NCBI GenBank assembly: GCA_004431415.1
Contig: QPMI01000071.1
Coordinates: forward strand, 434,001-498,000
DNA length: 64,000 bases
Source: Cyanophora paradoxa CCMP329
Lineage: Eukaryota > Plantae > Glaucophyta
Direction of reading: 5' to 3'
Shown here piece after piece: positions 1-64,000 of this stretch. Made by a program: the position numbers and the translations under genes. Each line of letters starts with the position of its first letter. The first letter of the stretch is position 1. Below the pieces are notes generated by a model. It had not been told where the DNA came from. It searched no databases and worked only from the letters and a program-made list of their open reading frames with translations.

Positions 1-3000
1 CCGTTGCCGCAATCGTTCTTCGCGTTTTCATCGGCTCTGACGGAGGCTCGCCCATCACGCGAGCCGTCGGAACCTGCTCCGTTGCCTCAGACGGGCCGCA
101 ACAGGATGCGTTTGGCGGCAGCATGTCACCGTCGAACGCAACTGTCTACTCGACTACTCTCGTCCAAGAGCTGCAGGGCACTGCTGCTTCGCCCTGGGTA
201 GAGATGCGGGTCAGCGGGGTGTATCCCGCTTTGCGCTACACCTGTACCGCGGCGGTTGCGAACGCCGTCGGTCTCTCTCCTACAATGCAGGCGTTCCCTA
301 CAATTATTTCTGTGCCATCGGATGCTCCGTTTCCGCCAAGCGCCGTTCAGATTATTGCATTCGACTCTCGCTCCGTCGTGATCTTCGTCGAGCTCGGCTA
401 CAACGGGGGCAGCGACATCAAGTCCGTGACGGGACGCTGTGCGGCTGCAACGTTAACACTTCAGGTTCGAGCTGCTTGTGAAGCGTCAACGTTCGAGCTG
501 CGTCCGCTAAAGTGCATCTCCCGTTCAGGCACCGGATGTTGTGGCGAGCTCGTCCGTGCTGCTGGCCCCGGGGACCCGCCTGATCGAGCTCAACGTCTCT
601 GGTCTCGTGCCTGCCACCGAATATAACTGCAGCGCCTCCGCTGCAAACAGCGTCGGCGAGTCTGACGGATCCTCACCGGTGCAACTCCGGACAGCGGCAG
701 AGCCTCCGTCCCCGCCGGCCGCCGTCACTGTTGCTGTCGCGAATTCGCGGTCTCTGCGTTTCTCTGTCAGGCACGGATCCGACGGGGGCAGTCCAATCCT
801 CAACTTCACGCTCTCATGTCGACTTGTTATCGCGGGCGATAATCCCGCATCGTTTGCCGAGACTACGGTACCGGTGCCCGTGGGCGCGACAGATGGCATC
901 GGGCAGCTGGACAAGCTGATCCCAGGGCGGCCATACGCGTGTGCGGGGTTCGTTATCAATGCCGTCGGCGCTTCGCCCTCCACCGCCGCCTTCCCCGCAA
1001 TTGTTGACACGCCCCCCGAACTGCCTGCGGCACCGGCCGCCGTCTCCACTCGCGCGGCCTCCTCCCGCGTTGTGGCCGTCAGCATTGGTTTTGGCTTCGA
1101 CGGCGGCAGCGCGCTGCTCGAAGTCATCGCCTCCTGCGTGCGGCTCCCCGAGGCCGCCTGCCCTGAGATCCGGTCCGCCGCCACCACCATTCCGGCGACC
1201 GGCACGGCCTCGCTCTTGGTCAACGTGTCAGGGCTGTGGCCCGCCTCCGAGTTCCGCTGCAGCGCCCACGTAAGGAACGACGTCGGCGCGTCCCCGCCTT
1301 CTTCGGCTGCTATCACCGTCCAAACCCCCGCCGAGGAGCCGGCCGCGCCTCAATCGGTTGAGGTCGTTGCGGCGAGCTCGACGGTCTTGCAGGCGAGAAT
1401 CGCGCCAGGCTACGACGGCGGCTCGGCCATCACTAGCTGCATCGTCACGTGCAGAACTCGAGACGCAACCACTGCTTCCAACAACTCGTCATCGGTATCA
1501 GCCGCGTCGGTAAATCAAGCCATCACAGTCGAGAAACGCTTCTCCCCCTCGACCCTCTCGGACCCCATTCTCGTGAACGTCACGGGCCTGCGCCGGGCTA
1601 CGGGCTACGCCTGCAGCGCGCAGCTCGCGAACGACGTCGGGCCATCCCCGTCTGTAGAAGCCGCTCCGCAGCGGACGCTCTTGGAGGCGCCGGGGCGGCC
1701 GACCGTCCTTGTGGAGGCCCAGGAGGCGACGGTCGGCCTCACGTCGACGAATCTTCGTGTGACAATCGCCGACAACGGCGGCAGCAACGCTGTAGCCGTT
1801 CGCGCCGACTGCGCGAGCACCTCGGACTCAGTGTCGGCCGGGCCCGTCGGCATCGCCGTCGGGGCGGACGCGTACGCGCTGCTTACTGTGCGGAAGCTGA
1901 CCTCGGGCCTCTTCTACTGCTGTTCCGTGTACACCGAGAACGAGGCAGGGCGCTCGCCCGACCGCAGCGTCTGCTTCGACACGCCCATACAGGCATGATC
2001 ATGACAGCTCTGCGCTGTCAGTCTTTTTCGCGGGTTGGTTACCGATTTCGCAGGTCCAGATCGTGCTGCAGATGAACTTCGCGAACTGGACGTCGAAGGC
2101 TGAGGCGCAGCTGATCGACGTGCTCGCAAACTCGGTGCTGCGCGTCGACAGGAGCCGCATTCGCGTCGCCGGAGTCGCCCCGTGTGTTTTTCGCGCCCTG
2201 CCTGGTAATTCCATGACCAACCCTTGATTTTGCTTCAGGGGGAGCACGATCGTGAAGCTGGATCTCTTCTCGGATATCGCGGCGTTGCAATCGTCGACTA
2301 TCGGTTCGAAGCGTGATATCGCTTAATCATGACCCTCTCAAATAATCTGACATTGCGTGGCCATGGCCAGACAAAACGAACTCGTCAGCGGCGGGCCTAG
2401 AGACGAGCTCTTCAAGCTCCGCTTACAAGACAGGCGCTTTTGATTTCCTCTCGAGCTCGGTTCCATGTACCGATATTGATAACGCCTCACCGTGTTTTGC
2501 AGGGGCGGAGCTGTCGGAGGCGCTGAAGCAGGCCTACTCGAGCAGCGCACTCCGCGACGCCCTTGCCCCGCTCGGCTCTGACTTCGAGGTTAAGAGCATG
2601 GTCCAAAGTGCGCTCAGCGGCTATGAGGGCGCTTCTAGGTCGGCAATAGTTTTGATTCCAACTCGCTTCTCGTGCAGACGGCGTGGAGGTGGCGGCCCCG
2701 TCGGCAGCCTCCGCCTCGGGTGGGCAGGGCCTCTCGGCCGGGGCGCAGGCGGGCATCGGGGCGGCGTGCGGGGCGGCGGCGCTGCTGGCGGCGGCGGGCG
2801 CGGCGGTGTACGTGCGGCAGCGGGCGCGGCGGCGGGCGCTGGAGGCGGCGCGGGCAGCAGCCGTGAAGGCGGTGGAGCGGGTCGGACCTGGGGGTCCTCA
2901 TTCACAGCCACCTTGAAGCCTCCGGCATGTGCGAGTGCGTCCGCATGGTCGACGATTTCGCCCTCGAGGAAGCGGATTTGGAGGATAAGGGGGAGGGCAC

Positions 3001-4842
3001 CGCGGCCACGGCCGGCGGCGATCGCGAAGGCTCTGCAACAGCAGAGACGCTGGGGACGCGGGCACTGGCGACGGCGGCGTCGCTGCTGGAGGGCCTGGAC
3101 GTTGTCTGCAGCGTGGAGCGGCCGGCGACTGCGGCGGAACGGGCCCTCGAGTTCCTGCACTCGGCCCACTGCCTCGTCATCGTCATCTCCCACGACACTG
3201 TCCAGGACCCCGCCGTGCGTCGCCTCCTCTGAAGCTTGAAATTCGAATTTCCGCGACCGCCGACGCCGCGCACAGGTGCGGGAGCAGGTGCTGCGGGCGC
3301 ACGCGCTGCAGAAGAACATCGTTCCGGTGGTGATGGCCGACTTCGACTGGCGCTTCCCCGAAGAGCTCGAGGCCATCCAATTCTCCCGCCTCAACGCCAT
3401 CAGGCGCGGCCTTCCTTTAATTCGGGCTCGCTTTCCCTATTGACTGTCGCCATCGCCGCAGCTGGAGCCACGAGCACCAGGAGAGCGTGCTGGCGAAGAT
3501 GGCGGCCTTCGTGCGGCACGGCCTCGTCGAGGCCGCCCCCGACGCCGCCCCCGCCGACCCCGCCGACCTCGCCATCGACGTCTTCTCCGAGGCCGACCCC
3601 GCCGAGGGCCCGGCGGAGGGCAGGGCGCGGCCCGGAGCGGGCGCCGGCGCGGATGCGCCGGCATCCGGCGCGGCCGCCCTGTCGGGGCTCGAGCTGCTCG
3701 GCGGCCTGCAGCTGCCGCCCAGCCGCCGCGTCCAAAGCAATGCGAGCCTTGGTCTGGGCACGGCGTCCACGTCCCTGGCTCCGTCGCCCTATCCGCTTCC
3801 TGAGAATATCAGGATCGAGGCGCCGGCCCCTCCGGAGCCAGCCCTTCTCGCCCCTGGAGCTGGCCCGCCGGCCGGCCCCGCGTTCTTCCACCCGACGCCG
3901 CCCCTGCAGCTGAGCGCGGAGGACATGCGAAACCTCGCCTCCCACACCGTGCGGCCCACTCACGTCTTCATCAGCTACCGCCGCGCCGGCGGCTCCGAGC
4001 TCGCCGCCAGTGCGTGAACCGAGATTCAAATTTCGCGTCTCCGGATCCAGAGTCCTTCGATTCGCTGACTCGGTGAGATTTCGCAGCCCTCAAGATGAGG
4101 CTCGACGAGCGGGGCTACCAGGCTTTCCTCGACGTCAAGAAGTGCGCATGCGCCTTATGTATAGCTGGGCCCGGCGGCCTCGCCCGTGGGGGCGTGGCCT
4201 CGGCCATGCCAGCTCTAGATCTGACCCCTCCCTTCGATCGGCAGGCTGGAGAACGGCCCCTTCGACCAGCAGCTGCTGGGCCACCTGCACGCCGCGCCCG
4301 CGTTCCTCAGCATCCTCACGCCGGGCTGCCTCGACCGCTGCCGCAGCCCCTACGACTGGGTCCGCTCCCTGCCCCTCCTTTTGAATTTGACACCCCTACC
4401 GGTCCGATCTCCTCCGGATGATCAGGTGCGGAAGGAGATCGCGCTGGCGCTGATGGAGAGGAAGAACATCATCGTCCTGAAGAAGCGGGGCTTCGTCTTC
4501 CCAGAGCAGGCACGCCCGGCCCGCCCCCTCTTTCCAGTTCCTTTCATAAATAGCCAATAGCCACGGCCATATACATATAATTTTCTGGTCCAAGCCTGAG
4601 CGGATCGGCCGCAGATGCCGCCAGACATCGCGGGGCTGCGCGAGTGCGCGCAGACCCTCGAGTGGACCGCCGCCGCCCGCGTCTCGGTCCTCGAGGTCCG
4701 CCGGGCGCGGGTTGAGGCGCCGCTGAACTTCGGAGTATTTTACAAATTTAATGTCGCCCTCTGATTCCGGGCTTGCCCGCAGGCAATCGTGGGCATCCTC
4801 GGGCCGCCCTCCAAGCTCCCCTCGAGCGCCGGCGCTTCTTGA
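1..4842 (+). CDS. Multi-exon type-I receptor (5' end outside window): >=6 FN3 repeats, SEA-like module, TM helix, degenerate TIR, SARM1-like TIR
   Basis: FN3 repeats with DGGS(P/A)I, L.P.T.Y.C and N.VG.SP motifs (3-1990). RIRVAGVAPGSTIV after splicing (2054-2275). TM AGIGAACGAAALLAAAGAAVYV followed by RQRARRR (~2750-2835). Spliced TIR2 reads HVFISYRRAGGSELAATLKMRLDERGYQAFLDVKKLENGPFDQQLL...LTPGCLDRCRSPYDWVRKEIALALMERKNII. TGA at 4840-4842. The junction just after the TM (~2850-2907) is ambiguous. Confidence 0.9.
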
Positions 4843-5956
4843 TCATCCCAAATGCATCTTGAAACAGTAGGCAGTAGAGCGTCTTTTTGGCAAACTAGAT
4901 TCTGAGAACTAGGCTAGTGGTGCGTTATGCGATTTGTCATTATCAGCTCTTAATCGAAAGCAGCCAGTGAGTTACCGTCGAACTCTCAGCCGTCGATAAT
5001 AAAGATTCATGGCCGACGCAGCTGCGGGGCTGTCCTGGGCGGAGCGGCCGACAGGATCTGCAGGCCCAGCGCACCCGCGGCCCGTGTGGCCTGCAGCTGG
5101 ACCGGGACGGCGGCCGCTGTGAGCACGCCTCGATCGCGAGCTCGCGCCTCGGGCTCCAGATCCCCACTCAGCCCCCCCGAAGGCCCCCCGTCCTCGAAGG
5201 CCCCTGAAGGACCCAGCCCTATACATAGCTAGCCCTAGTGCTCGAGACTGCTGCTCCCGACCGGGAGCCTCGGAGATCTAGAAACGTTAACGGCCGGCCC
5301 CCATCCCCCCCTCTCCCCCCCCTCTCCTCTTCCTCCTTCCTCCTCCCCTCCTCCCCCCCTTCGATTCCTGCCTTCCCGCCTGCCATCCCCCCTTCACCCC
5401 CCCCCCCTTCTCCACCTTCTCCCACCTTCTCCCTTACCCCTCGCCCCCCTTCCTGCCTTCCTGCCTGGAGGGGGAGGGGGGGGGGGGGAAGCGTTTTGGA
5501 TTTGTAGGAGCCAATTTTGCGCAATCCTCGATTTTCCCTCGCTTCCCCCCCCCCCTGCCATACAAACCGAGTTGTAGGGACCGACTTTTTTTCGCGAGCT
5601 GTGACTCCAGCCACATAATTTTTGTTTTGCAAAAGTGGACGTCGCATTGATACACCACGGCACATGTATCAATGTTCTACTGCTGCTTCCAGGCTGGCGC
5701 TCATGATCATTGCGGGACGAAAAATGTCGCATAAATGTCGCATAAATAAAAATGCGGCGCCGCACAAAACAATAAATATGGCAAATATACGTTCACTTGC
5801 AAATCTCTTGCAATTGCAATCTACCCAATACTCCAGACGCATGAATGCTGTAAAATGCTACCGTAGCTACATCAGCTTGCAGCAGGCGCACATAAATAAA
5901 AAATATGATAACCACTTTTACTCGCAAATCGCTTAACGTGAAATGAAATGTCTATG

Positions 5957-8900
5957 CTAATGATTCTTGCCCCCGGTGGGCCTCCGGGCCTCCTCCGCCT
6001 CGAGCTCGACCGCTCTGGCGCTCGCGACGAACCCCGGGGGCCGCATGACCTCGCGCAGGCCGCGCTCCGCCCGGCGCGCGTCCTCAAGGGCGCGGGCCGC
6101 CGCCAGCGCGCCCAGATCCTCGGCGGTGTCCTCCGGCTCCGGCTTCGGATCCCCGCTAAGGTTAGGCCGTCGAATAACTGGACGGCTTTGCGGCTGCAGA
6201 GGGCTGCCGCGACTGAGCTCGGCTTCCTCTATTCCAATATGGTCGACGTCCTCCGTGGAGCAATCGTTGCGAGCCCGATCGCGATTTGGCGCTGAGTGGA
6301 GAGGCGGCAGCCGCACTGTCCTCAATTGCAAGCCGCTCAATCTCGATCCAGCCGCCGTGCTCGGCTGCATGCTGCGCTCTAGCTGTCCGGGTCCGTCTTT
6401 CAGCCTTCGAGTGCCGGCCGCGGCGGCGATTATATTCGATGGAAGTCCCGCAATCCCTGCAGCTGCCGGCTGCAAACCCACTTGCTCGTTTGTCGGATCG
6501 GATCCACATTCGCGTTGCTGCGATGGTGATCGCAAGCAAATCAAAGAAAGGTATTTCAAAAACCCGAAAACCGAATCGCATATATATAAAAGCTTGACGC
6601 ACTTTCTTTGCATGCGCAGGCTTAGCTGGCTTTGCGGGCTCTTGTCTAAGCGCTGCAGATGGAGATGGAGATGGCGCAGCCGGCGGGTGCGCCGTGGTCG
6701 GCGAGGGTACTGGCACCGCGGTTGGCTTCGATGGACGCGGATCCCGAGCGACGCTTGGAACGGAGATAGTTGGTGGCTGGGCCGGCTTGGAAACGATTTT
6801 ACTGCCTGGCCCGGGTCGCTTGAAACCCGAGTTCGAGCCTCCGCCGGCGCCACTCGAAACTGCAGGAGTAGGCCTCGCGATCGCCGCAGACTTGGAAGCC
6901 GCACCCAGGGCTGGACTAGGACTCGCTATGATTGCGGATGGCCACTGATCTGATTGCAAAGCTGCTGAGGCTGCGGCTGGCGGTTGCAGACCGAAATTGC
7001 TGGGGGGCAGAGGACGAGGCTGAACTGGGGCGGCGTGCGCGTGGGGGCCCCGAGCACCCTCGAGATCTCTTCGAACCGTCTTCTCAAACGATTCGAGCTC
7101 CGCCTCGGCACGCAAGTGCAAGCGCCGCTGCATCTCCAGATTCGCCTTGCCCTCGAGCTCGGCGTGGGCGATCGCGATCTGCTGCCGCTGGCCTCGGTGA
7201 CGCATCTTGCAAAGCAGCACGCCGCAGACGCAGACGAGGAGGGTTGCGCCCCCGCCCACGCCGCTAGCAATTGCGATGACGTTAGCCGGCAGCTGGCTCT
7301 GATCGGCAGCGGCAGGGTCCGCGGGGATCGTTTTCGACGGCGGATTGACAATCGAGAGCCCAGGGGCTGATGGCGGGGTAGGAGTTGGGCTGGCTTTGGA
7401 GCCGGAGCCCGAGCCCGCGGTAGCTATAGTCGACGTCGTAGCCCCCGCATCCGAGTTGCTCGCCGGGCTCGGCGACGGGTTCGGGTTTGGGAAAGGCCGT
7501 GCGCCCGGCAGTGCCAGCACGGGATCCGGCGGTGCTGCCTCGACTGCAATGAGTCGCAGGTCTAAAGTATGCACCATTAATATTTTAGGCCAGATCTAGA
7601 GCTCGCTTGCGCACCTCGGACGGATCCGGCCAGAAAAGGAAATTCAGGCCCTAGGTCGAAGAGACCAGCATTGATTTGCGCATCCACGCTCCACGCAATG
7701 TACTCTGCCGACACATTGTTTTCGTCAGGATGAGATTCCAATACCTGCGCACGCCAAATCACTGATAATTCAGGAGGGGGTTATAAACGAATTAGCAATG
7801 CCACAAACTTGCCTCCAATTCGACAATAGTGCTGCCCGATCGACTAGATATTATTTTGATACGCTCAAGCAATATCTGTGGTGCTTACATATCACAATCA
7901 CGCAGGCGAGAACTTTGACAATAGTAATTTTGCGCGCACACGAAGTGATCTTGCAAGAATATTCAAGAGTCGATACTCGGCGTCAGAGCTATAGTCACTC
8001 CATTCGCTAAACTTGTAGTCAAATGCGAGGGCCAGCAGAGCCGAAGAAGCTTTGATGGACGTATTCTGACCAGAAAGAGCTGTAATATTCGGTATTAAGG
8101 CTTGTACGGGGGACAAATCTGCGCATGCACACGGATCGCTGCAATTCATCCAAGCTGATCATGAGTTTAATATAGGCGCGTGTTTGCACCTCCGTTCGCA
8201 ACCTTCAAGTGTACCTGTATTGCAGCTACATGAGCCAGTCGCCTCGGAATCGACCACACGCTGGAAACATTTTCAGAAACATCCATCTCAAATACGAAGT
8301 ACAAAGTCACGGCGGCTGTCCTCACAATTGACGCATTCGCATAGACAGTCATTCCAAAGAGGCTTCCAGCGGGAACTTGCGAGACCCAAGCAGCAGGCCA
8401 GATATAGGAGCGCGCTTCTTCTGGAAAAATATCTATCGTCAAATTCGCAGCACTGTTTCCTGGATTCGACACAAATACTGTTGCATTCAAAGGCATCTGC
8501 ATCAGTGTTGACCGAAATCGAATGGATCGCGGCCCAGCAAAAATAACTGGTGCTGCGAAAGGTTACAAACGTGTTGGTCGAGTCCAAAGTTCGAAATGCG
8601 TAAACACGATCGATATAACAGACCTGAAAAAAGCCACTCCTGCGAAGAGTCCCAAGTTTGCTGTTTGGAGTCCGACTCTAAAACTCGCCGTGATCGGGGC
8701 GCGATTTCGTTCAGATTACAGGTAGTTCTAGGCTTCCGCTGATCTCTGTTTAGCTCGCGGTAGACAGATTTGCGATATGCATGAACACCATGCAATTCCA
8801 AGCCGGTCGCAACCATCTGATATGGTTTCGAATCTTCCAAGTAGTCTTGTATACGTAAGAAGTTAAGCTTTCGGCGCCGACAGCCAAGCCGACTGCAAAA

Positions 8901-11900
8901 GAATTTTTTGGCCGCCTGATACTTCTCTTTTGCGACGACTGGGACTTTCGATAATGTAGAGGATATCGCAGAGAGGACAGGCGCCGTAACCTGCTTCACG
9001 GTTTGAACGGCGTTGCTGACAGCCGAGACGGTACTGTGCGCAGTATCGACAATGGTGCTGACAGCCGAAGTGGAAGCTCTAACAAGCCTGGGATCCACCG
9101 CCTCCACGATGAGCGAGGTATTCGCTGCCATCTTCAGGCACCCTAAAGAAGTGTCTCCAGGTTCACACGGAAGATATCGAGGGCCTGAGACGTGGACATA
9201 CTCGTTCACGAACTTTTCCGGCGGAAGGAGTGAGACAATGTCGAAATAGTCATTGTCTGCTGAGCATCGAACGTATTGCGTGATTTGAATTCCAGATCCT
9301 CTAAAGAGGTTGGCGAAAGTTGAATCTCCGGGCTTCGGGGCACCGAAGGTGAAAACTCTTATCTTAGTGGCGATCTGGTTGATAGGCTGACACGACGATG
9401 ACCATAGAATGTCGAGAGCGGCCAATGTGGCGAGGGATGCACCCCTTGAATGTCCTGATCACGAAAAAGCAGCCCATCCGACGACGTCATCGATTAGAGC
9501 GAATCGAAAATATATAGTACACCGACGTCGACTCTCATACCTGTGATAACGAGCTGTTGTATTTCAAATTCGCGCAAATTGCAGATGGCAGCTGAAATGG
9601 ACGCCCGGTGACTGAGAGTCAACCATGAATTAGCACATATAACATTTGCGAGCATCATGATCAAATCTCACGTAATTTAGATTTATCAACTAACAGTCAG
9701 ATCGATCAAAAACATTTGCGAAACAATGGAGCTCACGTCGTGTACAAATCCCAGAAGATACGTGCAACTTTGCCGCACATGCGACCAGACATTTGACACT
9801 GTGCTGAGCTTATAATTGTAGTACCCATCAAGTTCTTCATGTGCTCTGTAAAGCTGTCTTCAGTTCCTAACAAGATTCTCAACTCAGTGCGAGAATGAAG
9901 AGTCGGTGGCGAAAACGTGCGAATATATACCTTTGAAAACCAGATAAACGAAACGATTGCTCTGGTCCAAGTACAGCGCAGCGTCGATACTACTGGATGT
10001 CCAAGTCGATTTCCTTTGAAGCGTTGCACAGCCATAAGAAACAGTATTCGGCAGTAGCGATGAGTCGTAAACTCGAGCGGAAAGATCGGCGGCAATTGCA
10101 GCCATCTCAGAGTCCGATATTTTGCCATCCGAATCAGTAGCTGTTGCAACGGATCCGGAGCTCGGCGTAGTCGGCGTATACGTAGCGATCGGCGCCGGCA
10201 CTAAAAACGGAGCACTCCGGGCCAGAGTCTCATAACTGTACGCTGGATAACTCCCTGACTCTCTCACATACCGGCATTCAATCTCGCCAGAGGCCGACAG
10301 TGGCGCTGTTAGCTCAAACACGCCTGCACGCGTGCTCGTGGATTCCAGAATATATTGCGAGACGGAGAGGAAGGTTTGCATTTTCAACGATGCATCCGAT
10401 GAAGCCAGTGCAAGGAAGTCTTTGGTACGGTGGACTGAATTCAAAGAGCCTGTATTATCATAAGCGCAAGTAACTTTGCGATCGGCTTCAACTGAGAATG
10501 ACTTGGCGGAAACGCTCAACGCCTGCTCGACACGTGCACGCTCTGATGCATATGCTCAGTAAGTCACCATCAAGCTCATCTATAAATCAAACTATTCATT
10601 TCTGCTCACTGGTAATAGTGATAATTGTGCTCCTTGCTTTGAGCTCAAAAGATCTGAAAAGCATATCGCCCGATCCGGAGCTGCGAAGATAACGGCATTC
10701 GTAGGGGCCCTCCGCATCGTTGGGGACGGCAACAGACACCGAGCCGGAAGCCGACGACACAAACGAGTACGTCGAATCAAGCGGCCCCCGCACCGCTGGC
10801 GACAGAGAGTGGAGGAGGCCTACGAGGTCCCCTTCGGCCCAGGCGCCCTCGCTGGAGGAATACGTGCAGGTAAAACTCGAGCCCGAGACAGCGGAGGCTG
10901 CAGAGGACGTGACAGAAAACGAAGGACTCGGTACTGCGTTTGAAAAGCGAAGTTATTAGGAAGCATGCGCAAGGTCTAAATCTGGAGCTCCAAGACATCT
11001 GACCTGAGACGGAGATTGGAGAGCCTCTGCCCAGTAAAGTGTATGCAAAGACATGCGCTGATGCTGAACGCCGGAACACCCGGCACTCGTACCAGCCTTC
11101 TATGCCGGAGGGCGTCTGAAGGCTGATTTGGGTCGGTCTAGTCGGCAAGGGCGAGGGAATGGAAACAAAGTCGACGGCGCTGTTGCTGTAAAGCGCGACC
11201 TCTGCCGCGAATAGGCCGATAAACAGCTCCCCGGCTGGGCCCGTGTAGAACCCAGCATTGCTGGAGTATGTGCAGCGAAGGGCGCGGCCGGCTACAGCGG
11301 GAACAGCTGGAGAGACTGTCGGAGCGCTGACGTCGAACTGAAGAGGCGGGGTGCCGGGCTTGATTGTTCCGGGGAGCGGGGCCGTTATGTTGAACGAAGC
11401 GCTGCGGTTCAGCGAAGAATAAGTGCCGTCCGGAGCGCGTCTCACGTATCGACACTCATGCCACCCGCGGCTCTCCCATGGCACGTAGAATTCGATGCTC
11501 CCCGTCGCGCGAGAAAGGGGACCCGAAGCCTCGAATTGCGCGAGCGATGCCGCGGGCCCGGACGCGCTCGCACCGACCGGGAACACGCCGACCAGATCGT
11601 GCAAGGCCGGAGTCCAAGCGTTCGGGCTCGTCACCCAGGAACAGGAGAGCAACGAACCCGCGGGAACACTGAGCGAGCTCGAGGCTTGCGTAGAGGCGGA
11701 AACGATGTAAGAGTAGACCGGCGCTGAAGAAGCTTCAGGAATCGAGTATTAAATATTCTCGGACGAAAATCGGACGAACCTGTTATGTTGAAAGCCGTGC
11801 TGCGGGAGAGTGTCCGGTAGAGGGCCGGCGGGCCTGACTGGTACTTCACGAATCGGCACTCGTACACCCCTGGAGAGGTGCTGAAGGACAAAGAAAAATC

Positions 11901-13878
11901 CTGCGAGCCGGACGTGCTCGCCAGTGGCAAGAATGCCGACGTCGCAAGGAAGCTGTTCGTAGACGCAATGCCCGAAGCGCTCAAATGCGCAAGAGCGAGA
12001 AAATCAGACGCCGTTCGAGCTGCTGACGTCGAGACGTAGCGGCAGCGGATGCTGGAGCCCGCCGGAGCGCTGGTAGAGGAGACAGACACATTGACTAGAG
12101 GGGTTCCGGCTGCGTTCGAATTCTCCGTTTCAAACAGCATAAAGAAGAAGATCTCTAAAAATGCGCGCACCAATGACATAGAACGTCGAGCTCCGAGCCT
12201 TCGTTTGAAACGTTAAGCTCGACCCCTCACCGCTGTACCGCAAGTACCGGCACTCGAACGCCCCAGCAGGCGTCGACCAGGGGACCGACAGTGTAAAAGT
12301 ACCCGATTGCGATGACACGAAGCCCGAGCCGACGACGTATTCGGCGCTGGATAGCGCCGCGGAAGACAGGATAACGGCAATGAAGTCGTTTGAATCAGCC
12401 CAGGCGCCCGGGCTCGTCGAGAAGCTGCATTGCACTGAGGTGCCCGCGGCTAACCGCAGAACAGAAACAGGAACTGAGACACTGTACGTAGGAGCTGCGA
12501 CTTACAGTCAGATGTCGAAGGAATTTCGAATTCAGAACTTTGAGCGCGGACCTGCAACGCTAAAGCTCGAGCTGCGGGCCTTAGTGCTATACGAAGTGCC
12601 TGTCTGCCGCACGTAACGGCACTCGGAGGCGGTGGCGGCCGAGAGTGGCACGCGCAGGCCCACGCTCCCAGAGCTGGCTGTCAGCCCCGCAGATTTGGCG
12701 AGGAAGGTGGCGCTCGTGAGGGCACTGGCGGCGTCCGCGAGCGCGATGAAGTCCGCACTGCTGTACGAGTTGCTGGAATACGTGCACTGAACCGTAGCCC
12801 CGGCCGTTGTGCTGTAAACTGAGGCAGACACCGAAAACGCTTCCGGAACTGAGCGGTAAGCAGGTGCACGTGCACGCGTCAGCAGTTGCAGCGCCACTTG
12901 CAAGGGATTTATTTGAATTAGTACCTGTGACGGTGAGCACGGAGCTGTATGCAAGCACGCTGCAGGACGTGCTATAAATGCAGCGTACGTAGCGGCAGCT
13001 GTACGAAGTGCTGCCAGCCGTTGTGCCCGACGGCACGCTGAGCGTGAATGTAACATAACTGCTGGAGTATGCCAGCGCGTCCGTTCTTCGAATGCAATGC
13101 CAGTCCAGTCAGATAAACGAATGTGCATGATCTAAATGCACATGGATTGGACGATTAATATCGCTTGCTTATGCACCTCAAGAGGTATGCGGATAGACTA
13201 GTTGAAGAGCTCGCTGAATGGGGGCTCAGCGCGATGTAGTCTGCCGATCCCAGCGAATTCGTAGAAAAAGAGCATGTGACGCTCGCCCCTGGCGAGGCGG
13301 ACGTCGAAGAGGTCCAGGTGGAGTATGTGGGCGCCGGCGGCGGCGGCGGCGGCGGCGGAGGCGGCGGAGGCGGCGGCGGCACGTAAACTGGATCCAGAGG
13401 GCCGGGAGAGGTATCCATGCATATAATCATTAGCCGAAGGGGCAGAAGACGCTTATGCCTTGGGCAACGCACCACGAACAACAATGTCGGCGCTGTAGGC
13501 CTTGTCCGTGTAGCTCAAGCATCCGCCAATGCACCAGTTCCCTTCGAGCAGGCGACACTCGTATGTGCCGGTCGAGTAGATCTCGAAGTCAATATCACCA
13601 TTCGAATAAGAAAGGAAGCTGCTGACCGCCTCCCACTCTTTCGAGTTCCGTGCCGCGACCACGTCGAACAGACCCACGATCGCATTCCTGCTGCTCGAGT
13701 CCCGGTGGTAGCTGCAGGTAACGGTGTCTCCTGGCGCCATAGTGGTCGGAGATGCGTCGATTTCCCAGTAGGCGAACGCCGTTGGGATGAAGCTTGATTG
13801 CAAGCTCAATGAGATAGCAATCATAAGAAGGGCGACCGAATTCGAAGGGCGACGTATACGTATATGTGCACGCATCAT
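5957..13878 (-). CDS. Multi-exon type-I membrane protein: signal peptide, ~9 SKICH/Ig-like repeats, class-3 lipase domain, TM, Pro/Ala-rich cytoplasmic tail
   Basis: N-terminal hydrophobic signal VALLMIAISLSL. Repeats with V.C.Y...DF(I/L)AL...SGS...G.YECRY.R...ARS..F.V, mostly separated by introns. Spliced nucleophile motif LVITG|HSRGASLA (~9420-9560), TFGAPKPG, DIVSLLPP and a His in LELHGVHAY. TM VIAIASGVGGGATLLVCVCGVLLC (~7210-7282). Confidence 0.85.
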
Positions 13879-15158
13879 GGTCGACTCATGGAACTATGGT
13901 GCACGTGGGATATGCATGTACATGTGTGCACCAAAGCTTATTAAAAGTTGAGGCTGCACGCTAACGTATACGTTCAACGGTTAACGCTGCCAGGCTCTGA
14001 GGGCTACCGTGAAAGCCGCCAAAATGAAAATGAAAGCCGAAGCTGCTCATCATACATCATGGCATGCGCGCGCATACCGTAGTACTGCATCTGCATGGCA
14101 CATGCGGAACACATGCATGCATCAGTTGCAACAACAAAACAGGCTTACAGCACTGCGGCAACTTAAGCCCTTGAAGCTTCCGGGACTCCGGATCCGGGAT
14201 ATCGATGGCGGCGAGATCGGAGTCTACGGTAGCTATAGACTATACTGTCACTATAGTACTGTATACTAGTACGTATACATACCGTAACATACGTACTACG
14301 TAGTTCCACTGGGCCAGGCTCATGATCAGCGGCTCCAGGGCCCAGGCAAGCTACCAGTATAGCTATAGGCTATAGCTATTAGCTGTACTGTTACAGTAGT
14401 ACTGTACTACGGAAAGTTCGCGCCAGCGCGCGATGATTTCCGAGTTCGATTGATCAATTGCAACCGCGAATGAATCCGCGATTGCCAAGTACTTCGGTAG
14501 GAATGCGGCTTGCCGCCAAGTTGCCGGCCAAAAAGTTGACTTGCGGTCAAGCCAAGCCAAGCCGATGATCATACGCATTGCAATTAATTAATATTATATA
14601 AGCGCCAATTGCAATATTTATAGCAGGTTATCACCGCCTATCAGAAGCAGTAATAGGCTACTAATAGCTGCAGGCCTAGCTAGCTATAGCCTGATCGAAG
14701 CTAGCTTAGGCTATATATACATGCATATGGAGCAACCCAATTGCATTAATTATTAATTAGAGCCCGAGCAGCTGCGCATGCAGATCTAGATCTAGAGCTA
14801 GAGCTCGCATGCAGAGCATCCCCCCCTGTCCCCCCCCCCTCCCCCTCTCCCCCCATCCCGGCCCCGGCCCCCTTCCATGGCGCTGGCCCGGCCACGCTCT
14901 AGATCTGCAGTCTCGCCCTCACTCTTCGAATTCCAGCGCTAGCTTCCAACCCCCCCCCCTCGCAGGGCCTCGCCCAAGCACCCCCACCTAACCCCCTCCC
15001 GCATCCCCTCCTCCATCGGTATGTATTTCGCCCTTGTCGACTCCTCCTGCAAATGGATCATTCACATCCCGCCCCGCCCCGGCCCGGCCCAGCCGCCCCC
15101 AAGCCCCCGCGGAACTCCCACAGGCTCCGCGCATATACACACGTCGGCACGGAACACG

Positions 15159-16146
15159 TCAGCCGCCCAGGCGCCCCCGGAGCTCCCGGACTTCGGCCTC
15201 CAGCTCGGCGACGCGCGCGAGGAGGGTCCTCCGCTCGGCCCGCAGCGCCGCGTTCTCCGCCTCCAGCGCCTGCTCAGATCAGATCAGATCAGATCGGATC
15301 AGATCGGATCTGAGCGGTGCTCGGATCCGAGCACCTCGCAGGCGCCGCCGGAGACCGCGGGCCCCGCGCCGGTCTCGTCCTGAGGGGGGAGGGGGGGGGG
15401 GGGGGGGGGCGGGAAGGGGGGGGAAGGGGGGTTGAGGCAGGCCGAGGCAAGGCGGGCGCGGGCGAGCGAGCGCGGGGCGGCCGGGCGGAGCTCACGTCGG
15501 CGGCGGCGGCGGCGGCGGAGGCGGCGGTCAGAAGGGAGCGGAGGTAGGAAAGAGTGTCCGCCCCGGAGCGCCGGGCGTGCTCGGGGACGTCTGTGAGCGG
15601 GTTGCAGCCCGCTTCCAGCGCCTCGAGCGCGGCGAGGCGGCCGATCTCCGGCGGCAGCGCCGCCAGCTGGTTCGAGCTGACGTTCAGCTTCCGGAGGCGC
15701 GCGAGCTGGCCGATCTCCCGAGGCAGCGCCGCGAGCCGGTTGTCCCTCAAGTCGAGCTCGGTCAGGCTGGCGAGGCGGCCGATCTCTGGCGGCAGCGCCG
15801 TCAGCCGGTTGCTCCACGCGGAGAACTCCCGCAGGTTCGCGAGCTGCCCGATCTCCGGGGGCAGCGCTATGAGCTGGTTGGAGGGCACGTCGATCTTCTG
15901 CAGGCCCGTGAGGAGCCCGATCTCGCGCGGCAGCTCCATCACGGGGTTGCAGCCCATGATCAGCTCCCGCAGGCCCGTCAGCTTCGCGAGCTCCACGCCC
16001 GGGATGCTTGTGATGAAGTTGCCGTGGAGGTCGAGCACGGCGATGTTCGCGGGGCCGGCGCGCTCAATCTCCGCCGTCGGCCACACGATCCGCCTCTCGC
16101 AGCACAGGTCGAGCGTGCGCTGCTCCGGGATCCAGCCTTTCCCCAT
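15159..16146 (-). CDS. Leucine-rich repeat protein with a C-terminal coiled coil (3 exons)
   Basis: MGKGWIPE... followed by ~7 23-aa repeats L.ALP(P/R)EIG.LA.L..L.L..N. A small exon at ~15335-15379, and a last exon ALEAENAALRAERRTLLARVAELEAEVRELRGRLGG*. Confidence 0.85.
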
Positions 16147-16327
16147 CGGCTCTGAGGAATTGGTCAGCGTGCAAGCGCTTCGGGGCGACCGCGCGCTCGC
16201 GCGACGCACGCGGTGGTTCGACGCGGCTGAGGGTCGTTTGCTGGCGCTTTCGAGTCGCTCCGCTTTTCGTCGAGGGTCGACGTCGTTTCTCGTACCCGGA
16301 CTGCCGCCGCCACTGCCCGCCAGCGCG
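16147..16327. promoter_or_regulatory. Probable bidirectional promoter between the LRR and ALDH genes
   Basis: Divergent ATGs at 16146 (-) and 16328 (+) are only ~180 bp apart. Confidence 0.55.
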
Positions 16328-19300
16328 ATGCAGCGGCCCAAGCTGCAGCCGCTCTACCCGTTCTGGGTGGGCCGTAAGGCCGTCAGAGACACGCAGTTCC
16401 AGCTCCCCGTCGCTGATGTCTTCACGAAGGAGACGGCCGCCCGCGTCGCCTACGCAGAGGCGAGCCACGTGCGGCACGCGATCGAAGCCGCGGAGGCCGC
16501 GGAGGAGGCGATGGGATCCATGCCCGCGTACAAGCGGAAGGCGCGCCGCGCCATCGTCGCCCCAGCTCGCTCGCTCGCTCGCTTGCGTACGTGCGCCGCG
16601 CGGCGCTGACGTGAGCGCAGGCGGTGCTCGTGCAGCTGGCGAGGGAGCTCGCCGCGCGCTCGGAGGAGTTCGCGGGCGTCCTCGTCCGCGAGACGGGCAA
16701 GACCATCCGGTTCGAATTCGAAACCGCCCTCCGCTCCCGTTTCTCTCCGGCCCACGCGCGCGCGCCGCAGCGACGCCCGCGGCGAAGTGGCGCGCGCGGT
16801 TTCGACGCTCGAGCTCTCCGCGGACGAGGCGCTCCGCGCCAACCAGGGCGACTCCGGCGCGCACGCCCGCGCTCTGATTTCGATCCGGCTTCTCCTCTCT
16901 TCGGCCGCGACGCTCACGCAGCCCCTCGCCCGGCCGCCGCAGGCTCCGCCGAGATCGCTGAACGGAACGCGGGTGCGCCTCTCTCCTGTCTCGGCCGCGC
17001 CCGCCCCCGAGCTTAAGGATGCGCTTCCACCGGCCTTCCGCAGGCATGTCCTACCTCACGCGGCGCTTCCCCATCGGCCCCGTCTCTATGATCACGCCCT
17101 TTAACTTCCGTGCGCCCGCTCGGCTCGACCCCGCGGCTCCGCGGCCCCGCCCGACGCACGCGCGCCCCTTTCCCCCCTCCGCCGCGGCGCAGCCTTGAAC
17201 CTCGCCGTGAGCCCCGTACCCCTCGCCCCACCCTCGTCCAGCCCCGAGCGCGTCCCCTCCCCCCCAAGGTCCACAAGATCGGCCCCGCCATCGCCGCGGG
17301 CTGCCCATTCGTCGTCAAGGTCCGTACCCCGTTCCCCCCTCGCACCCCATCCCGTACCCCCCTGACCTCTCCCCTCTCCCCCGCGCCCTCAGCCCTCCAA
17401 CCGCACCCCAATAGCCACCTCCATGCTCGGTTCGGAGCGCCCCGTGCACGTACCCCCCACCCTCGCACACCGACACGTACCCCCCCCCCAGGCGAGATGC
17501 TGAGCCGCACGGACCTCCCCGACGGCGCCTTCAGGCGCGCCGCCTCCCTTACCCCTACCCCTTCCACCTTGAATTGACGTACCCCCCGGGGGCGCAGCGT
17601 GGTGCCGTGCTCGCCCGGGGATGCGGAGGAGCTCGTCACCGATCCCCGCATGGTACCCCCCCGGGCTCGTAATCAGAGGCATCCAAGGCCCCGTTGTTCT
17701 CCTCGCTTACAGATAGCCTAATCCAGCTCTTAGAGCCCGCTTGCTTGATCCTCCTCCCCTTCTCCTTCTCGGCCCCTTCTCCTCACTCACCGCCCCCTTT
17801 GCAGGCGATGCTGAGCTTCACGGGCTCGGCGGCGGTCGGGTGGAAGCTCAAGGCCCTCGCCGGCCGCAAGCGGGCGCGCCCCCCCCCCCCCCCCCCCCCC
17901 CCCCGACTCCCCCTTCCTCCACCGCCGCCTCTCTCCTAGGACCCGAACCAGGTCGCCCCCCCCCCCCCCCCCCCCCCCTCTCTCTTCCCTCCTGCCGAAG
18001 TCCGCTAGCTCTTCTTCCGCCTTCCCCCCCCCCCCGCGCGCCTCAATGCTGTACCCCCAGGTGGCGCTGGAGCTCGGGGGCGACGCGGCGTGCATCGTCG
18101 ACCAGAGCGTGCGCGCTGGGCCGGCGGCCCGAATGCCCTAGGGGCCCCTAGGGGCTAGGGGCCCGCTTCTAGCTCGCCGCGACGCGCTGGGCCTGGGCCG
18201 GGGCTGGGCGCCGGCGGGCGCCGGCGGCTGGGCCGAGCTAGTGTCGTTAAACCGAGTGTCCCCTAAGAGACGGGGCCGCCGCCCCTAGAACGCCGCCGCC
18301 GGCCCTCCACCCTTGCACGCCCACCGCCTCCTCCCTGCGCCGCCCCTAAGAGACGGGGCCGCCGCCACTAATGCCCTAGGGGCCCCTAGGGGCTAGGGGC
18401 CCGCCCCTAGCCCGCCGCGACGTGCTGGGCGCCAACAACGCCGCCCGCCCTCCGATCCCCCCTTGCGCGCCCGCCGCCCTCCTTGGCCCGCGGCGAGGGG
18501 CGCAGCTGGCGTCGACCCTTACATACACTCCCCCCCCCCCCCCCCCCCGCGCTGCGGGCGTCGACCTGTACATCTACCTGTACCAGAGAGAGGGGGAGGA
18601 GGCCTCCCGAATCGTCTAAAAAGCTGTACCCCCCCCGCGCAGGCCGCCGCGATGGACCTCGATCGCATCGTCCGCCGCCTCGCCTTCGGGGCCTTCTACC
18701 AGGTACCCCCCTGCCCCTTCTTCCCCCCCCCAAAAAAGAGCATGCAACGAACGAAACGAGAGCTCTAGGCCAGGCTCTATTCTTCCCTATGCCCCTCTGC
18801 CCCTCCCCGGCCCCCTCTGACCCGGGCGGGGCGTGCGGGGCGGCAGAGCGGGCAGAGCTGCATCTCGGTGCAGCGCCTCCTCGTCCACGAGGCCCTCTAC
18901 GAGGTGCGAACGAAGCGGCCCGGCACGCGGGCTACGAGGACCGCTCGATGGCGGGGCGGGGCGGGGCGGGGCGGGGCGGGGCGGACCCTGCTGAGCGGGC
19001 GGGGCGGGGCGGGGCGGACCCTGTTGAGCGCGCTGAGCCGGGCGGGGCGGGGCGGGGCGGGGCGCAGGAGGTGGCGGGGCGGCTGGCGGCGGCGGCCCGC
19101 GCCCTGCGGCTCGGGGACCCCCTCAGCGAGGCCACCGACCTCGGTGCGAACGAAGCGGTCGCCCCGTACCACCCCACACATCGTACCCTACCCCATTTTT
19201 ACCGTACCCCCAGGCCCCATGATCTCGGAGGCCGAGGCGGCCCGGCTCGATTCGTGGGTCTTCGACGCCGTTCAGAAGGTGCCGTACCCCCCGGGACCCT

Positions 19301-20235
19301 TACCTCCCGCGAATCACGTACCCTGCAGGGGGGCCGCCTCCGCTGCGGGGGGCGGCGCGACGGCGCCCTTTACGAACCCACTGTACCCCCATTCCTTCCC
19401 TCGTCCAATTCTCTGTATCCCCTCACATCTCTCTCCAGGTACTGGAGGACGTACCCCCCGACTGCGCCCTCTCCTGCGAGGAGGCCTTCGGACCCGTACC
19501 CCTCTCCCTTCCCCCACCTCCCTTCCTCTGATATATGCTATTCTAAGCCAATCAGCTGCGACTACAATTAGCTATTTCTAATTCGAGCTCCCGGCATCAG
19601 GTGGTGGCGCTCAAGCGGGTACGGGGACTCGAGGAGGCGCTCGATGCTGTCAACGACTCCCGCTTCGGCCTCCAGGTACCCCCCCCCCCCACCCCTGCCT
19701 GGAGCGAGGGGGGTTTAAGTGGGGGCTTGTAGTTTGTTTAGACCGCGCGTAATGCTCTAGCTCTCGTGGACGTTCTGTACCCGGGAGGGGCCAAGGGGGC
19801 GCGGCCTGGGCCTGATCGTGACGTCACGGTCCTTTTTTGCAGATGGGGATTTTCACGCGGGACTTGCCGGCTGCCTTCCGAGCCTTCGAGCGCGCCCAGG
19901 TGCGCTTTACCCCGCTCTCCCTGCCCTGTCGATCCTGAAACTTCGTCCGGGGCAGGTTGGTGCGGTGGTGGTGAACGACGTACCCTCCGTCCGCGTGGAC
20001 TCCCTTCCCTACGGCGGCGTCAAGGTCCGCGCCTGTACCCCCAACGCAACGCCGCGCTCGGAGGCGTGTTCGGGGGCGCCACGCTGAGCTCGGCTCATAG
20101 CACCCAGTGGTCCCAGCGATCCAGTAGCCCAGAAACTAACTCGTACCCCCGCAGGACTCTGGGGAGGGACGGGAGGGGGTACGGAGCGCCGTGCAGGAGA
20201 TGACCCTCGAGCGAGTCATGATCGTAGCGAGCTAG
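16328..20235 (+). CDS. Aldehyde dehydrogenase, ALDH21-like (NADP-dependent succinic-semialdehyde dehydrogenase type), many small exons
   Basis: Spliced motifs: ETGKTI, PIGPVSMITPFNF|PLNLA|VHKIGPAIAAGCPFVVK, SFTGSAAVGW, LELGGDAA (catalytic Glu), GAFYQ|SGQSCISVQR (catalytic Cys), EEAFGP, NDSRFGLQ, NDVPSVRVDSLPYGGVK|DSGEGREG. TAG at 20233-20235. Confidence 0.92.
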
Positions 20236-20374
20236 CAGGGTACCGCTAATCGACGAGGACATTTACATTGGGGCTGCCGCACTGACGTCGGCTGTAGGGC
20301 GCTTCGATGCAGCCGAGTGCATGCTACTAGCTAAAGGCTAGGCTCGATTCTTTTTCTTTCTTAAGCTTGGAAGA

Positions 20375-20481
<107 letters not shown>

Positions 20482-21466
20482 AACACGCCTCAACACGCCT
20501 CAACACGCCTCAATTGCAACGTATGTCCACATGCACGCGCGCCTAATTATAATTATAAGCACATGCATATGCAGCATTGATGGCATGCGCATCATAGATA
20601 AAGTGCTTCCCAGAAGTTGAACGGTTCTCCGGGAATATCTCAGTTTGAATCATTGATTAAAGGAATATCCTTGAGTCTGGGGCCTGATCACGACTAGTTC
20701 TGTATACGTAACTGCAATCGCAATTGCAAGGCCCGAGGCTTCAAGCCTCAGCCAAGGGGGTACCTTCGCGGATGACTTGATTCCGAAGTTCCCTGAAGAC
20801 TCTGAGAGTTTATAAATTTGAACCGCAAGGCACTGGTGAAGGCAATTCGTTATCTTCGAATTCGTGTATTCATGGCACATGCGCACGCGCACAACGACAT
20901 GCGTACGAACTCGGAACGACGTGGCGCGGCGCCAATATGCAAGCTGCAGCTGATTGAAACCTACGGAACTTAAAAACGCGTGATGTCCGACTTTCAAGTT
21001 CTGAAGCTCTAGCCTAAACGTCTACAGCTACCGATAAAGATGAGCAGCAAGCACTTAGCGGCTGGAAAACACGTCAATGAAATTCTAAACATGAAGCCAA
21101 CCCTAGGTCTTCGGCGGAGGGTAGAGGGCCTGTGCCACAACACGCACACGCCCTTCACAGAATTCGAACTGTATCAGAAATGAGAGTAGAGAATAACATG
21201 AATAGAGGCATCGCTGTCGACACTCTAAGAGAAAGAAAATAGGATCAACCTGCCTCGCAATTTTGAATGTCGGCCCTGCACGCCAGCGGCCGGCTATCAC
21301 TAATCAACAACTCCAGCAAACGGTACGTTCAAAATGCGCGCAAAGCAATTATCCTTTGCGCGCTTAAAAGAAGCTGCAGCTGTACACTGTGTCGCGCGCA
21401 AGCAGGCCGCCCGCCGCCTGCTTAGCACGCGACGGCCCGACCGGATTACCGGCTCAGAGCGGGCGC

Positions 21467-24400
21467 TCAGGCGCTGGCCCCGAGCTCGAGGACCCAGGCC
21501 GAGGCGGCCTTGCCGCCCGCCGCCGTCGAGCACTGCACGTGCACCTCGAACTCGCGCCGGAGCACGCCGCTGCATTTCGGAGGAGAAGTTCAGAGAGGAA
21601 GGGAAGAAGGGCAGAGGGCTCAGAGAAGAGAAGAGAAGAGCAGAGGGAGATCTAGAGGGGCGTGTGCGTGCCTGGACGGGATGAGGGTGCTGAACTCGAC
21701 CTTGGTGCGGCGGCGCTCGCCGGCGCGCTCCGTCTCGCGCACGGCGGCGACGAGGGAGCCGTCCCCGCCCATGCGCAGCTCGGCCGCCGGCGCCATCCCG
21801 AGGCCCGCGCTGTCCGTCAGCGCGCGGTTGTCGCGGTCGGTCGCGAGCAGGCCTGCCGGCGCACCCTCAATCAGCATACGTATAATTTATGCTAGAGAAG
21901 CTTCTATCAGCTGTAAAGGTCGAAAGAAAGCAAGGGGCGAGCTCGAGGGGGCAGGGGGCGCACCGGCGGGCGTGGCCCCGTCGTCGAGGACGACAACTCC
22001 GACCTCGCAGGCCGGCTCCTCACACGCGTCCGTCGCGTTGTACTCGAACTGACGTGTCAGGGGCCGTGTCAGAGTCAGAAAGCTCGAGAAAGCTCAAAGC
22101 TCAAGGGCCGGGCGCCCTATGTGAATGTAACTGTGAGTGTCTCATATCTATGTCATCTATGCATGTGATTATATAACGTCAATACATGAGCTGTAAAGCT
22201 GTGGTGCGGTGAAAAGCAATATTAATATTGAGGCGCACCGCGAGGGTGACGGTGCCGGTGGGGGTTGCGATGGTCGACAAATTGGCGTTGAGGGGCGTCG
22301 TCCCGTCGTCCGCCGGGCAGCTGTTTGTGTGTGCGCGCCGCGCAGCGTGAGGAACGAGCTCTAGTACATTAGCAGATTTCTATTTGTAACTAAAGGGCGC
22401 GCCTGCAGCCGAGGACGAGGAAGTCGGTGCCGTTGACGTTCGCGAAGGCGCCCCCGACGCTTAGCTTGGGCGCCGAGCTCCGCTCAACCTAACAGATGGA
22501 CAAACAAACAAACAAATAAGCAAGCGGAACGAGCTAGATAACATATATCATAGGGCGGACCAGGATGGTGGAGGTGCAGGCGGGGCCCTCGCCCAGCCCG
22601 AAGCGGTCGGCGACCCCGGGGACCTCCTCCGTGTAGATGTGCACGAATTGCGGCGCCCCCGTCGCCGTCAGCTGCTGGTTGTCAGGGCGCAGATAGCTGA
22701 GGTGGGGGGTGGGGGGCACCGGGGCGCCCGGGGGGATGGACTGGACGAGGCCGACGGAGTAGGCGCGCTCGCACTGGAACTTCGCGGTCATCTGGGGCTC
22801 ATGTGAGCGAACTGGGGTACGAGAAGAAGGAAGGGGGGTGGAGGGGGGGGGGGGCAACCTGAGGGCGAAGGTCCTCCATCGGGACGGAGCACTGCGGCGG
22901 CGTCGAAACGAAGGTGAGGAAAAGGCGAAGGCAGAAAGGCAGGAGAAGGCGGGCCTGGCCCTCGGGGATGCGCTTGACGATGTTGCGGGGCGGGCAGGAG
23001 CCGCCGGCGCTCTGGCAGACGCTCGGCACGTACAGGTCCGCGACTGAAATAATTCAAGGGAGTCAGGGAGGCCCGCGTCGCGAGGCGGAAATTCGAGGAA
23101 ATTAAGGGCGGCGCCGCGTCCGGACCGGCGATGGTGAAGGCGCAGGAGGCGTTGACCTCGGGGTGCTGGCGGAGCGCCCACGTGAAGTTTGCCTCGTAGC
23201 GGCCGCTGCGAGGCGGGCCGCGTCAGGCGGGGCGGGCGTGCGGATGGAGGTGGGCCGGTGTGTGGGCGGGCGCGCCTGCTCTGGCGGGCGACGTCGGCGG
23301 GGTACGCCTGGTTGGTGACGTTGTCGTAGGCGGGCAGGAGGAGCGTCCCGGCCGGCGGCCACTGGCGGAAGTCCAGCTGGGGAGGGGAGGGGGGAAAGAG
23401 GGGCTCCTGGTCAGCACCGGAAAGCCTCCGTGCGGCGCTCAACTAACTTCGATTCTAATTATTTGGAGGCGGCAAGCGTGCACCTCTTTCGGGTCGAGCC
23501 CGGCCAGCTCGGAGATGTTCGGCATGAGGACGCCCTGCGCGGCGGGCGCGATTCCGATCAGACCCGATCGGGTTGGCGTCAAATATCTCAGGAGGGAGAG
23601 GGAAGGCGGAAATTGCAGAATCTCTCTCAGGAATACGAGCCAAGAAACAGGGCGGGGCGCACGGCGATGGAGACGGCCCCGCGCGGGATGCACTCCAGGG
23701 TCTCGAGCGTCACGTTGGGGGCGGGGCACGCCAGCGTCGGCCGCTCGTCCGCTGCGCCGGACGAACAACAGCGTCGGACCGCGTCAGCGGCGCTCGGCGG
23801 CAGCAGGCGGGGCAGCGCGCGCGCGCGCACCGAGCGGGGTCCACACGATGACGGAGACCGGGCCCGACTCGAGGCGGCCGCCGCCGCAGGCGGGGGCGCG
23901 GGAGCGCGCCACGATCTGGTAGGGCGTGCCGGGCTGCAGGCCCTCCAGCACGGAGTAGGAGCCGCGGGCGTCCAGCGGCTGGGCGTCGCGCCACGTCTCG
24001 TTCGAGGTCACGTTGTACCTGCTCAGATCAGATCAGATCCGATCCGATCGGATCCGATCGGATCGGATCAGACGGACCCGGCGGGCAGGGTGGCGTTGTT
24101 GAGAGAGGTGTTGAAGGCCATGGAGTTGTTCGCGCGGCGGTACATGATGCGGACCGAGCCGGCGCGCACGCCCGCGTACGGCAGCTGCCACTGCTCGAGC
24201 GAGCGAGCGGGCGGGCAGAGGAGCGCGGGTTAGACGTCGCGAGGCGAAGGCTAAAGGCTAAACCAGCAAATTTTTAAGGTTTTATAATTAAAACACAGGC
24301 TCTAGATCTCAAGCTGTTTATTAAAGGGTTCCAAAACGCGCACGTTGACGACGATGACGGAGGGCGAGACGGCCGTCGCGTTCAGAGAGACGACGGGGTT

Positions 24401-27400
24401 CGGCGGCGGCACGACCGATCCTGCGGGCGGGTGGCGTGAGATTCATTCATTTGAAGGGCGACGCGGGTCGCTCTAGAAGGGGATCCAGAGAGGAGATCAA
24501 ATCGCACCGTCGAGGGCGGCGGAGAAGGGGTCGGCGGCGTAGCGGCCGTCCGGGGCGCGCCCGCCGAAGAGGAGCACGTGGCCCGGGGCGGTGACGACGG
24601 CCGAGGCGCGCGAGGCTGGCGGGAGGCCGCCCGGCCGCGTCTCGAGCCACTCCCCGCGGGGCTGGTCCGCGGACGCGTTCATCCACTCTGCGGGCGGGCG
24701 GGCGGGAGGGGGGCGGGCGGGCGCGGCGGTCAGGCCAATAGGATCGGGCAAGGGCGACTTCGGCTGAACTAGGTATGTATACGTGTGAACTTCCTTCTTG
24801 CATTTGCGGAACTTGACTAGATCAGGATATTTTAATGACTTGACCTTAAGCTTCTAGCAGCGGCGACTTCGACAATATGTAATCCGTGACTGAACCGAAC
24901 AGACCCGCAATGATAGTAACAGACTATGATGAACAGTACGCTTAAGAACAACGGAATGGGAATAAATGAATTTTGAACGCACGAGGAGCGCCCTGGAGGC
25001 AGAACGCGAAGAAGGCATCGGCGGCGATGACGCCGTGCTGGTCGTAGCCGCCCGAGACGATCCTAAGAAGAAGAAGGAAGCAGGTTAACGTTGAGCAACG
25101 GGGGATCGGAAGCGTGGGGGACGGGAAGCAGAGGGGGCACCAAGTGGGGGCGGCCGTGACGCTGTTGGGGTTGAGCAGGAGGAACGAGGCGGCGCCGGCG
25201 CGGGCCGGCGGCGAGGAGGAGATGGAGCCGTTCACGTCGGTGTCGAGCTCGACCCACCGGCGCTGGCCCAGGTCGAAGGCCTGAGGGGGCGTGAGCGATC
25301 GATCGAGTGGATGTCGCTCTTGTTTTGAGTTCCGACGGCACGCACCCAGGTGTCGCCGAGGAAGGTGGGGGGCCTGACGGCCTCGTTGGCACCGCCGAAG
25401 ACGAAGAGCCTGCGGGCGGGGCGGGGCGGGCGGCGCGTCAGGCCGGAGCGGAGGGGGCGGCGGGGCCGGGCCGCGGGCGCACTGGTTGCCGTGGACTTCG
25501 ACGGCGGCTTCCTCGCGGGGCGGCGGCTGCGTGCGCGGCCCGGGGCTGTTCCAGTCCGCCGCGCTGATCGCCGGCTGCGGCGCGACGCGCTGCGCAGGAG
25601 GAAGCGTGAGCGGACCAACAGCAACAACAAGCTTAAGAGCGACGAAGACGAAAGCGGCCGGCAGCTCGCCTGCCACGTGTCCGCTTCGACGTCGTACAGG
25701 AGCACGTCCCCTCGCGGCCCCGTGCACCCGTCGTGCCCGCCGAACAGGACGAGGTACAGCTTGTTCGGGTAGTTCACGTCCGTCCACGGGTGGAGCGAGG
25801 CGCCGCGGCGGCCGCAGGTGAGGTTCGCGCCGGCGCCGTCGGCGTCGCCAGGCGGAGGCGTAAGCTGCGGGCGGGACGCTTAGAATAGCTCAAGCGTTGA
25901 AGCGCTCTAAGGACAAATTAAATGAGCTCGCCTTCTTCCAGTAGGCGGAGGTGGCGTTCGTCACGTTGTTGAACGTGGGCGCGTTGAGCGTCGCGTTGTA
26001 GGCCTGCCGCCGTCGAGGTCAGAGGCGCGTGGGCGGAGCGGAAAGGCGTCGGGGCGGGGCGGGGCGGACGGTGTGGTTGTTGCCGCGGGTGTAGTTGCCC
26101 CACGTCGAGTTCACCGCGAGCGACTGGTTGCCTGCGTCGCAGCGAGCCAGCGGATAGATCAGAGGAGCGGGCCGCTGTCGGGGCTGGGGGCTTTTATAGC
26201 TAGGGCTCTCCAAAGATATCGCGAAAGGTAATATAATATCAAATGTGTAATATCCTCTAGTGGGATTTTCTAACTGATTCTCAAAAGAAGGAGGAGGAGC
26301 TCGGAGCGGCCGCACCGGCGACGAAGACCCAGAAGTCGTTGAGGTAGTGGCCGGGGTCGGGGCCCGTCGTGCCTCCGTAGATCCACAGCTTGGCCGTCGC
26401 TGCGGGGCGGCCGCGGCCGACAAGTCAGCCGAGAGCTTCCAAACAAACGCTTTCTAGAACGTTTCTAAAGCTTCCGAAGAAACGCTTTCTAGGGCGTCTA
26501 ATTTCTGAGGTGGGGGCGCACAGGATGCCATGTCGACGCCGCTGCCGGCGACGGCGGCGCGGGCGCGGGGCACGGGCCCGTCGGGCGGCACGCCGACCGA
26601 ATACCACGTCGCCGTCCGCTGCGGCGAAAATTTCAGAATTCAGAATTTCGAACTTCGAACAGAACCCGAATGAAGAAGAAGGCGTACCCGGAGATCGTAG
26701 GCGACGAAGTCGTTCATGACGCGGAAATCGGGGGAATCCAGCTCGCCTGCCGGAGGGGTACGGCGCCTCGGCGGGGTACGGCGCGGAGAAGGGGGGACGG
26801 GGCGGGGCGGGGCGGGGTAGAGGCGCGCGCGCGCTCACCGACGGAGCCGAAGGGAATGTAGACAAGGTCACCGGCGGCGGCCGCCTGCCCGTCGCGTCCC
26901 TTCATGTCTGCTCAGGGGCTCAGGGGTACAGGACGCGAGAGAGGGGAGAGGGGGGGAGGGGGGGTACAGACCGAGGAGGCGGCGACGGGCGACGGAGGCG
27001 GCGCGGTTGGGGCCCGCGAGGGGCGCGCCCGTAGCCTCCTTGAAACCCTGCCGCGGGATTAAGAAGAGAGAGGAAGCGAAGAGGAGAAAGAAGGGGCGGA
27101 CGGCTCCGGCGCGCTGCTGGCCGCGGGCGAAGCCGTTGGTCTGCGGGGGCGGGAGAAGACGTCGGGTCAGATCAGGTGAGCGCGGGGCGCAAGAGCAATC
27201 GCCGCGTGCGCACGGATCCGATGGGGGCGGGGCGGGGCGACCCGGGGCGGCCCGAGCCCAGGCCCGAGCCGACGCGGTCGGACCACGAACCGACGCCCGA
27301 GGCGCGCTCACGGGTCTCCTGCTCCCGGGCGTGAGCCAAACTCGGAGGGGGGACAGGCGGGCAGGAGAAGAGAGAGGCGGGCGGGCGCGACGATAACATA

Positions 27401-30400
27401 ATGACCATCGTAATTTCTCTCTCTAGAACTGAGCTCTTAAAGACATGGCGGGCGGGGCGCGGACGCGGCACCTTGCGGCCCTCTTAACACGTCTACAGAC
27501 TATTAACGGCGATTTTTAAGGGCGGGGCGGGCGGGGCACCTTGCGGCCCTCTTAACACGTCTACAGACTATAACGGCGATTTTTAAGGGCGGGGCGGGCG
27601 GGGCACCTTGCGGCCCTCGTAGGCGGCGCGGAGTGAGGCGAGGTAAGCCTTGAGCTCCGCCTCGCGCGGGCTCAGGCTCGACGCGTCGTTGTCGCTCTCG
27701 TCGTCCTGCTCGGGCGGGGGCGCGCGTCAGTCAGGTCTAGGTGGGCACGAACTCGAGGAGCTCAAGGAGGTGGTTCTTGTCTATCTATCTGTTAGGTCTA
27801 GGATAGGTTCGAGGGCTCGTGCGCTTACCCGCTCGAGGGCGCGGCGGCGGGCGGCGGGGGCCTCCGCCTCGGGAACCGGGTTCGAGACCGGGCGCGTCCG
27901 CTTCTCGGAGGCCGGCGCAGGCTTGGCCAGGCACCCTGTGAACGAAGGAAGGACCAGCGTGAGACCGCGAAGAAGAAGAAAAAGAAGAGAAGAAAAGAGA
28001 AGAAAGAGAGAAAGAGGCTCTCGCGCACCCTCCCAGGAGCCGTCGCGGAGGGCGTCGAAGGGCGGCGAGGCAGCGTCGCCGGACCAGCGGAGCCAGTAGA
28101 GCGAGTCGGCGACGACGGCGACCTAAGTAAGCAAGGAGTAAGAGAAAGGAACAAGAAAGGAAGGAGGGAAGGAAGGAGCGGACGGGGCGGCCGGAGTCGG
28201 CGGCGCGTGCGAAGGCGTCGCGGCCGTCGGGGTCCGCGCCCCCACGCGCCGCGGAGAGGACCGCCTGTCCCAGAGAGAGTCAAGCGATCTTAACTGATTT
28301 CGTGCACAAAAGAGGGCGGGCGGGCGGACCTGGCGCCCGGCGAAGAGAACGGAGTCGGCGAGGCAGCGGGTGAGCGGGTCGCCGGCCGCCGAGAGGACCG
28401 CATCGTGCTGGACGTCCTGGGAACGAATTTAGAAGAAGAAGAAGAAGAAGAAGAAGTTAGGAGGAGGATTCGTTTGTTTGTTTGAAGTCGCGCGGGCAGT
28501 AAGGCAGCACTAGTCGTAGGCGTCATTCCCGATTCGAAAGGGCAAGTCGCGTACCTTGGGCGACGGGAGGCGGCGGAAGGCAAAGTCCGCTGCGGCGAAA
28601 AAGAAGAGATCGGTCGCCCGAGAAAAAGGGAGCAGGGGGAGGGGGGAAGGGATCGCGGGGGGGGGTACCGTGGATGAGGGTCACGTGGGACGCGAGAAGA
28701 GTCGCGCGCGTGGCGCCCGCCGCCTGCAGACGCGATCGTGAGCGCAGGGTCGGATCGCGACGGAGGGGCCGGGCCGGGGCGGGGCGGGCCGGGCCGGGCA
28801 GGACTAAGAAGAAGACGAATGCGGCCGGCGGGGCCGGCCGGCCCGGCGGCCTGGCCTTGGGCGGCGGGCGGACCCGTGGAGGGACGGGGCGGGAAAGGAG
28901 GAAGGGGGCAGTAGGGGGGGCCGGCGTTTCAAGCTTAAGGGCCGGAGCGGACTCGAACTCGGGGGGCGGGGAGGCGGCCGGGCGCCCCCGATATCGGACG
29001 GGGCGGGGCGGGGCAGAACGCGAGTGCGCGCGGCGAGGAACTAAAGGCTGTCTCGAGCTCTTATCATAAGGAGCTTTTTATAAGAAACTGAAATTGATTC
29101 TTTAGTTTTAAGCAGGGCGCACCGCGAGGAACTTCTCGACGGCGTTGAGCTTGAGGACGACGTTCGACTCCTGCAGAGGGCTTTTTTCAGTGCTGCGAGG
29201 GCGAGGGCGAGGCGGGCGGGCGGGCGGGCGCGGGCGCGCCATGAGGAGGATGTAGGGCGCGCGGGCGAGGGCGGCGCCGGCGGAGCGGGCGCCCGCGAGC
29301 GACGAGTCGCTGCGGCGGAGGATGGTCCACCCGGCGCCCTCCTCGCGCCAGGCCGACTCCAGGTCGGCGAGGTACCCCTCCGTCTCCTCCGAGGTCGACC
29401 CGGCGTCCACCAGGATAACCTCGAGCGCCTTGAACGTCTGCGGAATTCAAAGAGACTCGCTCAGTTCTTCTTCCGAGAAGAAGCGAGAAGGAGAAGGAGC
29501 GGGCGATCGCGAGAGTGGATGGAGGAGGAGGGCGCGCTGCTCGCCTGCTGCTTAAGGGAGCGGAGAGCGGCGCGGAGCATGACGGGCTGGTCCCGGTGCG
29601 TGATCACGACGCTCACGGCCGGCTCGCCCGCCTCGGCGGCGCGCTGCGCCTCCCACGGGATCGCGGAAGCCGCGGCCGGGGCCGGGGCCTCGCGCGGCTG
29701 CAGGGAAGCAACCCAGCGCGCCCAGCGCTCGGCGTCGCCCTGCGGGTGCGCATTAGAATAGGAGCGCGGGTTGGACGGGTAGAAGCCACGCACATCGCCA
29801 CCAGAGGGCTCCTCGTCGACGTAGATGTGGCCTCCGGCCGCGTCGGCGTCTGCCGGGATTGTGAGGCGCGGGCGCGCGGGCAGGGCAGGGCAGAAAGAAA
29901 GGCGGGGGTGGAGTTCGAGGCCGGACCGGCGGCGGCGGCGGAGGAGGCGGCGGCGGCGTCGGGGGCCACTGCGGCGTCCGCGAGGCGAAGGGCGAGGCCG
30001 GCGTGCCGGTCGTGCTCCTGGGGGGCCGGGCCGGAGGGCAGGAGCAGGGCGACGGCGGCGCGGGGGAGGGCGAGCCCCTGGGCGCGGGCCTGCAGCGGCT
30101 CGAGGGCGAGGGCCGCGGGGCCGGCGAAGACGACGACGTCGGCCTGCTCCCCGCGAATCTTCTCGAGGACCTGCGCGCGGGGCTCCGTCAGGCGCGCGGG
30201 GCGCGGGGCGGGAACGACAACTTCGAGCTTCGACTCCCGCGACGGACCTGGAAGGAGCGGGCGGCGTCGACGTGGGAGCCGGAGAGCGCGTGCGCGTTGA
30301 CGAGGAGGCGGACGTCGACCCCGCGGAGCGCGCCGAAGGCCTCCTCGTGCTTCAGGGCCGGCCCGCAGAGCAGGACCGAGACGCGGTGCCCGCGGGCCAG

Positions 30401-30719
30401 GAGCGCCTCGGCGAGCGCCTTGCCGCGCGCGTCGGCGTCCGACGTGACCAGGAGCACCGACGCGCTCGACCTGACCGACACGTCCGGCACCGCGGGGAGG
30501 GGCCCTGCGCAGAGCGCGCAATCAGTTGCACGCTCCTGGGTCGATGCGACCGGCCATGGCCAGTCGCCACGTCGTGGAGGGGCAAGTCAAGGGCGCGCGC
30601 GAACCGGCCGGAGTCTTCGTAAGGGCGAACGCCAGCAGCGCCGCCGAGAAGCACAGGACGGCGCGGAGGGCAATTGCTGCTGTGCCGGCTCTCGCCGGCG
30701 GGTCTCGCCTCGTCCTCAT
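21467..30719 (-). CDS. Secreted multidomain protein: degenerate GT4-N-like and GT2-like domains, linker, Kelch propeller, FN3 and further beta-rich domains
   Basis: N-terminal hydrophobic segment IALRAVLCFSAALLAFAL. LAEALLARGHRVSVL (GT4 N-terminus like). VSVVITHRDQP...LEVILVDAGS...GARSAGAALARAPYILLM and VAVVADSLYWLR (GT2). Kelch blades LVLFGGHDG, LFVFGGAN, IVSGGYD, LLFGGR. FN3 LEGLQPGTPYQIVARS. The frame was traced continuously across the GT-Kelch linker exons. Last exon ends ...VLELGASA* at 21467. Confidence 0.75.
27468..27617 (-). repeat. Intronic ~68-bp tandem duplication giving three copies of an exon end plus donor site
   Basis: GAGGGCCGCAAG|gtgcc occurs three times on the minus strand, separated by near-identical spacers. 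Confidence 0.9.
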
Positions 30720-31837
30720 CGTGCCCGTACCGTGCTGCTGCCTAGGCCTGCAGCCACGTCCGAAGCGCGCTCTACGCAGGAATTCTCGAACGCAGACTCG
30801 GGCCGGGAGCTTCTAGAAAGATCGCTGCGTCGCGTAGTCGGCTCGGCTGGACTCGGGAGTCGGGAGCTGGGCGCGAGCAGCTGATCGGATGCGAAGCCTG
30901 CAGCAGCTGCTGCTGGACCTAGATGGGGGAACTTGCTCGGTGCTCACACGCGCACGCGAACCGTGAGCTGCAGCTGCTAGACGCGTACGCTATAGTTAGC
31001 GATCGCTAAGCATGCCATCGGTCCATCGCACGTCGGCAACCCTACCCGAAACTTTTTTTTTGGGCCGAAAGGCGCTCAAGCTTAGAAAGCGGAATTCCCT
31101 TGACTCAGTAATATGATGGGCTCGCTGGGCAGCCGGGCGCCTGGGCTCAGATGGCCGGATCGCCGTCGATTCGCCGACCAGCTACCGTACAGATCTTGCC
31201 AGGCTTGCATTGCGTATACCTTGCAAGCGCGGCTTGATCACAAGCCATGACTTCAAAAGTCGCGCACGCGGCGACTCGGCGTCGAGTCGGCGATCGCGAA
31301 CGCTCGTCTCGAGCACGTCACTGTGACGTCAGCTGTTGATCCGTCTTCACGTGCGCGCGGTGCACGTGTGTCCGACTCTGGAATCCGGATACGAGATTCC
31401 GAGTCCGTCACTGTCCGACGTCGAGTCGTCGACGCTGGCGGCTGCATGGACTTCGACTCGGTGAATTCGCCGAGTCGGGGCCCGGGGGTTGGGCTCAGAC
31501 GGCGGGGTACGCGTTATATAGCGCATGCATGGACGCAGCATATGCATGGACCTAGCTGCTGCATGGTCTCCGCGGCGTTTCGATTGATGCTCGATGAATG
31601 AATGATCAAGCCTTTGACTTGGCTTAAAGCCGTAAAATTTTTGCTAGTCTTGCGGGCTAGTTCAAGCCTACTAGTAGTTCCAGCCAACTTCCGGGCCAAC
31701 TTCCGGCCCTCGCCGCCTCGCGATCGAATCTAGAGCGCTAGCCAGATTAGAGGACTGGCCGGCGGCCAAGCCGGCTTGCTAGCCGGCCAATTTGGGTACC
31801 GGTGGCCCGGCGGTGGGGGCCCGGGGCGCCTGAACTA

Positions 31838-32033
31838 CTGTCATATGCATGGTATTATGTTAGACGGGTTTTTAGTTAGACGTTTGCCCACCCACCATGA
31901 TAGACGTGGACAAAGTTAGACGAGGTTCTGGCCGCTCCACAGGCGGTATTATGGCGTACCCCCTGTTAGACGAGCTAAATTTCTCGTCTATCCGCGTCTA
32001 ACTTAATACCCGTCTAAGATAATACCATGACAG
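31838..32033. mobile_element. MITE with TA target-site duplication (Tc1/mariner-like)
   Basis: Left end CTGTCAT[ATGCAT]GGTATTATGTTAGACGGGT matches the reverse complement of the right end CTGTCATGGTATTATCTTAGACGGGT. Flanked by TA on both sides, with internal TTAGACG repeats. Confidence 0.85.
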
Positions 32034-32133
32034 TATAGCGAGGCGGCCGAATTCGAAACCCCGGCAAGCCGCCCCTTGAAGCCGGCCCGCGGGCGGGGCT
32101 GCCGGGCTAGGGGTTTAAATTTTTAGCCAATTT

Positions 32134-32384
32134 CACAGCTCGTTTTTTTTACCGGTCGACCCGACACGGCCAAATATCCGGTTTCGTTAAATTCCCCTCG
32201 GGTTTTCGGAATTCCCCGGCTTTAGCTAGTGCAATCTACCCGGTAGCATGCCGGCTACGTACAAGCTGTTAAACGTTGCGAGGAGACTAGCCGTTTTGCG
32301 GCGGGTGAAAAGTTATCGCGATCGCCGGCTACCCTTGCCCATATCCGGGCCGTGTTGGGTCGATTAGGAAAAAAACGAGCTGTG
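32134..32384. mobile_element. MITE with CACAG termini and a 3-bp TSD (CACTA/CMC-like)
   Basis: CACAGCTCGTTTTTTTTACCGGTCGACCCGACACGGCC pairs with the reverse complement CACAGCTCGTTTTTTTCCTAATCGACCCAACACGGCC. TTT on both flanks. Confidence 0.8.
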
Positions 32385-33282
32385 TTTGCAACTGCCCAAG
32401 CCAGAAGTTCCAGAACCCAAGCGGGCCAACCCGGCCAAGCCCCCGGGCCATGCCATCTTTCCACTAGTAATGGCATGGGCCATCTGTAGCTATATGCGTT
32501 GAAATTGTGGCGGCTGTGTAGCCTGCTTGTCGCAGTCTCCAGCTTGCATTTGCCCAGTGATCTCGCTGAAGTGAGCTTTTTTAGCGAAGATCCCAACGGG
32601 GGTGCTGTTTAATTTGGACAGGCCACTGTTTAGTCATGATCACGGGTGCAAGTCACCGAGTGTCGGGCCCGGGGGCCCGAGATCTCAAGCTTAAGGCCTC
32701 GAGCTTCGTGATCAGTGAGCCCGGCGGCCTGCGCATGCGCGCCCCGTAGAGGAAGGCGCGCGCGGGCCTCGGAGGCGCATCGCTCGATGATAGATCTAGA
32801 TCTACTAGAGGGCGGCTCTGGCACGCCACTTCCGGCCTGCCGCAGTGGCACCGGACAGCTAAAGTGGGATCAAGTTCTCCGGATCCTCCGAGGCTCTCTT
32901 TCAAGTTCTCCGTATCTTGTTTTGATCATGAGAGACTACGGAGGGGCGAGCCCCCCGTATATGATGAGAAAACAAAGAGATATATCAAATCAAAGATATA
33001 CAGCAGACACTCGCGAAATATTAATGCATAATCAAGAGGCGCTGAGGGATCACGGTAAGGGGCACGATCGGAAGAACGCAAATTTAAAGGATAAGGAGAA
33101 CGAAAACGAGGATAAGTAGTAGAAGAGCTTACGGACGTCGACGCAGCCGCCGAGCAGTCTCACTACTATATATAGTTTCGTCTGCGTGTACATATACGTA
33201 TACGTAGTAGTATATTAAGGTAATGTAATATCGCTATACAATATGCTTGTGCAGAGCAAGCCTGCAGCTGGAAGAACTAGTA

Positions 33283-36200
33283 TTATATAAAGAATATATT
33301 GCGAAAAGCACGGGAGCTCGCGGGCGGCGGGGCGGGGGCGGGGGCTTCGTCGCCCCGCCAGAAAGGAGAGAGGTCCCGAGCCGCGAGCTGATCTTGCAGT
33401 CTCGCGTCTTCGAATTCGTACAGCGCGGCGGCCGAGCGCCGTCGCGACGGAGCGGCGGAGGGAGCAGCTGCGCGGCCGTCCGCGGCGCTCGAGCTCGAGG
33501 GAGGCTGGCTGGCCCCGCGGTCTGAAATGGATTGGACGCGGGGGCGGGATCGGCCCCGCGCCGCGGCGTCGGCTGCAGCTGGGGCGGAGGGGGCGTAGTC
33601 CGAAGCGGACGTCGCCGAGGAAGGGACGAGGGGCGGCGGGTCCGGCTTGCGCGCTCCGCCGCGCGGGGCGGAGCGGGAGCGGGCGCGCTCTGGAGCCGGG
33701 GGCGGGGGCGGGGGCGGGGGCGGGGGTCCGGGCGAGGCTCGCTCTCGCTGCGAGCCCGCCTTGCGAGCATCGCCGTCCGAGTCGGGAGTCAATCCGGGTG
33801 GCGGCCCCGGCGGGCGCCCGGAGCCTGCCGCGGGCGCGAGAGGCGGCGGCACTGCGACGACCCCCTCCATCTCGGTCTCATCGAGGTCCGAGAGGGTCTC
33901 GACCGCCTTGAGCCCGTGCCGTTTCTGCAGGAACTTCTTGCTGAAGACGTACACGAGGAAGATCTGGGCCACGGTCCCCATGGCCGCCCCGCTGTGGGGC
34001 GCGCGGTGAGCGCGGCCCGCGGAGTCATGAGCGCGGAGGAAGCCCACCTGAGCGACGCGAGGTTCGCGAGCATGTCGAGGATCGTGGCCTTCTGCGTTCG
34101 CCGGACGAGGTAGTAGATCTGCCACGCAGTGATTAATGTTTAGAATCAATACGGATCTGCTGGCACTCAAAAGCGGATCTCGCGCAGCACCGTACCTGGG
34201 CGACCTCAAAGGCGGCGACGAAGGTGACGCGCTCCTCGTCGCAGCGCTCTAACGGGCGGCCCGCCGGGCACAGCGTCTGCCGAATTCGAACGAGTCCGGG
34301 CAGTCAGGATGCATATGGGCGGCTCAGCTGGGCGGCTCTGACGCACGAAGGAGGCGGTGTCGCGCTCGGCGGGGCGGTTGTCGGCCGACGCCACAGCGAT
34401 CGTGAACCGCGGCGCGCCGTCCTCCTCGCTGCTGAAGTGCGTCCCTGCGAGCGAGCGCGCGTGCTCTCGTCAAGTACTGCCGCTGACAGCACGGCGATTC
34501 GCTTGGTATCCTTGGACTGACCGATGAGCGAGACAGGCAAGACGACAGGGTGGGACCCTCGGAAGACTCGCTCGGGGCTGCTCGTCGCGATCGTGCCGTT
34601 GGCCGACACAAACTGCGGCAACTGCAGGGTGCAACACATGCGCATGGTCTCGATTTCAAGAAACGCGAATAAACCCAAGGGAGCACCTGGACGTCGAATT
34701 TGGCGCCGAATGAGAGCGCGAGGCGCGAGCGCAGCGCGAAAGCGACCGTGACGTTGTTTGACGAGACGAGCCTGCGCGACGCGAGCCTCATGATCAATGC
34801 CCCGCACTGCTCGGAACGAAGCGGCAGAGATTCATTACCTGCACGAGGTGCACTCCCACATTACGCTGCTCCCGACATAAAGCGTGAGCGACGGAGCAGA
34901 TCTGATCGTGCTCAAAGAAGGCGCGCACTTGCACGAGAGGCCGTCGTCCTCCCGCTGGGCTTTCACAGAGACGGCGCCGGCGAAACCCGCGCCGTCCACC
35001 GCCACGTCCGCCAGAGCCGAGCCCGGACCCGAGCTTGCGTTCGCGGCGGCGGCGACGCAGGGGCCCCGGTAGCCCGAGAAGACCGCCGAGACGGCGAAGC
35101 GGCCCGAGATCTGCTCGGCCGACGGGGAGGCGCCCGGGTTCAAGGACCTGCGCTCGAACAAGGAAATTTTAAACGACTCATGATCACGGGCCGTTGCAAT
35201 TTCGGTATTAAGCTGGAAATCAAAGGATGCGCACTGCATGATCTGGTAGTTTGCGATCGCTGCGGGCGAAAAAGAAGAACGTCAGGCAGGCAGCGATCCG
35301 CACGAGGTTCCTATACTGCAGACGAGATCTAGAGCCCTGGCCGTTGCATGCCACTTCCGTTGGCATGCGTACTACGGAACATTAGCTCACCGAACTGCAC
35401 GAAGACGAATGCGACCGCGACGAAGGTGAATGCGATCGAAAAGGCGGTGAAGAAGCTGCCGGAGACAGATCGTCCCGCCAGCGGGTCGACCTGCGGGTCT
35501 GGATCCGCGTCGCTGTCATAGTCGACTCCGGCAGCTCCCGGATTCAGCCACGACACTTGCGGTCCGGAGATGTGGCCGCGGCCCTGCTCGCTCGCGCCCG
35601 GCGCATTTTTCCCGGTTTTGAGCTCGCCTTTCGGGCCCCTCTAAAGAGGAGTCGAAATCAGTCCGCAGACAGCGAAATTGCAATATAAATACACAGATTC
35701 GCACCTTTCCCGTCTTCGCTTTCTCGACCTTATCCTCCCTGAAAAAGATGTCGAGTCGGAGCACCTGTGCATGCGTACAAGCCATTCGAGTTAGACCTAA
35801 GGCGAAGCGCGCATTGCCGCAGTGCGTTCGCGAGGCCGGACCCTCCTAAAGCGTTTGTGGCGTTTCTCGTGATCACCACCAAGACAGCTGAGAGCGGTAC
35901 CGGTGTGGAAATCCGCAGAGTCAGCTTCTCTTAGAGCATGCGCGTTTAATAATCCAGTCATCCAGAAGGTGCGCACTGGAGGTACACATAGAGGAGAATT
36001 CCGTAGATTAACATAGCGCCTGTGACAGAAGCGCCGATGAGCCCGAACAAGAAGAAAACACGATCATTAACGTCATCCTCCGTTTTAATCTGCGTGAATA
36101 TGAGCGTGGAGAATAAAGGGGCCACGAGGACACATGCATGGGATGCTTGCCTGCGGCATCGAAATCTGCGAATCGAAATTAAACGAGTATCATGTTGCGA

Positions 36201-39200
36201 ACACTGTAGCACGCGTCGTCCAGAACGCACGGTGCCGGTGGTGGTTCCGGATGCGAATTCGTTCGTCTCGAGGTCTGGCGCTTTCTCATCGTCCGAACCG
36301 AGCAGCGAGCGGCCCAGAAGATTCCGGCTGTAACGAGGAGGGAATTCGAAGCAGTAAAATGAAAACCGTCGCACACGCATCAAAGCACTCGAACCGAGAG
36401 TGTACGTGGCGTTTAGAAGACCCGGAAGAGGCAGCTTGCAATTGCCTTTGGATCAGGCGTTTCTCGATCGGCCTTATAATAAATCGAATGTGCAGTCAGC
36501 CATCGTTACCATTGTGCAGGTACGTATACGAGGGGCCGTATATGCGCACACGACAGTGGCCACGGGGCAGAACTGCGTCTCTGAGCACGCTGTGCATGCA
36601 AGCGAGGCCTCGGCCGAAGAGTAGAAATTCTGCAGGCAGTGGAACCGTGAGGTCTATGGGGCTTCCGCAGGGAGTAGCTCGCTTCGCGCGCACCATAGGG
36701 CAAGCTTGGCAGTAGTCCATCGAGGCATCTCGAAACGTCCCTATGCACACATATTTCATGCGGTGCTCGCATCGAAAGGTGTCGATAATTGAAAAAGCTT
36801 CGGCGATGTCGAGCGCACCTGCAGGGCATGGCACGCAGCCGGTCTGCCCGTCGTTGCTCTCGTACCCAGCGTCGCAGGGCGTGCAGAAAGTCGCGGCGGC
36901 CGCCGAGAAGGAGTTCAGGGGGCATTGCTCGCAGTCCGTCGCGTTGTCGGAGAGATACGTCGACTCCCAGCAAGGAATGCAGTGCCCATTGTGCGCTACG
37001 TGGCCCGCGGCGCAGGGCTCGCACGCCAGAGACCCTGCAGAGACTTGTGAGTCAATGCGATCCGTGGTCGGTTTCGATGGGTGCGCAGACCGGGCTTGGG
37101 AGCGACTGAGCGGCTGTCGCAGGGCAGGCAGGAGCTCTCTTCCGTCCCTCGCGCAGTGCCTGCCTCGCAAATCGTGCACGACTGACGGTCGGCCATCGCC
37201 TCGTAGCCAGCAGGACTGCGGGGCGCCGACAAGTTCGCTGCTTAGAATGAAAGATGTAGACTTACAAAGCAATGAAAAGGCTCTGAAATGCGCGGACCAA
37301 GCTTGGCAAAACGCGGAGCCCGGCTCCTCCGAGAAAGTGCCCTGCGGTCACGCAACGCGCAAATTCCCGTCACTATTCGAATTCGAACATTTCTGGCTTG
37401 GAGCTCACAGGAGGGCACGGTATGCACGCCGAATCATTAGCAGAGCGATATGTTCCCTGCGAGAAGATATGGGAGCTCAGAGACATAGCCGCATGCGCAC
37501 GGCAGATCCAGCCTGGCAGGCAAATGTCAATCGCACACCGCTCGGCACGACGCGCAGTCTGCCTTATCAGGCGACGCCAGCGATCCCGCCGGGCACCGCA
37601 GGCAGGCCCCCGCGGTTCCGGCGGGAGCGTACGAGTCGACGTCTGGGGGGCAAAGCCGGCACGTGTTCTCTCCTTCGGCTTGATACGTCCCCTCGGGGCA
37701 CTGAAACGAAATTGTAGGTCACCATGTGGATGCCGTCGGCGCCAAGTAAAATGCAAGGCACACCCGCAGACATTCCGTTCTGTCATCGTCGGAGATAGAA
37801 CCCTGCATGAATTCGAGTCGGCGATTGTCACGCAAACTGACTCACTTGCAAGCTCGCAAATAATGATGATCACCGCCTCGCAACGACGGCACGAGGATGC
37901 TCCGGCGTTCGGTGCAATGAACCCCACCGGACACTAGCGCACGGTGAGAGCAGCTTACGGACCAGGGCCCAAGGCCTGGGCATCAGCGTGCGTGCGCACC
38001 AGCTCGCAAAGTGTGCCGTTGCCTCGGGCGCTGCCTGCAGGGCACGGGAGGCAGAGCTGAGAATTCGGTCCTGCCATCATTCCGGGCGGGCCTGGAGCCA
38101 GAGTGAGTGCAAAAAAAACCTCGACTGTTGTACTGTTTAAATGAGAGATGAACGCTGTCGGTCGCACAATCGCTGCAGTCTGTTGCACCTGGATCGAAGC
38201 AATGGATCGGTTAGCTCTCGCGATCGTCGAGAAATAGCGGATCAGCCTCACCCCACGAGCTGACTTGCGTGGGGCTGCACCGCGAGCACACCGAGGCCCC
38301 CGGATACGGGAGGAAAGTACCGGGGGTGCACAGCAGGCAGGGCGTCGACCACCCGACGGTCTGGGTCTGCGCGCAGGGCAGCTTGAGTAAGTTCCACTGA
38401 ACGGTACAAGGGTAAAACGCTTAAAGAGGAGTAAATTAAAGAGAGCGACGTGCGTAGGAGTTGTTCGCGCAGGGGAGACAGCCCTCGGGCCCCTGCTGGA
38501 TCTTGTACGTGTTCTGCGGGCAGGCTGTCCAGAGAGCCCGGTCAAGGGTGATCGGGTTAGCTGTGGACATAACAAAAAGAATCCATTGGCAAATAAGCCA
38601 GTAAATTGCGCACGATAACATGACGCTGAGCCCTCATCTGAGTGGGAGCCTGAAAGGAAACCGCACGCACAGTTATCATGATACTCTCTCGATTTGCAAT
38701 GCAGAAGAGAATTCAGCTCGTACCTGGAGGACACGGCAAACAGTAGGCTAGGGAAACAAACGCATCATAAGATCAGATCTATGGGACAAGAATTGCAAAC
38801 ACTCAGCTAATTAACGATACGAATACGCACTCTTGTTCGGTGCTTCGAACTCGCCTTCGGCACACCTGAAAAGCTTTCCGTGAGTGCCGCTTAAAAATTA
38901 CGACTCGTAATGCTGGCTCACAAGTTCGCGTGGTGCTCGGTGAGAAGACCGCGCTCGTTGCTGACATACCCTGCACCGCGCGATGCCAAATAAGTCGATT
39001 GAATTTTGCTAAACAACGCAGCGTGTGATTCGCACTCGCCTGGGGGCAGAGGAATACAATCGTCGCCGGTGGCATCCGAGAATGACTTCACGTTGAACAT
39101 CTGCAAGAGAGTGATCAGTAACGTTGAAGATCCCGTAAACAGCATCAACTGCGTTGATCGACAGAGACAGAAACAACGCCCGGACCTCTCCAGGCCCGCA

Positions 39201-42200
39201 GTCTATGAAGATCCGTATGACGAGCGGCCTGCGATCCAGGTTTCAATTCGCAACAATCAGCATTGCAGTTGGAAGTCAGTAGTGTGCGAGCTTAAAAGCG
39301 CACGGCGATGCTGCCCAGAGCACAATATAGCCCTCGGGCTTGAGCATAGAAGGCTCCAGATCTGCGGGCATTTGCTGGATCTTCAGCAACTCAAACGTGT
39401 CGTCCGCTTCGGTGTAGTCCGTGAGCGCGTAGCCGCCGCGGATGCCGCCGGGCAGCGTGAACGCCAGCCGCCCCGATTGCAATACCGGAGCGTCCGCATT
39501 CGCGACCTGTAGCGAGCGCAAGCTCAACTTTTGTGGAACCGTTCGCAATGTATGGTTTTCGAAGCCCCGAGACGGTTAGAGCGCACGTGGTACAGGACCG
39601 ACTCGGGAGCCCGGGCTGCATCGCCAGAGAGCCTCCTCGCTGGCTCTGGTCCTAGGAAGTCTTCGTACGGGTCCATGCTGAATCTATCCGTGTTAAAATT
39701 GACGTGCTCCTCGAGCGCGAAGTAGAGCGCTCCGTTTGCGTAGACCGCGGTCGGCACCTGTGGAGGAACGGCCCATTCGCAATTGCGATGCTCAGATTTC
39801 GGCGAAATTCGAGCGCGCACCGAGTGCCAATGAAGAAGGCTGGGAGAGTAGTCGGGGCGAAACTGACTGCAATCGGCAGGGCTGCAGGAGGGGACGCGCG
39901 ATTCGATTTCACCGCCCAGCCCACTGAAGCCCGGCCCGGGTCTCCGCAGCCTGGTCTTCGTCAATCACCGGTACCCCCGCTTTTTGCGAAATCGCAGAAA
40001 TTTGGAAGAAATTCGGCGAACCTGATGATCTCGTCGGGGCACACGACGAAGGAGAATTCCTTCTCGCCCTCTACGAACTTGCACTCCATAAGCTGCTCAT
40101 GCCACGCAGAGTTAGTGCCGCTGCGTGCCGCATGCGCGGTCGATGATGGTGCAAGCTGGGTGACGCACGCCAATACCCGGACCCGCGATCGTCGGCCTCT
40201 CGTTCTGGATAATCTGGGATCAGGCACAACGTTAAAGCTGATACGCGCGATCTTGCAACTGAGACCTAAAGAATATTGCAGACCCAGTTGTCGACCCACG
40301 GAAGCTCCCAGCGCCGGAGGATCAGCGGCGGCCGCACGAGGCGAGCCCCTTCCCCGGTCGCCGGGTCGACGCTCGGGTCGAGCCCGAAGCGCACTTCGAA
40401 GCTGTACACCGCAAAGACGTGCTGGATTGTGAGGCTCGGGCAGTCGGCAGGTTCGAGCGGGCCGTCGGAAAATCCTTTTCCAAGGACCCACTCGTAGCAC
40501 CTCTCTTGCAACTTTGCCGTGTCGCTGTCGTTGTGCTGGCCCCGCGAAGGGAACAGGGGCGCGCGGAGGAGGACGTGGTACGCGATGGGGCCGCCTGGAC
40601 GGGAGGGGGGGTCGACGGCGACGGCCAGCGCGGAGGCGTGCGGGGGCAGGGAGCCCAGCCCGTTTTCGTAGAACAACGGCTCGTTGTCTGCGGTCTCTTC
40701 CATCATCGGGTCATCGTACGAGTACGAGCCCTCGATCACTGGAGGCCACCTTGAGAAGCGAGGTATAAGCTTAAGCGGCGAGCTCGACAAGTATCTTCGC
40801 AAATGGGTGCGCTCACGGAATCTGCTCTGCGCGGTAGAGGATGCCGCCGCCGGCCGACGTGAAGCCCGCCCCGTCCTCCTCGAGGAGGCCCGTGTCGAGG
40901 TGCAGGTCCGAGGAGACGTTGAGCGTGCAGAGGCGCGCCCGCGGCACGACCTTCTGCAGGCGCTCCGTGCCGTTGTACTCGTACACGCTGCGCATTGGGC
41001 AGTGGACTGTCGTTGACGCGTACGTAGAGAAAGATTGATTATCGGGATTTGAAGGACCCCTCAACATTGCACGATTACCTTGCGAAATAGACGATACCGC
41101 GGTTCCACAGCGTAAAGACCTGCGACTGCATGACGCGCTGTCCGCTGATGTCGTAATCGCGATAATATCCTTCAGAAACTTCCACGATATTTTCGTCTCC
41201 AACTTCGGCGTTTTATTTATGCATGATCATGAGCCGAGAACGGAGGCGAAATAAATTAAGGGGCGAGGCGCACACGCAGCGCATCCGAGGGCGCTAGCCG
41301 TATCGATGGGGTATACGCCTTGCAGGCCCCTCGGGGATCGAGTGCCCAGGACACTGCTCCAGTACGCGAGAGCCTCCGCCTGTTATAATTACCAAGCGTG
41401 AGCTCAGATCTAGATAATATAAAACGAGTTTACATCCAGCTCAACAAGCGTAGCTATAGGCTTAGATGACACGAGCTCGAGCATATCGGCCACTCACGTG
41501 GATCGTGTACAGACTGGGCGCGGGGAGAGTTGTCGTGATTACGGAAGTGGTTATGAAGCCAACGAAAGCGTTCCCAATCGCTCCCAACCATTGCACCGCG
41601 CAGTCTCTGAGAAGGCATAGATGATCGTGAGTTGAGCTCGGCCACAATATCTGCTGTTAAGCGGGCATATATAAAGCTGCTGTTAACGGGCACACTCCAT
41701 ATAGACCATATCAACTGCCAGCGCGAGCGTCTGCGAGGAATCGCGGTCGGTCGCCGCGCCATGATCAGACACGCCCGCAGACAATTGAGAAGCTTGAGCC
41801 GCTCACAGAACGCAAGACCATGCGCTCCCAGATGTAGTTTCTCCAGCGACGATCCACGCTCATTCGAAGCAGGTACTGAGCCCTGTGCTCAATAGTACAT
41901 TATCAAAATTGGAGAAGCTATTGAGAAAATCTCATTGATAATAACAAACGACGCAAACCTGAAGCATGGAACGTACTCGTAGTAACTCGCTTCCGATATG
42001 CAGTTTGGTTCAAAGAATTCCTCTTTCGTGAAGTCTATAACGTAGGTGCCATTTTTTCCTCTTTTCCATTCGCTCCCAATGCATCCCACGAGCTCCGCTG
42101 GGACTGCAGACATGTTTCCGGCGAGCCAATTGACTTCCTGTCGGCAGCAAGTTAAGCACGGCAGAGTCCGAGCAGAGTTGCGCCCTTGCTATTAATATTG

Positions 42201-42665
42201 GGACGCACGCACCTTACAGAATGGTCCTAAAATGGTTTTGTCGTCCGTTTCGGGCGGCTCCAAGAGCTCATTCTGTTGAGAGTAGTCGAATTGGATCAGC
42301 GAGGCCTGGAAAACGAAGCGAGCGTGCGGTCGTTAACGATAGCGACGAGCGAACCCGCGGGCTGAAAGGCGTGAAAGAAGAGAAGGACGCAGTCACCAGG
42401 GTACCGGAGAACTGTGCCGGCGCCGAATTCACGTTAGAGATGAGCGATGAATGAAACCCGCAAGCGATCACAAACCGCCGGAAGCGGGATCGACAGCAAG
42501 CAGCGGTCGAGCTCCAGAGAGAATTCTGCACATTGCAAAAGCGTGAGTGCTATCCGGTTGCAGCGCGTGAGCAGCGTTTAAAGCGCGATAAATACCGCAG
42601 AAAAACATCTCCAAGTCGCCGCTCGGCGTTTTCCTGCGATTGCATGAAACAAAAATCATGATCAT
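33283..42665 (-). CDS. Large membrane protein: unrecognised N-terminal ectodomain, GCC2/GCC3 (ephrin-receptor-like) Cys-rich repeats, three predicted TM segments, Pro-rich tail; start uncertain
   Basis: Many C..CPAG(T/S/Y)-type repeats (~36680-39090). TMs VFFLFGLIGASVTGAMLIYGILLYVYL, SFFTAFSIAFTFVAVAFVFVQF and TILDMLANLASL..GAAMGTVAQIFLVYVF. Exons traced to at least ~42275; the true start is unresolved. Confidence 0.7.
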
Positions 42666-43394
42666 TAATATTCCGACACAGTCGCTAGTCGCTAGTCGAT
42701 ATATATATCGATATCGATCGCGATGTCATTGCCTTCGCTTTTGCGGGACTGCTAGGCTATATATGCGCATGCGCACCGGTTTGCGATGAAAGCGAACCAC
42801 TGCCAGTCCGCCTAAATCTGCAGCTGCACCCGCGCCCGCGCCCGCTGTACATGTGCAAGCCGCAGCTGCGGCATGCATATGCGGCTGCAGCTGGCGACGA
42901 CGCCGCACATAGGCACACGCTCGCACGCTGCCGATGCATATGGAGCCGCGTCGCCTGCGGCTGCGGCTGCAGCTGACGAGGCCGGTCATAGCTATAGCTA
43001 TAGTGGCCGTGCATATTCAGACGAAGATCAAGGGCGCGCGGGGTGCGTGCCGGCTCCATTGCCAGATGCTAGCGCTTGGCAAGGGCCAGCTGAGGACGAA
43101 CGTTAACGCTAAAATCGACCGATCGACCTCTGGGGCCGTGGCCGCGCCTGCATGCGCACAACTGCAGGAGCGCTGGCGATGCACACTCATGCACAACCGC
43201 CAGTACAGGTCATTACGATCGAGCGAATCTGTGCAGCCGGCAGGCGGACGTATACTTATACGGGACTCACAGGCTGCAGAGTTCTCGATATCCGCCGCGG
43301 CAAAACTACTATAGCTAGGCTAAACGTAGGGCAACGTATACGTAGCTAAACTGCCATACTAGTAGCCCGGGGCCTAGTAGTAGCCGGCCGCGGA

Positions 43395-44389
43395 CACTAG
43401 TAGATAGGGGGGGGAAGTGACATTATTCTGACATTACTCTGACATTATTTAAAATGTCAGAATTCTGGTCGATTTGGCTGGATAAAATAATGGGAAGCGA
43501 TTGGCGAGAAACTGAAGCGTTTAATACTAGCTAGTATGCATCTTGATGCTAGAATAAGGCTCAGTTTCGTGCGGATCCGGTACGAAATTTTCCTAGATGT
43601 ATGGCCATACAAAGGCGACGAGGAAAAGGCCAGTTTCGCGGCGAGCTAGCCGAGCTAGCAGCGCGCCCGGCCGGCGTCTTATTGCTCCAGCGTTCGAGTC
43701 CCGGGAAGGGCAGTTGGGGGGAGCGGGGGGGCCTGGGCGGGCCTTGAGCTGCCTTGCGCTGTCGAGGGCTGAAGAGGGGGCCGGGGCGCAGCGACCCCCG
43801 AGGCCAACTTCTGCACGGCGAGACATTGGCGCGAAACCAAAAATTTCCCTGCTCTAGATTGCTCTAAACTGCACTTCTGACGTGCTCAGTTTCGCGCCAA
43901 TCGTTCGCTGTGCTCCGCTAGAATTTCGGCTGGACATGTATGGCGGAATGACATTATTCTGACATCATTCTGACATTACTAGACAGCGCGAGACTTGACC
44001 TTCAAATGCTAGAATCAGCTCGGAAACTAGGCCGGCGGGCGTCCCCGGCCCAACATTTAGCGTCAGGCGGTGCTCTTTCGATGATGAGTGTCCGCTTGCG
44101 CCGGTTTAATGTCAGAATAATGTCAACATGCCCGATATTATCTTGACTTTACTTTGACAATATATATTGATACACTGTACTGTGACTTGAGTACTGCACT
44201 GGTACTGTACACTGTGACATCTGCTTGAAACAGCGCTAGCCAGGAGCGCTAGCTCTGCTGTACATCGGTTAAATGAAAGGTGAAAAGAATCGGGTCTGAC
44301 ATTATATCGGTTATATATCGGGTCTGACATTATAAATAATGTCGGAGTACTGTCAGAATAATGTCACTTCCCCCCCCTATCTACTAGTG
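43395..44389. mobile_element. Non-autonomous CACTA (En/Spm) DNA transposon
   Basis: Perfect [42 protein letters not shown] at both ends. GGA TSD at 43392-43394 and 44390-44392. Numerous direct and inverted TGACATTA subterminal repeats. No transposase ORF. Confidence 0.93.
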
Positions 44390-45059
44390 GGAGGCCGCCG
44401 GGCGTTCAACGGCTGCAGGCCTAGGCCTAGGCCTGAGGGTTAAGCTTCAAGGCTTGCGTATCGTAGTACTAGCTATATAGGCTAGTCACAGTAGTATGCA
44501 TGATCGCATGCGCAGGCCAGAAGGAGTCGACGGTCGCAGAGTCGACGCAGACTCGCAGGCCCGCGGGCCGAGCTCGAGGCTCATCAGGCCGCTCAGCGGC
44601 TCGCAGCGAATGCCGCAGACTGCCCGCAGTGCGCGGCAGCTTCCGAAGTTCAAGGCTTAATTGCTACTGCCGGGCCAGTGCCAAGTGCCAACCCACTGGA
44701 ACCCAGTGCCGGGCCGGTTGTTGCCGCAGTACTAGTGCGCCGCAACTTGCGCGCCAGCTACACTGCCGCGCGCAGTGCCGCACCGGCCGCCGGGGTACCA
44801 TCGCATCATCGATTCGCATGTCACATTTTTTCTCGCGAGTAAGTACTTGAAGAACCTCCTTGCAGGCTAGCCTGGCTAGGCCAGGCTGGCCTGTGGGCTC
44901 CTTCACAGGCTCCGTAGGCTCTTAGTAGGTTACAAGAGCAAAACCGAACTTTCGTTTATACAGAAGTTGTACTTTGATAATTACAAAACTATGTTCATGA
45001 TTCATGATGTTGAGGAACAGAGTCAGGTCACGACTCAGCCTCACTTACTAGTAGGTAGT

Positions 45060-45670
45060 AGGTGGGGCGAGCGGCCGCGAGCCCCGGCCCCCGGCCCCCC
45101 GCCGCCGGGCCGCCGGCCCGGGCCCCCGCCGGCCCCCGGGCCCGCGCCCCCCCCCCGGGCGGGCCGGGCGGCCCGGGCCCCCGTACTACGGTAGCCTAGG
45201 CCCTATAGGGCCGTCACGGCGTAGGCTGCCGTAGCCTCCTCGAGCTCAGCCCTCCTGCCAGGCTGGCCCGGCCCCCGAGTCCTGGGCGGTACTACGGTAG
45301 CCGCTGGTGGGACTCGGGCCCCGGCGCCGCCGGGCCGGGCCGACGGGCCGGCGCCCGCCCCGGGCGGGCCGGGGCCGGGGCCCGGCCCCCGGGGCGGCGG
45401 GGCCGGGCCCCGGCCCGGCGGGCCCCGAGCCCCGGCTCCCGGCCCGGTGGCGCCCTGCCGTGGTGCACCCCGTCCCGGGACCCCGCGGCCCGGGCCCGGT
45501 CCCCGCGGCCGGACCCCGGCTCCCGGGCCGGAGTCCCGGCGGCCCGGCGGCCGGGCCGCGGCCCGCGGGCCGCGGCTCGAGCCGGCGAGCTCCCGGGTCC
45601 CGCGCGCGGCCAGGCCGGGCGGTGGGCGGGGCCCTAGTTGGAAACGGGGTAGGGCCCCCGGCCCCCCGTA
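45060..45670. repeat. Extremely GC-rich low-complexity tract (GGCCC/CCGG-rich)
   Basis: Degenerate GGGCC/CCCGG repeats, with GTACTACGGTAGCC occurring twice. No credible exons. Confidence 0.55.
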
Positions 45671-46191
45671 TTCGGTAACTTACAAAACAACGAGTCGCGC
45701 AGCCTGCGGCGCAGGCCTAGGCCTATAGCTAGGCCTACTCCGTTTCCGGTCCAACCGGCGGCCGGCCCAGTCAGAGCCCGAGCAGCGCTCGAGGCCGCCG
45801 GCGTGTTAGTATCCGCCCTCCTACCGGTAATAGCTACTAGTATAGTATCGGCCGGGCTGGGGCCGCTGGGCGGCTGCCAGCCAGTGCCAGGCAGTGCCAG
45901 CTGCAGCTGCAGCTGGGCGGCCTGCCAGCCAGGCTGGGACCTGGCCCTGGCCCCCCGCCCCTGGCCCCTGGCCCATGGCCAAGGCCCCTGACTGCAGCGC
46001 GCGCCGATCGCGAGACTGCAGTGACTCGAGCTCGGCGACTTCGCACGTGCACCGCGCCGAGACTGCAGTGACTACTTCGCACGTGCACCGCGCACTGTTT
46101 ACTTGCTGGTACTTGCTGGTCCGCTGGGCCTACTCCGGTCCGGTACCTGGCCTGGAGCGGCGGCTCCGAATTCGAATCCGGATCCGAATCC

Positions 46192-49100
46192 TCACCTTCC
46201 TCCTCGGCCGGAGCCTCGCCCGGCGACGGCCGCGGCCCCCGGCCCCGCCTCGACGCCCCCCTCCGCATTCTCCGGATTCTCCCCGCCGGCCCCAGCCCCC
46301 TTGAGCGTGCGGCCGCGGGGCTGCACGCCGGCGGCGCGGGCGGCGCGGGACTCGCGGAGGAGGGCCTCGAGGCCCCCCGCGTCCTCGAACCCGACCAGGG
46401 CCGAGCCCGAGCCCGAGGCCGGGGCCGAGGCCGGGGCCGAGGAGGGGTCCCGCAGGGGCCGGCTACGGAGCGCGTAGTACGCCTCCAGGTCGTCGCACCT
46501 GCCGGCCGATCAAATCGAGGGGTCAACCCGAATACTTCGGTGCGAAATTTCGATCTAAGGGAAATTGTAGGAGTGATCTAGATCTTCAAGTGCATTAATG
46601 CATTAATCAGGAACTTATAATTCGAAGGGGCGTGGACGCACGCCTCGGCGGCGGCGGAGGCGGCGCCGAAGAAGGCGCGCGCGGCCGCGAACATCGCCCG
46701 CACCCGCTGCCCCCGTCGCCGTCATGATCAGAATTGAGGCCGAGGCCGTGGAACCGGGCTCGGGAAAATTTTAAGCAAGACAGCTTGAAGCGAAGCTTGA
46801 ACTTAAAACTTCGATTTCCTGATCATGAGCTTTCCAACGTTGAAAGCTTTAACTCGAAGCTCTACCAAGCTTTAATTTCCCGAGGTAGAAGCTCTAACCA
46901 TAACTTCAGCTTGGAGCTTTCCTAAGCTAAGATGGAATGAACTATATACAATTAACGTAACGGGCGCACGGAGTCGAGGACGGGGAGGGAGGGCGCGAAG
47001 GAGGGCCGCAGCAGCGCCGACTCCTCTGCCGTCGCCAGGTCTGCCGCGCGTGAAAATCGGCACCGGCACCGCGCGGCGCGCGAATCGAAACTCGCAACGG
47101 CGGCGCGAAACTCCGCGAAAATTCGAGCGGGCCGGGTTTTATATATTTGTTTATTGATTTGGGTCCCGAGCGGAGCGCACCGAGCGGAGGGGGAAGGTAA
47201 AGGGCGTGGCGGCGGCCGGCGGAGGCCCGCGCCGCGCCGCCCTTGATCTTGCGCCGCTTGGCGGGCCGCTCGCCCCCCGGGCCCCCCCGGGCGCCGCCCT
47301 CCCCGCCGGGCGCTGCAGTGGCTGCCGGCACCGGCGGTGCCAGCCGCCGCATTGCGATGCCGCCGGACGATGCCTGTGAAAATTGCGAATCATTAAAGTA
47401 GAAAGGAAAGTTCTCGATTCACAATTTAATTTGTTTCCCAAGACCTTGAAGAAGAAGCTCAACAAAATTAAAGACAGCTTAGATGCGTCGATAAATATCG
47501 ATAAGAGCTCCGAAGGGCTCAGATATATGAAGGGTGAAGGCACCTCGTAGAAGGGGCGGGCGGCGATTGGGTCGGGCGGCTCGAGGAGGGGCCACGCCGC
47601 CGCATGGCTCCGCAGCGCGCGCATCAGCGCCGCCGCCTCGAGCCGGAACTGCTCGCATCGGATCAGATCAGATCAGATCGGATCGGATCGGATCAGAAGT
47701 CGGGTCGCGCCTGGGCGGCGAGGCGCGCGGAGGCGGCCTCTGGGTCAGCCTTTTGTCGCTTCTCTTTGGCCGGCGCGGTTTCGGGTTCGGGCCCGGGGGG
47801 AGGCGGCGGGGCCGGCGCCGGGACCGGCGGCGGCGGCGGCGGCGGCGGAGGCCGGACGCAGCCGCGCGGCAGGGTTGCGCGGGCCGAAATGGGCGGTCTG
47901 CGGGCCGGCCCGGCGGAGAGCGGGCTGCGCTCGGGCGCGGGCGGCGCGGCCGCGGGGACGCGGGGGGCGGAGGGGACGGGGGCGGGGAGCCCCTGCCTCG
48001 CGCCCGCGGCCGCGGCGGGGCCGGGAAGCAGGAGGGGCGGCGGGGCGGCGCCGGCGGCCGCGGGCGCTGCCGATCCGGAGCCGACGCCGACTGGGCTCGC
48101 GAGGCGGGCCTCGGCCAGCGACTGTGCAAAGCAAATCATTAGCGCAGGCGGTGGCTCAAGACGAGCATTAGAATTCTCAAAGGATTATAATTAAAATGCG
48201 AGTGAAGACCTGGGCGAGGTCGCCGGTGGGGGAGGCCGCCTCGGGAGACGCCTTTTTCTTCTTCTTTGCCGCCGCTATCGATGTCGAACCGTATCGGAAC
48301 TGGAGAGCGGAGGTCTTGGCCTTGGCGGCCGCGGCCGCGGCTGCGCGTGCGGCGCGCAGCACTCGATGTGAGCTCGCCCCGCGCGAAATTAAAGCCTAGC
48401 CGAAGCCTAGCCTGTAGTCTGCTCTCCTAAACGCTCGCGCACGGATCGGGCCGGTGTGGACGAGGAGGGCGTCGGGGAGCGCCGCGATGCGCCCCCGCAC
48501 GAGCTGCGCCGAGCCGCGCCGCGCGAACGTTAACGTAATCGCGGCTCGGTAATTTAAAATCGCGCTTAAAGCTCAAGCCACCCGCAGTGGCGGCGCCGGC
48601 ACCGGGCGGGCACCTGCTTGGCGGCAAGGACGGCGGGGGCCAGCGACGCGCGAACGTTAACGCGGCTCGGTAAAATTGCGCCTGCATCTAAATCTAGAGC
48701 CACCCGCAGTGGCGGCGGGCACCTGCTTGGCGGCAAGGACGGCGGGGGCCAGCGACGCGAACGCGAACCGCGCTCCCTTCGCACGCGCAGCGCCGGCGAT
48801 CGGTTACAGACCTAGGCCGCGCCCAGGCATAGCCTAAGCTTAGGCCTAGGCCTGGGCCGCACCCCGCAGGCCTCTGGATCCGAGCTCCGGCCCTGTCCGC
48901 GGCCAGCGCCAGCGCCGGCGCCGGCGGAAGGGAGGCGGGCCTCCATGAGGCGCGCCCCGCGGTACTCCTTCACGTGCGCCGCCCAGACCTGGCGATCGCG
49001 AGCCGCTTGATCAGCGCCAGCGCTCGAACTCCGGATCCGGATCCGAAAGAAAGGCGGCAAATAGCTATAAATAGGGCCTCGAACTTCAAGGCCAAGTTGG

Positions 49101-50607
49101 AAAGAAATATTAATGGAAACTGAGATATGATATAGCAGCGACGTAGACACGTTTCAAGGGGTAAATCGCGATTGGGTTCATGGGCTTCTAGCACCAAATT
49201 AAAGGGAGAGTGGGTGACGGGCGAGGTCACGACATGTACATCCGAAATCGAGCTCGAGGCGGCAAATTCGAAGGCGGCGTCACAACGGCGTTCTTAAGCT
49301 TCTAGCTACACATATATATAGCTGTTGGCTCTAAATTACTTGACCGAGTCAGGGGGGAGAGGGAGGGCGAGGGGAAAGGCTAGTGGAAATAGTTATAAGC
49401 TTCAGGAGGAGGGAGGGTGGCGCCGGTGTTTGCCGGTGACTCCTTTTAGCTTTAGCCGCCGCACTCCCGAGTCAGGAGGGAGGGCGGCCGCGCACGTCTC
49501 GGGGGAGGGTGACGGCGGCGGTGAAGCCCTGCTTGCGGAAGTACCCCAGCGCAAACTCGTCTGCGTCGATGTTCAGACGCGCGCGTGAAAATCATAATCG
49601 ATGTATGTTAATATAGGCGGCGAGGAATATATGTGTGTGTTCATCAATCATATGCATAATAAGCGGAAAGGGGACTAGTAGACATAATAAGAGGAAAGGG
49701 GACCACCGCGAACTCGTCTGGCGGGCGAACAGTTCAGACGCGCAATATTAATACGAGGATCGAAATCATAACCGATGCATATATGATAAGCGGCGAGGAA
49801 TAATTATCGATGTTATAGGAAAAGGGGGACTGCTGCTCCGGGGCCGGACCGGCGAAGGTGAGGAGGTGGGTGTGGCCGGAGCGGCGGAGGCCATCCTTCA
49901 GGTGGCTCATCATGCGCGTCCCCAGGCCCTGCGCGCCCGGCCCGCGGCTCGAAATCAAAGAATCACGAGGCTCGAAATCAAAGATTCGCGAGGCTCGAAA
50001 TCAAAGATTCGCGAGGCTAGAAAAAGAAGCATCGATGTAGAGGGGACGCCGCCCCGCGCGCGGCGTTCTGGCGCGGCGCCACCGCGAAACGAGCGGCGTC
50101 ATATTATTTGACGCTTTAAAATTTCGCAACGTGCACAGCGCGCGCCCCGCAAAGAAGCCTAAGCGAAATCTATCTCGGTCTCCATCTCGGTTTCTAGAGA
50201 GCGAAATCGTTCGCGGACTCCAATGCGGAGTTAATTTTGGCTGCACGTATTCACCGCGAAATTCGCCGCCATCGCACTCTCGATTTATTGTGTTATACAC
50301 TCTCAGCGCAAAACGCATTCTAGGATCGCCCTTGCGAACCGCTCGATATAATTGGCCGCCCATAAGTCGACATACAGCGCGCCCTATCGATATTTCGCAC
50401 CTGGACCTGGTGTTCCTTCAGGACAGCGCAAAGTGCCACCTCCGCAAATCGGACCTGCGGCGCAGCCGGGCGCGAAATTTTATGCTTTAATTTAATAAGC
50501 TTGCTAGGAGTAAATTTGAATTGAATTCAATAAGCTTGCTAGGCACCCCCTTGGAGTCCACGGATCGGTACGTGATGGCCCCCGCGACGCCGCCACCGGT
50601 ACCGCCG

Positions 50608-50647
<40 letters not shown>

Positions 50648-52006
50648 TTCCGGCCAGCGCCACGAGGGTCTCGTGCGTCCTGTGGACACGGGCAGCGCAC
50701 GATCAGCGGCGCCTGAAGCTGCACAAAATAGGCTCTCGGCTTTAACTTATAATTAGGCTCTTATAACGATGTACGGCTTTTTAACTTACTCTTCATATAA
50801 TTAGGCTCTTATTAGGCTTTAACTTATAACTAGGCTCTGCAGAGTTCGCGCATGCGCATGCGCACCGGTCGAAGATAAGGCGGCCGATGTACGGGCGCGG
50901 GAGCAGCGGGAGCTGTCGGTCGTAGACTTCGCACGCGGCGGCCTGCGCGCGCGCGCACGCGGGCAGCGTCAGACTTCGATCCGCCCGGCGCAAAGGGAAT
51001 GAGGCCCGGGCGCGCGCACTAGCCAGGAGAGCTGCTGGGCGTCGCGGCAGCTGGTCGCCAGGCGGAACGTGAGCTCTCCGCGCAGCTCCAGCACCGCACA
51101 GCGCTCTTCGCGCGCGAGGTGGTGCATACCGGGCTGCGATTCGAGGTTTTCGCGGTGCGTCATGATCAGCGCGAAAATGTCTACATCTGCAGCTGCAGGC
51201 CTAATTTTATAAGAGCGGGCCGTAGCTGGCGCTATCGACGTCGCGGTCTTTCTATTCTGACGACTCACCGCTTTCATCGCCTCCGCGAGGGCCTTGAGCG
51301 AGGGCGCGGCCGGCGCACGAGGCGCCGCGACAGCGGCCGAATTCGAAGTCCGCGGCCTGGCCGGAGGCTGCGCAGGGGCACTAGGGGGACGAAAGGCTGC
51401 GCGCTTTGCCCCGGAAGCCAACGGAGCTGGACCTGGACCCGCGCGCGCTGCGGATGGGCTGACGGACATGACTACAGCCCCGGCAGCGGGCGGGGCGGAC
51501 GGGCTGCGGGCCGCCGCCGAGACGATATCGATGCCAGGCGATGGAGATGATGCTTCAAGAGCCCCGGACGCTGAGGAGCGCGGCCGCTGGGCGGGAGTGA
51601 CGAGATCATGGAGAGAAGGCACGGATGAAGAGCCAGCGCGCTTCCGGCCAGGCGTGGCCTTGGGCGTGACGGACTCGTTGAGCTGCGGCAGCTCCAGATT
51701 CGAGAGAGCACTGTCGCCCGCAAGTGGCGCCGGCGGCTCGGCCGCGGGCGAGTGCTGTTGTAGTTTTGCGGGGGTCGGCTGGCCGTGGCCCTCGCGCAAT
51801 CCGGCGCTGGCGCCAGGGTCGAGGGGGCTTCGAAAAAGCTCCGCGAAACCCGAAGGCGCCGGTCCTGGCGTGCCGACGTCGACGGTCTTCGCGGCGCTCG
51901 CGCTCCCGTCTGTGGTGCCATTCGGCGCAGCTGGAGACGTCAGCGGTGCGCATTCTTCATTGGATGCGGTCGCGATCGACGCCTGTGCCGCGCCCGCAAA
52001 GTTCAT
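46192..52006 (-). CDS. GCN5: GCN5-like histone acetyltransferase with a degenerate bromodomain
   Basis: Spliced YDRQLPLLPRPYIGRLIFDR|THETLVAL...GAITYRSVDSKG|VRFAEVALCAVLKEHQVQ|GLGTRMMSHLK...LLTFA|DEFALGYFRKQGFT...|VWAAHVKEYRGARLMEARL. Bromodomain-like RSHAAAWPLLEP, DLATAE and RAMFAAARAFF. TGA at 46192-46194. Confidence 0.88.
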
Positions 52007-52400
52007 GTTGCGCCGCCGAGCTCGCTGAGCTAGATATCGATCAATATCTAGAGAGAAACATTTTCAGTATAAATCCGCGCGCGTGGGGGAGCTAGGGGAG
52101 GAGGGGACGGAGAGGGGTGGGGGCCGGGATGGCCCATGGGGGAAGGGCTGATCATGAGCGCTACATAAATATTTTAATATATAGCTCCCCCCTGCCGGCT
52201 GCGGGATTCCCTCTAGCTCAGATTTAAAATCCCCGCCCGTATATCCCTGCTCGCTTCCGTATACTTGCAGGGTGAATTTGCAATCAAATCTCGCGCCCTT
52301 ACAGCGCCAGCTCAGCGGCTTCTGAAAAAACGCGCAGCTTTTCAAGTTTCGCGCCCTTCGACATCTCGCATATTCAGTGCAAGCTTGGATCGAAGGAAAG

Positions 52401-55055
52401 ATGCCCATCTTCATGAAATTCAACGAATCGGCGCTCTTCCCAGGGCTGGTTATGCCAACGATGGTGAACAACCCTTTCATGCCTATCGCCTCCGACGGTC
52501 CGCCGGAGCAGGGGATCGGTATATTTGATGACAACAATGTCGAGGATCTCGTCGACATGGGCGGCGCTCATCCTTCTGAATGTGCGCTCATTCTTGGGAA
52601 TGCCTCTTCTCTCAAAATAGACTCCAGTCAACCTCACGCGTGCGCAGGGCACATTTGGGCGAGCTACGCCGATCGAATTCCCGCCAAAGTGAGGAAATCC
52701 GCGCAAATGTGAGCCAGCGCGCGTCCGCGAAGATTTCGCGCGCAATTATATTAATTGTGTTCGCACACAGGGCGATCGAGGCCTGGGAGCCCCCGCCGGG
52801 CTCGCCCGAGCGCATCGAGATGGCACAGAAGGCGCTGCGGATCTCCCCGCACTGCACAGAGGCGTCGAGGCTACGACGCGCGAGGTGCCTCCACGCGCGC
52901 GAGTTTGCGCGCCTGCTTCCTTCGCTCATCTTAATTTGAACTCCGTCCGCAGGAAGCGTTGCGCTGGTTCGAGAAGGGCATCGAGGCGGGCCCGCTCTTC
53001 TACGGCGAGAAGAATTTCGAGGACGCGCGCAGCGATGGCGAAATGTGGGATTACCTTCCGATGCGCGGCTTCTACCGGGTGCGCGCTTCGATTCGAATTT
53101 ATTTTTCGAACCCGTTCTCCTCCTCGCGCCGGCGCCGACCTGAATTTCTCGCCAGTGCTTGTTCGCGGCCGCCAACGTGCTGCGGAGGATGAACCGCTAC
53201 AAGGATGCGTACGCCAAGTACAAGCGGCTCCTCGAATTCGATCCCAGAGTGTACGCGCTTAACGCTTGTGCCCCGTCCGCTGCGGCGCTTTAATTTCGAA
53301 TTCGCCAACTTCGGTCCGTTCGAATTCGAGCAGGTCCGCGAAGCACGGCACGGTGATCAACCCGTATCCCAGCTTCATCGAGTGCCTCCTCGGCCTCGGC
53401 AAGTGGGGCGAGGCTGCCGCGTACCTCTTCTCGCGAGACGAGGCGATGCTGGAGTTTGCTTTCAAGCCGTCCTCCTACCTCACCCGGACCTACACTCGCA
53501 TTCTTGTCACTCTCAAGGTGCCTTTAATTTCTTCTTATCATAATGTTAATTACATATATATAATGCCCCGTGCTTTCTTGTACTAACTATCAGATAAATC
53601 CTGTTTAATCCTTTCTCGGTGCTCCGCCAAGTTTGATCCGATCCGCCGGCAGCTGGGCAAGTCGCCGAAGCTGCCCGGGCAGGCGATTCTGCAGTACCTG
53701 CTGACGACGTTCTGGGACGGCGTCTGCCCCGGCTGCGCGGACCGCGTGCCGCGGAAGCCGAGCAAGGAGGAGGTCGCGGCGGGCCACACGTGCAGGCCCG
53801 ACCCCGTGCTCGCCCTGCTAGCCGGCGAGCCCCTGCCCGAGCGGCGGGACCCCGGGACGGTCACATTCGCCTCGCCCGCCACCGTCCGAACCTACGTCCG
53901 CCAATTCGGCAAGCACTGGCGCGGTGCGCTCTATCGCGACCTCCAGCTCTCTTCCGTCTAGATCTAGATCTAGATCTTTTCCCGTCTAGATCTAGATCTA
54001 GATCTTGTCGCGGTGCACGGCATCACGTCTAGATCTCTTCGGCCCGCTGTCCCGTCCGAATTGGCGCTGCAGCTGACTAGTGTTCTCGATCGCCGCAGCC
54101 GAGCCCGGAATCCTTGCTCAGGTGATTGAGATGGACCGCGTCGTCCGCCGCCGCTGCGCGGAAGGGCCCCGCCGCGAGTGTCCCACTCGGGTCCGCCCTC
54201 TAATTTCCTCTCCGGATCCCATATGCATGCCCGGCCCTTGCTTCGAATTCTCCGACACGCTCGCGCGCGGCCGCTGCAGGTTATCGAGGAATTCGGCTGC
54301 GGGTGCTGCGGCTTCCCGGGCGCGCCGAAGCCGCCCAAGCACGGGTCGAAGGCCGCGGCCGGGGCACACGCTTGCGCCGCCTGCGGCCGCTCTGGCGACG
54401 ACCTCCTTCGGTGTGGAAGAGCCCAAGCTCTATACGCGTAGGCCGGCGCCCTTCCTTCTAATTCTGACCGCCGGCCCCGCGGCCGCGGCCAGCTGTGGCT
54501 GCCGGGAGGTGTACTACTGCGACACGAAGTGCCAGAAGACGCACTGGTGCACCCACAAGGTACGCTGCGTTCTCTGCTGCAGATTTCGCGCCCCGCGACC
54601 GGTTTTCGCAGGCCGCGTGCAAGCTTCAGGGTGCGGCGGCGGCCGCTTCCAAGCGCAGCGCCGAGAACGCGCCGCCCGCGAATTCAAAGGGAGCGGCATC
54701 GATATCCGAGTGCTCCGCGTGCGGCCGCTCCAGCGATGACCTCCTCCGGTGCCGCCCGCCTCGCGCGCGCGCTGCCGAGTCGGATGGCATGCAATGTCCT
54801 CATGGTCGCGCTTCGGGCTCGCGACCGGCGCAGGTGCTCGCAGTGCCGCCAGGCGCAGTACTGCGACGCGGCGTGCCAGCGGAAGCACTGGGCCGCTCAC
54901 AAGGTCCGTTGAATTTAAATTGAATTTTCTCGGCGTCCAGTTGGGTTTGCTAACTACTGGGTTTGCAGGCGGCGTGCACGGAGTCGGCGCAGAAGGCCTC
55001 CGGAACCGCTCGCGCCGGCGCCGGCGCGGCTGCCGCCACCGCCACCCGAGCCTAG
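52401..55055 (+). CDS. TPR-like (ST7-type helical) protein with two C-terminal MYND zinc fingers
   Basis: AQKALRISPHCTE, EALRWFEKGIEAG and MRGFYR|CLFAAANVLRRMNRYKDAYAKYKRLLEFDP. MYND1 CAACGRSGDDLLR|CGCREVYYCDTKCQKTHWCTHK|AAC. MYND2 CSACGRSSDDLLR|CSQCRQAQYCDAACQRKHWAAHK|AAC. TAG at 55053-55055. Confidence 0.85.
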
Positions 55056-56423
55056 GTCGAATCTTGCATCCGTATCTGTCGGGGCGCGCGCAGCGCAGCG
55101 GGCCGCCGCTGCGGATTTGCAGCCTCCTGAGCCCACACACTCGCGTCAACCCCGTGTTCGCTTATGTTAGATTCTGTCGTTATCGAACCGTCTTTTAGAT
55201 TCCGTCTTTATCAAAGCAAGCCGCGCAAGCCGCTGAGCCGCTCGGGTTCTTTTGCGGCCGCCCGCGCGCGCCAGCATCGAACACCGGTACCAATTGCAAG
55301 GGCGGGGCCAGGCCGCTGGGAGTTTAATTTCCCCTCCTCCGGATCCCCCGTCGGGCCGCAGGTCCTGCAAATTCACCCTCAAACACGTGCACAGCTTTTT
55401 TGTTCGCTAAGAATAAAAACAAAGCGAATTATGCTGGACCAGAACCTGAAATGAATCAGGAAAACATGCAATGAATCGGTTGCCGGTGAATATGAGCACG
55501 CATGCGAAAAAAAGAGTCTCATGATCAGCGAATTCGAACTGGCGAGGAAACACCACAATCAGCGCCGGATAAGCTATTAAGCTAGCTACAACACATACAG
55601 CAAGTGCAAAAAGATGCGAAATACTAGCTGCTACAAGGATTGGTTCATGCGAAACAATAATGTGCGAGAGACTCGCGATTGCGCCACGTGCACGTTGCAA
55701 TTGCAATTGATGTCAAAAAATGCTTCAGCTCAAAAGAAGGACGCCTATTATCTTTACTTGTCATACTAGGAGAGGCGCTGGCTTGTCATACTAGGGTACA
55801 CGCGCGCGCGGGGGTCTTGAGTCGGCGGCCAGTCATCGAACTCGGGAGCGCGCGAGATCGGAGTCATCGGACGTCGAGTCGTCGACGTCACCCGAACAAT
55901 TGACCGCGCCGATCGAGGCAGTTCGATTCGCGAGCGGGCGAGTGGATTTCAAGCGCTCCGGCCCACGAACATGAAAGTTCAAAATCGTTTTCGTAGCCGC
56001 CATGAGCCTGCTATATATAGCCTATAGCTGCTGCAGCTGGCCAGCAGAGCCTGGCCTGCTTCAGGCAGCAGAATATTTTAATCAGGCTGCATTGTCACTG
56101 AGTCATGCCATCATGCAGGCTGCAGGCCCTGAGGTGGTAAAGAACGTCGTTTCTACAAAAAGTATTTACAATCGATATCACTTAGGAGAAAGAAAGCTTC
56201 TAATGCTAACTATAAAGGTTGCACTTGACGTCGAATAAGTACAATTTTTCAGTTCGTCTATATCTAGCAACTTGAATCTTTGGGGGAGGGGTGGAGGTTG
56301 TGGGGGCGGGGAGGGCCCGGGGGGGTCCGGGGGGAGGGGGTGAATGTGCGCTGAGGGGCATAGCTATAGGGGTGCGCGGAGGAGGGGCGGGAGGGCACAT
56401 GCGCACCTGCGGAGGGGGCGGCG

Positions 56424-56974
56424 CTAGAGGAAAGCGCGAAGTGGAGGGAAGTGGCGGACGGCCGGGCAGCGGCAGGCGGCGGTCACGAGGGGTCGGCGCC
56501 GGCCGCGGCGAGGCGGGGGCGGAGGCGGCGGGGGCGTCGGCCCGGGAGGCGGCGAGGAGGTCGCCGAGTCGGGCGGGGAGGCGGCCGGCCCGGGCCCGGG
56601 GGGCGGTCGAGGTCCAGGCCCGGAGCGCGTGCGAGGGACTGGGGGGCGCGCGGCGTCGCCGGAACGCGCGGCTGGCCCAGTGGCGCCCCCGGGAGGCTCA
56701 GCGTGGAAGCCCTCGGCCTTGCAACTGGCCTGCGGGCCGCGCACGTGCACGCGAGCCGCTGAGTTGCCGGGGGCGCGGGGCGAGGAGGCGCTCGCTCACC
56801 TCGTCCGAACCTGACGGAGCGCTTCGGATGGGCGCCGGCGGAGAGCGTGGAGAGGGCCGGGGGCGTTCTGTCAGCGCGCGGGGCGCGCGGATATCGATCC
56901 GGAGAGCTCGAGGCGCCGCGCGCGGCGCCTCGCGCGAACGTGGCGCGCGGCTCGCGGAGCGCACTGTAGAGCAT
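56424..56974 (-). CDS. Possible small Pro-rich hypothetical protein (spliced)
   Basis: Plausible splice sites (GAG|gtgagc, ccgcag|) join Pro-rich exons. No recognisable domain. Confidence 0.3.
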
Positions 56975-57387
56975 CGCCGTCGTGCCTTTTCTGCGCGCTG
57001 CCCTGCGGCCGCGCACGGGCACGTAACCGCGCGCGCGCGCGTCAGATCAGGGCAATGCGGCGCGGCCGCGCGCGGGCAGCGCGCGCGGCGCGGGCAGTGG
57101 CCGCACCAGACTGTGAGGCTGCAGCTGGGCGTTCGGAGAGTTCGGGTTGAGCGGCACGGGGCGGCCGCCCGCGACTCCGCGCTAGGTCGCGCGCGAAGAC
57201 ACGAGCGAAGCAACCGGCATAGCGTTGAACGGCGCTGCTTTCTTTGCACTGGGCTCGCGCCGGCCTGCGCGGAGTGCGGCATAAACCCGCAGACCGTGCC
57301 AGCTGCAGTCGGCTTGGATGCGAGCCGCGGTGGCTAGCCATAGCCGGCGCCGGGAGCGGCTTGACAAAGAATCCGCGTCGAAGATCG

Positions 57388-60300
57388 ATGGCCTTCGCGC
57401 TCGGTGCGGCAATGCACTGCGCCTCTCAGACATGAGAAGTTCTGACCTGATGCGCACGCGCAGCCCCGCCGGTCGCTCGGCCTCGTGCCACCAACGCGCT
57501 GCAGCTGCAGCCCGTGCATGTGGGGGCCGCCTGCCGGGCAGCTGCGGTCGCCGCGGCACCGAGTCCGGCTCCGCACAATGCCGGCGGGCGCACGTTCTCG
57601 CTGCGGCCGGCGCGGGCGTTCAACGCGGTCGGCCGCGGCTGGCGGCTGAGCATCTCGGCCCTGCCCAGCGTGCGGGGCCCGAGCGTGGTTCAGATTCGGC
57701 CTCTGGAGATCAGCGCCGCTCAGAGTGCGCCCCGCCGCAGCGCCCCGCCGCCGGCAGCTAGACCGCGACACTGCTCGCCCCGCCTGCGCTGACCGCACGC
57801 GCGCACGCCTCGCAGTCGCGCTTGACAACATTCTTAAGCGGTGCGCTGTGCGACGCGCCTCGCCCGCGGCGTCCCGCTGACCGCGCGCCGCCGCTTCGGG
57901 CGCGCCGCCCGCAGCTATCCCGGCGTGGACCTGCTCGAGGACGTCTCTGTCGCCCTCAAGCCCGGCATGCGGCTCGGTCTCGTCGGCCCCAACGGCGCCG
58001 TGCGTGCAGCCCCGCCCGCTCGCCGCGCCCCACCGCGGCTCTCCCCGCCCGGCCCCGCCCCGCCCTTGACCCCGGGTACGCGCAGGGCAAGTCTACCCTC
58101 ATCAAGATCATCATCGGGTACCCCACCTGCGCTCCGGGGTACGCCGTTTCTCACCCGGCGCAGGGAGATCAAGCCGGACGCGGGTAGCATCACCAAGGAG
58201 CGCGGCCTTCGCATCGGGTACCTCCCCCAGGTCCGCACGGTTTGCTGTATCCCCCCCGGCACCCGAGTCCGAGCGCGTATCTCTCAGGACCTGCCGACGG
58301 AGACGAGCGACCGAAGCATCCTCGATGAGGTCATCTCCGGCGTCGGCATCCTCGAGGCGCGCCCGTACCCCTCCCGATAAGCGTACCCCCCCGATACTCA
58401 TTTTCCCCTGCAGGAGGTGGAGGCCGAAATGATCAAGGTACCGCGTATCCCCCCGATGGCTCCCCCTCCCAGCCGACGCCCCCGGGGTACAGGTCAGTCA
58501 CGAGATCGCGGAGCGGCCCGACGACAAGAAGCTCTATAACCGCCTCTCAGAGCTCCAGGTACCCCCCGCCCCGCCCCGCCCCGCCCCCCACCCCCACCCC
58601 ACCTCACGAATCCCGGTACCCCCTCCCCCAGCACGACTTCGACCGGCTGCAGGGGATGAACCCGCGGGGCCTCGCGGAGCGCATCCTCCTCGGCCTCGGC
58701 TTCAAGGTCCCGTACCCCCCTCCCGCGCCTCCTCCCCCCCTCAGCCCTACTGCAGCCCTCGGAGCTCGAGATGCCCGTCAGCAAGTTCTCCGGCGGCTGG
58801 CGCAGTGCGCCCGCACCCCCCTTCCCCCATACCCCCCGCCGCCACCCCCCCCCCCCCCGACGCCCCCCCTGCAGTGCGTGTCTCGCTCTCGCGGCTGCTT
58901 CTGATGGAGCCCGAGCTACTGATCATGGACGGTACGCGCCCCTCGCTCATGGGGTTCTAGTGGCTAGCGCACGGCGCGGCCCACCCCTATAGATAGATAG
59001 CTAGCGCACAGCGCGGCTAGTAGCTCGCCCACCCCCCCGATACACTATATAGTTCTATATAGTTCCCACCCCCGCGCAGCGCACGTTCTTAGATACACTA
59101 TAGCTCGCCCAACCCCCGCCTGAACCCCCCCCCCCCCCCCCCCCCCCGCTGCTCATCATGGACGGTCCGCGCCCCTCGCTCATGGGCTTCTAGTACCCTC
59201 CCGGCCTGCCCCGCCCCGCGGCGGCCCGGTCCCGCCCGACTCTTAGATACACTATAGCTCGCCCAACCCCTCCGTCTGACCTCCCCCCCCTCCCCCCCCC
59301 CCCCCCCCTCCCGTAGTGGGATGGGATTCTAGTAGCGCACGGCGCGCCGCGCAGCCTAGAGCGCGGCGCGCGGCCTGCAAGCCGCCTGACCCTCCCTCTC
59401 CCGCCTCCTCTCCCCAGAGCCGACGAACCACCTGGACCTGGAGGCTCTAGTACCTCTAGTACTCTAGGGACTCTAATAAAATCTCCCGGGCCTGCCCCGC
59501 CCCGCGGCGGCCCCGCCCCGATACACTATTTAGCTCGCCCCCCCTCCCCCCCCCCCCCCCGCTGACCCCCCCCCTCCCCCCCAGAGCCGACGAACCACCT
59601 GGATCTGGAGGCGTGCATCTGGCTCGAGTCGTTCCTCTCGGAGTGGAAGGGCGCCCTCCTCCTCATCTCCCGTCCGCCCCGCCCCGCCCCGCCCCGCCCG
59701 CCCCGCCCTGAAGGCTTCTAAAATTCTAGCGGCTTCGCCCCTTCTAAAATACTTCTAGGCTTCTAACGGCCTCTAAGCGACGGCCTGCCCCGCCCCGCCC
59801 CGCCCGCCCGCCCCCTCCGCTTCCCTCCGCTTCCCTCCGCCTCTTACGATTGCCGTACCCCCCCCCCCACCAGACGACCGGGCGTTCCTGAACAAGTCCG
59901 TCAACTACATCGCCGAGCTCGAGCGCGGTGCGCAACGCCGCCCTGCGATGGCCCGGCCGCGCCCATTGCGCCGTGCCGCGGCGGTCACGCTCTATTCCCT
60001 TCCCGTCCGCCCCGTTCCGCTCCGCCTGCTCTGATCCACCGTCGCTGCGCGCAGGCAAGCTTACACTCTACACCGGCGACGTGCGCCCCCCCCCCCCCCC
60101 CCCCCCCAACGCTCCCCACGCTCCCCACCCCACGCTCCCCGCCCCGCCCGCTCCTGCCCGACGTTTAATTTGCCCCCTTCACCGGCAGTTCGACAAGTAC
60201 GAGGAGACCAAGTCCGCCCGGAGGGTACGGAAAAGAAGGGGGAGGGGGGGGAAAAGGGGGGAAAAGGAGGGGGCCGAGCCGAGGATCGAGGCCCTGAGGC

Positions 60301-63300
60301 TCCGAAAAAAAGGGGGGGGGGAGGGGGGGGTCCGGGGCCGAGGCCCGGATCTTAAGCGTACCCCCGCGCGGGGCCCGTACCTTGGTCGCCCCTCGTCGCC
60401 CCTCCAGCCGCGGCTCCGAGGCTCTGAGGCCCGGATCCTCGTCGCCGCGCGCAGGCGCAGGTGGAGGCGACGGCGGCGGCGCAGCAGCGCGCCATCGAGA
60501 AGAAGGAGGCCCACATCGAGCGCTTCAAGTCCGTCCCTCCGCCCCTCCCCCGCCGCCGCGCCCTCCCTAGGCTCGGCTGGGGGCCCGCCTCCCGCCCACC
60601 CGCACACCCTCCGTTTCTCCGCGGGATTAGTGTTCCCCATTGCCGCGTTCCCCGATTAGTGTTAAGGGAAGCTAGAAGCGAAAGGGGACGCCGCCGCCTA
60701 CCCTCCCCCCCTCCCCTTCCCCCCCCTCCCCTCCCCCCCCTTACGACTCCTCCCCAGGGCGAAGGCGGCGTTCGCGAAGGGCGTGCAGTCGCGGATCAAG
60801 CAGCTCGAGAAGATGGAGCGCGTCGCCATCCCCACCGACGACCGCAAGGCGAGCGCGCGCGCGCGCGCGCTCTGTCCAAGCCGTCCGAGTCGTCTGAGCG
60901 GTCTGAGCGGCCGTCTGAGCGGTCCGAGCGCGGGCGCGCGCGCAGGCGATGAACATGTGGATCCCGCAGCCGGCCAGGGCGCCCCGCGTCGTCATGGCCC
61001 TCCGCAACATCTCCAAGGCCCAGCCCCGCCCCCGCCCCCCCCCCCCCCCCCGCCCCGCCGCCCCGCCGCCCCCAGCGAGAGGGAAACCGATAGGATAGAG
61101 AGGCCCGGCCCCGCCCCCGCTGCCCCCGCCACCCCGCCCCGCCGCCCCGGGGCCAGTCCCGAGGGAGAGCGAGAGGGAGGCCGATAGGATAGAGAGAGAC
61201 ACCGCCGGCTGCGGCCCCCCCCTCAGTCTCGCCGTCCCGGCGCCCCGCCGCCCTTCCCTGCCCCGCGGCTGACGCGGGCGCGGGGGGCGCAGGCCTTTGG
61301 CGAGAAGGTCATCTACAAGGGTGCGCCGCCCCCGGATCCCCGCCCTCCTTCCAGCCAGCTCTCCCGCCCGGCTCCGCCCCGCTCGGCTCGAGAAATAGAC
61401 GATTCCCCCTCCCAGCTCCCCCGCTCTGCTCCGCTCTGCTCTGCTGGCCTTCAGAGCGGGGACGATCGCGATAGAGGATCAGCCTTGCTGCCCTTGCTCC
61501 TCCGAGCGCGCGCGCTGAGGGCGCCGTTCAGACCAGACGCTGGAGATCGAGCGGGGCCAGAAGGTCGGCCTCGTGGGCCGCAACGGCGCCGGCAAGTCCA
61601 CCCTCCTCAAGATGATGACAAAGGCACGCCCACCCCCCCCCCTCCTCCTCCTCCCCCCCCCCCATCCCCTCCCCTGCTCCTGACGTACCCTCCCCGCAGG
61701 ACCTGAAGCCGGACGAGGGGCGGGTGGTGTACGGCGAAGGCGTCGACGTCTCCTACTTCTCCCAGCACCAGCAGGCCCGCCCCGCCCCGCCCCGCCCCAC
61801 CTGCCCCTGCCCCGCCCCGGCCCACCTCGCACGCCCGGCTCCTTTAGCTGGCTAGAGGTAGGGCTAGAGTTGGAGCCAGAGCCCCGCCCCTCGCGCTAGA
61901 GCGCGCGCGCTACGAGTTGCACCCAGGCCCCTACCGCCCGGCCCCGCCTTGCCCCGCCCCGCACGCTAGAGCGTGCGCGCTGCGAGATGCATCCTAGTCC
62001 CACTCTCGCGCCCCCTCGCGCCCCCGCGCGCCCCCTCGCGATCGTGCCTGCTGACCGCCGCTGCAGGAGGCGCTGGACGGGAACAAGACCGTCGTCGACA
62101 CCATCCAGGCGAGCCCCGTCCCCGCCTCAACCCTCAGAGAAATAGGGTGTAGAAGGGCTGGCGAGCTCCGTCCCCGCCCCGCCCCGCCCCCGCCCCGCCC
62201 CGCCCCCGCCCAGCAAGCACGCTAGAGCGCGCTCCAGGCGAGCCCCCCGTCCCCACCAGAGCAGCGCCTGCGGGGGGCGTCGGCTCCCGCTGCAGCCCTC
62301 CCTCGCCCCGGCCCCCCTCCCCGCCCCCCTCCCTCGCTGACGGGCCGCGGGGGCGGGCAGGACGTGGTGACGACGTGGGACGGGACGAAGATCCGCTCCT
62401 ACCTCGGCGGCTTCCTCTTCCAGGGCGATGACGTGCGCCCCGCCCCGGCCCCGCCCCGCGGCCCCGCTCGGCTGTAAAAGGGCGGGATACAAAGCCACAT
62501 GAGCGAATGTAGTGGGGGCGGCTTTATACCCTCCTATATCCTCCCATATATCCTCCTTTATATCCAGGGCGACGACGTGCGCGCCGCTTAACTCTCAGAG
62601 AAATAGCCTAGTAGGTTGTTTCATAGGGGCGAGCTTGATGGGCGGCCCCGCCCCGCCCGCCCGCCCGCCCGAAATAGGATGTTTGAGGGCAGGGTTTTGA
62701 TGGGCCGGCCCCCAGCCTAGTCTCCACGGCCCCGCCCCGCACCGCCCCGCCCTGCCCCGCCTGACCCGCGCCCGCGCCCGCCTCCCCCGCCCCGCCCCGC
62801 GCCTTCAGGTCTTCAAGAAGGTCCGCGCCCCCCCCCCCCCCGCCTCGCCCCCCCGCCTCGCCCCCCCCCAGACGCTTCGTTCGCAGGTGATGGTGCTCTC
62901 CGGCGGCGAGAAGGCCCGCCTCGCCTTCGCGAAGCGCGCCCGTACCCCTCCTCCGCCCCCCTTCCGTCAGCCGCCGGCTAATTATAGCCCGCGCGGCAGG
63001 ATGCTGGTGAAGCCGTCGAGCCTCATCCTCCTCGACGAGCCGACGGTCCGCCCCCGGCCCCGACCCCCCCGGCCCCTCTCCCCCGAATCCGTCGCCTCGA
63101 GCTCAAGCCCCCCATTGCTCCCCGCAGAACCACCTCGACATGGAGAGCTGTGACGGCACGCCCCCCCCCCCCCCCCCCCCCCCCCGGCCCGCCCCCCGCA
63201 ACCCCGCAAGCCTCGCTGAAGGCCCCGTCCGCCCCGCCGCGCAGTGATCGAGAAGGCCCTCTCGGCGTACGAGGGGACCCTCGTCGTCATCTCCCACGAC

Positions 63301-64000
63301 CGGTGCGCCGCCCCGGGTTGGATCTAGATCCAGGGACCGAGAGGCAAAGGAAAGGCCAGGATAAATATGCCGGCTGGAGGCCGGAAGATGAAGCCAAGGG
63401 CCAAGCAGAGTACGATCCGTGGCGAATATACGAAGCGATCCGTGTCGCTGTGTCGCCGCCCTCTCGCCTGGCGCCGGCCGCGGGCTCTGACGGGGCCCCC
63501 CCGCCGGCCCCGACGGGCAGGCACTTCCTGGGGGCCATCGCGAACCGCATCGTCGAGACCGAGGACGGCCAGATCGTCGACGTGCGCCGGGTCCCGCCCC
63601 CGGCCCCCGGCCCCCGGCCCGCCCTTGCCGGCTCCGATCCCTTCAATCTGGAGTTTTCTGGACCCCCCCTCCCCCCTCCCCTCCCACACCCTCTTGCCGG
63701 CCGCGGCGCCTTTCGATATTCTCTGACTCGGACCTGTTCGTGCAGTACCCCGGCGGCTACGACTACTACGAGCTCAAGAAGGCCATCATCCGTGCCCAGC
63801 TCGCCAAGGTCCGCCGCCCCTACCCCCCGGGAGCGCCCCGGTACCCCCGCAGGGCGCGTCCGAGCCGGTACCCCCCGCAGGAGATTGCGGACAGCCTGGC
63901 GGCGAAGGAGGGCGCAAACGGCGCCAAGGCCGCCGCCCCCGTCCTCAAGCCCGGCGTCTCCCCCGAGCAGGCGCGCCGCTGTAAACCCCGCCGCCCAGCG
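57388..64000 (+). CDS. Plastid-targeted ABC-F ATPase (two NBDs, no TM), >=32 introns, 3' end beyond window
   Basis: MAFAL|APPVARP... Ala/Arg/Ser/Pro-rich presequence. NBD1: GPNGA|GKST, FSGGWR, LLIMD|EPTNHLD, ISH|DR. Helical linker [24 protein letters not shown]2: [25 protein letters not shown]|NHLD, ISHDR. Confidence 0.93.

Follow-up and report, generated by a model that had tools for sequence, protein, structure and literature searches.

A Cyanophora paradoxa locus encoding FN3-like repeats, a membrane helix and two TIR domains, one of SARM1 type, with a frame break between helix and TIRs

Does a locus of Cyanophora paradoxa combine the layout of a Toll-like surface receptor with a TIR domain of the enzymatic type, and can it be read as one gene? 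Single-pass receptors with a cytosolic TIR are at the core of animal innate immunity, and enzymatic TIRs are central to immunity in bacteria and plants and to the cell death driven by SARM1. The sequence in question occupies positions 1-4842 (+) of the window (the whole stretch of DNA that was analysed, 64,000 nucleotides) and is read here as the 3' part (4.8 kb) of a single gene locus. The gene extends upstream of the window, and its N-terminus and any signal peptide lie outside positions 1-64,000. EukProt splits the locus into three consecutive fragments, annotated as follows:

g23746 (+): FN3 repeats to the membrane helix
g23747 (+): first TIR domain (TIR1)
g23748 (+): linker and second TIR domain (TIR2)

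Fourteen collinear exons on this strand encode, in order, an FN3 array, a SEA-like domain, a transmembrane (TM) helix, a TIR and a second TIR. The 13 introns measure 57-199 nt, have 47-69% GC and all end in a CAG acceptor (intron table). The ectodomain begins with these features:

3..464 (+): exon, frame 3 (open from base 3), FN3-like repeat 1 (truncated at the window start) and first half of repeat 2
465..528 (+): intron 1, 64 nt, GT-AG, GC 0.56, spliced in EukProt model P0001
529..1992 (+): exon, frame 1, second half of repeat 2 to repeat 6; Pfam fn3 E 1.6e-16, GGS motifs and sequons, GC3 0.78
1993..2053 (+): intron 2, 61 nt, GC-AG; sequence reading, intron table and P0001 junction

The model P0001 begins at an internal Met (position 285). 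The annotated alternative for intron 2, with a GT donor at 1969, removes the last strand of FN3 repeat 6. At least six FN3 repeats had been claimed for this region, and six FN3-like repeats were found in tandem, each of about 100 aa and carrying a GGS motif, the first of them cut by the window edge. The array scored 58-61 bits with Pfam fn3, against a cut-off of 25. Pairwise identity among the repeats is 29-32%; fn3 E-values for individual units ran from 1e-3 to 0.2, with only internal similarity identifying units 1 and 6.

The array is followed by a membrane-proximal domain and the TM exon:

2054..2607 (+): SEA-like domain (AF2 model, fold level), three exons, 2054-2181, 2239-2303 and 2503-2607
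2182-2238 and 2304-2502 (+): introns within the SEA-like domain (intron positions)
2608-2677 (+): intron before the TM exon (intron table, P0001)
2678..2883 (+): exon, frame 1; encodes a Gly/Ala/Ser stalk, the TM helix with its Arg-rich stop-transfer, and then some 23 cytosolic codons; GC3 0.92-0.95

The single TM helix of the preliminary description was recovered at 2743-2814, with a mean Kyte-Doolittle hydropathy of 1.85 and the Arg-rich stop-transfer RQRARRR directly after it; all N-glycosylation sequons (n=8) lie N-terminal of the helix. The SEA domain, also claimed, is a candidate at the level of predicted fold and not of family: for P0001:530-660 Pfam returned no family at E up to 10, SEA included. 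A single-sequence AF2 model of P0001:536-655 (pLDDT 70) has a ferredoxin-like beta-alpha-beta-beta-alpha-beta topology and aligned (VIA-align) with the IA-2 ectodomain (Z 7.4), the TMPRSS6 SEA region (6.7), MUC16 SEA (6.6) and the Gpr126 SEA region (6.4), where Z 6.4-7.4 falls within the range of common folds and unrelated ferredoxin-like folds are mixed among the SEA-type matches. SEA domains self-cleave at Gly-Ser of the beta2-beta3 hairpin. The predicted fold places a G-S-T-I-V motif at this hairpin, and SEA-type self-cleavage could act as a shedding or force-sensing trigger of the receptor.

Downstream of the helix the reading frame changes:

2879..2894 (+): +1 frame change, frame 1 to frame 2 (GC3 shift; frame-1 stop at 2914-2916)

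Frame 1, used by the TM exon, ends at this stop; TIR1 is in frame 2. Frame-1 GC3 drops from 0.92 to 0.2 past 2883, frame 2 holds 0.79-0.84 from 2885, and frame 2 is open only from 2867, its upstream side being closed by a TGA at 2864-2866. The two coding signals thus meet at about 2884 without room for an intron, and a 1-nt frame change is therefore needed. Translated as sequenced, the product ends at 2916 as a tail-less FN3-SEA-like-TM protein without TIRs. The earlier claim that splicing connects the ectodomain through one TM to two TIRs was accordingly not confirmed, as the frames do not join by splicing. The one continuous frame through ectodomain, TM helix and TIR that marks receptors of the TLR/IL-1R type is interrupted here by the +1 change at about 2884, so that the assembly holds no readable intact FN3-TM-TIR protein, which counts against the receptor explanation preferred below.

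It is doubtful that the receptor is intact, with the frame change spliced out by an unusual GC-rich intron or produced by a residual sequence error. A canonical frame-restoring GT-AG pair of typical length does exist (GTACGT 2808 to CACAG 2907, 100 nt), non-standard GC donors are used elsewhere in the gene (introns 1993-2053 and 3404-3461), and Cyanophora gene structures are known as hard to predict (PMC6704402). However, the frame-restoring GT/GC-AG candidates have 71-85% GC, against 47-69% in the 13 real introns, and were rejected: they would delete the Arg-rich stop-transfer or the GC3 coding signature of frame 1 (to 2883) and frame 2 (from 2885). A sequence error has to be set against a break site that is not a long homopolymer, and against Illumina-derived DNA contigs of 2012 from the same strain (runs X1 and X4), which carry the identical sequence at the break; the reference assembly is itself Illumina-corrected.

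Past the break, the locus continues with the TIR exons:

2885..3214 (+): TIR1 exon a, frame 2; the N-terminal half, which is degenerate and contains a low-complexity insert (EukProt P0006)
3215-3275 (+): intron preceding TIR1 exon b
3276..3403 (+): TIR1 exon b, with a Gln codon (3285-3287) in the catalytic-Glu column (Pfam TIR_2 E 1.5e-4; alignment)
3404..3461 (+): GC-AG intron, 58 nt, unspliced in the annotation (P0006 runs on to a stop at 3443; P0005 starts at ATG 3499)
3462..4009 (+): exon, frame 1; last part of TIR1, then a Pro/Ala-rich linker (about 150 aa), then the first TIR2 strand (HVFISYRR from 3961); GC3 0.89
3961-4009, 4087-4141, 4245-4359, 4426-4509 (or -4536), 4615-4695 and 4783-4842 (+): TIR2 exons (P0005; SARM1 match; GC3 0.84-1.0)

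Judged by its residues, TIR1 is a degenerate TIR: it scored 22.6 bits with Pfam TIR_2 (E 1.5e-4), below the cut-off of 28, and in the alignment Gln replaces the catalytic Glu and Ala replaces the Trp. Against the PDB, TIR1 gave no TIR match better than E 0.5. Two cytosolic TIRs had been described; TIR2 stands above the family cut-off and TIR1 below it, and their joining to the TM helix was not confirmed. The split between g23747 and g23748 arises because the annotation leaves the GC-AG intron 3404-3461 unspliced; in the sequence, the interval from TIR1 exon b to the stop lacks a GT donor. Residues 1-171 of P0005 match 3499-4011 at 99% identity.

From these data, g23746, g23747 and g23748 are probably one locus, assembled as a type-I membrane receptor with TIR1 and TIR2, whose frame is now broken. 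This reading is preferred because the fragments lie on one strand with gaps of 10 nt (g23746/g23747) and 53 nt (g23747/g23748), against a mean intergenic distance of 770 bp in the Cyanophora genome (PMC6704402), because the GC3 coding signal passes without interruption from frame 1 to frame 2 at about 2884, ahead of the ATG at 2927 where annotated g23747 starts, and because the g23747/g23748 split falls on a GC-AG intron. The exons would then share a single transcript, the topology would be that of a type-I protein, and the ectodomain-TM-TIR frame would once have been continuous. Counting against one gene are the three separate public models and the EukProt searches, which retrieved no close paralogue or orthologue of the same architecture.

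Two or three separate genes, encoding a surface FN3-TM protein of adhesion type and one or more downstream cytosolic TIR proteins, would agree with the public annotation and make frame repair unnecessary. They are nevertheless very improbable: the gaps are too small for a promoter or UTRs, the coding signature lies upstream of the g23747 ATG, the g23748 start falls inside an exon whose frame stays open upstream to the acceptor at 3461, and both splits have a technical explanation (frame break; GC-AG intron). Gene models of this genome require manual curation according to its authors (PMC6704402). Here they break the gene at the frameshift and at GC-AG introns, so that a survey of EukProt will find nothing but two orphans at this place, a TIR protein and an FN3 protein.

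For the single locus, there is a substantial, if somewhat less than even, chance that the frameshift is real and unbypassed and that the gene died recently, leaving either a pseudogene of recent origin or a truncated, decoy-like FN3-TM protein, its TIR exons no longer translated. The loss may have occurred during decades of axenic culture of this Pringsheim strain. Agreement of the independent short-read contigs with the Illumina-corrected assembly supports this, as does the degeneracy of TIR1. No transcripts of the locus were found: four sequencing runs contain the stretch, all of them DNA, and its words are nearly absent from 17 runs presumed to be RNA from this species, an outcome that favours a dead gene and counts against a working receptor. 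Against decay, the TIR coding sequence past the break (about 1.4 kb, eight exons) is free of other stops and frameshifts, keeps every splice site intact and has a GC3 of 0.84-1.0; any inactivation or decay would therefore be very recent. A dead gene and the preferred receptor share the same architecture and differ in present-day function only.

Whatever its present state, the distal TIR carries the features first noted for it: the motifs quoted are there, it is split over six exons, and it is of SARM1 type with the catalytic Glu. Its stop codon lies at 4840-4842. TIR2 scored 34-36 bits with Pfam TIR_2 (PF13676; cut-off 28), so that the Pfam searches support both this domain and the fn3 array. 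Against the PDB it matched SARM1/TIR-1 at E 9e-22, with about 45% identity over about 100 residues, and these were its only clear solved relatives (no other solved TIR better than E 0.4); single TIR2 exons matched SARM1 at E 5e-5. Its D-W-V-R-K-E-I aligns with D-W-V-H-K-E-I of SARM1, with the catalytic Glu (codon 4435-4437) in the same column. Matches to the bacterial enzymatic defence TIRs ThsB, SAVED-TIR and pAgo-TIR ranged from 1e-9 to 1e-11 (PADLOC, NCBIfam). By sequence, the nearest relatives of TIR2 are thus SARM1 and enzymatic bacterial TIRs, not TLR, MyD88 or plant TIRs. The C-terminal third alone is too diverged to match SARM1, which counts against an enzyme of this type.

The presence of the Glu does not guarantee TIR activity (PMC7075850), the His of W-V-H-K-E in SARM1 is Arg in TIR2, and together with the diverged C-terminal third this would fit an adaptor that works by homotypic contacts and without catalysis, as in the classical TLR/MyD88 scheme. 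Such a role is unlikely for a domain that shares about 45% identity with the TIR of SARM1 over the strands and loops of the NAD site, that keeps the Glu, the Trp, box 1 and the BB-loop Gly-x-Phe, and whose remaining significant relatives are all enzymatic bacterial TIRs.

Tentatively, and as a possibility rather than an expectation, we propose that wild Cyanophora has one intact type-I surface receptor coupling extracellular binding to NAD+ cleavage or cyclic-ADPR-type signalling, the frame break being strain-specific, an error or bypassed. Its parts would be, in order, at least six extracellular FN3-like repeats, the SEA-like domain, one TM, the degenerate TIR1, a disordered Pro/Ala-rich linker and the SARM1-type TIR2. 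TIR enzymes need an oligomer to form their active site. Binding of an extracellular ligand would cluster the receptor and bring the TIR2 domains into an oligomer, perhaps scaffolded by the dead TIR1, and oligomerised TIR2 would cleave NAD+ or convert it to an ADPR-type signal; we infer the ligand-gated NADase function, and an immune role, on this basis. Production of the TIR part depends on the +1 shift, about 23 codons past the TM helix, being one of the three things named.

If this is true, receptor and TIR were brought together in this layout on more than one occasion, and a Toll-like logic with enzymatic output was invented independently in Archaeplastida. An enzymatic TIR could then be coupled directly to the cell surface, in line with recent claims of TLR TIR enzymes. 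The frame break limits the value of the locus, and expression and activity of the receptor are putative.

Among known proteins, SARM1 consists of ARM repeats, two SAM domains and a C-terminal TIR. TIR2 shares with SARM1 and C. elegans TIR-1 the FISYRR box 1, the BB-loop L-E-x-G-x-F, D-W-V-x-K-E-I and K-N-I, but its C-terminal third is diverged, and it follows a TM helix, an additional, dead TIR and a long linker. An orthologue of SARM1 was ruled out: the upstream parts are FN3, SEA-like, TM and TIR1, and Pfam gave no SAM or ARM match. MUC16, TMPRSS6, Gpr126 and IA-2 have a membrane-proximal domain whose beta-alpha-beta-beta-alpha-beta order, with Gly-Ser in the beta2-beta3 hairpin, is predicted for the locus by the model, and they differ from it in that the domain here has no Pfam SEA match and only the Z-scores given above.

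The SEFIR domain of IL-17 receptors is a non-catalytic adaptor domain. The locus differs from these receptors in its at least six FN3 repeats and its SEA-like domain, and no SEFIR match was found in it; it resembles them in an FN3 ectodomain, a single TM and a cytosolic domain that belongs to the STIR superfamily (PMC4014126). SEFIR has been taken as an outgroup of TIRs (PMC13142454).

With Toll-like and IL-1 receptors the locus shares the type-I layout of repeat ectodomain, one TM helix and cytosolic TIR. It differs in an ectodomain of FN3 and SEA-like rather than LRR or Ig domains, in having two TIRs, and in that these match only TIR_2, the SARM1/bacterial type, and not PF01582; with its frame interrupted as well, membership of that family was rejected. 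The preliminary description took it as established that TLR/IL-1R TIRs are non-enzymatic, which is contested by a 2026 preprint reporting cADPR production for TLR TIRs, human TLR4 included (10.64898/2026.04.20.719644).

An EukProt-based TIR atlas already records SARM1-like TIRs for a few protists and green algae (PMC13142454). The Dictyostelium NADase TirC, which is held in check in its host, has its TIR tethered by a predicted TM helix as in the locus, and TirE contains a tandem pair of diverged TIRs (Culbertson et al. 2026 preprint, PMC13142454). Unlike the locus, TirC has an N-terminal anchor only, with no ectodomain, and is related to TIR-STING, whereas TirE is cytosolic and carries RCC1 repeats (PMC13142454).

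The window consists of GC-rich eukaryotic DNA in which short introns are numerous. The 485-aa open frame at 541-1995 was 100% identical to the EukProt protein tig00000269_g23746.t1 (P0001, 718 aa), and exact look-up matched P0001, P0006 and P0005 to EP00741 Cyanophora paradoxa P024595, P024596 and P024597, respectively. These proteins are the products of the consecutive models g23746, g23747 and g23748, each a singleton at 90% identity. No exact match to the 485-aa frame or to P0001 was found in the contig index. The public models were mapped onto the window as follows:

285 to 2914-2916, plus strand: g23746 (P0001, FN3 repeats to transmembrane helix), from an internal Met to the stop
2927 to 3443, plus strand: g23747 (P0006, the membrane-near TIR1), from ATG to stop, through an unspliced intron
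3499 to 4840-4842, plus strand: g23748 (P0005, linker and the C-terminal TIR2), beginning at ATG

The gaps between neighbouring models are 10 nt (g23746/g23747) and 53 nt (g23747/g23748). The genome paper, from which the 'tig..._g...' naming derives, gives a mean intergenic distance of 770 bp and a mean intron of 86 bp, and its authors state that the Augustus models of Cyanophora paradoxa need manual curation (PMC6704402). Frame 3 is open already at base 3 and encodes one more FN3-like repeat; the gene therefore extends beyond the 5' edge of the window, and the N-terminus lies outside.

The FN3 repeats and the single transmembrane (TM) helix of the preliminary description were both recovered. 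The FN3 array scored 58-61 bits with Pfam fn3 (cut-off 25). Single units were weak (E 1e-3 to 0.2), two were recognised through internal similarity alone (29-32%), and the recurrent GGS motif gives a count of six, unit 1 being cut by the window edge. The ectodomain carries eight N-glycosylation sequons. By hydropathy, P0001 has a single strongly hydrophobic stretch (mean 1.85), at residues 662-686 (window 2743-2814), with RQRARRR directly behind it; this arrangement fits an outside-N, inside-C topology.

The 100-residue segment lying between FN3 repeat 6 and the TM helix, previously called a SEA domain, gave no Pfam, NCBIfam or PADLOC match. A single-sequence AF2 model of moderate confidence (pLDDT 70, pTM 0.63) showed a beta-alpha-beta-beta-alpha-beta topology. 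Foldseek searches with this model returned no match below E 0.04; in an exhaustive structural comparison the SEA-like IA-2 ectodomain ranked first (Z 7.4), and the other top rows included the SEA regions of TMPRSS6 (6.7), MUC16 (6.6/6.1/5.6) and Gpr126 (6.4) and dystroglycan (6.6), interspersed with unrelated ferredoxin-like folds. SEA domains self-cleave at the beta2-beta3 turn, and the model places a Gly-Ser pair at this turn. The domain is here termed SEA-like, and at fold level only.

When raw frames were scanned with Pfam exon by exon, fn3 alone was detected, and the TIR domains were seen only through exon-level PDB matches and through P0005 and P0006; all searches used single exons or the public models. 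The segment 4231-4557 consists of two TIR2 exons in the same frame with a stop-free intervening intron; read through, its only PDB-wide matches were SARM1 and C. elegans TIR-1 (E 5e-5), the matched pieces being collinear with intron-encoded residues between them. P0005 scored 34-36 bits with Pfam TIR_2 (cut-off 28) and aligned to the human SARM1 TIR with E 9e-22, about 46 of 102 columns being identical; the best non-SARM1 TIR in PDB reached E 0.46. Both sequences share the FISYRR box, the L-E-x-G-x-F loop, D-W-V-x-K-E-I and K-N-I, and the codon at 4435-4437 encodes the Glu that aligns with the catalytic Glu of SARM1. The final 75 residues of TIR2 alone gave no SARM1 match and no significant PDB match. 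By sequence, TIR2 is convincingly SARM1-type, as had been proposed together with its division over six exons, which was confirmed.

TIR2 also matched bacterial enzymatic TIRs in PADLOC and NCBIfam (SAVED-TIR, ThsB, pAgo-associated TIR and Thoeris type III, 1e-9 to 1e-11), and its ESM Atlas neighbours were TIR_2 clusters. Within the length range searched, the homologue search returned TIR2 itself only, the linker exon matched P0005 only among representative proteins, and the metagenome search gave zero relatives. The bacterial genome search yielded one TIR, 33% identical to TIR2. It forms the C-terminus of a 396-aa protein encoded at 2191-3381 of an Anaerolineae MAG contig (JALHQT010000001.1), behind an N-terminal domain of about 260 aa, and shares with TIR2 the P-T-H-V-F-I-S-Y start and the W-V-x-K-E motif.

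For P0006, the TIR_2 match (E 1.5e-4, 22.6 bits) was under the gathering score of 28, and the PDB TIR matches were marginal only (TIRAP, E about 0.5). Pieces of TIR1 gave no significant match in PDB, BLASTP of TIR1 against TIR2 gave no match, and the AF2 model of P0006 was poor (pLDDT 47). A three-way alignment of TIR2, TIR1 and a bacterial TIR shows Glu, Gln and Glu, respectively, in the catalytic column, and TIR1 has Ala in place of the Trp before it. The N-terminal half of TIR1 contains a low-complexity insert and is unrecognisable as a TIR. Because of the sub-threshold score, the marginal PDB matches, the Gln and Ala substitutions and the unrecognisable half, TIR1 is judged a degenerate and presumably non-catalytic TIR.

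Combining the sequence with the public models gave a structure of 14 exons and 13 introns in the window. Intron length ranges over 57-199 nt and intron GC over 47-69%, and each of the 13 acceptors has a terminal CAG. Two introns, 1993-2053 and 3404-3461, require GC donors (CAG|GC): for the former, the annotated GT donor at 1969 removes the final strand of FN3 repeat 6, and for the latter, the GC donor is the sole exit from TIR1 exon b ahead of the stop at 3443. The absence of this second donor from the annotation accounts for the g23747/g23748 split. Intron 4510-4614 probably uses a GC donor as well. The Augustus-based models avoid GC donors, with the outcome that an FN3 strand is dropped, TIR1 and TIR2 are split, or TIR2 gains 9 residues. 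Should GC-AG introns prove frequent in Cyanophora, similar fragmentation may affect many of its gene models.

The junction between the TM helix and TIR1 is of another kind. The TM exon is in frame 1, closed by TGA at 2914-2916, and TIR1 is in frame 2, closed upstream by TGA at 2864-2866. Third-codon-position GC (GC3) is 0.78-1.0 across nearly all exons versus 0.43-0.69 in introns. In frame 1 it is 0.92 up to 2883 and then 0.2 over 2884-2913; in frame 2 it is 0.79 over 2885-2926 and 0.84 further on. This switch implies a +1 change of coding frame within about 2879-2894, with no intron-sized gap. The coding signature crosses frames upstream of the g23747 ATG, and together with the 10-nt gap this argues for a single reading frame that spanned the FN3-TM and TIR parts until recent times; that the models, annotated separately as they are, represent truly separate genes is very improbable.

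The preliminary description had the TM and TIR1 parts joined by splicing, for which no plausible intron was found. All frame-restoring GT/GC-AG pairs were enumerated. The top formal candidate runs from GTACGT at 2808 to CACAG at 2907 (100 nt); introns of realistic length that repair the frame are 71-85% GC and would remove stop-transfer or coding-signature sequence, and were considered implausible. The 2012 DNA contigs covering 2834-3568 and 2866-3387 (two runs, one sample) showed zero differences from the window, and the assembly was Illumina-corrected by majority rule from an apparently haploid genome (PMC6704402). A genuine 1-nt frameshift in CCMP329 is the simplest reading, the alternatives being an unusual intron or a residual sequence error. 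The eight exons beyond the break, about 1.4 kb in total, show no further lesion. Given the frame break, it is quite conceivable, at somewhat less than an even chance, that the locus is today a young pseudogene or encodes a truncated FN3-TM protein; an intact receptor is rather unlikely. The domain observation was largely right, but the 'spliced receptor' is interrupted by the frame change, does not appear as such in the annotation and found no RNA support.

In the run search, the stretch was present in four DNA runs (2012, one sample) and in no RNA run, and 17 runs presumed to be RNA of the same species contained almost none of its words. Contigs of the matching runs X1, X3 and X4 and of the candidate RNA run X5 were genome-collinear, with no splice joints. 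X5 touches GC-rich low-complexity segments only. Such segments, at 2772-2842, 3532-3564 and 3971-3992, encode Ala/Gly/Pro and collect short matches from a large number of unrelated contigs of this organism, X5 included, so depth there cannot be read as expression. The runs searched support neither transcription nor any splice junction, and silence is not thereby proven. At 945, one base is missing in a low-depth X4 contig, whereas X1 and X3 match the window; an error in the reads or the assembly of run X4 is the probable cause.

Just 3' of the receptor stop, 5238-5665 is low-complexity and open on both strands (Pro/Ser-rich on the plus, Gly/Glu-rich on the minus strand), followed by an AT-richer, intergenic-looking stretch (GC 0.46 at 5501-6000). 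A 471-aa open frame at 6162-7577 on the minus strand, within a minus-strand region covering 5957-7577 and onward, encodes a hydrophobic segment as well as stretches rich in Pro, Ala and Ser, and is convergent with the 3' end of the receptor gene.

In SARM1, plant and bacterial TIRs, the active site arises between associated TIR domains. A ligand might cross-link the FN3 ectodomains of such a single-pass receptor, upon which the flexible 150-residue linker would let TIR2 domains meet; the associated TIR2 domains could then cleave NAD+ or produce a cyclic-ADPR-type signal, with the dead TIR1 perhaps seeding their assembly or holding it back.

IL-17 receptors likewise combine FN3 domains and a TM helix, with a SEFIR domain. 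The literature search found no paper on Cyanophora TIR proteins. Enzymatic TIRs had been contrasted with non-enzymatic TLR TIRs in the preliminary description; this contrast is weakened by a 2026 preprint reporting that TLR TIRs, human TLR4 among them, make cADPR (10.64898/2026.04.20.719644). SARM1-group TIRs were formerly believed to be metazoan-only (PMC7075850). A EukProt-based TIR atlas notes SARM1-like TIRs from a few protists and green algae, and also describes two Dictyostelium proteins, the TM-tethered NADase TirC and the tandem-TIR protein TirE (PMC13142454).
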